A stretch of DNA of 63,492 nucleotides, filler included, from Globobulimina sp. (lineage: Eukaryota): NCBI GenBank assembly GCA_003354225.1. It is 38 parts of 38 records of this genome, joined end to end, with 100 filler letters (N's around TTAATTAATTAA, not from the genome) between each part and the next. Parts side by side here need not be neighbours in the genome. Positions count along the whole stretch, not along the records: positions 60,249 to 61,820 come from PIVH01014671.1; 37 more parts are not named here. One strand, written 5' to 3'. A program made the translations under genes and the position numbers. Below, one piece after another: positions 1-63,492 of this stretch (its first letter is position 1; the number at the start of each line of letters is the position of its first letter). The notes beneath the pieces were generated by a model, which worked only from the letters and a program-made list of their open reading frames with translations, was not told the origin of the DNA and did not search any database.

Positions 1-1537
1 AAAATGGCTCGATGATTCAATAATTGCGAGGCCAACTCTTGGAACGATTGCTTTGCAGATTCACCCGATTTAGCAGAGGTGGTATATAATGGAATACGTT
101 TTTTTGCTGCTACTTCGATGGCTTTTTTTATTAGTTCGGACAATTCAATATCACCGGTCATCTCATTCGACTTTAATAAGTCGATTTTATTGCAAATCAA
201 CATTTGTTCAATATCATCGGGCGCGTTTTCCTCCAATTCATGCATCCAATATTCGACATGTTTCCATGTCGATGGGTCGTCGGCAGCAAATATTATTGCC
301 GCAGCATGAGCACGTCTGTATATATTATTATATTTAGTTATTTGCATAATATCTGAAAGGAAGACTTACCGAAAGAATGTTTTTGTAATCGGAGCGTATC
401 TTTCCTGCCCCGCTGGATCCCAGATAGTAATTTGTAAATCTTCCCCTTGGAAATTACTGAATAAACAGGTGAGTTCCACGCCATTCGTAGCTGTGGTCAA
501 TACAAAATCGTCCAATTCCAAACGCTTTCGCAAGGAAGTTTTGCCGACATACGCATCGCCTATTTATTAACACAAAATATCAAAGTTAACGTTTCCGAAG
601 AAATTCGTCAGAAAATCAGAGGACAAAAACAAATCGCAAATATGAACATTTTTAATGTTCAAGATACCTAACAACAATATGTTGCAGTTCAAAGGGGCAG
701 AATTTTGTGATTTTGGTATTCTGCCCGGTCGGATAATAATTGAATTGGTCAATGGTACATCAGATAACATGGCAGGTTGTTTATTATTAATTGCATTGTA
801 TTTATCAATGGCTTTTATCATTCTCCTCGCGTGGATTATGGGGATATCCATCGACACTAAATCATTGAATGTGATATTACTGAAATCATTCATGGAGACA
901 AAGCCAGCATTCATAAATGTGGAGACATATTCCACCAATTTGATTCTGCTTAAAAACTCTTTTAATTGATTGTACATTTCGACTTCAGAATTAGTTTTGG
1001 GAAAGATACCACATAATAATTCGCTGTCTTTATCTTCGGATAATTCCATATTTGAGCTCGATTTTTCTTTTTCCATATTCGAGTCCAGCGCAAAATGCTT
1101 TTGTTTGGCTGTTTCAAAGCGTTGAATGGCAGATTGCAGGGCATAATTGCGTGTATATGACTTGTTTTTGAGGTCTACGCCGGTTAATGGCGATCGGTTG
1201 TTGTCTGATAACCATTCTTTAAGTGCTACTTCGTCATATGTGTGGCCGTCGTCGTGGAGCCTGTAATATACAGTTATTTTACCGGAAACGCATAAACAAT
1301 ATAATTTTTCAAACAAGATTTAATTATCAAATGACTCCAGTTTGAAATAGGTGGAAAGTGGAAAGTGAAGTCATTTGATTGAGTGCGAGGATAAAGGAAT
1401 GTGACATACATGACAGGTTTAGTCATCATTTCCTTTGAAATTGGACAACGATAAATATCAGGACATGATTCGGCCATATCAAAATCACCTCCTTTTGTAA
1501 AAAATAAATCAGGGTCATCTTCATTATCTGTGTCCAT
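1..1537 (-). CDS. U-box + SAM + Rab-like small GTPase multidomain protein (spliced, partial)
   Basis: GT-AG introns at 1409-1261, 667-560 and 369-316 join in frame. U-box: YRCPISKEMMTKPVMLHDDGHTYDEVALKEWL..SPLTG..NYALQSAI. SAM: LKEFLSRIKLVEYVSTFMNAGF..DLVSMDIPIIHARRMIKAI. G domain: ILLLGDAYVGKTS, IWDPAGQERY, CNKID, TSAKSG. The frame is open at both contig ends. Confidence 0.9.
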
Positions 1538-1575
1538 TGGAATTACAGAAACATCTGTTAGATTTGCAATTGGTT

Positions 1576-1675
1576 NNNNNNNNNNNNNNNNNNNNNNNNN
1601 NNNNNNNNNNNNNNNNNNNTTAATTAATTAANNNNNNNNNNNNNNNNNNNNNNNNNNNNNNNNNNNNNNNNNNNN
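1576..1675. other. Artificial contig-joining spacer (first of 37: 44 N + TTAATTAATTAA + 44 N)
   Basis: An identical 100-bp spacer recurs about every 1.67 kb (3251-3350, 4926-5025, 6601-6700 ... 61821-61920). The 12-mer places stops in all six frames. Contig lengths fall monotonically from 1575 to 1572 bp. Confidence 0.99.
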
Positions 1676-1932
1676 CGTGATTGGGTGAATCTAATCAGAA
1701 CTATCCAGTCCGAAACGCTCAATTAAAGCGTAATTCAAAAAGACGTTCAACTCGTGGCTTATTTAAAAACCTTTCAAAATTCGCTCATAAAAGCGTACAT
1801 TCAGTAGACGTGCGACCAAAAAGTTCGTTCGTGAAGCGTCAAATATGCTCAAAATCAATCGTACAGTCGACGTGCAACAAAACGTTCATAGAAACGTCAA
1901 AACGTCAGATCAGATTTTATCTTTAGTTAAAT

Positions 1933-2952
1933 ATGTCGACTTGTGAACAGATCAGTTCCTCTCAAACAGGGCGAAACGTCGCAACGACTTCGACAGTCGA
2001 CAGTTCACTAATTTCTGATTCTAAATCAAAAAAGGCATTAAATAGTCACAAACCATCGACGTCATCGTTTACGAAAAAGTTAGTTTTTTCGGCTCACAAC
2101 CTTTTTTCTAACTTTAAGGCTAAAGTTCAGGCTAATCATAGACCGGAGAGTCAAACAAAAGTCACAAAACCGACTATAGTCTCAAATCAATCCAAGGGGA
2201 TTAATCAATCAATCCCACACATGACTCAAAGTTGTGCACAAACAACACACATGAGTCAGGGTTATTCCCCGTCGCCAGTTTGGACTCAGAGCTATTCCAG
2301 AATGCCAAAGTTATGTCAGGCAAATCAGGGTGATTTCCCAGTTCAAGTTCAAGTTCAACAATCACCTGGGTACTCAAATAATACTTGCTATCAACGCCTC
2401 ACTCGTTCGGCGAAATCAAATAACGCAAGTTCATACACTCCACGATTATCGTATCAGGGTAGCGGTACACCTTATCAACCAAGTACTCAAAATCAAAATA
2501 GCCGCCGTCCTTCTACGTATCAACCTAGGACAGGTACACCCTATCAACCACGACTGAGACGAGTTGCTACCGTGTCTAAGGAGTCTACTACAGTGCAAAA
2601 CCAACTCAAACGGTCGTGTGTAAATTCGTTGACAAACGTGGAGCTTCAAACATTCAAACAAACAGAACATTGCGACTTCAACGAGAAAATTACCCTCTCT
2701 GAGAAGGCCATATCACAAAAAGTCAAAACAGACAGTCAAAACGTCAAACAACATAAAACTCATCCCTCTACACAAAGGGAACTTCAACAGAAAAAGAAAA
2801 CCATAATGGTCGTGGTTCAAGACTCGGCCGCCAATCCGAGCGTAAAGAATTTGGCTGCATTCAAAAAATGCCAGTATGGTCGACAACAACTTCCTTGGGG
2901 GGAAGGTCCCTACCAGAAATCCTACCCTCGTCCCTGTCGTCGTACATCATAA
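1933..2952 (+). CDS. Ser/Thr/Gln-rich low-complexity protein of unknown function
   Basis: 339-aa intronless ORF with short GTPYQP/TYQP repeats. No recognisable domain. Confidence 0.4.
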   Translation: MSTCEQISSSQTGRNVATTSTVDSSLISDSKSKKALNSHKPSTSSFTKKLVFSAHNLFSNFKAKVQANHRPESQTKVTKPTIVSNQSKGINQSIPHMTQSCAQTTHMSQGYSPSPVWTQSYSRMPKLCQANQGDFPVQVQVQQSPGYSNNTCYQRLTRSAKSNNASSYTPRLSYQGSGTPYQPSTQNQNSRRPSTYQPRTGTPYQPRLRRVATVSKESTTVQNQLKRSCVNSLTNVELQTFKQTEHCDFNEKITLSEKAISQKVKTDSQNVKQHKTHPSTQRELQQKKKTIMVVVQDSAANPSVKNLAAFKKCQYGRQQLPWGEGPYQKSYPRPCRRTS

Positions 2953-3536
2953 GTTTCGGGACAAAGAAGCCAAATCCAAAGAAAAGAGAAGTTACATTTT
3001 TTAATATAAATTTATTTAAATTTATTATATTATAATTTGTTATTATTGTTTATTATTGTATATTCACTTCTTATGTTCTTAGGAGTGTTAATTATAATTG
3101 TTCATTTTTATGTATTTTAGTTCTGTGTCACTGCCGAACTTTCTTGTCGTTCGGGAGTGACAATTCTTAGATTAGATTAGAATTGTAGATTATTTTATTA
3201 TTACACAAATTTGCATAATGCTGTTTTTTAGTGATTACAGTTAGGTGTTGNNNNNNNNNNNNNNNNNNNNNNNNNNNNNNNNNNNNNNNNNNNNTTAATT
3301 AATTAANNNNNNNNNNNNNNNNNNNNNNNNNNNNNNNNNNNNNNNNNNNNATTTATATTTATATTTAAGAGCTTGATAAACTGAGTTTGAACCAGTGGTT
3401 AATGATTGTTCTCCACTTTCAGAAAATGCAGTGCGAGAAAATAGAACTGTTAAAAGTATTGACAGTAACGACATGGCTGATTTGGTTGGTTTTTATTTTT
3501 TGGGTCAGTCACTATCCAGAAAAAACTTTGTTAATA

Positions 3537-4607
3537 ATGCCAGACTTCTGTCCTGTGTCTAGCACATCGGAGGTCACAATGATATTGGCTATTATAACAA
3601 TCATTATTTGTTCCACTTTAATTTGCATCGTAGGCGCCACATCAATTAAAAAATTCCAACCATTAAGCAAGGTACTACCAATATTCAAGGTAACATTCCA
3701 TATGGTTTGGGGTTTTTCAGTGCTTGGTTTGTTATTATGGTTAATATCAATGATATTATGCCGGTTTGAAGTAAATTATCTTGTGGCCGTAATATTTATC
3801 ATAATGGGTATTGTCTGCCTGAATTTTGTATTGGATATTTTATTATTTACTTTACTTGTTCGCTTATATAATACGTTCAAAGGTTCATCCTTCCGGTTAA
3901 GGTATTTAATAGCACATAAACAGCAACATAACGTTTTTAATCTTCATGTTATCACATTTTATTTATATATAATTATACATAGTAAAGCTACACAGATAAT
4001 ATTTGTAATTTCATATTGCGTTGTGGTGATAGCATCATTTATCAGTGTGTCTGTAACAGCGGTCTCGAGCATCACCATTCCCAATACGAGAGTAGTTTTA
4101 ATATGGTTTTTTGTGTATGGATTTTTGTATTGTGGCACCACTGCTGCAGCAACGGTAACATTTGCAACAAAACTAGTTAAAATAACAAATCTCGGAGCAA
4201 GTTCGTCGTTCAATGTTCATATGTTTAACAAACAACAAATAAAAATAATTGAAAGTGCGACGCGTTATGCGTCATTATTGAATATGGGAATATTGAATAC
4301 TTTCATGGCATTGACTCTAGTTTCAATTATATCCATATCATTTAACCGGACAATGGGATCGTTTCATATTGTATTTATATTTTTGAGTATTGAGTATTTG
4401 ATACATGTGCTCACATTCTGGTTACAATATCCATTTGCTACTTTTTATTATAATAAATATTGTAAATGCATTCATTTGTGTTTCAGGTTTATTTTAACGC
4501 AAAAAGCTGAAAAATTATTACTAAAAAAATATGAAAATAATGTTAGTGATAAGAATGATAATAATGATGCTGCAGAATCTGTACATTTAAAAGCAAACGA
4601 AACATGA
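3537..4607 (+). CDS. Multi-pass (about 7 TM, GPCR-like topology) membrane protein
   Basis: About seven hydrophobic segments followed by YYNKYCKCIH and a hydrophilic tail. Probable 81-bp intron at 3902-3982 (gtattt...atacatag). Likely start is MPDFC at 3537. Confidence 0.7.
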   Translation: MPDFCPVSSTSEVTMILAIITIIICSTLICIVGATSIKKFQPLSKVLPIFKVTFHMVWGFSVLGLLLWLISMILCRFEVNYLVAVIFIIMGIVCLNFVLDILLFTLLVRLYNTFKGSSFRLRYLIAHKQQHNVFNLHVITFYLYIIIHSKATQIIFVISYCVVVIASFISVSVTAVSSITIPNTRVVLIWFFVYGFLYCGTTAAATVTFATKLVKITNLGASSSFNVHMFNKQQIKIIESATRYASLLNMGILNTFMALTLVSIISISFNRTMGSFHIVFIFLSIEYLIHVLTFWLQYPFATFYYNKYCKCIHLCFRFILTQKAEKLLLKKYENNVSDKNDNNDAAESVHLKANET

Positions 4608-4784
4608 ATTATTGAATTATTTTAATTACTGTTGCAAACTTACAAATTACCTGTTTTCTGTATTTGTATTTTACCTTTTTTTTTTGGAAACCTTGTGCCA
4701 GCAGTACTAGTCAGTATTTATAACAAACATTCGTCTAAACTGAATCACATGGCAACGTCCATAAACCAATCGTGATTTTTTGTT

Positions 4785-4925
4785 GTATACAGAGTATGAA
4801 GAAGGAGCTGCAAAATATGGATTCCTACTAGAAGCAATCAACATACCTGCAAACAATGTTATTTATACATATTATTATGACATCATCATACAATCGAACA
4901 TGTATAAATACTGCTTCTTTATATC
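4785..4925 (+). repeat. Dispersed repeat (family C), copy 1
   Basis: Clearly similar to the reverse complement of 9718-9830, sharing gctgcaaaatatggat, caacatacctgcaa and catacaatcgaa.atgtataaatactgcttctttatatc. Confidence 0.85.
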
Positions 4926-5025
4926 NNNNNNNNNNNNNNNNNNNNNNNNNNNNNNNNNNNNNNNNNNNNTTAATTAATTAANNNNNNNNNNNNNNNNNNN
5001 NNNNNNNNNNNNNNNNNNNNNNNNN

Positions 5026-5432
5026 GTTTGTGACAAATGATTGCTATTCATATGTCTGATTAATTCACGTGAAACACAGCAATCACACACTTCGTCGATG
5101 AAAATTATATCAGCATTTAGCTTATATATAACATTGGCGATGGTTTGTAAATGGGACATGGCGCCAACTGCGGTTTTTGCGGCAGGTATACGTGCATCAA
5201 ATGTGTCCCATGACGCACAACCTTCTAAAAATAATGAATCTGCGTTGAATTGCATGATCCGAAGGGAATTTTCATTGAGACGCCGATCTTTTGGGTATGA
5301 TGGGGGTATGTTGCAATTGTACGGCGCGCCGAATAATGAACCGTCTCCGCATGTGAATGGTAGTGCGCCTTTGTTTAACCTCTTTGCTGATAATGTATAG
5401 GAAATTGTAATCACTGATAGCAGGAGTTGCAT
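5026..5432 (-). CDS. Secreted endonuclease/exonuclease/phosphatase (EEP) family protein, 5' part
   Basis: Signal-like N terminus plus EEP N-terminal motifs LRIMQFNADSLF and LNADIIFIDEV. Truncated by the spacer. Confidence 0.75.
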
Positions 5433-5533
5433 TATTGGAATATGTTGATGACTGTGAGGGGTTTGATGGTCACATGAACTCTGCTCTTGTGCGAGCTCTA
5501 GTTTTCTTTTGAAATGTTATTAAAACATTAATA

Positions 5534-6469
5534 ATGAAGCTTACTCTTTATTGGTTACTATTATTTGTTACCTGTTGTTGTTACGGTAAACGAGAAGTAT
5601 GGGCCTGGACAAGCAGCCACAAAGCGACCAAAACGATTGAGCAGCTTCAAAATGAGTCATGGAGCGGGATTGTCGATGGACTATACGCTTTTTGTGGTGT
5701 TTCTGTTCATGTAAATCCAGATAATACAACATCAATTATTGTAAATGAAGCAGAATATGATAATTGTACAATGTTACAACAAGTTGCAAGTGAATTAAAT
5801 ATATCATTCCATGTTTGTTTAGGTTCGATACCAGACCAAACCATAACTGATCCATCATCTGTCATTACCTCAGCAATTGAAATGGCAAACAAATATAAGT
5901 GGAGTGGATATAATATCGATGATGAGACAGAATGTGCACCACGTGCTACTTTGGCAAATTTTACAAAATATGTAGATTTTATCAATATATTTTCGGATTC
6001 ATTGCATGAACACAATATTATGGTCACCGCGGATGTTCAGGCTCTATTTGGAATTGAAAACGTGTCATACGTACAAAATTATCCATGCTTATATGTTCCA
6101 TGGAATTATACTACAAACAAAGAGCTCGTTCGAATGTTATCTAATTCGTCAATTGATAGATGGATCGAGATGGATACTTATTACTTCACTTTATCCCGAT
6201 TTATGGATGCATTGGATTGGTATGTTGGAAGCAGTGGTATTCCATTAAAACAGTTAGGTATTGGCCTTGAAAACAGAAATGATATTGAAGTTCCTGATGG
6301 ATATATTTCAAGATTTCATGCTTTATGGGAGTCAAATATTGATTTAATTTCTGTATTCAGAACACCGATTAGCGATACTTTCTTGATGTATTTACGAAGA
6401 TGGAAGACTTACTGTGCAAACTGTCCGCAGATTCAGTTGTCTTGTTTTGAACCAAGTGTTCCTTGCTAA
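5534..6469 (+). CDS. Secreted GH18-like (chitinase/chitobiase-fold) glycoside hydrolase
   Basis: Signal peptide. KYKWSGYNIDDE aligns with the GH18 DxxDxDxE motif with the catalytic Glu kept. MDTY and KQLGIGL match later barrel strands. Complete 311-aa ORF. Confidence 0.6.
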   Translation: MKLTLYWLLLFVTCCCYGKREVWAWTSSHKATKTIEQLQNESWSGIVDGLYAFCGVSVHVNPDNTTSIIVNEAEYDNCTMLQQVASELNISFHVCLGSIPDQTITDPSSVITSAIEMANKYKWSGYNIDDETECAPRATLANFTKYVDFINIFSDSLHEHNIMVTADVQALFGIENVSYVQNYPCLYVPWNYTTNKELVRMLSNSSIDRWIEMDTYYFTLSRFMDALDWYVGSSGIPLKQLGIGLENRNDIEVPDGYISRFHALWESNIDLISVFRTPISDTFLMYLRRWKTYCANCPQIQLSCFEPSVPC

Positions 6470-6700
6470 TCTCATATAATTTCAATCAAATAAATCATAT
6501 ACAGATTTCCCTTCTGAGCACAGACGAAAGACCATTTTTCCATCATGTCACACATAAGTTATCCATTCGTTCATCGTGTTCCATCAAAAAAACAATTTAA
6601 NNNNNNNNNNNNNNNNNNNNNNNNNNNNNNNNNNNNNNNNNNNNTTAATTAATTAANNNNNNNNNNNNNNNNNNNNNNNNNNNNNNNNNNNNNNNNNNNN

Positions 6701-7129
6701 CAATTGAAATACTATTTTGCCAATCAAATTGCCATCGATAGTAATATCAAAATAAACTGTGTATACCTTTATTGCTCCAAAAAAAGTCATTACAATCAAT
6801 TTAATCCCATGCGGTATATTCACAATCGTTTGTTTTCGTAAATAACCACATATTAAATATTCCAATGCGTCTTTACTTTTACAAATGTCTCGTTTTTCAC
6901 GTTTTAGTGGTTTAGCACGTGATGATTTCTTCACTTTTAGTATTTTATTGACTTGTGATAAAGTATTAATATCTGTCGCTTTGTTTTGATTCTGTAATAT
7001 TAATTCAATCATAACTGATTTTTTAACATGAATCGATACTTTGTTCTGTTTACAGAGTTTAATCAATTTACGTTTTGACAATTTCCTCAATTTTTGCTTT
7101 GTGTAACCCTTTTTAGATTCAGATGACAT
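6701..7129 (-). CDS. Cyclophilin-type PPIase with N-terminal SAP/HeH-like helical module (5' part)
   Basis: The last residues before the spacer, VYFDITIDGNLIGKIVFQL, are the typical cyclophilin first strands. The N-terminal LRKLSKRKLIKLCKQNKVSIHVKKSVMIELIL is SAP/HeH-like. Confidence 0.65.
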
Positions 7130-7181
7130 TATTTGCTTAAATTCTTCTGCAAAAACTGCTCAAAGACGCACACTTTTAATC

Positions 7182-8274
7182 ATGCAACCGTGGATCGACG
7201 ATTTTGTCACAGCTTCTTTTGGTAAGCAGAATAGTGAAGAACCACAGTTAAGAAATATCACACTAATTCAAGCCCAAAAGTTCAACATAATTTACAATCT
7301 ATGACATAAATTGTTTGTAAACAGTTGGGATAAAGACAGACAACGTTGCGCGCAAATAATTGAGCGCGTTAAATCCAAACCTAAATCATCCAACAAATCA
7401 AACACAAACAAATCAAACCAATCAAACCGTACAGGAATAACCTTAATAATCTCGGACAGTGCACTCCAAATCGAATGCAAAGTAATCCCGAAATTGATAG
7501 AAATGCATAGTTACTCCTCATTCGAACCAAACAACATCATAAAGTTACAAACATTCGATTTGCGAATCTCATGTTCGTTCGAAGCCATATATTTTGTGCT
7601 GATGGAATGCTCCTTTTTAACGGCACTCAATGTCGCTCATATTGGCACACATAAAAAACGCGTACCACATATTAACAACGACAGAAATATCCAACGCTTA
7701 ATGACCAAACACCGAATCTCGCAGTTTTTCAAATTCAATTCGAAAGACGGCACACCAGAGTTCGATGAAAATAATTTGCCGTATTCATTATCATTGCATT
7801 CAGCGCAGGAAATGGATTCATTCGGCTTTGACAATGAAATCAATTCACTCAAACAAACGTTTACCACAAAGCCGGACAACGAGTTGCAGCAAATCGGGGC
7901 TTTGGACGAGTATAATTTGCACGAATTGTGTCTGGAACAGCAACCTGTAAATACTGCAAACGATGATGATGAAGATATGGTGGAGGACAACGAGGACAAT
8001 AATGGCGACATTGAGGCACAAAACATTGAGATTAACATCAAAAAGACATCGGATAAGGAGGAGATGGAAGAGGATGATCATGAAAATGAGGAAAAGGAAA
8101 TCACAGTGCCGGAGAGTGAGTGCATCGGCAATCAATGTGATTGGCTGTATTGTTTGTATCCAGATTTCAGAGATATTCCCAAGAGGTTACGGGTGAAAGC
8201 AAAGGAGATTGAAAAGCCAGTGCATACTCCGGCGGTGGTCCGTAATTACAAAAAGAGGAAAGTGCCGCCTGTGG
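7182..8274 (+). CDS. TPP1/ACD/Est3-like OB-fold protein (spliced, 3' partial)
   Basis: MQPWIDDFV at 7182. A predicted intron at 7247-7324 removes an in-frame TGA. It continues AQIIE...ITLIISDSALQIECKV...IIKLQTFDLRI...IYFVLMECSFL, then an acidic disordered linker. Confidence 0.6.
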
Positions 8275-8374
8275 NNNNNNNNNNNNNNNNNNNNNNNNNN
8301 NNNNNNNNNNNNNNNNNNTTAATTAATTAANNNNNNNNNNNNNNNNNNNNNNNNNNNNNNNNNNNNNNNNNNNN

Positions 8375-9439
8375 AATGGGAATAGAATTTATTATCAAAA
8401 CAGATCACAACCGCCGTTATTGACCTTTATGATGGATTTAATTTATACCTTCGAAGATAACAATGATTCATTTATTACACAAAATGTCCACTATTTAGAC
8501 ATATTAAAAACAGAATATTTTTGGTGGATGGATCAGCAGAGCATCAACCTCCATAATTATACCTTGAATTTATATCATATTCATAGCAATAAACCGAGGC
8601 CAGAAGGTTTCAGACAGGATGTCGCATTGACTAATTTATTGACAAATAAGTCATCAGCAGCACTCAGATACGCTTACAGCTCATTGCGATCCGCAGCTGA
8701 ATCCGGGTGGGACTTCTCCAGTCGATGGTGTTTGCACTTATATTGCGAGCTGGACTTAACAAATATTGATACCATAAATGTTGTTCCTGTGGAATTAAAT
8801 GCGTATTTATATCACATTGAAATGACACTGTCAAAGTTGTTTGGCATTGTGAATGGCAGCCAAGATGTTGAATATTTTATAAATGCTGCAAATAAACGGT
8901 TGGATGCGATGTATAATGTATTTTGGGATAACGTTAATAAACAATGGAATGATTATGACATTAGGAATGATGAACAAATTTATGAATCGGGGAAAAGCTC
9001 GGTTGCGTCGTATATTCCTTTGTGGCTGTTGCCGTATAATGAGAGCATTGGAGTCGATGTGTTGACCTCATTGAATAAGAGTGGCTTGTTATATGTTGGC
9101 GGTGTGTCTACAACGAATGTGGCTGACAGTCAACAATGGAGTTTCCCGAATGCGTGGCCGCCTCTTCAATGGATTATAGTACAAATTGCAAAAAAGTATA
9201 ATGATACAGAAATTGGACAGTATATTCTACAAAATGTCACTCAAACGTATATTAATGCTGCTTATATTGGATTGAATAAAACTCGATTTATGAGTGAAAA
9301 ATATAATGTTGTCAATATTGGCGAATCAGGTCATGGCGGCGAATATGAATCACAGCTTGGATTTGGTTGGAGCAATGGTGTGGCATTCTCATTTCTATAT
9401 GATTTTGGTGATTGGTTGGTGGCACCAACTCTAACATGA
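8375..9439 (+). CDS. treh: Trehalase, glycoside hydrolase family 37 (5' partial)
   Basis: NGNRIYYQNRSQPPLL, PRPEG, SAAESGWDFSSRW, PVELNAYL, QQWSFPNAWPP, MSEKY and GGEYESQLGFGWSNGV are GH37 signatures. Confidence 0.95.
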   Translation, partial: NGNRIYYQNRSQPPLLTFMMDLIYTFEDNNDSFITQNVHYLDILKTEYFWWMDQQSINLHNYTLNLYHIHSNKPRPEGFRQDVALTNLLTNKSSAALRYAYSSLRSAAESGWDFSSRWCLHLYCELDLTNIDTINVVPVELNAYLYHIEMTLSKLFGIVNGSQDVEYFINAANKRLDAMYNVFWDNVNKQWNDYDIRNDEQIYESGKSSVASYIPLWLLPYNESIGVDVLTSLNKSGLLYVGGVSTTNVADSQQWSFPNAWPPLQWIIVQIAKKYNDTEIGQYILQNVTQTYINAAYIGLNKTRFMSEKYNVVNIGESGHGGEYESQLGFGWSNGVAFSFLYDFGDWLVAPTLT

Positions 9440-9464
9440 ATTTAATTCACTAATAACTCTATTC

Positions 9465-9606
9465 ACATCTTTGGCGTTGCACTTTCCAATGTTCATGTCT
9501 CACTTTTTCAATTTGTGTGGCGTCGCACTTTTTCATTAAAATGTGGAGTGTGTACACCACCTAAAAAGAGTCTTACTGCTATGTTGCGCTTTTAGTCTTA
9601 CTGCTA
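9465..9606 (+). mobile_element. MITE-like family A, 3' portion
   Basis: Degenerate gtggcgtc.cacttttt units as at 43261-43424. Ends in 9581-9606, the reverse complement (24/26) of 43261-43286. Confidence 0.7.
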
Positions 9607-9717
9607 GTAATTATATAAGTCTTTCTGTTCGGTCCTCAACGTTGCTTTAATCTGATTAACTAGATCAACATATGCAAAGTTTAGATATGGAATATTATAC
9701 CCCATGAGGTTATCAAT

Positions 9718-9830
9718 GATATAAAGAAGCAGTATTTATACATCTTCGATTGTATGGTCATGTCATAATAATTGCAGGTATGTTGTCTACTTCAAGGAGA
9801 TCCATATTTTGCAGCTTCTTCTTCAGACTC
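9718..9830 (-). repeat. Dispersed repeat (family C), copy 2
   Basis: The reverse complement matches 4785-4925 with indels. Confidence 0.85.
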
Positions 9831-10048
9831 TTTGGTGTACAGTAGTGTCCCCGATAAGATATACGCATATGATTAGATAATATAGCTAATATATTGATCA
9901 TATAATATATTACACAGCGAAGATTTTTTTGTTTACTATATTATCTACNNNNNNNNNNNNNNNNNNNNNNNNNNNNNNNNNNNNNNNNNNNNTTAATTAA
10001 TTAANNNNNNNNNNNNNNNNNNNNNNNNNNNNNNNNNNNNNNNNNNNN

Positions 10049-11622
10049 TGGCAATTATGACAAATTTATCAGTAATACTGATGATATGCTGTTGTTTGCG
10101 AAAGGAAGAAACGTTTCTATAATTTTATGCGCGCATTGTAATGACGGACTGTATGAACTGATTGGTACCAATAATTGCGGTGAATGTGAAAATACAAATG
10201 CTGCGTCAATTATTTTATTATTTGTTATATCATTAATGTTCACGACTTATATAATATTTTTTTACTCAAAAAGCGACTCTTTGTATGAGCGAAAAGATGA
10301 AATAAATTGGACAAAAATTTTAATTAAAGATGAATCTGTATTTTCTAAATTATTATTGTTCAAAATATTAATGTATTATTATCAATCATTGAGCCAGATC
10401 TTATATACAAAAGGTTTAAATCCATCATCTCAGTTTGAGGTTATTTGGCTATCCATGTTTAATTTTGATATAGTTTCATCATCGCCAGGTACATCGGATG
10501 GATTGTGTGTGATTGCAAAGATATCGTCAGGTTTACATGAAATATGTATCTCATATTTATTTTATGCCTTCCTCGCCATAAATATTTCAATTTTATGTCT
10601 GCTAAAACATTATTACAGAGATATCTCGTTGTCTTATTTAATATGTTGCAATAAATTTCATGCGTTAAGAGCTACATTAGATGACTATAAATCAAATTTG
10701 CAGACTGGAATAGTTAATATTATTGTAATGTCATCTGGCTCGTTATTATCGACATCATTTAAATTAGTCACTTGCACTCAAGTATTAGACTCAAAAATGT
10801 TGCATTTCTACGATGCTACACAAGAATGTTTTGGTGGTGTTTGGTTTTTAGGCTTTTCTGTGATTTTATTTATTTGTGGGTTTTGGATATTTTTATTATT
10901 GCAATGACTCGACAATCGACGGAACAAAAAGAAAATCAGTCGAATCCATATAAAAAATTAACTAAATATTTTCAAGACGGATTTATATTTTCAAGACGCT
11001 GGGAATTTGTGTTATTTTCAAGGCGATTTTTTATTGCATTATTAGTCTCAATCAATTTTGTACAACCAAATGTCACAAATATTTTATTAATTACGTTATT
11101 AAGCTGTTATTTAGCACTACAAACATATTATTCACCATTTATTTATGGAAAAGCGAATTTTGCAGAAACGATATGTTTGCTCGCATTGTTAACAATTACT
11201 GTTTCGATCAGTATTTTTGGTTCGAATGCGTTCGTTTCAACATATGCCACATTTTGGACTGTATTGCCATTTATTATGGCTGTTTTAATTTTATTTAAAA
11301 TCATGTATAGATGGTTTAGATTAAAGTTAAACAAAAATATTAATTTTGAGAAAGAAATGAGAGCATTGAATAAAATCAAAAATCGAATGCCTCAGTCATA
11401 TCGGGAATGGTTAGAAAGTGATATTTATCAACATCAGGTATCACAATCGCAACAAAAGACAATTACGACCAGTGATGGTAGCGGTGATGATATAATACCA
11501 GATATAATTGGTGCAATGATGCAACAAGTCAGCAAAAGTGGCGTGAAACATAGTATCGATCATATTGTAATTCAGCAATTTCCGACATGGCAGGCAAATG
11601 CAAGTGGTGGTAAAAGCATATC
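10049..11622 (+). CDS. C-terminal multi-pass membrane region of a large Cys-rich surface protein, frameshifted near 10890
   Basis: LCAHCNDG..CGEC followed by TM helices, KILMYYYQSL, KLVTC, HFYDATQECF, WEFVLFSRRFFI and PFIYGKANFAETICL. The protein continues from ORF 10086-10907 into ORF 10772- in another frame. Confidence 0.7.
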
Positions 11623-11858
11623 NNNNNNNNNNNNNNNNNNNNNNNNNNNNNNNNNNNNNNNNNNNNTTAATTAATTAANNNNNNNNNNNNNNNNNNNNNN
11701 NNNNNNNNNNNNNNNNNNNNNNGGTGTGCCTTTTATTAACGAAAATGTTTTATTTAATAAACTTTAATCTTTAACGCTTTTCATCTTTATAATTAGTTAA
11801 AATTTAAGAAACATCTGCAGAAACTCACTGGCTTTCTTGTTACTTCAACGTTATTATA

Positions 11859-13296
11859 ATGGCAAAAAAAGCGATTAAACATAATATTCCTCCAGAAATG
11901 CTTAGCAAAGCCAAGGCAAACATAATTGTATGTTCTGTATCTGCATTGGCTATACATGCAAATGTACGAACATATACAAGAAATCGTCGGAAAGAAACAT
12001 CAATTATCGATGTAACAAAATTATCACATCGTTAAATAAAACCAGCAAAAATAATCCAAAATGTTGTGGACTGCTCAAACAGTTTGAATTAAATTCAAAT
12101 ACGAATGGGCAACTTTTAAAAAATATATGTGTTGCGTTGGAAGAGTGGCAGGGAGGAAACTATGATAACCCATTAAAAGATGATGAAGAATGCTTTAAAA
12201 AGGTCTACGTACACACAATATTTTGCGTGCACAATTTAATTAACATAAATTATTTAGATACGAGCACATTGGAACAGACACAAACCACAACAACTTGGTA
12301 ATGAATTATTTTGTGTACTATTTGGGAATTTATTCAAGGTATGTTATTTCAACAGTGCTTCGTGATGTTATTTTCATCGGCTGCTTCGACAGATTGTGGT
12401 AGAAATAACAGGATTGTTACAAAAGGAACAAGTTCTTTTCTATATTGATTTATTCCTTGATTTAGGAAAAGAAACAATCCGATTTGATCAAAGCATGGTA
12501 TGTTATCTTTTGTGCTTTATATTATAGTATTTATCTTTATATATATCTCAGCCACGTCCAGTTATTCCAAATGCGTGTTTTGGGAAAGCGAATAACTTTA
12601 AGAGGTTTTGTAAGAATATATTGGAATCGTTTGTGGGGAATAATGTTAAATGGAATGACATAAAGGCGACAAAATCTGTTCGAGATAGTAATTCTGGTTT
12701 AACAAAAACTAAATATATTAAGAATGCACATAGGTATATACCGTAACTGTATACCTTTGTAATTTTCTATTACATTGTATACATTGATTGATTGTTAACA
12801 CACAGATCACAAACTCTTGCTGGGTCATATTATAAATGTTTGACACATATTAAACCATTGATATTAAATGCATCAAATGATTTTATTCATCATTCAATCC
12901 AAATGCATTTAAATTGGATAAATCAAACATTTGGTATTTAATTTCGTTTCTGTTTTGATTATTGAGATTTTCATGTTATCCCTACATAATTACATATTTC
13001 ATTGACAGGTGATATGTTAACAATAATTAAATGCTCATCGATTCCACGATTCCAAAATATTTCATCTCAATCGGCTAATCACGATCAACATCCACCAGCT
13101 GCTACAGAAAATAATATGAGTATTGGTGAATTCGAAGAAGAAACAAAGTTGGAATATCCAAGAAGTCAAACATGCGCAGGCATTCCATCTGAAACCGCAT
13201 GGGCATATTCCGAACCGTGTTATTGCACAAATCAAACCCATATGCCAGTAATGCCAATTATTCAAAATCAACGATATTTCCCAAATTATAATTATC
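11859..13296 (+). CDS. Multi-exon protein of unknown function (7 exons visible, 3' partial)
   Basis: Six short GT-AG introns (first at 11928-11980) join MAKKAIKH..., KSSERN..., IRAHWNRH..., IVVEITG..., PRPVIPN..., SQTLAG... and GDMLTII... in frame. Confidence 0.7.
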
Positions 13297-13396
13297 NNNN
13301 NNNNNNNNNNNNNNNNNNNNNNNNNNNNNNNNNNNNNNNNTTAATTAATTAANNNNNNNNNNNNNNNNNNNNNNNNNNNNNNNNNNNNNNNNNNNN

Positions 13397-14783
13397 AAAT
13401 AACAGCTAAGCAATTAACTGCATATAATCCAGGACCAAAAGCAACTATAGAAACGAAAGGGAAAGGATTAGAGCCACCGCCAAAACCATTGGATAAGCAT
13501 GGAAACGCCATACCAGATAAAAAAAAGACAATTAAAGGACTAAAGCCGCCACCCCAACCAATTGAAACTAAGCCAAAAATGATCAGAGAGAAGGAATATA
13601 AACGAAAGCCAACGGGTCAAATGAAGCACATTGCAGCGACGTTTAATGTGCATTTAGATAAACCATTGGCAATTATTGGGGCGCAGTTTGCAGATTTTAG
13701 TGAAAATAATCAACGTTTACGAAGAAACCAAGCCATTGATTTAGCGAGATTTGCCAATTTGTATCAAAAGGATTATCATATTATTGTCGTTGGCGATTTT
13801 CAATGTTACGTTTACGTTCACGTTCAGTTTTTTGCAACATACCAAATGTGCTATATCCACATTGCTAAATCTTGGATGTAGCTCTTTGAAGTTGCCATGT
13901 TACAAAAAACTTACTTACTTTTACTTAAGTCAATGTCACCGTTTTTTGTGTTTACGTTTTATACATGAAATAATTAGCTGTGCCGGAAGGTGAAGTATTG
14001 AAGCGATTGTCCGAGGACACCGGCTTTAAAAACATTGGCTATAAATATTTTGACCGCGATGATTTCACATACTTAAGTCAATTAAGTATGGGTATGTTGG
14101 ATAATATCTTTACATCACAAGCCCTGTACCAAAAGATCCAAGACACGCAAATTGATTACAGCCATCGCAGACCGATATTCCCATTCAGCAATCATTTGCC
14201 ATTACTCATCGATATAGATACCACTTGGTTTGGTGGCTGGGGATCGCAATTGGGCAGACCGCCGAGGTTCAAATCGATTGCAAAGCATAGCAATGGGGAA
14301 CAAAAAAAGGAACCAGCCGTACATAACAATAAAGATTATAATGATGGCTATGCTGCCTACGGTGGACAGACAGATGGAGATCATACCAACTATGAAAGGG
14401 ACAAACCGCAATTGGTTGGCGCTCCGCAGGTAAATATACCACCACAGGATCAAATGGCTGAGCCTCCACCGCCTTTAATTGCGACGCATAAAGCGAATGT
14501 AGAGGACAACGAGCAGCATGATGCGTATTATGGATATGATGATTTGTTGATAGATCATAGCAGATATAAACCGGAAAAGAAGATAGAAATGTCACAGAAT
14601 GAGGATGGATATAATATTTCGGATTCTGTATTGACAAAACGTTGGCTACAAACTGCGTTAAAATGGATGATATATGGCTTGGTTGGCATTTTTTGTTTGA
14701 TTATTGGTGCGTGTTTTGGTTGGCTTTTTGTTGGGTTTTGGAAATCATACAAAGGCAGAGTTGTTCATATGAGTAGGTTTTGA
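13397..14783 (+). CDS. EEP-family phosphoesterase with C-terminal transmembrane anchor (5' partial)
   Basis: FNVHL, IIVVGDFQ, intron 13805-13977, FTY, LDNIF, SNHLPLLIDI, then a hydrophobic C-terminal helix. Confidence 0.8.
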
Positions 14784-15070
14784 AAATAACTTAAATTGTG
14801 TAAATTTTTTTTTATTCAAATGTTGGTTTCTATGAATACTGTGCTTGTTTACATTAAAATAGAGAGAGTTTTTTTTAGTAAAATCCAAATTGAGCTTCCA
14901 TGGCTTTTGTTTCTTATAATGACGCTAAATCAATGCGATTACAGCACATATTAACGCAGGTTTGGAATATNNNNNNNNNNNNNNNNNNNNNNNNNNNNNN
15001 NNNNNNNNNNNNNNTTAATTAATTAANNNNNNNNNNNNNNNNNNNNNNNNNNNNNNNNNNNNNNNNNNNN

Positions 15071-15280
15071 TGACGATACATAGACAATTGGATGATTGTT
15101 AAATATTATATGTTTTATACATCTTGGAGCTATTATGGAGGTGTCTCCGTACATTTCAATTGCGAAACCTTTCGGAATATTCAATCTGTTCATCTTTTCA
15201 ATGAGAGCATTGTTGTCGACGGTTGCTTGTCCGTAGACGCACGTATAGCTATGCAAAGACAGCAAGGAAGTCACCAACAT
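15071..15280 (-). CDS. Secreted protein N terminus, resembling glucose/sorbosone dehydrogenase beta-propellers
   Basis: Signal peptide followed by LNIPKGFAIEMYG..IIAPR..IVYVS. Only about 70 aa are visible. Confidence 0.5.
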
Positions 15281-15313
15281 CTTCAGTAAAGTTTTAGTGC
15301 TATTATAAATGCA

Positions 15314-16644
15314 ATGTCCTCAAGACTTTTAAGACCGTTTGATACTTTTCAGTCTAAATTGTATAAGAACTACTGTGTATATCTTAGCAATCAAAAATAC
15401 CATCAAAATCAGAATGTATTCACCAAAAAACACTACAATAGTTATGATGAATTTTATTCCTCATTTCAATGGAATATACCCAAATATTTCAACATTGGAT
15501 ATTCGTGTTGTGATTATCATGTTGATATTGGCAATGGAGACAAAATGGCATTGTATGATTACACAAATTCTTCACAATATACATTCAATGATTTATACAA
15601 TGCCTCAAATAAACTTTGCAATGCATTGAAACATTACAACGCAAACATCACAGATCGTATTGGTATACTATTACCGCAAAGTTTCGAATGTGCAATAGCT
15701 CATTTTGCAACATATAAAATAGGCTGTATAGCACTGCCATTATTCATATTGTTTGGCACAGATTCGTTACTTTATCGGTTAAATGACGCCCAATGCAAAA
15801 TACTTATAACCAATGAAGCTTGTTTACAGACCATATTATCCATAAAAGATGAACTGCATTCCTTGCAATATATAATTGTGACTGGCGACAACATTAAAAA
15901 CAATGACAACTACATTCTATCATTTAACGCATTAATAAACAGTGCATCTGCACACTTTGACTGCATCAACACATTGGCAGATGACCCAGCAATTATTATT
16001 TATACATCAGGCACCACTGGCAACGCCAAAGGGTGTCTTCATGCTCACCGTGTACTGCTGGGACGTTTGCCTGGCATTGAAGTACCACAGCAATTTAATT
16101 CGGAGCAGAATAAAGTATTTTGGACACCCGCTGATTTCGCGTGGATTGGGGGATTGTTAGCGGGCTTAATGCCAAGTTTATATTATGGTGTTCCGGTTGT
16201 ATGCCATCAACGAAGTAAATTTGATGCAGAGGAAGCATTTTGGTTACTGGCACATTTTGGAATTACAACCACATTCCTGCCGCCAACGGCACTTAAAGTG
16301 ATGAAGCAGTTCACTGAAAACATTGGATATGACGAGAAATATTATCATAACATGTTGAATGTTTCGAGTGGCGGGGAATATCTTGGCGAGCATTTGCATG
16401 AATGGGGACGGAGGCATTTCAATGTTGAGATCAATGAATTTTACTCTCAGACTGAATGCAGTGTGGTTGTAAGCAATGCTCCGCATATTTTTGAAAATAA
16501 ATCAGGTTCAATGGGAAGGAGTGTGCCTGGCCATATTGTGGAGATTGTTGATGATGATGGAAATGTGATAAATGAGGCGGATGTAGTTGGGCAGATTGGT
16601 GTGGCCGCACCCGATCCAGTCATGTTTTTAAATTATTGGATGGA
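15314..16644 (+). CDS. Acyl-CoA (acetyl/medium-chain) synthetase, AMP-binding family (3' partial)
   Basis: FQWNIPKYFNIG, IIYTSGTTGNAKG, WTPADFAWIGGL, SGGE, EFYSQTEC, GSMGRSVPG. The basic Ser/Arg/Leu N-terminal extension resembles a mitochondrial presequence. Confidence 0.93.
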
Positions 16645-16985
16645 NNNNNNNNNNNNNNNNNNNNNNNNNNNNNNNNNNNNNNNNNNNNTTAATTAATTAA
16701 NNNNNNNNNNNNNNNNNNNNNNNNNNNNNNNNNNNNNNNNNNNNTCCCCAGTTTCTTGCTCTTTTAATTCCAAAAAACAATGGGGGAAAAACAAAATAAT
16801 TTGAGATTGAAACGGAGCGAAAATGGAGATTTGCGAGAAACAAACTTGAAAAGGAAAAAAGTTTCGATGCGTGACATTATATTCCAAATTGGGTGAAAAT
16901 GGCAGCTCAAATAACAAAATAGAAAGTAGAGAAGAAATAAAATATATTATATTACATTTTTATTTTATGTCACTGCGAATTCTAA

Positions 16986-18317
16986 TTAATAATTTTCGCA
17001 GAAATTATATTGGTAATTTTGATAACCATTTTGATTTAAATTATAATTAGTATTTGAAACCTGTAATTGATTGAATTTTTGTTTAACAAAAGTCAACTCA
17101 TTTTCTGATTGCCTTAATTTCATTTCGCGGTCAGTTAAATCGGTCTGCAACGACTGGTTTCTTTTCACATATTCTTCCAAATGCGATGATTGCACAAATC
17201 TCTCTTTCTCTAATAACGATATGTACTCTTTATCCTTCGTCATTAATTCGTACTCTTTGCCTGTTTTATTATTAATTAAAAAACATCTGAAAATGGCATG
17301 GGAACTATTTATTACATTCCACGTACACCCAAAATGTAGATAATTAAGATAGATTTGCTCTGGTTTGCTGTTTCAGACATAGCGGCATGGCATACCTTGC
17401 GATTCAGTCTTAATAACATCGAGAGCATCGTACATAGTGTTATAAATATGTTCCACTTTCACAATATCGTGATACAAATCATTCATTCGAATCTTGACAG
17501 TTTCATCGTCTTCCATTCCAATCGCATTTGTCAAGTTACACTGCCTTTTTTTCAAGGTCTCATATTGCGAACCATACTGCTTCACCATTTTCATGAACTC
17601 TTTGACGCGGTTACTATTCAAATACAGCGCACTCAAAACACTTTGTTCAATCTGCTTTTTATTGTCTTGCACCGATTTCTCGTATTCCAAGTCGTTCATT
17701 TTACGTTTTAAGTTTGTCAGTTCTTTCTGCAATGCAGTGTTCTGCGCAGTGAGTGTGCCGATTTGTAGCGAAAACTCGTCGCATTGCACGCTGTGTGCTT
17801 TTTTTAAGTCTGCCAATTCTTGCTCTAACAAAGTATTCCGGGCACGCAATTTTAACATATCTTCATCTTCTTCCTCCTGGATGGTGCATAATGGTTTGTT
17901 GTCTTCATTGTCTTTGAAGGTTTGTATGACATTAATAGCTTCGTCAAAGGCGGTCTGTAAGGACCAAAGTCGACTTTGCATTAATTGGATTTGTTTGTTT
18001 TTGTGAGCCACTTCGGTTTGCGTTGGGATTGGGAATAATGAGCTTGTTGGGTTTGGTGAGAGCATGATGGGCAAACATGAAGGGTCGTTTTGAGATGGCA
18101 CGGACTGTGTATATATAGATGTAGTGTTGTTGTGTTTGTATGTGTTTTTTTGTGGAGAAAATATATTTCGAGTTGTTTAATATGTTTATATGTTTATAAC
18201 TGGAATTGTTGGCATTGGCATTGTTGGTATTGGCATATTGATATTGATATTGATATTGGCTAGATTTGCTATGGACGCTTCTGTGTTGATGTTGTTCATA
18301 AAATTGTTGAAGTTCAT
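16986..18317 (-). CDS. Coiled-coil protein of unknown function (3 exons)
   Basis: MNFNNFM...PTIP | SVPSQND...ESQ | GKEYELMTK... joined by GT-AG introns. Heptad-rich. Confidence 0.65.
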
Positions 18318-18418
18318 TNNNNNNNNNNNNNNNNNNNNNNNNNNNNNNNNNNNNNNNNNNNNTTAATTAATTAANNNNNNNNNNNNNNNNNNNNNNNNNN
18401 NNNNNNNNNNNNNNNNNN

Positions 18419-19859
18419 AAGTGATTCGCAGCATTCGCATTCGGTGTTACACATAAATCCTTTTCAGCGGTATAATCAAAGGACCAGCCCCATAACACAT
18501 TGCATAGTTGCGTGCCATTTGTATATCTCTCCTCAAAGGTTAAGCACGCCTCACTTGACGGACAACGCGTGGATCCATCCGTGGTATAATCCCACTCCGT
18601 CACCCAATTCGTAACACAGGCTAAGTCTGCTCTGCATGCTTCAAACCAATGATCGCAATATTGCCCACAAATCGGTGCACGATTCAACGAACCCGGCCAT
18701 GTTCCAGCAAAATATATCATATTTGGGTCACATCGATACATACATTCAATCTCAATGAAAAAGTCTTCGCATTCGGCACTAATCGGTCCACAATGTGTCC
18801 AATTAAATATAGCATCGCCATCCTGTATATGGGTCACTGTGGAGGCTGCTAATTGTTGCGTGAATTCTGCACTGCAACAACTCGAATCCTTATAATTTAA
18901 ACAAGCTGCATACGTCTCATCTTCTGCAGACGGCGAAATCTTATGTTTACCTTCAGATTCTAAACATATGCTGGCATCCGCTGGACAGTCCCAATGAATG
19001 GTGTCTTATAAAAGCAGTAAAATGTAAGGTGTTGCACTTAATTTTATGCTTTTGTACTTGTATTAATTTAGCATAAATGCAAATGTTGTTTACTGTATAC
19101 GTGTTAAGCACACATAAAGCGCTTGAAAACGGAATCGCGAACGCAAAAACCAGTGCGTTTTTAAAATCACATACCCGGTGAGTCAATCGTAGGGACTTCG
19201 CTACATTGCTGGGCAAATATTTCATGAGTGACCAATGTGTTAACTTCATAACGGTTTGGCTCAAAACATAAATCCTGTTCAGCGGTATAATTAAACGTAT
19301 TGCCCCATAACACATTGCATAATTCTTCACCATCAGCATAGCGCGCACTGAATGGTTGACAGTTAGAATTGGTGGGACATTGGGTAGAGCCATCAGCGGC
19401 ATACTCCCAATCAAATACCCAATCTGTAGCGCAGGACAAATCATCCTGGCAAGCATTGAACCAATGATCGCAATATTGACCGCAAAGCGGTACACGATTT
19501 AACGATGAATTCCATGCACCAGCGAAAAATATCATATTTGGATCACATCGATATAAACATTCAATTTCGATGAAATATTGTTCACATTCGGCGCTCATTG
19601 CCCCGCAATGGGTCCAATTAAATATAGAAGCTCCATCTTGTATATGACTCACTGTTGATTGTGCTAATTGTTGAGTGAATGCGGCGGTGCAACAACTCGA
19701 TTCTTGGTAATTTAGACATGCTGCATATGAGCTATTTTCTGGCGATGCGTGTGCTTTGTGTTTGTCGCCTGTTAAACATGCAGTTGAATCCGTTGGACAG
19801 GACCACGGTAATGAAGTGGCGACATGTAATAATGGAATTAAAACGGTGAAGAAAATCAT
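18419..19859 (-). CDS. Secreted protein with two tandem riboflavin-binding-protein/folate-receptor domains (3' partial)
   Basis: Signal peptide, then domain 1: CLTGDKHKAHASPE..SSCCTAAFTQQLA..FNWTHCG..IECLYRCDP..VPLCGQYCDHWFNAC..LCNVLWG. Intron 19174-19005 (G|gtatgt...ataag|AC) links in frame to a second full copy, WDCP..CLESEGKHK..SSCCSAEFTQQLA..IECMYRCDP..LCNVLWG. Confidence 0.9.
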
Positions 19860-20092
19860 CGCTTTTGATGAAGGCGCAATGGTTGATTAGAAAAAGTTGT
19901 GCGTTAAGCCAGTATTTTTAATAGTTATCTTCAAGATATATAGAGTTGTCTTCACTTGTCTTGGTCATCATGTCGTCTGTCCGTTTATTAATNNNNNNNN
20001 NNNNNNNNNNNNNNNNNNNNNNNNNNNNNNNNNNNNTTAATTAATTAANNNNNNNNNNNNNNNNNNNNNNNNNNNNNNNNNNNNNNNNNNNN

Positions 20093-21666
20093 AGATATTT
20101 GCATGTGAGGCCCGATGACGAAAATGAAATTGTAATGAAAAGTACACATCAAAGCCAGTACTGGATCCACCAAATTTTAGTAAATCGGAACAAAATTCAC
20201 CATTATCGTTCCTTGACCTCTTTGACCAATGTATCTCACATCGATGGAGCTGTAATTGAGGAATAAAATAATGGGCAGACACTGACGCATCAACAAAAGA
20301 TGGATAGCCTGCAATTCGCACTTCAATTTTGAACATATTTTCAATATTTCCACTTTTTTGAACCAATATCAAACAACTCACTTCATTGAATGTCGAGTCA
20401 TATGTCTCATTCGTATCATTTACTATGTTACATTTAATAACATCACTTATTATTCTCTTTCCTCCCCAAAACTTTTTTAATTCGTTCCCATTTACATGCA
20501 ATTCATACCAATATCTTCTTTGATCATTCACCATTTTTTTATTTTTTAATTTTTCCAACATATTACTATAACAAAGTTGATAATTTTTTTTAAACGGTTC
20601 AATGTCATATATATTTCTTAAGTAATTTAGATGTAATTCTTCATCAACAGCTACAGCTTTAATGTCAATTATTTTAACATACATTGAAACATTCAAAGAT
20701 TTTAACTTTTCGAGCTCCAATATCTTGAATACTTTGTCAGTTCTGTCACTAACTTTTCTTATACATAATCTTGTGTGTAAACACCAGTTCAATTCCTCAC
20801 AAAATAAATAAATTTCAAAGCGCAGCAATTGTATAAAAAGTGGCAGTGATTTGGCAATAATATGGAAACGAAAAGCTTCATCGCGAGCGTATCGAATGCC
20901 TGCTCCCAATATAATATTTTCAGAGACATCTTCTTTCTGTTCCACATAATCAAATTTATGCAATATTTGGTCAATCATTGACAATGGCCGTGGATTAATA
21001 GCCTCATTCGCTTTATATTTATGATCATTGAACAAATATTTCCGAAGATTAATTGTAATTAAATTCCCAGTCTTAATTTCAATCATTTTTCTGCTTCTTT
21101 GACGAAGATGTTTTATTAATCTCTCGTCAATATTTAAAGTACAGTTTGAATGGAAGACATTGTTGCGCATTTTCAGTCTTTTTCGCAATAAATTACACAT
21201 CAACAGTTGTAATTTTTTCTTGTTGTCATCATTCAAATATTTTGCAACTGTTTGAACAAAAAAAATTAAAAGCAATTTGCTGTGAATGTGACAAAAAATA
21301 ATATAATACTCAACAATGAGAGAATTTTTGTTGACAATGATCACTGAATTTGTTGAACGCAGACTCTTTACATTCTTCATCCATCATTTTATCTTAATAT
21401 TAATTCTATGTTTTGCAGAAAATACACAATGCAAATAAAGTATACCTAATTTATCAAATATAATGCATAAAAAACACATTACGTTTTTATTTAATCCATC
21501 ACTTTGCGAATAATCATTATCGGCTTTTTCATCAAATTCATTCCTAAAATTGACAAGTTTTATCTTTTCAAACTTATCCGTATTTGATATGCATTCATGA
21601 CAAATGCTCGCAGCACATCCAATGCCACCATATTCGCATTCAAATATTGGTTTAGATTTAATGGTT
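20093..21666 (-). CDS. Multi-exon protein of unknown function (partial at both ends)
   Basis: Long open frame 20093-21380 plus an upstream exon with CxxxxxxC..CxxC. No confident domain. Confidence 0.5.
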
Positions 21667-21808
21667 NNNNNNNNNNNNNNNNNNNNNNNNNNNNNNNNNN
21701 NNNNNNNNNNTTAATTAATTAANNNNNNNNNNNNNNNNNNNNNNNNNNNNNNNNNNNNNNNNNNNNCTTATTTACATGCATATAATACAGAGTTACTAAA
21801 AGAATATA

Positions 21809-23143
21809 TCAAATTTTATTTTTGTTATTCTCCACAAATTCATAATCATATTTTTTGCCTTTTGTACTTCCATTTGCATTTTTCCTCATCATACGATAGC
21901 ATATTAAACCAACCTCAATTACAAATAAAATAATTATATGGGATATTAATACTGCTAATACTAAAAATTGTGTGTTAGTCAATACAACCGCATCATTATT
22001 ATTTTCTGTGTATGGACTATGCACAAATTCAAACTTGAACGAAATGCCCCAATGATCAGATAATGGCAATCGTTGTCCATTCACATTGTACGTCTCCGTA
22101 AACTCCCTCTTAAACGACACTGCTCTCATTCCATCCAAACCATTGCCACAAAGTGAATCTCCGTCATATACAAATATATGATCCGAATCTTCATCAATAG
22201 TTAAAAAATTACGATCAACCGCGGATCGATACGCTAAAACATTGGGCAAATCAGAGTGTGGATCCTGATTCAACGTACCACCATCATCCACATGCTCCGG
22301 ATCCATTCCTCCAATGTCCCGCGCATTAATCCATTCATTATCTGTCAAAATCTGTAGATTTTCAGGATGCACAACCTCGCCCATATTAAAATCGCCCGCC
22401 AAAAACAACTGGATAACATTATAATTATCAGAAGCAGACTCCCCATCATTAAGCCATGGAGCTGCATCAGCTGCGAATATATTATCCAATATATAGTGTA
22501 TTTGATACGCATTGAGTTCAACGTGAGAAGAAATGCCCAAATCAGCTTGTTCTTGTGTCGCTGGCATAAAATTCAAAAACGAATATTTGTGATCACATTC
22601 GTGTAAATGTACACATCCAACAATCATTGTATCAGTATTTATATCCGAGGGGTCTGTAAACTCAGAAATGTCAATTTGTGCTAAAACAACTGCTCTTTTC
22701 GATATCCAGGACGGGATTTCAATGTGCCATTGATTAACGATTGGATATTTAGAAAATACGGCCACACCGGAAATGAGATCAATTGGTTGTTGCTGTTGTT
22801 GTGAGCAGTATGCTGTGGTAGCTTGATATGACTCCGTTGAACATCCGTCGAATTTGGAACACATTCCCATACAATAAAGGCATTCCGTATACATTAATTC
22901 ATACATTTGCGGTTTACAGAAAATAGCCATACATCCACCCAATAATTCAGGTTTTGCGGTAAAGGCACTTGTTACGCTACAAATGGAACATGACAAAATA
23001 GTGTCGACTTGTTGTGCAGTGCACGGAGCTCTGGGAAAATCATCAAAATCATATAAATCTGCTTGCGAGAATGAGTATGGATATGCCTCTCTTAATTTGG
23101 TTTGATATGTGACTGCAGTCTGTGGCAGGAATAATTCTTGCAT
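21809..23143 (-). CDS. EEP-family phosphoesterase with Cys-rich insert and C-terminal TM anchor (5' truncated)
   Basis: QE, SGVAVFSKYPI, VHL, AGDFN, DHIFV and SDH motifs. The N-terminal EEP strand and signal peptide are missing, with TAA immediately before the ATG. Confidence 0.85.
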   Translation of the reverse strand: MQELFLPQTAVTYQTKLREAYPYSFSQADLYDFDDFPRAPCTAQQVDTILSCSICSVTSAFTAKPELLGGCMAIFCKPQMYELMYTECLYCMGMCSKFDGCSTESYQATTAYCSQQQQQPIDLISGVAVFSKYPIVNQWHIEIPSWISKRAVVLAQIDISEFTDPSDINTDTMIVGCVHLHECDHKYSFLNFMPATQEQADLGISSHVELNAYQIHYILDNIFAADAAPWLNDGESASDNYNVIQLFLAGDFNMGEVVHPENLQILTDNEWINARDIGGMDPEHVDDGGTLNQDPHSDLPNVLAYRSAVDRNFLTIDEDSDHIFVYDGDSLCGNGLDGMRAVSFKREFTETYNVNGQRLPLSDHWGISFKFEFVHSPYTENNNDAVVLTNTQFLVLAVLISHIIILFVIEVGLICYRMMRKNANGSTKGKKYDYEFVENNKNKI

Positions 23144-23340
23144 TTAGAGGAAAATATTGGCAGGGAGCTCTTCTTACAGCAATAGCTCTTGCACTCGAAA
23201 TTAAATCAGCGCATCTTCAGATAACTTATTATTTATTGATTATTGTTATTGTTTATGGTATTTATAAATTAGTTGAAGCCATTTCCCAAAAACAGCTACC
23301 GCATTTCTTTAAAGCAACCGGAATACTTTTGATTGCAGCA
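23122..23340 (+). CDS. Fragment of a bacterial YfhO-like membrane protein (Bacteroidota-type)
   Basis: AGIILAFRGKYWQGALLTAIALALEIKSAHLQITYYLLII resembles the H.QITYY membrane segment of Bacteroidota YfhO-family proteins (recognised from memory). Confidence 0.7.
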
Positions 23341-23630
23341 NNNNNNNNNNNNNNNNNNNNNNNNNNNNNNNNNNNNNNNNNNNNTTAATTAATTAANNNN
23401 NNNNNNNNNNNNNNNNNNNNNNNNNNNNNNNNNNNNNNNNCTTCCACCCATATTTGGAAGGAGTGAAGCACAGATTTGTGTTAGGCACATCTTTGGGGAC
23501 TAGGAAATATATTTATCAGCTGGTACAATATTTGAAGAAAAGTACAACAGGTTCTTTAAGTATTTAATATTAATTATAGAAATTTGCAAGCCATCACAAA
23601 TCAAACGCTCAAAATAACAAAAAACATACA

Positions 23631-23712
23631 AGACATTTTTGCTTTATCGTAAAATCTGTTTTTCAACGTTTTGTCTGTTACAAAATAGATTTTTACGATA
23701 AACAGAAATGCC
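23631..23712. mobile_element. MITE-like family B, degenerate copy
   Basis: catttttgctttatcgtaaaatct ... agatttttacgataaac.gaaatgcc, the same terminal inverted repeats as 59378-59473. Confidence 0.8.
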
Positions 23713-23978
23713 CATTAGCAGCCCGCCTAAAATCACACATCCTCATTACATACAAATTAAGCAAAGATAATTTGGATAAAAGATGCACATATTTTACAAA
23801 TAAATATAAAAATAAGGTTGGTATGAAAGATAAAATAGAAATAAAATTTAAAAATAAAGAGTTTTTGGGAGTTATTTGGTGGGGGTTGGGGGTGTATTGT
23901 ATCTAAGATAGGCACCACCCCCATGGCTGCATACATCCTCAGCATCTCAAACAAATGATTCGTTCGGCTTTTTTTTAT

Positions 23979-25014
23979 TTAATAAGGCGAATATCGAGCT
24001 CGCTGTGATTGATATCGAGCTCGATGTGATTGATACGAATATGTACCTGTACTATTTGCAAATGGTATCATTGGATATCCCAACAACGGTCGTGATATTG
24101 CTGTATTACAGGATACACCATCTCCATTTTGATTTGCATAATGTGTTACCGGAGGTACAATTTGTGGCATTTGCACAGCACTCGATTGAGCACATAAAAC
24201 CAATGGATTATCATAACCACTTTTACGCAAATTATTACTTTTAAAAATAAGAGCAAAATCACTGACTGCTACACCATTTCTTGCATAAAATACAACCTCA
24301 ATATCTTCAATATTGTCATTACGGATCATTATCATTGCATGGCCTTCGATTCTTTTCTTTCTCTTTGTTTTTCGCTTTGGATCGTCAATCAAATTACAAA
24401 AACCTACGCCTAATAAACCTTTTGTAGCTTTCAAAATCATTAAACCATCATTCACCAATTTAATAGCTACCAACGGCGCAAACGTCATACAATCCGTTCT
24501 CTGATAAATAAAAAAAGTTAAACGTATACAAATTCAGAAGGGATCGTGAATTCCTGCTTGTTTACAAAAATACAAATTGCAAACTACTCAAACCTGTGAG
24601 GTCCCGGTTGCTTTAACAAAGGCAGCATCACCGATCATTTTAAGCCAAAATTCTTGCGCAGTTCCACGACATTGAGCAGTCAAAGAAAAATCAAACTGTT
24701 TAATACCAATAACCTGTTTAAGTATGGCTGCTGCTGATTTTTGATCACAATCGACAGCAATGGCAAATAGCGCTGCTAATGATATACTAGATATACTCTG
24801 AAATGCAGACAGGTTAAAACCTGGACAGCAATTACTTCCTTGATTGAAACAGCAATAATGTAATGGACAACTATTTGGCACGAATGCCACTAATTTGTCT
24901 CTAATTGTGTTACTGCAATGATGGTGCTTAACAATTTTGTTACCCGCTGCACAATCTTTATTTGGATTTTTATGGTTTGGCCATGATGCTGTGGTCCTCC
25001 GAATTGCATCATAA
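23979..25014 (-). CDS. Protein of unknown function (2 exons visible, 5' partial)
   Basis: Open frame from the contig end to ATGTSQ, then intron gtttga...tttatcag, then RTDCMTFAPL...ARYSPY*. Confidence 0.6.
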
Positions 25015-25313
25015 NNNNNNNNNNNNNNNNNNNNNNNNNNNNNNNNNNNNNNNNNNNNTTAATTAATTAANNNNNNNNNNNNNNNNNNNNNNNNNNNNNN
25101 NNNNNNNNNNNNNNAGAATCCAACGGGCTTACTCAGCAACAACAGTTGTGCAGTTATGATCTGCCTGCAACGTATCTTACTTTCAATGTTCAGGTACAGA
25201 CTAGAGCCTAAAAGTGATGATCCAAGGGATCTTTACACGTGACGGATTCCCGGTCACATGGTTGAGGAAGATGAGAGAGGAGTGGAAGTGAAGTTTTTTT
25301 GTGATTGGCAAGG

Positions 25314-25383
25314 TTTTTGGGTTAGCTAGAGTGGTTTTCAACTTCGTATACTAGGTTGAAAACCACTCTAGTGAACCTAAAAA
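25314..25383. repeat. Near-perfect 70-bp palindrome
   Basis: CTAGAGTGGTTTTCAAC (25326-25342) / GTTGAAAACCACTCTAG (25355-25371) form a perfect 17-bp inverted repeat around a GTATAC centre. It extends imperfectly to the T5/A5 flanks. Confidence 0.9.
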
Positions 25384-25735
25384 GTCAAATATAATAGATC
25401 TAAATAACTGTCATAACTGACTAACGTGTTTTTTTTTAATGGCACAAACAGTTTTTCGTTCGTCTATTGGATAGGGAGGACCAACCACATTGTTCACAGA
25501 TGCCTTGCAATCATTTGAATGTTTGATTGTACAGTATAATAGATCTAAATAAGATTGCAGTAATTTAGAGGGAGCCTCTCATATCATATAATGTTTAATA
25601 AACCAACAAATAAAAACACCTATAAAAGAATAAAAAATAAAAACAAAACATATGCTTTTCATCATAACATAATAATAGAAATAAAAGATAATATAAAATT
25701 GCAAATAATAAATTGGTTGCAAAAAAAGATAAATA

Positions 25736-26210
25736 ATAAATTGGATTGGGATAAATTGGATTGGGATAAATTGTTTGGCACCATCCCAATAAATTGTCTG
25801 GACGCATCGATGAGGTAATTAAATAAGAAGGGCACCATCCAAATAACTGTATATGAATAAACGGGCGCCAACCCCAGAACTGGCATCAATATGTATGTAT
25901 GATATGAATACACTGCAGAAAAATGAAAATCAAAGACGAAATAGTTGGTCAAGCAAAGTGATATAACTTGTTCAGTCTTGTTGCAAGCACTTCTTTTTTT
26001 TAATACAAAATTTAAAACCTATGGATTTGCACATAAATGCTGCATTTTTTGTAAGCCATGAAGTGTCAGGATACTTTTCTTAGTTACTAACAAACTGCAG
26101 CGCCCGTTTTATTCATATACCAGTTATTGGGATGGTGCCATTCTTAATTAATTACATCATCGATCATAATCAAACAATTCCCAATTCAATTTATCCCAAT
26201 CAAATTTATC
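25736..26210. mobile_element. Foldback/MITE-like element with long inverted arms
   Basis: 25806-25868 is the imperfect reverse complement of 26100-26164. The outer arms carry ttgggataaattg subrepeats mirrored at 26165-26210. Confidence 0.75.
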
Positions 26211-27047
26211 GGAAGGAAAATAGGTTACAGGGTTAATCATATTATTATGACTATAATATGACTATAAAAGTATGGAGGAACTTTTCCACCAAATTATAGT
26301 CATATATTCAACTATGTACAAGTCGATATGATTTTTTTGGAGGTATGATCACGGTATGATCACGGCGGTATATATGATCAAATTTATCTTTGCCTCCATA
26401 TATGCTGTGTGGGGTCTTAGTGCAGAGTCTTAGCAAAAAGATGCTAAATGACACTTTATGATACAAAAGGATCATTTTTGATACGCAGTGATTCATTGTG
26501 ATTCGTCTAAAAGTCTAAAAACGGATTGTTTCAGCTAAAAACGAATCTTTGTGTTGACAAAATGATTCGTTTGGCGATCCATTTTTTCCTAAAAAGACTC
26601 AAAGTGATTCTTTTCTAAAGATACGCATCATGATACTTTTTGATGCGCATCAGATACGTTTTTGACACATAATTGAGCCTTTGAAAATNNNNNNNNNNNN
26701 NNNNNNNNNNNNNNNNNNNNNNNNNNNNNNNNTTAATTAATTAANNNNNNNNNNNNNNNNNNNNNNNNNNNNNNNNNNNNNNNNNNNNAGCAAAAATAGA
26801 GTGTGATGAAAAATTTTCATTACTTGAAGCCCCTGGGTCAAAAATAACTCCGTTCCATTGATTGTCGAAAACTAGTTTTTATAAGAAGTTGTAGTAGTAG
26901 ATCATTTCTAACTGTAAGCACAGTAAGATTTCGGAACGTCAAATTCATAAGAGCGCCAAAGAAGTGTGAGCGAAACATTGCTTAAGAATCGACGATCAGA
27001 AATGAAGGGTTTCATTCCATTAAAATGGAGAAAAAATCGTGCCCAGA

Positions 27048-28341
27048 CTAGAACCCACCCAAACACAACAAAAGTAATAATACTCTTACTTCGTTTATGT
27101 CATCGTCGTTTTCAGAATTAAATTCGGCTGAGCATGTATTAAATTTTTTCATCTCTGGAAACAAGGAAGGGAGCAAATGGAAACATTTCCAAATATCGCT
27201 GAATATATGATTTATTGAAATAAATATCAATTTCTTTCGAGATTCATCACTGAGACTATTACAGAATGCTTCGAGGTTAATGTTATTGGATGAGATATAT
27301 TTGTTTGTAAATATGAAATGTTCAATAACAGAAGCACCATTTATGATTTCAATAACGGCACTTATATTTTCATGTCCAACGGTATCAACCAACAATAACT
27401 TTGTTAAAGGTTTTCCCATAATTGCAGTGAAATCAACTTCGCCAAGAAGTTCAGAGAAGTAAATGGACTTTAACTGATTACAACTTTTAATGACAGGCCA
27501 CATTGGGTCAAGTGAATTGGCGAAAGACTTCACTTTCACTGGGCCAAGTTCATTGGCGAAATAATCCACTTTCAAAGAAATTTCTTTCAAATATGGGGTG
27601 GACCTTTGAAGTGAATCATGTAACAACTTTCTGATTTGTTCGTCTACTTCAGGTTTTCCATAATCAATAGAGCCATAATGAAATTCTAGACATTCTATTT
27701 GCATTTTCCCTTGATTTTTAACAAATATTACCATAATACGGGGGAATACGGTAGGAATATCACCAATATGACATGTGTTAGAGCCACAATGTATGAGAAG
27801 TTGTTTTATTTGTGCTCTTTCGATCAATAATTGAATAGCATCTGGCCATTTATTGAAACGAATATGATGATGATTCAAATAACACATTTCGGAAGTACAA
27901 AACGCTTTCATCTCTAAAAAGAACATTTAAATAGGTTACTCCACCTAAAAAATCGAGAGATTTTTTTAACTCCTATCAAAATTTACGTCCGATCGACCCC
28001 CACTCCATAAATTTACAGTACAACGATTTCGGGCGGTTTTGTTAGCTATGTGTATGTCTCTCTCATCATATGGAAACGCCCATTTCCCATAAAAATTCAC
28101 AAGACTCACCCGAATCTCGGAGGTTAGTACAGCATGTCATCAGTAATTCAAGAGTGTGAATTCCTCTCCAACTTGGTGATCGAGAGGCCACATAACGGAA
28201 TCGTTTAGAAACTTGTTCCAATTCCATTTTTTTTCCAATAATTGTTATATAGGAACAAATTTTCATTAATAATTCATCAGGCAACCGAAATATTGGTACA
28301 TCATTAACAACTTCTTCCACATCAGCGATTGAACAAGCCAT
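27048..28341 (-). CDS. F-box/LRR-like protein (spliced, 3' end uncertain)
   Basis: F-box PIFRLPDELLMKICSYI..LEQVSKRFRYVA..W. G|gtgagt...tttttag|AG joins in frame to EMKAFC. LRR-like LKEISLK and LKSIYFS. A further donor gtaaga follows DDINE. Confidence 0.8.
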
Positions 28342-28699
28342 TTCTAAAAATGAAATACAGTANNNNNNNNNNNNNNNNNNNNNNNNNNNNNNNNNNNNNN
28401 NNNNNNTTAATTAATTAANNNNNNNNNNNNNNNNNNNNNNNNNNNNNNNNNNNNNNNNNNNNTTTTCCATTTTTAATTTCACGAAAGAAATCAAACTAAA
28501 ATATAAATATATTCAACAAACATCAAACACGAGAAAAAAAAGATGAAAAAAAAAATGTACAATACAAAAATGAACAAAAATAAAAATCTAGAAAGACAAA
28601 TAAAAGCTAAAATTGAAAGAAAAAGCAATCATCAGATACAAAATGAAAAATAAAAATAGTCAGAATAAAATAAAAAAAGAAAAGCAAATATATATATAT

Positions 28700-30013
28700 T
28701 TATTGTTTAGCATTGTAATGTGTCAGTTGCTGCACAGAATTCAGATTTTGTTTTGAATAAAATCCGTGTTGAACTAAAACAGATAACAAACTGACGATAT
28801 CGCCATGTTCTTCATCGTCATTTGTATGCTGATCATCAAAAACACTCTCATTCGAATCATTATTTATTTCATCCATCGATGGCATGGATCGCGACCTCCT
28901 TTTTCTTTGATTTTCCATTTTCAACTTATTTGACTGCGAAAAGGAAGTTGAATTTTTACTAGATTGCGGATTATGGAACATTTGCGCAAAACGACCAAAT
29001 TCATCCAATAACGACCGACTCGCCGCATGTTTGCCTTTGTCGTATTTCCTCAATTTATCAGCGTAGGCATCCTCTGGAGAGGGGAAAAAATCCTTTTCTT
29101 CCTCTTCAATGTCGTCATCTAAGTCTATATCATCCATATCATTCACATCATTGTCATCCATATCCATCTCTGCATTATATGTAATTGTTATATTTGTCGC
29201 ATTCCGTTCGTGCGCATTCTCCCCATCCCGATCTGTATCATGTTGTAACGTCAACATCTCACTAATCAATGTCTCATCATCTCCATCCTCCGAACTATCC
29301 AATGCTGGTAAAATTATTTTATTATTTTGAATTTTGGCAATATCAACAATGACATGTTGCAACTCCTCACTTTCTTCGATTTCATCGCAGGCAAAATTGA
29401 TATCGATGTGGTTATTGTTGACAGTCTGATTGTCATTTGGCAGCGAATACGCTTTCCGTAAATCTAATATCTGATCATGACCATATTCATCGTCGTCCTC
29501 GTCATATCCGTACAAATCCGGCATTTTAGGCGGAAGAGAGGATGGCTGCTGTTTGCTATTTTTATTTTTATTCAATAATTCAAAGATACGTTTATTTAAC
29601 GACGGTCGCGCATTATCTGTGTGATAGGAATTGGAGATAAAGAATGTATTCGTATGCTCACTCTCTTTGGATAGCAATTGGAATATATTCATATTTGGTG
29701 TCATGGATTCATTTTCTTTTTTGTTATTGATCGCTTCCATTAATATCACATCATTTTCATCGTACACAATATTCATCATTTGATTTACGGTTTTGTCGTC
29801 CGAGGTATTTAATACTTTGACAAATTCATTAAATTTGAGCGATCCACATTTCATTCGCATAAACGACTTATATTCTTGGGTCGGATTGATTTTTAACGCT
29901 TTAATTCTGGCTTCGAACTCCTCTTTGTTTACATTGCCCAAATCGTATTGGCAGAATATTTCAAGTAATTTGTATCGATTCTCATTAATCAGCCTTGTTT
30001 GCTCAGAGCTCAT
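28700..30013 (-). CDS. Acidic low-complexity protein of unknown function
   Basis: 437-aa ORF with an EF-hand-like helical N terminus (weak) and a D/E/N-rich remainder. Confidence 0.6.
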   Translation of the reverse strand: MSSEQTRLINENRYKLLEIFCQYDLGNVNKEEFEARIKALKINPTQEYKSFMRMKCGSLKFNEFVKVLNTSDDKTVNQMMNIVYDENDVILMEAINNKKENESMTPNMNIFQLLSKESEHTNTFFISNSYHTDNARPSLNKRIFELLNKNKNSKQQPSSLPPKMPDLYGYDEDDDEYGHDQILDLRKAYSLPNDNQTVNNNHIDINFACDEIEESEELQHVIVDIAKIQNNKIILPALDSSEDGDDETLISEMLTLQHDTDRDGENAHERNATNITITYNAEMDMDDNDVNDMDDIDLDDDIEEEEKDFFPSPEDAYADKLRKYDKGKHAASRSLLDEFGRFAQMFHNPQSSKNSTSFSQSNKLKMENQRKRRSRSMPSMDEINNDSNESVFDDQHTNDDEEHGDIVSLLSVLVQHGFYSKQNLNSVQQLTHYNAKQ

Positions 30014-30136
30014 TTTAATTAATTCACGAATTATAANNNNNNNNNNNNNNNNNNNNNNNNNNNNNNNNNNNNNNNNNNNNTTAATTAATTAANNNNNNNN
30101 NNNNNNNNNNNNNNNNNNNNNNNNNNNNNNNNNNNN

Positions 30137-31217
30137 TCCCATAATGAGAGCAAAATGAATGAAGAAATTATCGAACAAAGTAATAATGATATTGTTGACA
30201 ATGGACTGTATACAAGAGAACAAGTTGAAGAATGTGTGAAAACATTCCGTCATAAAATCCAACAATTACAACAATCAGTGGCAGAGAAACGAAATTCATT
30301 GAAAGAGGAACGTATTAAAACGAAAAATTTGGAAAATAGGATTAAAAAAATGCGCGTCAAATTTGCCAATGACAGATGGAACGTTGAAAGTATGCGAAAA
30401 CAATTGGATGAAACAAAAATATTATTAGAAAATGAACAAAATAAATCATTGAAATTATTAGAAAGAATAAATGCAATATTATCAAGAAAGAAAATTGATA
30501 AATGGAGTAATAATGATATCTTACATTGGATAAATAGTATGAATTTAGGTGAGATCCACAAATATTTTTTGTATATAAATTTCCATACAAATTATCTGAC
30601 GATATGTTTTCAAATGTTTTTGTAGAAACAAATGTTTTACAAATTATTGAAATATGTCTTGTTGTTTAGATACTGAATGGAATGATAAAATAATGGAAGA
30701 AATAAGGAATTGCGAATGCAACGGAAAAGATATTGTGCAGTTAAAATGTGCTCAGGAAGTTGGCGAATCATTTGATATCGAAGAGAATGCATTGCTGTGT
30801 AATGAGTTATTTATGAAACTAAAACTGTTAAAAAATGGGAGCAATATTAATGATATCGATGAGATAAAGGAATGTGATGTGGAGAAAGAAAATAAATTTG
30901 AAATCAATATATTTAGCCAGGGAAAAGATATAACATTAAATGAAAAAGTAACAGCAAATCATTCAATAAAATATGTTCAACAAATGTATAAAACACAAAC
31001 CAATGTTGCTGCTGATATTAAAGATATTCATTTTTATTGCCGGTTAAAGTTATTATCACCAAATGTATATGTTTTTTCTTTTTGATAATTGTTTTTTTTG
31101 TAGGTTTATATAATGGTTTTTTTGTAATATATACAGAAGACATTGGGTCAAGTCAATATTATTGATGAGAGGCATTTAATTACAGTTAAATTTGGAATCG
31201 ATGGAGCAATAATTTAA
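30137..31217 (+). CDS. Coiled-coil + SAM-like + C-terminal ubiquitin-like domain protein
   Basis: IDKWSNNDILHWINSMNL|DTEW..CNGKDIVQL is SAM-like. FEINIFSQGK..SIKYVQQMY..IHFYCRLKLLSPN|KTLGQVNI..LITVKFGIDG is beta-grasp-like. Two in-frame GT-AG introns. Confidence 0.7.
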
Positions 31218-31462
31218 AATCCGTGATATTATATAGTTTATAATGTGATATTGGAATTCAAAAAGTATTGAATGTGTACAATAAAAGATCGTGTCTAGAT
31301 TGCGTCTTCAATTAATTTTATATCTATTTTAATTATTTTTTTTGAATGAAAATTAACAAACTGTTCCAACTGAAATCCAGGTTTCTGACTACTGCACTTA
31401 AGCTTGCATCATCATATCACATTTATTTCATTTTGTTCGTTTTGAACTAAACCGACGACAAT

Positions 31463-31710
31463 ATGGGAAACAAGCAAACTAAAAGGAATCAGCATAATGA
31501 ATATGTTTCACCGCAAAAATACATAAAACCAATTAAAATTGACAATTCACCATCCAGCGTTATCTATCATCATCAAAAGCCATTGTCACAGTTTTCATTC
31601 ACAGACAAAGGAAAAGTGGAAGAAATTTCAAAATTTGTTGTTTATGGATTTTTTCGTTGTACATACCAACATATCATACCTGACGATATTGTCAGTATAA
31701 TTATTTTACA
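31463..31710 (+). CDS. N terminus of a probably myristoylated protein with a GF/Y.R...IP.dI motif
   Basis: MGNKQTK start and FVVYGFFRCTYQHIIPDDIVSII. Truncated by the spacer. Confidence 0.6.
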
Positions 31711-31810
31711 NNNNNNNNNNNNNNNNNNNNNNNNNNNNNNNNNNNNNNNNNNNNTTAATTAATTAANNNNNNNNNNNNNNNNNNNNNNNNNNNNNNNNNN
31801 NNNNNNNNNN

Positions 31811-32356
31811 ATTTGATTGGCCATCCAATACATTAACTAAATATTGACGAACAAATATCGGATTGCAAACATCGCGGGTTTCATAATGGCTTCTTCCTGC
31901 TTTCCTTGATTTTGGTGTTGCATTTTCCATCAATTCCCTTGATAATATTACAATTTGCTTGATCCATTGTTCTGTGATTTTGTTATTGAATACAATAACA
32001 CTTTGAAATGGTATAGTTGTCGTAATTATATCTGTTGCATAAACATCAGCTGATGGTGCTGCTACATTGCACGTTGAGATTGCTAGTCGATCATTGTCAT
32101 ATTTTTGCATATAAATGGCTGCATTTTGTGCTGCTACGAAAATGCCCAAAATACCAATTTGTTCACTTTTTAATTCATTTATTTGGCGTAAAATGATACG
32201 GCTATCAAATGGTTCAGCAATGAATTGAAATTCCTCAGAAATGGTTGTATACTGTGAACGAATAAATTGTAGAAATTCATCAACTATTCTGCATGGATTT
32301 TGACTTGGTTGCTGTGGCAGTTGTTTTGGTAAAAATAAATGGTGGAATCCTTCCAT
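31811..32356 (-). CDS. DUF6606-like N terminus of a giant DUF3638/DUF3645-type protein
   Basis: HHLFLPKQLPQ, IFVAAQNAAIYM and PKSRKAGRSHYETRDVCNPIFV match remembered motifs H.FLPP.LPQ, I.AQNA and K..KAG....E.RD...P. Confidence 0.7.
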
Positions 32357-32559
32357 CTTTTCAGATATGATCTTTATTTGAACTACTCGCCACTATCTTT
32401 AGTTGAATTTTAACTGTTGCCAGTGAGTGAGAGTAACTTCGAAGCTACTTTTTGAGTTTTTGTATTCATTATTAATTTGCATATTGAACTACTATAAAGT
32501 CTATAATCATGCATGGAGAACTTTTCATACACTTATTATAACACGGAACATTTCAGAAT

Positions 32560-33384
32560 TTAAGTTTCAAGATTTATAAATGAACCTTTATATTTTCCAT
32601 TTTTATCAACAATGAATGAATAACAAATATTATAGATATTTTTATCAATCACATATTTTCCACAATCATCTTCATTCTCAATCATGCGATGTTTAATATA
32701 AAGCATTATAAAAACAATTCCATTTTCAGCAAAGTATTTATGTATTTGTTTGATAATTTTATTTTTATTACTTTTACATCCTTCAGATCCAACAAAGCCA
32801 CCACAACAATCATGAATGTCAGCATTCCTACAAACACCTCGGGAACGACCAAAACCGCCACATTTACAGTCATCATCATGATGGAAAGTTCCGTTTGGAT
32901 GATACATTGCCACTTTATCCAATTTCAAATGATATTTAACAACAAATAATGAATTATATTCTTTCATTGTCATTAAATCTTTCCCTTCAACAAAGGCACC
33001 ATATTTTTTTCTACATTTAAAATAAACGACATTGTTCATGCTACCATTGGTTGTTCCCATTGGTTTTGATAATTGCATTCCATAACAAATATATTTATTT
33101 GTTGGTTTTCCAATATATCTGACAGCACCAAAACAATCTAATTTTGGTACTCTTACTGTATCGCCAAATGTTATACGTAATATATCAGTGTTTTTTTTTA
33201 TTATTTGTTTAATTGATTTCATTGTAACAAATGTTCCTTTTCTTCTATTTGTTGTTTTAAAATAATATCTGTTGCATATTGATCCATCATTCAATGTATA
33301 ATAACTTCTTTTTTTCTCATTTAACTCAATACCATAAAATGTACCATGTCTTAATTCAATTTCTCCGATGAATCGAACAACTCC
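32560..33384 (-). CDS. Tandem CAP-Gly domain protein with BTK-like Cys/His motif (5' partial)
   Basis: GVVRFIG..FYGIEL..NDGSI...YF..KGTFV and GAVRYIG..YGMQL..GTTNGS...YFKC..YGAFV, followed by YHP...CC......GC. Confidence 0.85.
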   Translation of the reverse strand, partial: GVVRFIGEIELRHGTFYGIELNEKKRSYYTLNDGSICNRYYFKTTNRRKGTFVTMKSIKQIIKKNTDILRITFGDTVRVPKLDCFGAVRYIGKPTNKYICYGMQLSKPMGTTNGSMNNVVYFKCRKKYGAFVEGKDLMTMKEYNSLFVVKYHLKLDKVAMYHPNGTFHHDDDCKCGGFGRSRGVCRNADIHDCCGGFVGSEGCKSNKNKIIKQIHKYFAENGIVFIMLYIKHRMIENEDDCGKYVIDKNIYNICYSFIVDKNGKYKGSFINLET

Positions 33385-33484
33385 NNNNNNNNNNNNNNNN
33401 NNNNNNNNNNNNNNNNNNNNNNNNNNNNTTAATTAATTAANNNNNNNNNNNNNNNNNNNNNNNNNNNNNNNNNNNNNNNNNNNN

Positions 33485-34549
33485 TGAGGACAAAAACACA
33501 TTCAACGCAGCGGATTTCTGTCGATTGTCTTCTTCCTCATATTGCTCACTGTCTTCTTCCTCATATATCAATATATCATCGTCATGCTCCTCATCCGTTT
33601 TATGATGCGCTTTCTCGTCGCAGTCAGTCAAAACTGTCAAGTCCATGGATTTGGTAATCATGTCATTGGATTCCTGCCGTTGAAATGCCATGGTTTGCTT
33701 CATGATCATCTCTTGCTGTCTCAATTTGCGATATTTCTTTTGTACAGAAAGTACAGCGATGTCTAATAGCAGTAAACAGAAAGGAACAATGATCAATAAT
33801 TGGATCAAATTGTAGAGATATATGTATTGTGTATATGCCGATGCCGTATTCTCTTGCAATGAATATATTGATTTTATTAATGGTATTCCAATGGCGATAT
33901 CATATGTGGAGGTGGCAAATAATCCAAATACACACCATTTAGCCAATGGGTGATCATGTAATAAGCACTATATATAAGTACATATTGTATATATTATATT
34001 ACATTATAAATACATAACTTGTCTGTATTTAACCATATATTTAGTGACATCTTGTTCGTTGGTTAAAATACCAGTTTGTTGATGAGATTTTTTCTTTCTT
34101 TTTGTTGAATAAAATAAACACATTGAAAATAATGCGGATAGGACCAATAACAATAGCTTTGCGGTCAAACATATTATTAAATTTTGATAAAAAAAGGAGT
34201 TATTTGTGCTGCTCTTCAGGTAATCATCACCATCATCGATTGAGTGGTACGCAGTTAATGAGGTTGATAATATTTGAAAATATTGGAACGGCAAAACAAT
34301 ATAATACAAAACATTACCAACATATTTGATCGGAATGAATATTAATAACTGTTTGTATTGCTGCTGAAACCATGACATAAATTTGGTGTGCCCCGCTTGT
34401 CCATGTTTTAATTCAGATTGATTGTACCATTCAGGAATCAGGTATCCAACTCTTTGCATGAAGTATCCAACCAATACATATGCTATGATTACCAATAACG
34501 CTTCGCCAAATGATTGTATTTGATTTGTCTGAATTTGTGCCATGATCAC
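33485..34549 (-). CDS. Multi-pass membrane protein of unknown function (2 exons, 3' partial)
   Basis: About five hydrophobic helices. Intron gttatg...atatag joins KYRQ to CLLHDHPLAKW. Confidence 0.65.
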
Positions 34550-35158
34550 TAGCTTACTTCATGAAAATCTTTAAAAAGAAAAATTAAAAGCACTTTTACA
34601 TATAGATTGAACAAATCCATCATAATATTTATCATACAATGTTTCATTCATTCTTTCAATTAAACCCTCAATTTCTTGTGTCTTTGCCATAAATTGTTCA
34701 TTTAAACTCTTTTCACCTTTTGCAATTTTGTTGCCATCGTTCCATTTCATATTCCATAACAGCGGAAATACTGTTTTTATATCACTTGGCATAAAACGCA
34801 TAATTTTACCGTCCCTATATCGCATTATTACATTTTATTCAATATATTATTACATACAAACAAAAATAAACATAGACTGTATATACCAATAAAAATACAA
34901 TACATACCATCACATGTCAACCCTGATAACCAATACATGACAGGCACATTATCCTTCTTCTTCGATGCATCACCACCCCCATCAACACAAGTAAAATTCC
35001 CTCCAATAACGCTAATATCGTCTGCATATGTGGCATGAAAAGCAGGCATAGAAATGCTNNNNNNNNNNNNNNNNNNNNNNNNNNNNNNNNNNNNNNNNNN
35101 NNTTAATTAATTAANNNNNNNNNNNNNNNNNNNNNNNNNNNNNNNNNNNNNNNNNNNN

Positions 35159-36559
35159 GTTATTCGTTTTCAATTCAAATACCAACAAACAGGAATCGAT
35201 CGAAGAATATATAAAATAAAAAAGAACATTGAAAATAATAATCATTTATTAGTACATGTCAATAAGAAACAAGTCGGCTGTACACAACAAGAATGCGGAT
35301 TAAGCCAAGGAGGTACAATGTCATTGACCGATGTTTCCATTACAACAAATCCAGCGATAAAAAGCGGTGAACAAAAATTAAAGGGCGCGATAATACCATT
35401 AAAACCAAGCCAAAATGTAATAAATCCGCAAACATATAATATGTCTCAATTGGAACAACAACAAAACCAACAACAAACGCAAAATCAACAGTGGCAAATA
35501 CAAATTAAAATAGTATCAACGATATTTGCATTTATTTATGTAGACGACGCATTATTAATTGCCTTATCAATCTTAGATTTAAATATAAATATCAACCACG
35601 TTGTTAATGAATTACGACCGATTGGCGCAAGAATAAAAATTGCAAAATCAGTGATTATTATAATTAACGCAATGTATTTATGTGAAAGTGAATTTGAATT
35701 GTATCAAAGTAAAAATATTGATATTCAAATTGATGGAGAAAAACTAAAAGTATTAGAAAAAGAAACAAAATTTAAATATTTGGGACTAACAATGCAATTT
35801 AATGAAAAGCAAAAACAATTCGAATGGAAGTATCACTTAAATAACATAATTGGAGCAACGTACGGAGCAATAATTGCTATCCCAAACAAAATAACAAAGA
35901 TATTAAATATTAAGACAAAAATATTGATATTATTGTCAAGAATAAATATCTATGCTTTATCCATAATAAAAATGAACGAGAATCAAATAACTAAATATGA
36001 AAAGTGCATTGCGTATGCAATCAGAAAATTAATTGGCGTATATACAACAACGAAAGGAGCGATATTACATATTCTATTCGGCATTAATCGTATGAGATGT
36101 ATTAATTATAAAGCAATGATAAAATTCTATATTAAAATAATGAGAGGGCATGATAATACATTAAAGAATATGATTATTACACAACAAAGAATGCTGAGTA
36201 AAAAAAATGAAAGTAAACAAATAAAACGACGATTAGTTCAAAATAGAAAAATAAATAAGTTTGAGATACAGCAAAACAATCAAACATATTATCATCAGAT
36301 AAAATATATCATTGATGCGTATAATCTAAAAAAAGAACAATTGAATCAAAAACAAGAAAAAAGAATGGAGTATGAGAATATCATTGATTCAGTATCGTAT
36401 CAAAGAGATTTAATCCGAGTAAAAAACGAGGAGAACCTAGGTGGGTCGGGGACCCTTAAACCCTTGAGAAGAAGGTGCGGCAGCGGTGCCGCCGCACAAC
36501 CGCACTTCGTATATCTCATCAAGGGGATAATCCTACGGAAAAATGACAATATTCCATGA
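35159..36559 (+). mobile_element. Non-LTR retrotransposon reverse transcriptase fragment
   Basis: Frame open from the contig start. GLSQGGTMS, FIYVDDAL, KIAKS, FKYLGL and downstream thumb helices. Confidence 0.85.
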
Positions 36560-36632
36560 AAAATGAGAAAAATCCATGAAAAATGAGAAAAATCGATGAA
36601 AATGAGAAAAATGCATGAAAATGAGAATGCAT
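36554..36632 (+). repeat. Tandem repeat, about 4 x 19-20 bp (ccatgaaaaatgagaaaaat)
   Basis: Direct inspection. Units decay toward the 3' end. Confidence 0.9.
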
Positions 36633-36832
36633 ATCTCGGATCTCATATGTAGGAACTCATTCCTTAAGTAAATCTCTTTAGGATTTTTTTCACCAAAAAT
36701 TTTTAAATTTGGACAGTATGTGTATCTTTGAGNNNNNNNNNNNNNNNNNNNNNNNNNNNNNNNNNNNNNNNNNNNNTTAATTAATTAANNNNNNNNNNNN
36801 NNNNNNNNNNNNNNNNNNNNNNNNNNNNNNNN

Positions 36833-38405
36833 CGAAATAATTTATTATCATTTATGCATGACAGAAAGAGTGAAATTACAAAATTTATTTCATCCAAATA
36901 CAATCAAAACAAAAATATAGAAAATAATAGAAACAGCAACAAGCACAACACAATCAAACGCGAAATGATTTATTTATTAGAATTGTTTCGTTTTGGTTTG
37001 ATTGCTAATTTTAAAGAAAGCCATTTATCCATAATATTCAATTCATTTTCTACCATCCATGCGATATTACGTGCATTGCATTCAATATCTACTATTTTAT
37101 TACAAGATGTTGCTGAATGGTTTGTAAATAATGATATATTATCATTATTATCCGAAAGCTTATTATCATTAACAGTTATTCTCAACCAATATGAAACTAA
37201 GAATAATAATAATAATGATATTTTTGATAGGAAAAAAAAGACATTGGCTCATATCGGATATGAAATATGGAATATATTATCCATACTATCTACAAACAAA
37301 GAAACAATAACTTTTATTTCAATATTTGATACATATTTACATCGTTTATTGCCAAAAAATAAATATTTTAATTTATTGCAAAATTTATTCCAATTTTTAC
37401 AAATTTCTTTATTATTTGCGCAAACAAACAAAAATAAAACATATCGAAAACATTTGTTACAAATTGTTAACAAGTTACAAGGTGGACATATTTTGGATTA
37501 TATTATATCAACAATATCATCACATTTATCTTCGATATCGGGCAATAATAAGAAGACCATTGATTGTGATGCGATAAATACATTATCCACAATTTGGTTA
37601 AGTTTATTATCCCATTTACAATTACAACAAAAAGATACAATCACTGCAATTTTAAAGAAATCATTGCGTTCAAATAACATATCCATTCAACTATGTTGTT
37701 TAGAGAATTTATTTTCAATTTTGTATGTTTTAGCAAATAATGAAAACATTGAATTTACACCAAAAATATATAAATTATTAATATTTCATTTGGTTGAAAA
37801 TCATGGCGATGAAACCATTCGAGATATTATGTTAAAAAAATTTATTTTACTCATGTCAAACTTATCGAATATACCAATTAATGTATTTATTGAACCGTTA
37901 GTAAGACAAACTGCGTATTATGGATATTGCGAATTGCATTTTGATTTATTTAATGTTTTGATTCAACACAAAAGAATTCATTTGAAAGAAACCATGTTAA
38001 TAATACACTTAATTGGAAAAATATGTATTACAGATTTAAAATATCATAAAACATCGTTAGATATATTACTTAAAATAATTACAAAATATAAATCCGAATC
38101 TATATTACAGACATATTGTGATAAATATTTCAAATTAATATTTTCAAATTTTGTAAAAATTGCACAAGAACAGCATTTACCAGAAATTAAATTAGCGCCG
38201 GTTTTATATGAAGAGAATTTCAGCAAAATGGAAATTTCAATAAAAACACTGATTGAAATTGCAAAATTAAATATTGTGCAATTAAATAATATGATAATAT
38301 ATGTAATCAAATTTGTAATCGGAGACTATTTGAATTTGTTTGGTCACATTCATCCTTTATTAAAAATATTATCCACGACATTAAAAATAGAAATAGCGAA
38401 ATCTA
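36833..38405 (+). CDS. Large alpha-helical (ARM/HEAT-like) protein fragment
   Basis: Uninterrupted Leu/Ile-rich helical frame across the contig, with a conserved-looking block YKLLIFHLVENH..IRD..IPINVFIEPLVRQ. Confidence 0.65.
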
Positions 38406-38505
38406 NNNNNNNNNNNNNNNNNNNNNNNNNNNNNNNNNNNNNNNNNNNNTTAATTAATTAANNNNNNNNNNNNNNNNNNNNNNNNNNNNNNNNNNNNNNN
38501 NNNNN

Positions 38506-39349
38506 ATATGTTCCGCAATAAATCCATATCGGTGATATTGCTCTTGATTATTTCTAATATATTATTAAATACATTTTCATTTGGTTTAATCATTGAGATC
38601 CCACCATTTAAATGCAAATATTGTTTTGCATTTAGATTAATATTTTTTGCTCTTTCAGTGATGAATGGAATTATTAAACTTTTATTCGTTTTATATTTAT
38701 ATTTATCAAATAAATGTTTGATTGGTTTAACAAACATCATATCAACATCTAACATTAATATTGATGCATAATTCTCAAATTGATATTTTTTGTCAAACAA
38801 TAATAATTTATTAAAGGCCAATCTCCACGAATTAGCAAACTGTGATGGTACATTTTTAATGAATACTGATAGTATTGATATTGATTCATTTTTAATTAAA
38901 AATTTAATGTCAAAATTGTTTGAATTTAATATTATTTTATCATCAAAATTGCTTGAAAATATTAATTCTTTTAATTCTTTCATCAACAATTTATATGTAT
39001 TGTTATATAGCAATTTATCATAAATTCCCAGTGTGCCGTCATTGCCAAATATCCAGAATATATGCATAGGATAAGATAAACCATCATTAGATACTGCATC
39101 CAATTTAAATATGTTCAGTGTTAGATATAAAGAGAATATTAAAGTGTCACAATTTGATACTAATGCACCATACGTTTCTATGTCTGAAAGCAGATTACTG
39201 CGGGGAATTAATGTAATATTAATATTATTTAATTTGTGATAATCAAGTATCCACAGTGTATCGTATATTGCATAAAAATATACCGGCAGAAGCACATTAA
39301 ATACAGTGATCAAGGCTAATACAGATAGTATTAATGTTTTACTCTTCAT
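38506..39349 (-). CDS. Type II membrane glycosyltransferase, GT8-like (3' partial)
   Basis: N-terminal TM anchor, FNKLLLF, ILMLDVDMMF (DxD) and LNGGISMIKPN. Confidence 0.85.
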
Positions 39350-39586
39350 CGCCAGGAAGAATTAATGGGTTGCGAGCGAAGTGACTAACTAAGATTAAAA
39401 CCTTTGCTCCCAAAATCTTGCTATGATACAAAACACCAAAAAGTCAGGATGTGTGCACATTGCACGATAGTGTATTTCAGTGAAAACAGTCAGAGCATTG
39501 TTCAAAAAAGGCCGGAAATTATAAACTGTACAAATATCACACTCACAAAAAGCGACAAAAACGCGTACATTTTGGTTTTAATTATT

Positions 39587-40078
39587 TTATAATAAGTCGT
39601 CTTCTTCAGTTTTTTCTTTCTGCTCATGAACAGGAAATGAATTTGGATCATCATAATCTGCTTCATTTCCGCCATCAGGAATCTGCATAAACCTTATTTT
39701 CACAAATAATCGACCTTGCTCTTTCTTACCATGCAATTTAAAATCCAATTCATCCGTTCGATTATATTCACGTGCTTCATTTGATGGACATTGACATGAA
39801 CCGATTAAATCATTTGCTGATATTCTATCATAATCCCAAACTTCAAGAATAAATTTCTTTAATCCAATCTCAGCTCCTTCAAAAACAAGTGTTTGATTGA
39901 AGACTGGACTCTTGTCATTCATAATTGTTTCTGTTTGCTGGTCCTCTCCGTCGTATGTTACTTTAACGTATGGATCGACGGTTGGGCGAAGATCCACTGT
40001 TCAAATTATATAATTATATTATTGTGTATTACAAACATTGAAGAGACTTCATACTAGTTGGCAAATTTGTGACTTTTA
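39587..40078 (-). CDS. C2 domain protein (5' partial)
   Basis: KVTNLPT|MDLRPTVDPYVKV, SPVFNQT and LEVWDYDRISANDLIG, with Ca-binding Asp residues present. Confidence 0.9.
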
Positions 40079-40307
40079 NNNNNNNNNNNNNNNNNNNNNN
40101 NNNNNNNNNNNNNNNNNNNNNNTTAATTAATTAANNNNNNNNNNNNNNNNNNNNNNNNNNNNNNNNNNNNNNNNNNNNACCAGGGGATGTCCTCCATGGC
40201 GAACAACCCCGGGGGTTTGTCCGGACGCACGGGCTCCTTACCCTTCTTTTTGGTGGCCTGGACAAACACAGAGAAAGGAGCATATCGTCAATAAACATTC
40301 GCAGAGT

Positions 40308-40577
40308 ATGGTAAAATGGCTATGTCCGTATGGCTGTGATGGTGTTTTCAGCCAATTTCGCGGTGTGGTGAGACACGTTAAATTTGATAGGAAATGTAAT
40401 TCGAGGAATGAGTATTTTGATGAAACAGTTGTGAATAAATTGAAAGAAGAGTGGGATAATGATGTTATGAAAGAAGTGTTGAAATTTAAAACCAATATAA
40501 GTGTGGACGAGAATGATATGGTCAGTAAAGAGATGAAAATTAAAATTAGAGAAAAAATTAAAAATATGTTTAATTGA
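40308..40577 (+). CDS. Small protein with a zinc-finger-like N terminus
   Basis: WLCPYGCDGVFSQFRGVVRHVKFDRKC (C-x3-C-x12-H-x6-C). Confidence 0.45.
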   Translation: MVKWLCPYGCDGVFSQFRGVVRHVKFDRKCNSRNEYFDETVVNKLKEEWDNDVMKEVLKFKTNISVDENDMVSKEMKIKIREKIKNMFN

Positions 40578-40876
40578 TTGTCATTTGTTTAAATATATAC
40601 TTGTATTTGTTACAGGTTCTGTTTATTTTCATTTCAGTGTGGTTTGTTGTTTTTGTTTGTTTTTTGGCGGTGTTATTAATGCAAAAACCTACTTATTTTG
40701 CATTTTTTGATGGAGATATAAAGCTACATTTATGATAAAACATAAATACATTCATGTTACGAAATATCCATGCAAATAGCAGTATTTTTTTGATTGGTTT
40801 ATAATATTTTAAGCAATAAAAATACAAATATCAAAAAACATTTTTATTTTTTGAAGTTAATTTTGTTTCAGAGGTC

Positions 40877-41751
40877 ATGTCGACACTACAGATCTGGATT
40901 TATGCTGTATGGGCTGAGAAAAACATAAAAAAAAAACTGAATTTGTGTGATCCACGCAATCGTAACGAAATACTTGATTACCTCCTATATGGCAATCGCA
41001 GTCCCATTGTACTTACAAATCGTCAGTCATATGACGCATTAGGATTCTTTTATCAGTATCAAGTGATTGTTTATTATGACTCTCAAAAAATCAATACAAT
41101 TAACGAAATGTGTACTACATTGCACCAAACAACATCGGAAAATGGTCAAATTATCAGCGAGTTTCATCATTTTTCGGTGTTTGTCATGAATGCTGAACAA
41201 AGATTGTTATTAAAATACTTATTTCGTATCAAAATACGAAAATCTTATCTATTTTTACGGATGCTTATCTATGCAGCATTATATACAGCCGATCGATTAT
41301 CAAAACAGCCAACAGATATCAATAATTCATACCATTTTTATACAACAATCATTCATACATTGCATTTCTGGCGGAAAAGACACTTTGTGTTTGCCATAAA
41401 TCATGGCATTTGCAAAATAATTGTATCATACATGATTTCATGCAAAAGCAATACAGAAAAAGTGGATTTAATGGAAATAAATACACAATATTTTGCTATC
41501 TTCGCTCAGTGCATCAATAAATATAATCTATCTCAATATTATCTGAGTGCATTGGCAAAGGAATGTTTCTCAAACAAGGAACAAGCAATGAAGGTCCCCA
41601 TTTTTCTCAAAGCAAAGGAATTCTTGAAACAAATGTCGATGGATGTTGAGTTTACTCCGCTTGCCAACGACCTGGCAGTTATTGCTATTCTTACCCCACA
41701 AAGTGGTTGTGGCCTGGATACCAACGAAACAGTAAAAATCAGGATCAAAAA
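40877..41751 (+). CDS. Protein of unknown function (3' partial)
   Basis: About 290-aa open frame with no recognised domain. Confidence 0.55.
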
Positions 41752-42261
41752 NNNNNNNNNNNNNNNNNNNNNNNNNNNNNNNNNNNNNNNNNNNNTTAAT
41801 TAATTAANNNNNNNNNNNNNNNNNNNNNNNNNNNNNNNNNNNNNNNNNNNNTGATCAATGAAACAACTGCATTTATCGCAGAGGTTTTAGGTTTCAGGTT
41901 TTTTATGTTTCGAGGCTTCAATGTTCGAGCAAAACAAGTTCATTCTGGCAGAAGAATGGTCCTGAATGGAATCAATGATTCAAGGTTTCAATGTTTGTAG
42001 GTCCGACAAAATCCGATTATGTTTCTTTCATTCTGCTGTCAACGTACAAACGTACAAACCTCTGCGATAAATGCAGTTCAAAAACAAAGTTGAAAGAAAA
42101 ATCAAATACAGAACATTGGATATTGGTCCAGTGCAATGCCGACCCGCCACATTTTTCTAAAAATAATCAATAATAACTTAAATTGGACAATGAAGAAAAA
42201 CAAAGCACACAAAAAAAAAGCAATAAGTAATAGTAATAGTAATTATAGAGTCAGAGTCAGA

Positions 42262-43257
42262 CTATAATGTTAATGCATAGCCTGGTTCATAATAATTCTT
42301 TCGCATCAACTTACAGAGTGTATGGGATTTATTGAGGTGAATCAATTCGTTTGCCCATCGGATCCATTCTCTTATTGGTTTTCTTCCATCGCTCATCGCA
42401 GATTGCTTCCACTGTCTAGCCGTAAGCAATAATTCCAAACAAATTAGGAAATGGTAAAAATTTTGGATGCCAACCCATATTTGTTTGTCTTTCATATAAA
42501 TTGTATAATTCCTAAAATACAGTTCAAAAACCTGCATCAAAGGCACATAAAACTGAGAGTGCATTCGAGGAAGACTCCATTCACTCTCAGAATAAACACC
42601 ACCAATTTTCCTCACATATTTTGCAAATAACAGTTGTAACATCAACCCAACGCATAAAGTGCCACCGTTGAATGACAAAAGCTTTATTAACACAAACGAT
42701 GTGTATAAATTCACACGGTCTCTTTTACCAAATTGTACTAAATAAATAAAATGGAATAAATACTTGAAACTTTTAATTTTTCTCGTTTTGATATCTAAAT
42801 CGAAGTATAATGGATATGTGGATATTGGCAATGTGAACGGATTTGAATGTGATATGTGGATATTTTTGAGTGCTGACGCGTCCTTTTTGAGTGTTGACTG
42901 CGTTTCTGATGCTATGCACAACGAATCATATGTCATTGCGGTGTATGCTGCACTTAATTCATATTCGTGCATGAGGTCATATGCAGTGACTGGATAACGA
43001 AAATCCAGATTTATGAGCTTGACTCCACGAATATAATATAATGACTCTTTGCAAGAGTTAAAAATCAATGACCGTATTAAATTGGTCTTATTTATCATAT
43101 CTTCCGTATTCTTAATAGTCCACTCTTTACAAACCAGTGTGACGTTACATAGATAATCAATGATATCTAAAAATGCAAAGATTTCTTCCATAATAACTGA
43201 TGGTATGTTGTGGATTGTATTTGATGTTGTTTTCGACTCACATTCTACAACAGACTG
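42262..43257 (-). CDS. F-box protein
   Basis: IHNIPSVIMEEIFAFLDIIDYLCNVTLVCKEW is F-box-like. The frame is open upstream of the annotated Met up to the adjacent repeat, so the true start is unclear. Confidence 0.7.
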   Translation of the reverse strand, partial: QSVVECESKTTSNTIHNIPSVIMEEIFAFLDIIDYLCNVTLVCKEWTIKNTEDMINKTNLIRSLIFNSCKESLYYIRGVKLINLDFRYPVTAYDLMHEYELSAAYTAMTYDSLCIASETQSTLKKDASALKNIHISHSNPFTLPISTYPLYFDLDIKTRKIKSFKYLFHFIYLVQFGKRDRVNLYTSFVLIKLLSFNGGTLCVGLMLQLLFAKYVRKIGGVYSESEWSLPRMHSQFYVPLMQVFELYFRNYTIYMKDKQIWVGIQNFYHFLICLELLLTARQWKQSAMSDGRKPIREWIRWANELIHLNKSHTLCKLMRKNYYEPGYALTL

Positions 43258-43260
43258 TCA

Positions 43261-43424
43261 TAGCGGTAAGACTAAAAGCGCCACATTGCGGCGCCACATC
43301 TGCGGCGTCACACTTTTTCGTCTCATCTTTTCAATTTTTGTGGCGTCTCACTTTTTCTATTTTTGTGGCGTCTCACTTTTCCAATTTATGCGTCGCCTCA
43401 CTTTTTTCATTAAATATGTGGCGT
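43261..43424 (+). mobile_element. MITE-like family A, 5' portion
   Basis: Starts TAGCGGTAAGACTAAAAGCGCCACAT, then about 26-bp tandem units (ttttgtggcgtctcactttttc). Related to 9465-9606. Confidence 0.75.
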
Positions 43425-43541
43425 NNNNNNNNNNNNNNNNNNNNNNNNNNNNNNNNNNNNNNNNNNNNTTAATTAATTAANNNNNNNNNNNNNNNNNNNN
43501 NNNNNNNNNNNNNNNNNNNNNNNNGACCTGATATTATTTTA

Positions 43542-44970
<1,429 letters not shown>

Positions 44971-45632
44971 TCAAATTTTACCGAAGGTGACAGACGAAAA
45001 GTTTGTGGATTGCGCAGATTGTGCAATTGGTGTAAATGTTAATCTGACGATATCAGCCAACTCAATTCTTTTTATTTTATATCTATTGAATACATACNNN
45101 NNNNNNNNNNNNNNNNNNNNNNNNNNNNNNNNNNNNNNNNNTTAATTAATTAANNNNNNNNNNNNNNNNNNNNNNNNNNNNNNNNNNNNNNNNNNNNTCA
45201 ACAGAAAATAAAAATTACTTCTCTGTCAATTTTAAACTTAAAAAAAAGTACAGTACAATAAAAAGTTGACAAATAAAATTTCGTTTCAATACAAAGAAAA
45301 CAATTAATATTCAGAAAAAACAACGAAAAAACAATACACTTAACAGGAAGAAGAAGAAAAAAAGAAAAAGACATATAACATTCATTATGTATAATAAACT
45401 CAAAAGAAACAACAAAAGAAAAAGCAACATAGCATTCACAACGCAAAATACGATACAAATACAATTCGAATGTGGCTACGAATAGGAGTTTAGAAAAAAA
45501 GTGTTAACAAAAAATTTGTACAATGTTTCGTATAATAAATAACATCAACACTTTTTTTATTTATTTAATACAAAAAAATACCGTTATTCCACATTGCTTA
45601 TTTATAAAATACATCAAAATGGCATTATTTTA

Positions 45633-46770
45633 TCAATCCAATGACATTTTGTTTGAATCATTCGCTATCAAAACATTTAAATTCTTCTTATCCTTCATAT
45701 CAATGTCAATCATATTTTTATTTTTATTCTTCATGCTCTTATCCATCCCGCTATGTCTTATCGTATTTTTATTGTTATTATTCGGACTCGGCACAATATC
45801 ATCGTCGTCATCATCCGACATCACATCCGTATCATTGCCATCGTCATAATCATATATGGTGCGAACCGGCGCAAAATGCAATATCGTATTACTGTCATTA
45901 TTGCTATTCTTGCACGGCTTGGCCGGCGATAAAGGACTAAATTCGGGACAGATAAACGAATTAATTTGCGGAATAAATCCGTCCGATTTGGAATATATAT
46001 CACTTTTATAGAAATCCTTGTCATTCTGATAACTTTCCTGTGTGTTTGTACATGTATTGGTATTAAGAGGTCTATGCATATTCTGTGGTTGCTTATTATT
46101 ATATGAATTATATGAAGGTGTTTGCGACTGTGATTGCGATATGGATTGGATGTCAAATGACGTTAAGGATTGATACGTTTGCAAATCATAAATAGGATCT
46201 TCATCCATTGAGGACAAATCGCTGTCGTTGCCCTTATTATCCTCCTCCTCATACTGCTTATATCCATATCTATCATTCAGTTTTTGTTTCTTTTTTAAAG
46301 GCGATTTCACTTTGTTCCCTTTATCCACTTTGGACGGAATATCCGCAGCATTTATATCCATACACGTAGCCTCCTCATCGTCTAAACAAATTAATTTCAT
46401 ATTATGCTCGTAGTCGGTGGTATTCCTCCGTAATTGCATGGGTGTCACGGACTGCTTAGCCGCGGCAGAAAAGGATTGCGAGCGACTGATGGCTGGCTTA
46501 TGTTGCTTGCATTTGGAGGGCGTACTAGGCAATAATTTGCTTTGCGACCACCAATCTTGAAAATCGTCCATATTGCCGACAGATTTCGATGGCTTTCTGG
46601 TGTTTATGGTGATTGGCGGTGGCGGGCGCGGCCTCGGTTTGATTTTGGGCGTTTTTGGAGTCAAGTCATGGATATTGAACTTTTTGAGGGATTGGTAAAG
46701 TTGGAAAGCGTCACTGTGACTGGCGAAGCTCCTGATGAAAACATTAAGAGTCTTGAGATGGGTGTTGAGA
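45633..46770 (-). CDS. Disordered Ser/Asp/Pro-rich protein C terminus
   Basis: Long low-complexity ORF followed by a T-rich 3' flank. Confidence 0.55.
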
Positions 46771-46870
46771 NNNNNNNNNNNNNNNNNNNNNNNNNNNNNN
46801 NNNNNNNNNNNNNNTTAATTAATTAANNNNNNNNNNNNNNNNNNNNNNNNNNNNNNNNNNNNNNNNNNNN

Positions 46871-48443
46871 CTGAAACACCGTCGGTTGTGCCGAAGAATC
46901 ATTTTCCGAATGGATACAGAATAATTAATATGCATATGGATAATAATAATAATGGCGGCGGCCAAGGCGAAGGAGAAGGACCGCCACAATTACCAGTACA
47001 GCATAATAATAATCATCACAATGTAGCAAATGGCGATGGACCGCAATTAAACAACGAAGATGATGAGAATGAGAAGACAGTCTGAGATTTAATATTTTTA
47101 TCAGACGGAGTGATCTCTTGCATTATAAATTTATTGGATAATACCAGCTCGACTATGAATATGAATATAATTCATCCCGCTTTGCGAATATTAGGCAATA
47201 TTTGCACATCGAACGATTGTGATACGCAGAAAGTATGTTTTATTTTCATCTAATTTCAATTGCTATGTATTAATGTATGTTTTGTTAATTGTGCAGGTGT
47301 TGGATTATGGCATTTTAGATAAATTATATAATTTATTGAATGATAAACATGAAAATGAAAAGATAAATCATCGAAGAAATGCGTTAAAACGAGAGGCGTT
47401 ATGGACAATTTCTAATATTATGGCTGGGAATTCAAAGCAAATTGAAATTGTAATAAATAATAGCAAGTTAATGAAGGTCTTATTTGAGATTATGATTTTT
47501 GAGAAACACGAGTTAAGCAAAGAGGCAGTTTGGTGTATTGCCAATGCAGTGAGTTGCTGCAATGACCGACAAATTGATTATTTAATCATTAATCATCAGA
47601 TTATACCCAATTTCTGTCAATTTATTAAACGATTTCGGATCAGATTGGAGTTACAAATTGCAAATACAAATAGCAATCCGCAATTAACTCGAGAGGAGGA
47701 AGAGAAACATAATAATTATAATATCCATAATTTCAATCCACCGTTTACATCATTTACCTCTTTGCGTGTTGCGTTGGAAGGCATTGATAAAATATTACAA
47801 GTTGAAAATGGAAAATATGCATTGTTTGCAGAACAATATGGTTTATTATCAGAAATAGAAACGTTAATACACATAAATAATAACAATAATAGTTTGAAGG
47901 CAGTAAATAACCAAGTTTTAATCCGTTGTAATGATATAATATCAAGCTATTATTCAGAGTCACCTTCACAAATAATACAGTTATTAGTTTCTGATTCAAT
48001 CCAACAGCGGAAACAGTGTTGTTTGTTATTGTTGGCCCAATTAAAGAATGGATCGATATTTCATTGTAAACGGATCATTGAATGTGGCGGTATGATAAGA
48101 TATTTATTACAAAATTTGTTTGATTTTGGGAAAACAAATGATATTTTCCTCCGCAATGATATTATATGTATAATTTCGGATTTATTTAAGAAATTGGATA
48201 ATTCATTGCAGTTTTTAAGGGATATAGAGGATATAAATAATATTGTGACAGTGATACGATTTCTGATTGATTGCAGTGTATTGTTGCCATGCATTGATTT
48301 CTTATTATTTTTAATCAATGTCGAAAATAACAATAAGTATAAAAATAATATAAATATCGGAAAAACAATCTACTTAATTATGGAGATAATTGGGTTGATT
48401 TTAAAATATAAAAATGAGGAAATTATCAAGTTTTATATTATAA
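46871..48443 (+). CDS. Divergent importin-alpha-like ARM-repeat protein with an in-frame TGA
   Basis: HPALRILGNICTSND.DTQK|VLDYG, KREALWTISNIMAGN..QI, KEAVWCIANA and VALEGIDKIL..E.YGLL..IE.L. TGA at 47083-47085 interrupts an otherwise continuous frame. Confidence 0.85.
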
Positions 48444-48872
48444 NNNNNNNNNNNNNNNNNNNNNNNNNNNNNNNNNNNNNNNNNNNNTTAATTAATTAAN
48501 NNNNNNNNNNNNNNNNNNNNNNNNNNNNNNNNNNNNNNNNNNNCAGTGCTCTGCTTGAGCTATGCGACCATTTCTGTTGCATTTACCATTATCGATTTTC
48601 TATGTGGAGGTTTATTTTGCAAATGAAGTATAAACCATATGGAGAGACAGTAGAGGCAATAGAGTGAGGACTATTTATTAATCCACGCTGCTGGCAAGCA
48701 ATCCTCTTAGACATAAGTAGACTTGAAATGTAACGGGGCATAGTCTAATGTGTTTTTCCCACTACACACTGTAGCCACAACTGATGACCTAATTTTCATT
48801 GTGGTGATCGGATTTCAACTTTTTTAGTTAATCGCTCACCACAATACACTGCAGACACAAATTAGCTCAATA

Positions 48873-48993
48873 CTTTAGAATAGGACCTGTTTGAAACACA
48901 TTGTTTTTAAAATCCGCAAATTCGCAAGTCACCTCTCCATATGTTTTAAAATTTTTCTAAAACGCAGTGTTTCAAACAGGTCCTATTCTAAAG
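48873..48993. mobile_element. 121-bp MITE with 27-bp perfect TIRs and TA target-site duplication (Tc1/mariner-type)
   Basis: CTTTAGAATAGGACCTGTTTGAAACAC (48873-48899) / GTGTTTCAAACAGGTCCTATTCTAAAG (48967-48993), with TA on both sides. Confidence 0.9.
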
Positions 48994-49977
48994 TAGTTGT
49001 GTCTGCAGTGAATTAGCTCAATAGTTGTGTCTGCAGTGCGTTGTGACTGCAGTGCGTTGTGTCTGCCGGAATGACGGTTTTGGGATTTTCTTTGTGTGCG
49101 ATTTAAGTGCGTTATTTATAAAAGTTAATCCAAATTAAACCTATAAACAAGCTTTCAATAAAATATAATCCGCACTTATTTGGATATATATTATGGAATA
49201 ATCTTACATTTTATTTATGGGACACTCTCAAAGCCGTTGTGATGGTAATACTTTATCCAATGCATCAACGTACAATGTTTGGTTGCAGTTTGCCCAAAGT
49301 TGGAATTATACAGCAACCATTCTCACTGCACGCATTCCATGCAATCTTTCACCAAATCCTGTAATTGATCTGGTCCTTCATGTTTAATATTAATATTGAA
49401 TCTCTTGATCGATTTGTGACTGTTTATTATTATTAAATGGTAATTTACAATGCAAATATTCTGGACTCATATCTAATTTATTTTCATATTAAATTATATT
49501 CTACCATACAATATCATGCCTGTGAAGATAATAAGATATTTCATCATAAGTCTCATACACTAAATTCCATGCATCACATCGTATAATCCCAAAGTAGGAA
49601 AAACATCTTTATGTGGGTTGTAAAAACTAAATGTCACCAAACAAAAGAGAAAGTTAACAGTATCAATGGTAATCAGATGCAGGTTGATCAGTCCTAGCAC
49701 ACACCCTCAATAATAAATATTATTTCGGGTGATTCCGATTATAACCGCGAGGTATTTCGTAATGTTTGGGGGAATTAACACGATGATAATATTGTACCAT
49801 GTGTTGTTTTCACAGAAATATTGCTGTCATATATCTGAAGGACCTCTTTGGCAGTGGCTGTTTCACTCTCTCTTGCTTTTTCAAAAATATGTTAACATTT
49901 ATCCCCCTGGAAAATATTACGAAGTTATTTTCTCTCTGGGGTTTTGTAAGAGTTATTGTAGAGCTAGCTGCTTTTAT

Positions 49978-50020
49978 TGGAAGGGAAGGGAAGGGAAGGG
50001 AGGGGAGGGGAAGGGAGGGA
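49978..50020 (+). repeat. Polypurine (GGGAA/GGGAG)n microsatellite
   Basis: Direct inspection. Confidence 0.9.
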
Positions 50021-50216
50021 CAAAAAGTTCTTTAAAAAGTGTTGACGTTTTACAATGTTGTGCCACAAAGTAAAATAAGGAATCCTATTGAGACAAACAA
50101 TTCTAGATTGGTGATANNNNNNNNNNNNNNNNNNNNNNNNNNNNNNNNNNNNNNNNNNNNTTAATTAATTAANNNNNNNNNNNNNNNNNNNNNNNNNNNN
50201 NNNNNNNNNNNNNNNN

Positions 50217-50362
50217 GAAGGGAACTGCAATGATTCTGCTCTTCGCAAACGTTGTAACGGTGACGTGCCGGTATTATCGGCAGGTGAGTTGCGACTGCCA
50301 CATGATACTAGTACTAAAAATTGCATGATACATAGCAAAACGATGTTGGATGAAAAAGACAT
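50217..50362 (-). CDS. N terminus of a probably secreted protein
   Basis: Hydrophobic signal-like MSFSSNIVLLCIMQFLVLVSCG. Truncated. Confidence 0.4.
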
Positions 50363-50446
50363 GCTGGAATTATGAAAGTGCGGATTTTTCTGATTTGCAG
50401 CTGTTAAGTTCTAAGTAACTGTAAAAAACAGTATCTTTCTGGAAGG

Positions 50447-51788
50447 ATGTCAATTTTTGGAGTTAAGGAGGATTTGTATGACGGTTCAGGCATCTGTACC
50501 TTCATCAACTACGCCACCAATCATTACCTATCCATAGATCGACATGGCAGTGTCTCGACTGTCAGCGTTGGCTCACATAAAATCAGTAAAAATGAGACCT
50601 TATCATTGGTCGCGAAAAGAGATTATAAGGACCCGTCAAAGGATGATATGTCATTTTATATCCGTTCATACTATGGACATTATTTAACATTTGATGTAAG
50701 CGATAACAAATTATATTGTCAAAAGGTATCCCATTCAATAACGTCATGGCGGAAACATGCATCGCAGCTTTATGCGCGCTTTAGTTCCACGGCTTTATTT
50801 TATTTTACTCCCGCATCGACCGCCGGTATTATTGGGGCATCCGGCATCAGTCTCTATGGCAACAAATATTTATGTGTTGATGGCAATGGCTCTGTGTCCG
50901 GCAAAATTATTCCTGGAAAACGTGAAATGTGGATTATCACATTTATTCAACAAAATGTGTCAAAAACACCTGGTGGCCCAATCAGTTATGTTTTTTTTTT
51001 CATTTCCATGCAATATTAATTAATATATTGATGCAAAAACAGGTGCTGAGAGTAAGGAAAATGATGAAAAAAATGAGAATTTTGAAGAAAAATTATTTGT
51101 GATTTCAAATTTGGTGCGTAGTAACAGCAAAGCATTGGATATTTATAAGGAACAAATTAAAAACAACACGATCAAAGTAAACAGCATGAAAGAATGGGAT
51201 AAATTGTATAAACGCATTGTTATGAAAGAGCACCAATGGAGTTTGCATAAAAATGAGTTAAAACGAAATAAAAAAGATTTGGTGCCATTGTTAGAGAGTA
51301 AATATGATGAAAAATATGCAGAATTGCAAGAATGTAAAGAGAATATTTTGGGAGAACAGACAAATTTAAATGCAATGAATAAAGCAAAGGATTTAAGCAA
51401 TTTAATGATAAAAAAATGTAAGGATGAAATTGATGAATATGTCGTTGAAATTAATGAGTTAGAAAATAAAATCAATGCGTTAAAAATCAAAAAGTTAAAC
51501 TGCTTAAATCGAATAAATAATGAAATTAAACCAAAATTAAAAAATCAATGTGAATGTATTACGGATTCAGCGAATGAAGTGAATAAATTGAATATGAAAG
51601 CAAATAATTTTGAAAAAGAGTTAACATCCATTAAAGAGACAAAATATGGAAAGGTACTACTAATTATTACGGATAGAGATGCGACACAAAACTATCCGCT
51701 GTTAAAAGGTGGTCTTGTTGATCAACAGGCAGCCACAGATGCTTTGGTGAATAACAATACGGGAAGTACTGGAACATCAAATCTGTAA
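50447..51788 (+). CDS. Fascin/FRG1-like beta-trefoil + coiled-coil protein
   Basis: Three trefoil-like units (TNHYLSIDRHGSV, FYIRSYYGHYLTFD, YGNKYLCVDGNGSV..REMW). Intron about 50984-51042. Long coiled coil. 3' end uncertain. Confidence 0.7.
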
Positions 51789-51888
51789 NNNNNNNNNNNN
51801 NNNNNNNNNNNNNNNNNNNNNNNNNNNNNNNNTTAATTAATTAANNNNNNNNNNNNNNNNNNNNNNNNNNNNNNNNNNNNNNNNNNNN

Positions 51889-53232
51889 AACCTTCAGCAA
51901 CAGGGAAAAAAGACCAACACCTCGAAGTCATACGATAATCAAGGATTTTATTCATCAAATTACAATGACAACACCTATTACAACGACCAACCAAACCACG
52001 ATGAATATTACGATGACACTCAACCTGACACCCAACGAGATTACGTGGACACAAACTACAATGAAAATTATACACAAGATCATGACCAATGGACGAAACA
52101 AACAAACAACAACAACAATGCAGACACCAACTATTATTACCAACCGCCACAAGCAGCGCAATTGCAAGAAAAAAAGAAATTTGTGCGTCCACGACCTAAA
52201 CACAAATCATCCACATCATTTAAGCCGAAACCGGTGCCCTCAGCACCCGCCAACACATCATCGCAGCCCTCCCAATACGTGCAATACTCGCAACCCTCTC
52301 AACCAACACCATCCACCTCACACCGACCACGCCCGCCATCCAACTCCAACAACAAATTCGCGCAAGATTTCCAGTCCTTAGCTGCAGAGGGTTTGAAGGC
52401 AGCGGGTGTCGGCACTATCGGCTCCGTCATCGGCCAGCAACTCTTCAACGACCAAATCAAAAACATCAAACTGCCACCCATCTATTCCTTGGACTATTAC
52501 AAATATTATTTTCGCGTCGATAACGAATACGTATTACGCAAATTGACCCGCATTTTATTGCCATTTTTAAAGTTAAATGTCAAAGAGTGGAAACGCAAGA
52601 AAATCAATGAGGTATCGGAAGATAATACGGCTCCGCCACCAAATATCCACAACGCCGCCGTTGAGTCGTATTCGTACCAATCGCCGATATATGACATCAA
52701 TGCGCCGGACGGATATTTGCCGTTAATGGCGGTGGTGACCTATGTGGTGATAATGGGCTTTGTGGTGGGTTACCAGTCGCAGTCAGAGGGCAATGACAGG
52801 AACGTGTTCTCGCCACAAATATTGATAGCGACCGGGTCTTCGGCCATTCTCATGTTGATTGTCGAGGTTTTGTTGATGAAGATTGGCTTTTATTTTATTG
52901 GCAGTGTGGCGACGCCGCCGTTTTGGTTGGACATTGTCTGTTATACAGGCTATAAATTGGTGTTTGTTACTATTAATTTGGTTATATATTTGATATTTGC
53001 TTCGCAGATTTTGTATTATGTGATTTCTATTGGAACGGGCCTCATCGCGGCGGTGTTTATGATACAAACGTTGCGCCCATATTTTCGAGATTTGTCGCAA
53101 TTCGCATCGGGTCCGTTGAGCAATAATGAATTAAATAATGAACCAAAGAAAACAAGGAAGATATTTTTAGGAATTGTTGGTGGTGCACAAATATTATTTA
53201 TTCAATTGATGGGAAGATATACTTCGATCTAA
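51889..53232 (+). CDS. YIF1: YIF1 ER-Golgi transport membrane protein (5' partial)
   Basis: KYYFRVDNEYVLRKL..ILLPF, DINAPDGYLPLMAVVTY, FSPQIL, LDIVCYTGYK and five TM helices. The frame is open to the contig start. Confidence 0.95.
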   Translation, partial: NLQQQGKKTNTSKSYDNQGFYSSNYNDNTYYNDQPNHDEYYDDTQPDTQRDYVDTNYNENYTQDHDQWTKQTNNNNNADTNYYYQPPQAAQLQEKKKFVRPRPKHKSSTSFKPKPVPSAPANTSSQPSQYVQYSQPSQPTPSTSHRPRPPSNSNNKFAQDFQSLAAEGLKAAGVGTIGSVIGQQLFNDQIKNIKLPPIYSLDYYKYYFRVDNEYVLRKLTRILLPFLKLNVKEWKRKKINEVSEDNTAPPPNIHNAAVESYSYQSPIYDINAPDGYLPLMAVVTYVVIMGFVVGYQSQSEGNDRNVFSPQILIATGSSAILMLIVEVLLMKIGFYFIGSVATPPFWLDIVCYTGYKLVFVTINLVIYLIFASQILYYVISIGTGLIAAVFMIQTLRPYFRDLSQFASGPLSNNELNNEPKKTRKIFLGIVGGAQILFIQLMGRYTSI

Positions 53233-53343
53233 AGTTCTACATTTTTCGTCGTATCATTGTTATTTATAAACTGTACTCTGTGCTCTTGTTTGTCTAAGAA
53301 GTCAACAGATCGAACAAACAAAACTAAAAGAGCCTACACAAGT

Positions 53344-53421
53344 TAATTAGTCACTATGTGACTAATTAGTGACTATGTGACTAATTAGTGACTATGTGAC
53401 TAATTAGTGACTATTAGTGAC
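53344..53421. repeat. Tandem 19-bp quasi-palindromic repeat (taattagtgactatgtgac)
   Basis: About 4 units. The first forms TAATTAGTCAC-tat-GTGACTAATTA. Confidence 0.9.
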
Positions 53422-53755
53422 AAAAACGAAAATGTGCAACTATTTAGTAACTATTTCAATNNNNNNNNNNNNNNNNNNNNNNNNNNNNNNNNNNNNNNNN
53501 NNNNTTAATTAATTAANNNNNNNNNNNNNNNNNNNNNNNNNNNNNNNNNNNNNNNNNNNNATTGTCTTGGTGTCTTCTACCTCGCATGTGTTGCTTTCTT
53601 CCACTGAATGAATCATGTGTTAAATACACGTCGCAATAATCACAGTAGAAACGTGGCATGTTTGGTTGGTATGATCTTTGGTTGATATAAGCAAGTTTTT
53701 AAATAAAAAACTGAAGTTTTTCATCAAAATGGTACGCATCATGGCGCCATGACCA

Positions 53756-55132
53756 ATGGAAAATAAGCAAACAATGAGTGAAACACACAAAACTCTGTCC
53801 AATGTTAATGATTTAATTGAATTTACGCAATCCGCAATAGCACAAATATTCGATAATGATGAGGTTGGACAACATGTTTACGATACAATTATTGAGGAAG
53901 AATTCGAAGATATGGATGTTATTTTGGTGGATTTATATAATTATAATGAATGTACCATCATACCATTGATATCAACCAAGATGGAAAATAGTGCAATTAA
54001 ATGGGATGAGAGTTGTAAACAAAAACTGTATAAAATATTAATATGCATTTTCAGAAAAAAGATAACAAGTTTTGATATGTTATCTCATCATTTAAATTTC
54101 TTGGCACATTCATCAGCACAGTCAACCATTGACCAATACACAACCGATCATTTACTGACTGTTGTTGGGCCAATGATAAATGACATAAATCAATCATCGA
54201 CAAATAAAATAAATATCGACACTGTCAACCAGCTATTCACAGAGAACTGCATTAATGGCACCAATTTACGCCAAATGAATATAACGGCATTCAGTGAAAT
54301 TGCAAAAAAATACAAGATTAAAGCCGGAAAAGCGCGGCAAATATATCATAAATTACAGAAATACTTTGAGACTCCTCGGGTTTGTAAGCATTCACTTTCC
54401 ACTTGTTTTTGTAGTTAGTGTACAATCAAATTGTGTCTATATAGGAACACGTTGTCAGCAGCAATAAAACTGAAGCACTTGAAATACGGCGTACATTTTT
54501 TAATATTGACGATCTCGACGGGATGAAATCTGCAGAGTTTGATAATTTATTAAATGATATTATTGATGACTCAAGCGATGCATTTGACGATGCAAAGCAA
54601 CATGGCATAGTTCCACCAGTTGGGGTTGGATTTGATTCGCATATTAACGAAGAGACAAAGCAATACGATGCAGACCTCGAAGATGATAATTTGTTTGAAG
54701 CAGACGATGATACATATCAACAATGGGGTGATGCCATTGAAAAATCACCATACAACAACGATATGGCAACAAACGTTTCCGCCACCAAACCACAATCAAA
54801 TGATTCCAAAATATGGATTTGTGATCATTGTCATCATAACAATAGTTAGGAACTCTTTTTTTTTCCTCTCCTATAAATGTTGACAAATTCTACGTAATTA
54901 ATTGTGCACTGTATGCAGTTTTACAAGAGATTATACAAAGTGATTATAAATGTATTAATTGTAAAGGTTTGTATAACCCGAAAACAGCCACAATAAATGA
55001 TAGTATTCAAGATAAAGAAAACGATGCGTTGCCGTATAGTACAGGCGGATTACGAGGCGGTGTCCAATTTAGAGGGTTGAAGAAAGCCAATATTGATGAA
55101 TTTGTAAAGACCGAAATTGATTTCAGAATATT
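53756..55132 (+). CDS. Multi-exon protein with SAM-like helical repeats and RanBP2-like zinc finger (3' partial)
   Basis: FTENCINGTNL..IKAGKARQIYHKL is SAM-like. WICDHCHHNN|ILQE..YKCINC after splicing. Two in-frame GT-AG introns. Confidence 0.6.
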
Positions 55133-55232
55133 NNNNNNNNNNNNNNNNNNNNNNNNNNNNNNNNNNNNNNNNNNNNTTAATTAATTAANNNNNNNNNNNN
55201 NNNNNNNNNNNNNNNNNNNNNNNNNNNNNNNN

Positions 55233-56804
55233 CACAGGACCGTCTTGCTTGTCATCCACCAGAGCGTCCACATCTACATCTGTAATCTGCAATCAACAAT
55301 ATGGCATAACACAAAAATGTTTTTATCCAACTTGCAATATTTGTTATCATCCATTATGTGGTAAATATGAGCAATATTCGCAAATAATTTGCACAAAATC
55401 CACTCTCAGAAATAAGACAATATTTATTCAATTTTGTAACAAACATAAAAATACAAATATTTATAAATTATTACAGAATGAATTCGAGAAAGAGATTGAA
55501 AATAAAAATACAAACAAAGTTGGTCCCATTTCAATCGAATTGAAAAATAAAAATAATAATTTTATTCATGAAAATACAGATAACACCGATTCCGACGATA
55601 ACACCTCGATTGACAATGATTTACAGTTCCAACACAATTGCAATGTGAATGAAATATTAAGTTTAGACCAGAAACTGCAAAAAAATGACATTGCATTGAA
55701 TAAGAAAGAAGTTATTGAATTATTATGGCATCGAAGCGATAAATATCATCAAAGTGTGACCACAAACGATTATTTACGTATAGCGCCGCATAATTATTTC
55801 AATGATCCAATATTTGGCAATCCAATCAAAGGAAAATCAAATTTCATCCACAAAAAAAATATTCACTCAAAAAACAACAAACTAAAAAGATATAAAAAAG
55901 CGAACAAAAATAAGACAAATATTCACTTGCAAAGGAAAGAAAACAATGAGTATAACTCACGGTTTTCATATCGATTTAAGGATGGAATTCAATCACAATT
56001 TCATGACATAATCACAACAAACAATGACCATAATAATGAGCACAATGAATGGACATTGGATGGGATCAAAAAGAAATTAATAAATGAGAATAATAACGAA
56101 CATGAACATGAACATGAATATAAATCTGAGAGAGCAACAAAGCAGAAATCATTGAATTATTTAACCAATGCATCGGTGAATAATTTGCCAGCGCCCATCG
56201 ACGAAACTGAGATATCACTCATTGGCCATCAGTTAGGTTTATCTTTGCGGCATTCGCCATTCGCACACTTTGATGGTGCCAGCGATGGCCATATGCTTGG
56301 AGAGAATGCCTGTGAATCAGCAGAATGTGAATGGGATGGAAATGCCTCAAACTACAAAGTCGAAATGGATCCATTTGGATGGCGATGGGTCTTAAAACAA
56401 ACACAAATCACAGCCGATATAGCAAATATTTCCTGTCCCTGCTTATTATGTAAATATATTTCAAACGAATATAAAAAAAAACGCAGAATTGTATCTGAGT
56501 TGGCACTGCAAAATCCGTTAAATATTAAAGAGCCCAAAATATTGGAAAGTCGACCATTTAATAAGCAGAGCATCAATGTATTAATTAAAACAAAACATGG
56601 TCGCGTTTTAACTGAATATCAACCAAATTGTATGGACAATTGTAATGAGAATGGGAATGAACAAGTAATCGAATGTAAAACCATAGCAAATGAGCAGCAT
56701 GAAAGTGAACATAACAATATTTTGCAACCGAGAATGGTTAATATTATGCAACAAATCGCATATCAACGATGGCAAACTTCGCGCGGATCAAATATTGATA
56801 ATAA
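55233..56804 (+). CDS. Asn/Lys-rich protein fragment of unknown function
   Basis: Frame open across the whole contig, with Cys clusters near the N-terminal part. Confidence 0.55.
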
Positions 56805-56904
56805 NNNNNNNNNNNNNNNNNNNNNNNNNNNNNNNNNNNNNNNNNNNNTTAATTAATTAANNNNNNNNNNNNNNNNNNNNNNNNNNNNNNNNNNNNNNNN
56901 NNNN

Positions 56905-58134
56905 AACATGGAAAAATTACTAAAAATAGTCGGAAATTATGCACAAAAATGGAAAATTGAATTTTCGGGTCCAAAAAGTTTAATTATACCATTAAACAGA
57001 AATATAAATACCAATAGAAAATGGAAGCTAGGGAAAAAGCACATAAGTGAACATGAGGAAACGGACATATACATTAAAGAAGAAAAAGAAGCGAAATATT
57101 TAGGAATCACTCTAAGTAATAATAATAAAGATATAACGAATCAACACAAATCTAAATTAGGTGATATGACCCGCAAAGAAGCCTACAGATGTTTCAAACC
57201 AGCTTTGGCCACTGCTAGATCCATCATGTATGGGGCGAAAATATGGAAAACATATGTAATACCAAAAATATTACATGGAATCGCATCAATATCATATACT
57301 AAAGAAACTTTTAAAAAAATCGAAATCCAAGAACGAGAATATATAAGAACTATTGCCCGATTACCGAAATTTACAAATAATATGGTCTTATATGGAGAAA
57401 CCGGAATACTTCCTATGTCCATGGAAGCAGATAAACGAACAATTAACTATTTTGCACATATCCAAAATCTAACTACCGATAACATTGTAAAAATTGTTTT
57501 ATTAGAACAAATCGAAATATACAATAACAGAAAAAATCCACAAATATGGATAACACATGCTATAAAATGTTGTAACAAATACAATATTAATCCCTTTAAT
57601 ATACCTAAAAAGAACAAAGTTAAAGAAATAATCAATCACCATTGGAAAGATAAATACAATAATGTCATTGAAAATGCAGGATCTCTGGTGCATTATCGGG
57701 ACAAATTGAATCCTAAAATAAATAACAAATTAAACCTTCAAACTGGAGGAGATTTCTGGCTGAAAATAAAAGCCGGTTGTCTTGTTTTAAACGATCGTGC
57801 AAACCGCCCTTGCACTAGATGTAATGAAAATAAACTTGAAACTGCAGAACACTTAATGTGGGAATGTGAACAAAATATTTATTTGAATGAATTCGAAAAT
57901 AATATACATAAATTGTGGATATTATTACCAACTAACATATATGGACATGTAAAACCTAATTACAATACATGTACTGATAAAGAACGTACGCAATTTCTGA
58001 TGCTAACAACAGATTATATCCTAAGTGATACAGCTTCAGGATTAATAATAAACATAACCGGAAACATAATCAAAGATGCGTATAAAAATAGACCTGAAAC
58101 TATTGAATATCAGGCACGATTTAATAAAAAATGA
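56905..58134 (+). mobile_element. Non-LTR retrotransposon ORF2 3' end (RT thumb + CCHC zinc knuckle)
   Basis: YAQKWKIEFSGPKS, KYLGI, WKTYVIPKILHG, LYGETG and CTRCNENKLETAEHLMWEC. Confidence 0.9.
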
Positions 58135-58576
58135 ATTCATATATGGAGAACTTCAATGGCAGATAGATGATGGTCAAATTGGATGTCAATATCAATTCAA
58201 GAGGAATCCTGAATCAGGAAGAATCATCAATGATGTCGATAATGGCAAATGAAGACGAAACTACATCTCAAACCCAATGAAATATATCCCTGAAACTATA
58301 AATTTAAATATGTGATACTTTTAATGTGATATTTTTGTGCCATGTAGCTTATATTATAAGTCCGAGCACTACTGAAATAAATTGTACTGACCAAAAAATC
58401 GGTCCATAAGCTTGGTTCTTGCCGTCGCCGAGTGCCAAAGATCCAGAATCGTTCCATTTCCTTTGTCCAATGTCCANNNNNNNNNNNNNNNNNNNNNNNN
58501 NNNNNNNNNNNNNNNNNNNNTTAATTAATTAANNNNNNNNNNNNNNNNNNNNNNNNNNNNNNNNNNNNNNNNNNNN

Positions 58577-59265
58577 AAATTAAATGCAAACACTTTATAA
58601 ATGAAGGTACAATTTCTGCAAAACGTGATGGTAAAATATATATAATTTGTCAACAATTTGATGACATAACAAATGATGAAAAATCCAATATTTCACCAGA
58701 ACCGAATGTAATTATTGTTAAAGATGAAGAATTAAAAAATATAGAATGTAATGATATATTTACACCAATTTATAATTTAAATGTGACGCCGAAAGGAAAT
58801 ATTGTTAATAATATTAATTTAACGTATTATAAACACAATGGACATTTTGAAAACAGAGATGAATATCATCCCAAACATTTACTGGCAAATAATAAACAAA
58901 TATTCATTTGTACTAAAAGTAAATATTGCCATTGGATCATATTTGCCATGAAATATGAATATTTTATAAATGAAATTAAAATCAAAAATGTTGATAATGA
59001 GTGCGGCATTAAATCGATTCGATTATATTTAGGAAATAGACACAACGATAACAAATGGTATCCGTTACATAAAGACCCAATAAATATACAAATCAATGAT
59101 AAACAAAGCAAAAAATATCAATCTTTTAACATTGAACCAGTCATTGATTTTAAAGCAATATATCACGACAAATTGTGTCTGATCAAAATACAAATATTTG
59201 AAAATCATGGAGGAAAACAAAATGCTTTTAAAGAATTTCAAATTGCGGGAAGAAGAATACATTAA
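58577..59265 (+). CDS. Protein C terminus with a galactose-binding/discoidin-like beta-sandwich
   Basis: YHPKHLL, HWIIF, GIKSIRLY and IKIQIFENHG..FKEFQIAG pattern. Confidence 0.65.
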
Positions 59266-59377
59266 CATTTGTTTTTTTTATTGTTTGTACGTGTGAACTC
59301 TCAAGAATGTATAACGATTTGTTGTGTATCTGTGTTATGTATACTGTTATTTTGAATTTATTGGCATTGCCTTTAAT

Positions 59378-59473
59378 AGGCATTTTTGCTTTATCGTAAA
59401 AATCTGTGTTTAAACAGAAAAAATCAGTTTTTTCCCTTAGAAAATAGATTTTTACGATAAAGCAAAAATGCCT
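59378..59473. mobile_element. MITE-like family B, 96 bp with perfect 28-bp TIRs
   Basis: AGGCATTTTTGCTTTATCGTAAAAATCT (59378-59405) / AGATTTTTACGATAAAGCAAAAATGCCT (59446-59473). Confidence 0.88.
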
Positions 59474-59551
59474 TATGCATTCACTAAACACTTTTATTTT
59501 GAAACATGCAACATTAATTTAACTTTTTGCTCAGAAAACTCTAGTTACTCA

Positions 59552-60148
59552 ATGTCTATCAAATCAATTTGGGAAATTTTTCGTTCAGGAGTAGACTGGA
59601 TTTGGAATCAATGTGTAATTTTCAGTGTATTGCTTCTATGTGTAACCATTGGAAACAGAATATTCGCACTTGGATGTATGAATTATTCTTTTTGTTGACT
59701 ATGACTATTATAACACACAATATGTATGATCAATTGTTGGACAATATACAGCATCGTTAGCAGTGAGTTGGATGATGGGGTCAGCGGATTTCAATACGCA
59801 ATGTATCGACACTGTCACTTTGAATGTCGTGAAACCGGCAGTAGAAGAAATTTTGACAATGCTTTTTTTAACGATCTTCGGCATGGTGTTCTGTGCTATC
59901 ACATGTGCATTTGTCTGGGGACACAAAGATGCGAAAGAAAAACTAAAGGCGAAAGGTGTGGATGGTTGTGAATGTCCTGCCTCATGCTCTAAAATTGTAA
60001 CTTCCATCGTGTGTTTCTTACATTTAATCGAGACATTGGTGTGTTTTCCAATATTGATTCATTTCAATGTATATATTGATGCATTGGATGCTGAATTTAG
60101 CAGACTTTCTTTGTCTGACTGTTATAATTATGAACATTATCACTTTCA
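59552..60148 (+). CDS. Multi-pass membrane protein of unknown function (3' partial)
   Basis: MSIKSIW..FALG, intron gtatga...atacag, SSLAVSWM... with three hydrophobic helices. Confidence 0.6.
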
Positions 60149-60584
60149 NNNNNNNNNNNNNNNNNNNNNNNNNNNNNNNNNNNNNNNNNNNNTTAATTAA
60201 TTAANNNNNNNNNNNNNNNNNNNNNNNNNNNNNNNNNNNNNNNNNNNNGACGATGATAGCAAAACAATGACCAATGTTCAACGAATACAGCAATCCTTAT
60301 TTGCCTCTGGTTTACCAAAGCCACAATCTACTATAAAAAAGCGGAAAAAATAATATTTTCTAGCTTGTTTCTTGTGAGAATTCCAATCAATTGTTTTAAA
60401 TTAAATTGTATATAGTTTTCTTTTTTAAATTGATGCCACTTTGAGTACCGTCCTCGTACAGCACAGCACCTACAGAGCTCAGGTATTGTCCGTTGTGCAT
60501 AATGCATATCTATGCCTAATACTAATCGACATATGTTTAGTCTCTATTATTTTATTTTATTTATTACTAAAAGATATATAAAAA

Positions 60585-60648
60585 TGTGATGATTGAGATT
60601 TGGACCCAAATCTTATTTAATAAGATGCTCTCAATGAGCAATCATCAC
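60585..60648 (-). ncRNA. tRNA-like small RNA candidate, copy 1 (no variable loop)
   Basis: Minus strand: GTGATGA TT GCTC-ATTGA-GAGC A TCTTA-TTAAA-TAAGA T TTGGG-TCCAAAT-CTCAA TCATCAC A, then T5. Confidence 0.6.
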
Positions 60649-61185
60649 TATCTATCAATGAGCAATCAAATAAATTATATATCGATATGGGCGCCATAAA
60701 TAGCAAAATAACTGATGAGGGGCTTCGCCGCCATAAATACCATAATAACCATAATAAATTGGCGAGCTTCGCTCGGAGAATCCATTGTTTTTGATGCTGC
60801 GAAGACAAAAAAGTTTTGCTTTGAGCTTAATTTCATCGATCTTTTGTGTCTCGTTGGATGGATTATTATAGAGAGAATCTCGTTGGATGTAATGTTTGTA
60901 TTTCAATTTTTTCCCATAAACTCAATCAAAAATCCGAAAACATATATTAGTTTCAATTATTATGATGATACCAAATTCATTGTATGGTCATTTTTTGGAA
61001 TTTACCCAAAAAAACGCAGTAAAAGTGGAATTACTCCACTCCTTTTGAGCCGTTTACTCCACTAAGGGCAGTAAAATAGAAACGAAAAACAATCTTGTAC
61101 ATTATTGGTAAAACAAACAAAAAACAAAACCTTATATAAAACAAAAAAATGTGACGAATTACGGGATATTATTAAATAAAAAAAA

Positions 61186-61249
61186 TGTGATGATTGGGAT
61201 TTGCACCCAAATCTTATTTAATAAGATGCTCTCATAAAGCAATCATCGC
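61186..61249 (-). ncRNA. tRNA-like small RNA candidate, copy 2 (no variable loop)
   Basis: Minus strand: GCGATGA TT GCTT-TATGA-GAGC A TCTTA-TTAAA-TAAGA T TTGGG-TGCAAAT-CCCAA TCATCAC A, then T8. Confidence 0.6.
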
Positions 61250-61344
61250 CTATCCACCTCCTCCAGCAAAATCCATCCATCAATAATACCATATCACTAT
61301 AAAGTATAACAAATAAATGTGTAAATAGAAACATAAATAGATAC

Positions 61345-61504
61345 TTAATTGAGTGATGTTACGATCATTTGATGATCGCATTTGGATAATTGAACAGGAT
61401 CGGACTTGTTGACTGCTTCCATGATAAAAGATGTAAAGAAAAAAGAAAAAGTTTTGTTACCTTAAGTTAGTCACTTTATCATGGTCTCATTAGTCTACAC
61501 AAAG
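61345..61504 (+). ncRNA. Box H/ACA snoRNA candidate
   Basis: Hairpin 1 (TTAATT/AATTGA, CGATCAT/ATGATCG). H box ACAGGA at 61394-61399. Hairpin 2 (GTTGACT/AGTCTAC, pocket GCTT/TCTCATT, CCATGATAAA/TTTATCATGG). ACA at 61499-61501, 14 nt after the upper stem. Confidence 0.6.
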
Positions 61505-62230
61505 GATGCGTATAGATGGATTATATGATGTATTTATTGCACTGATGGGTTTGGTACATCTGATGGATCTATATTATGTGTTTTGTTTTGTGTTTTTGTT
61601 ATATTAAAATTTTCAAAAATATCATAATTTCAAAAATATCACGGGAATATTATTTTTTATTATTATTATGTTCTTTTTTTGGGAAAAATATTGTACCCAT
61701 ATTCAGTTGGTATCTTGACTGAAGGGCGCGCCCCCTCGACGTGAAAAACTTTGTTTTTGGAAACACGTTACCCAGTCTCGATATTCAATTTGTTTTACTT
61801 TCTCTGCAATAAACGTGTTTNNNNNNNNNNNNNNNNNNNNNNNNNNNNNNNNNNNNNNNNNNNNTTAATTAATTAANNNNNNNNNNNNNNNNNNNNNNNN
61901 NNNNNNNNNNNNNNNNNNNNATTATATTTAATAAGATAACGACATATATATATATATGTGAAAAAAAATCGGGAAAAAATGTTATAGAAAAACAAAAAGA
62001 AGAAAAAAAAATAATGATAAAAAGTTATAATAATTCAGCATTACACACAATAAATCACACAAACACGTTTGAAACAATTACAAAACGAATTAATTAAACA
62101 AAAAAGTAAATTAAAAGAAAAAAAATAATGAAAATTTAAACAAATCTATAAAAAAATAAAAACAAACAAACACTAAACACACAAACAAGGAAACCAAATT
62201 AAAGAAACAGTCTCCATAAGAAACAATATA

Positions 62231-63492
62231 TTAATAATCTGAAACAGTGTCACAATCCGTATCCATTTTACTTTTCATTGTATCATAATAATAATGTGGA
62301 CACACCCACCATTCCATGTCATTATTCAGCGACGGACAGCTCGTACTGCTGCTCACTGCATCGGCATCAACATCAACATCAACATCAACATCAACAGGTG
62401 CAATGGGCGCAATATGTGCAAACATCGCCGAGGAACTCACACTCTCTTCTCCAGAACTCGACGATTTGTCATTGTAATTCAGCTTTATATCCTCGTCCAC
62501 CACATCGATATCGTCCGCCTCGCTGCCACTGTTCATCAGCATGATATGCGATGAACTCGAAGCATTCGATGGTGACTGCAAAACATCACAATTCAAATCT
62601 GAGTCCACCTCATTCTCACTCGATTTTATATCGATTTTGATGTTGTTTGGTTGCTTTAATATGTTTTTTATACTCTCCAATGCCTTTAATTGTTGATTAT
62701 TAGTACCAAAATACTCAATTACTACATTTAAGGACGGATTGGACTGATATAAAATCTCCTGCATGCACTTGAATTTCATAGTGAAGAAATGCAGCTCATT
62801 CAACACCTCACGCGAACACACATTGAATTTGCTGGAATACATGCTGGAAAATGCAAATTTCCACCACCGTTCGTTGAGTAATAGCGGTCTATATCGATCA
62901 CAGCGGTCGGGATCGTATAACCGCTCCAATTTATGCGACAACTGATGCCAAAATGGAGAGATGTCATTGCAATGAGTGTTGTCCTGAGATTGGATGGCGT
63001 TCTGTAGACTTTTGTGAGTGTTTACATGGTTTAACATATAAAATAATAGACCCTGTTTGTCCTTCCATTGCAAGAGTGTTATGAATTGCGTATCGGATAA
63101 GATATCGGTGAGGTTTGCTATGGGTGGGATAGGGGATGGAGTCGCTGGGCTTTGTGATATCCATTCTTTGTACAATGGCAGAATTAATATGGAATCGGAT
63201 AGGATGTTCGCTGGGATGCAACGCCAACATTGGTAGAAATCGCGCAGTGAGATGAAGACAGTGCGTCGGTTGTCTGATTTGGCTGTTTCTGTGTTGCCGG
63301 CGCCGGTGTTGGAGGTGGTGGTGTTGGAGAGAATAGGCGCTAATTTTAGGGATTTCCTTTTTTTCTCCAACATTTGGGACTTTCTCTTTTTTTGAATTTT
63401 TTGGTATACACTTGGCTTTAACACAGATTCGCGTCTCACGTTTTGTTTTTTCTTTTTTTGGGAGGAAGATCTACGCCGCGATTTTTTGGATG
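62231..63492 (-). CDS. Protein C terminus of unknown function with acidic Ser-rich tail
   Basis: More than 400 aa of open frame to the window end, followed by a T-rich 3' flank. Confidence 0.55.
   Translation of the reverse strand, partial: SKKSRRRSSSQKKKKQNVRRESVLKPSVYQKIQKKRKSQMLEKKRKSLKLAPILSNTTTSNTGAGNTETAKSDNRRTVFISLRDFYQCWRCIPANILSDSILILPLYKEWISQSPATPSPIPPIANLTDILSDTQFITLLQWKDKQGLLFYMLNHVNTHKSLQNAIQSQDNTHCNDISPFWHQLSHKLERLYDPDRCDRYRPLLLNERWWKFAFSSMYSSKFNVCSREVLNELHFFTMKFKCMQEILYQSNPSLNVVIEYFGTNNQQLKALESIKNILKQPNNIKIDIKSSENEVDSDLNCDVLQSPSNASSSSHIMLMNSGSEADDIDVVDEDIKLNYNDKSSSSGEESVSSSAMFAHIAPIAPVDVDVDVDVDADAVSSSTSCPSLNNDMEWWVCPHYYYDTMKSKMDTDCDTVSDY

Follow-up and report, generated by a model that had tools for sequence, protein, structure and literature searches.

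Sequence evidence for a family of anticodon-less, tRNA-derived modules as cargo of DNA elements in Globobulimina sp.

Judged from its sequence, a family of tRNA-derived modules in the Globobulimina sp. assembly (GCA_003354225.1) is real, conserved and transposon-borne. Comparison of the copies demonstrates that the arms of the module originated from tRNA, that the anticodon was lost, that two or more unrelated kinds of element carry modules close to their ends, and that pairing in the stems of one family, F1, was restored by compensation. We lean towards reading the module as a Pol III promoter with a pre-tRNA-like transcript, which would have been retained for a benefit to the elements carrying it.

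The window, i.e. the whole analysed stretch of 63,492 nucleotides, is a series of mutually unrelated contigs, about 1.57 kb in length, with N spacers between them, and the assembly searched with it is A+T-rich and comprises 70 Mb in 48,370 contigs. A DHX15 fragment identifies it as eukaryotic, the best hit with a name being from a cercozoan. Both units from which the analysis started lie on one contig (window 60249-61821, locus L001) and comprise the following features:

60585-60648, minus strand: tRNA-derived module F1, copy 1, with A-box position 9 and B-box T55 changed and a G.U pair in the T stem
60580-60584, minus strand: T5 run after copy 1, a possible Pol III terminator
61186-61249, minus strand: tRNA-derived module F1, copy 2, with the same two box lesions as copy 1 and one acceptor mismatch
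61178-61185, minus strand: T8 run after copy 2

A sequence-only reading of the window had described these two 64-nt minus-strand units with their T5 and T8 runs, and positions and runs were confirmed, as were the arms it had drawn: a 7-bp acceptor, a D stem with a 5-nt loop, a middle arm and a 5-bp T stem with a 7-nt loop. The six differences between the copies also agreed with its account (the D loop accounts for two and the T loop for one; two more give G.U pairs, and the last is an acceptor mismatch). Folding z-scores of the minus strand were -4.1 for copy 1 and -2.6 for copy 2 against 200 dinucleotide shuffles, with about equal values on the plus strand (-4.8 and -2.8, 200 dinucleotide shuffles); since the plus strands beat their shuffles as well, folding by itself cannot give the strand of the units. 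The minimum-energy fold of copy 1 differed from the cloverleaf. ARAGORN called no tRNA in the window, and an Rfam search of the window returned no tRNA (RF00005) match at E<=5. In both copies T replaces the purine at A-box position 9, and T55 of the B box is occupied by C or G. The window copies are ordinary decayed F1 members with damaged A and B boxes and are probably weak or silent.

What had been taken for a two-copy unit turned out to be numerous: when one mismatch was allowed, the assembly contained 303 matches to the 17-nt T arm of F1 (control 0), and 70 of the first 100 exact T-arm matches listed possess the canonical TTCAAAT T loop and hence a full B box. A DNA search with the unit gave 199 candidates in the assembly, 40 of them scored, and a pattern of D arm and T arm only, matching 162 places, revealed sister families. 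F2 (250 pattern places, control 0) has a 5-nt D loop and a 5-bp middle stem with a loop of 4-15 nt; F4 and F6, together at 67 pattern places (control 0), have a canonical D loop, and rarer forms were seen at L122, L159, L233 and L237. The conserved D-loop guanines G18-G19 are absent from F1 and F2, both with 5-nt D loops, and present only in F4 and F6. Like a decoding tRNA, the module has a 7-bp acceptor with discriminator and a 5-bp T stem with a 7-nt loop. The tRNA-derived A and B boxes are present in the family, with a spacing of about 24 nt in the shrunken module and one lesion per box in the window copies.

Ordinary tRNA genes occur beside the modules. Among 63 scored candidates in the assembly 57 matched RF00005, a few of them modules, and ordinary tRNA-Leu(TAA) genes were present at L228, L232 and L239. 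ARAGORN called one F2 copy tRNA-Ile, a few family members outside the window pass tRNA recognition by loop expansion, and the modules inflate tRNA counts in this genome. Comparison with the genuine tRNAs among these 63 candidates revealed no close match that might represent a parent of the modules, the best scores being those of other modules. A tRNA-shaped gene with a long anticodon-loop insert (L245, C3129:804-952) has a T arm resembling that of F4, and tRNA genes with encoded CCA (L030-L033, L037, L049, L230) are probably bacterial contamination of the assembly. No tRNA halves were found beside U1-like loci at the 3 loci retrieved (41 candidates scored). A metagenome scan gave four module loci (L140-L143), all in a single record set that may not be independent of this assembly; two matches in a viral scan were both judged to be chance.

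For analysis of the stems 110 of the F1 copies with an exact T arm were taken, part of which had entered by similarity in whole-unit or D-arm searches; 10 lay at contig ends and 13 had no 5' part, leaving 87. For covariation the divergent L122 and the interrupted L181+ were dropped and identical rows merged, resulting in 77 rows. Departures from the majority sequence amount to 0.044 and 0.072 per site in the two acceptor strands, 0.18 in the D loop and 0.16 in the middle loop. Double changes in acceptor and D pairs produced Watson-Crick pairs 27 times and another combination once, against a shuffled mean of 7.7 and a maximum of 16 in 2000, in a test that ignores the relatedness of copies. They represent seven states, six of which are compensatory (acceptor pairs 4, 6 (twice) and 7; D pairs 2 and 4), four of these six being transition pairs. 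The case that the earlier reading had named against itself, many copies with substitutions random with respect to the stems, thus does not apply. Single changes in the F1 stems gave 30 G.U pairs, 11 A.C pairs and 25 other mismatches, and the minus strand is favoured as the RNA because G.U outnumbers A.C by 30 to 11. From these counts the acceptor and D stems of F1 are taken to be maintained by compensatory change.

A cross-family alignment of 24 rows, all picked after a pairing filter, had 95% of its cells paired (35-44% in slid controls) and two-sided changes at 11 of 16 pairs, for which different parent tRNAs may account. In F4 only the inner four acceptor pairs persist and the outer ones drift, with both boxes nearly invariant; in F6 all seven acceptor pairs are kept. 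A run of at least four Ts follows 55 of the 87 F1 copies, and the discriminator and T run of F1 vary by carrier subfamily.

The middle arm behaves differently. The window-type 5-bp arm is perfect in 25 of the 87 F1 copies, an alternative consisting of a 4-bp arm, a 4-nt loop and a 4-nt variable region is perfect in 23, and two copies fit both; one G/T change shifts the register, and 23 of the 87 copies carry indels in this arm. The absence of a variable loop, previously thought to characterise the units, therefore does not extend to the family: as the registers alternate in F1 and the variable region of F2 is normal (4-5 nt), it is a trait of one subfamily only. The proposed TAA anticodon had to be given up as well, since the middle loop varies in sequence and length. 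A constant 7-nt anticodon loop on a 5-bp stem was not found, register, sequence and length of the middle arm all being variable, and because the middle loop is constant in none of them, F1, F2, F4, F6 and the rarer forms have no anticodon. The module shows how far a tRNA gene can shrink, with neither anticodon nor D-loop GG, and still keep its stems paired.

The flanks of the two window units, which had been described as unrelated, belong to related repeat families, carrier B being inserted into the end of carrier A. Both flanks were available for 81 copies, and 74 of these have a flank in common with at least one other copy, in about ten flank families, so that modules travel inside larger repeats; the same count speaks against the stand-alone small-RNA gene family that had been suggested. 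The remaining seven are solos with unique flanks on both sides, most of which look damaged, and apart from one A+T-rich 7-mer they gave no sign of target duplication. Within 450 nt, 37 of the 87 copies have a recognised element end or family marker. F1 units in different downstream-flank clusters are about 83% identical, and their 150-nt flanks align at 0.52, compared with 0.52 when shuffled. Orientation is not fixed, as F1 points toward the near end and F2, F4 and F6 away from it. The module is carried as cargo by non-autonomous DNA elements and lies some 70-250 nt inside one of their ends.

Several other arrangements were observed around the modules. Paired modules often face each other at distances of 250-2,400 nt in the combinations F2/F4, F1/F2 and F1/F1 (L146, L156, L157, L158, L143, L179, L008, L172, L019), where convergent Pol III transcription could yield double-stranded RNA if no T run stops it. 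One F1 subfamily (L112, L116, L121, L126, L133, L137, L167, L346) has, by eye, an RCC1-like gene on the opposite strand, with the module about 100 nt beyond its stop codon; this gene looks like a captured host gene. In a single case, which may be due to chance, an HLE2-type 3' end shared with L186 and L200 joins the middle arm of an F1 module (L181, about 1090-1130).

One group of F1 carriers is termed A-D, and two of them, A and B, occupy the contig of the window units:

60560-61000 (start approximate), minus strand: main body of carrier element A, holding copy 1 and shared with L101, L371, L377, L383, L386 and others
60721-60776, minus strand: two G+C-rich GNA-triloop hairpin units (60721-60732 and 60762-60776), remnant of the central tandem array of A
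60986-61000, minus strand: subterminal inverted repeat of A, cut by the insertion of B
61001-61785, minus strand: carrier element B, holding copy 2 and nested in A, with the outer ~22 nt of its hairpin end missing
61001-61040, minus strand: sharp terminus of B, with terminal inverted repeat (61001-61016) and short hairpin (61024-61040), found at 43 places in the assembly
61674-61785, minus strand: subterminal inverted repeat of B (61674-61688) and its partly deleted long terminal hairpin
61782-61821, minus strand: long terminal hairpin of A, resuming after B and cut by the contig end; the same sequence stands after the A repeat in L369-L372, L375 and L378

Carrier A has no terminus downstream of the module in the window. 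On the module strand A and B are arranged as a constant 6-mer with a short arm, a hairpin, a 14-15 nt inverted repeat, the GNA body, the module and a second inverted repeat. The terminal hairpin of A-D measures 160-175 nt with arms near 70 bp; its apex is G+C-rich and partly branched, and its arms differ between subfamilies yet are paired (L281, L380, L378; window 61674-61785). Between the module and the sharp terminus, which is the second inverted repeat, lie 70-232 nt in 27 copies, and GNA-triloop hairpins upstream of F1 copies were counted 79 times on the module strand and never on the other. None of the five both-ended A-D copies showed a target site duplication, and four of the five were without module. 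The base flanking the inverted-repeat end was A, C, G or T in 4, 3, 5 and 4 of 16 cases, respectively, giving no T-T target, and the base flanking the hairpin end was A or T in 27 of 30.

With regard to a mobiliser, the assembly possesses HLE1 and HLE2 RepHel genes, the HLE2 RepHel with DUF6570, and one HLE1 RepHel frame (L107:232-3087) has a SUMO-like (Rad60-SLD) domain ahead of the Rep domain. Among 42 RepHel loci of this fragmented assembly none shares the ends of A-D, those reaching past the helicase ending differently. Long A/B copies lie on contigs C3943, C16678, C17797, C9024 and C2422. In longer A/B copies (L377, L381, L384, L389) a coiled-coil frame (160-180 aa) comes first, followed by a second one; in L389 the frames lie at 3-524 and 814-1290 on the minus strand and correspond to a coiled-coil protein and a second protein without detectable homologue. 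Homology searches with the second frame returned nothing, a feature comparison gave a weak match of the L389 frame to integrase SAM domains (0.79-0.81), and PF00589 and PF12012 did not match on contigs with the second frame, PF00589 also missing the L008 recombinase family. These long copies with two frames are a possible new autonomous family. If the ends of A-D were joined, inverted arms of 7-10 bp would be rebuilt around the constant 6-mer, and these arms co-vary between subfamilies, an arrangement that would fit a rolling-circle nick site or a recombinase core site. We regard A-D, with a slight preference, as HLE2-like; that they are recombinase-type elements is possible, though rather unlikely. 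The tyrosine-recombinase gene upstream of the module at L008 was rejected as a carrier gene: it is part of another element, and the terminal repeat of that element stops short of the carrier. An abundant family of tyrosine-recombinase retroelements (39 matches; L008:2-740, contigs C79, C528, C191) goes undetected by PF00589.

Sequencing runs gave further occurrences, none of the runs listed with the units being recorded as RNA. In run X1 the summed contig depth, which is not a copy number, was 1,300-10,000 over the units and about 5 over unique flank. Run X2 (organism B, study P2) contains the units together with parts of both carriers; as its loose ends match those of X3 and X4 exactly, it may stem from the same or a very close species. 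Runs X2-X4 cover mainly 60249-60466. Elsewhere in the window a long, nearly perfect A+T-rich hairpin with weak microRNA-family matches in the Rfam search (59377-59474) is probably a small inverted-repeat element, and frames at 35318-36559 and 56908-58134 resemble, by eye, C-terminal parts of non-LTR reverse transcriptases.

The sister modules were found in a second, PHIS-like kind of element. F2 lies 203-214 nt (6 loci) and F4 85-248 nt inside one end type, pointing inward; F2 and F6 lie 116-208 nt inside a second end type, also pointing inward, and some F1 copies occur in the same PHIS-like families, pointing outward. At both loci where the two ends of the second type were available (L136, L201), ATT/AAT target duplications and inverted repeats starting with AG were present; the other end family was seen one end at a time. 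Both end types flank DDE_Tnp_4 frames (6 of 30 DDE_Tnp_4 loci). No module was detected in the DNA examined of the 30 transposase-bearing PHIS loci or the 42 RepHel loci. By these features the carriers of F2, F4 and F6 appear to match the Pangu group of PHIS transposons; hAT elements were discarded as carriers, seven hAT loci sharing no ends with those of the modules. One PHIS-like case lies in the window:

48544-48746, minus strand: 5' part of an F2 module (48569-48544), cut by the contig end and situated 177 nt inside a PHIS-like end that starts at 48746 after ATT

In the reading we favour, the module is a tRNA derivative in which the acceptor stem, D stem and T arm survive but no anticodon is left. 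By what is established for Pol III, it would most likely serve as an internal type-2 promoter whose A and B boxes bind TFIIIC; the F1 transcript, of about 64-70 nt, would end at the T run, folding like the top half of a pre-tRNA and presumably handled by the tRNA-processing machinery. Most speculatively, and as the least certain step, binding of Pol III factors might open or shield chromatin beside the end that the mobilising enzyme reaches, and so provide the benefit. The tRNA-like promoter element already considered by the sequence-only reading fits, with A- and B-box sequences present and stems that covary. A promoter alone does not need acceptor pairing, and the promoter model therefore needs an RNA-level step; 25 single changes that break pairs, 13 of 110 copies without 5' part and the differing orientations of the families argue against it. 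For movement the module is not needed, because four of five both-ended copies are module-free and the transposase and RepHel loci are without it. A bolder version holds that unrelated DNA transposons of this lineage, PHIS-like cut-and-paste elements as well as an unclassified family with 170-nt hairpin ends, took up tRNA genes without an anticodon time and again, and that the Pol III transcripts of these genes undergo pre-tRNA processing and act in mobilisation or escape from silencing. It strikes us as doubtful; if true, it would be a DNA-transposon counterpart of SINE heads with an RNA-level function.

Equally doubtful, modules might be neutral passengers, i.e. tRNA pseudogenes captured by a few master elements and amplified, the compensation originating from parent genes, transition bias or palindrome repair. 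In favour of this, some autonomous and short copies lack the module, truncation or mispairing affects many of the copies, and the elements form patchworks nested in one another. However, six compensatory states arose within F1 after collapse of the anticodon arm, identity among F1 units remains about 83% where the flanks of their carriers resemble each other only as much as shuffled sequence does, and modules sit at similar distances from the ends of unrelated families. The kept acceptor pairing in F1 and F6, the T run after 55 of 87 copies and a few divergent, solo-like versions with intact fold (L122, L159, L233, L237) would also suit a host small RNA, an anticodon-less tRNA mimic acting as decoy or scaffold at few host loci and spread secondarily by transposons. 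This is unlikely, as unique sequence on either side was seen in only 7 of 81 copies, most of them damaged-looking, the D-loop GG for the tRNA elbow is absent from F1 and F2, and discriminator and T run vary by carrier subfamily.

Still less probable is a signal in replication or DNA structure, with a cloverleaf forming on a single-stranded or circular DNA intermediate or a short transcript priming the second strand. A-D do look rolling-circle-like, having no target duplication and a long terminal hairpin, and the GNA-triloop hairpins are confined to the module strand (79 versus 0), but the box sequences and not the stems alone are invariant, and sister modules reside in PHIS-like cut-and-paste elements. 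Cut-and-paste transposition of the PHIS type has no single-stranded stage. A tail-less, tRNA-derived SINE retroposing as a 64-nt unit could explain the head with A and B boxes, the high copy number and the non-LTR reverse transcriptase fragments seen by eye in the window; it is largely refuted and very improbable, because the unit is internal to larger elements and has no A tail, and the seven solos show no target duplication beyond the one A+T-rich 7-mer. A real shrunken tRNA-Leu(UAA) or organellar tRNA, for which a 7-nt loop with TAA can be drawn in the window copies, is refuted by the free variation of the loop in sequence and length and retains hardly any probability, given also the ordinary tRNA-Leu(TAA) genes in the assembly and the position of copies between nuclear genes.

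Among known systems, mascRNA and menRNA arise at the 3' end of a long RNA through RNase P cleavage, then RNase Z cleavage and CCA addition. They resemble the module as compact cloverleaves of similar length with full acceptor stem and T arm and no anticodon. In the available text on mascRNA, two D-loop guanines are needed for the elbow and linker residues are absent (PMC11693755), whereas F1 has no D-loop GG, retains the linkers, is equipped with boxes and a T run of its own and occurs in many copies as transposon cargo; with the D-loop GG missing, the analogy to mascRNA drawn earlier breaks down. With tRNA-derived SINEs the modules share a tRNA-derived head, type-2 Pol III boxes and hundreds of copies, but the module is internal instead of a 5' head, in F1 the T run follows directly, and neither an A or LINE tail nor target duplications are present.

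Together with SINE heads, the nearest precedent is Helenus (TRIMp3); there, as in Cassandra, non-functional tRNA-derived sequence with conserved A and B boxes resides in a non-autonomous mobile element and inflates tRNA predictions. According to the passages available, the LTRs of Helenus keep the tRNA A and B boxes without a functional tRNA and are paired, with PBS, PPT and a 4-5 bp target duplication, and the terms 'DNA transposon' and 'Helitron' do not occur in the paper (PMC10886601). Helenus is an LTR retroelement that needs a promoter for its RNA template, whereas the carriers here look like DNA elements. The module, placed 70-250 nt inside the end, could not transcribe the whole element, and acceptor pairing is kept in F1; the ends bear inverted instead of direct repeats, with a target duplication of none (A-D) or 3 bp (PHIS-like).

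On the side of DNA elements, A-D resemble HLE2, Helentron HINE and DINE-1 in short asymmetric inverted repeats, a terminal hairpin, central tandem repeats and no target duplication. HLE2/HINE elements are described, in the portions available, as having a terminal and a subterminal inverted repeat of 11-18 nt, a hairpin farther out and insertion between T and T; the term tRNA occurs in none of the three papers (PMC4067079, PMC11417382, PMC5148889). A-D share this repeat layout with a hairpin beyond, but their hairpin arms reach ~70 bp compared with the published 5-10 bp, there is no clear TT target and no RepHel with matching ends, and longer copies begin with a coiled-coil frame and a second frame. 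Crypton and other tyrosine-recombinase elements have, in the part available, 4-6 bp direct repeats at both termini (PMC3212892), which A-D do not. Elements of this type encode a tyrosine recombinase, and their ends restore a pair of inverted arms with a 6-8 bp spacer between them. With Pangu/PHIS the other carriers share the ANT target duplication, inverted repeats starting with AG and a DDE_Tnp_4 transposase behind the same ends; no tRNA-like cargo appears in the passages available (PMC4482050), and the group assignment here is by features, not by phylogeny. The available parts of PMC6947457 and PMC13085455 contain nothing on tRNA.

Titles and abstract beginnings brought up nothing on DNA transposons that carry tRNA modules, nor on the present family, and Repbase could hold a case. 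Bivalve Pearl elements are said to carry Pol III-like boxes, for which the literature passages and the search gave no confirmation. Small-RNA-derived Pol III promoters are known in retroelements, which need an RNA copy, and DNA transposons do not need one. A conserved tRNA module near the ends of DNA transposons would hence suggest some other advantage, for example that TFIIIC opens or insulates the chromatin. Already known in retroelements (SINEs, Helenus), tRNA modules were here found in what appear to be DNA elements, which seems to be new, and with intact and decayed copies inside and outside of elements F1-F6 form a natural series in which the benefit of the module can be tested.
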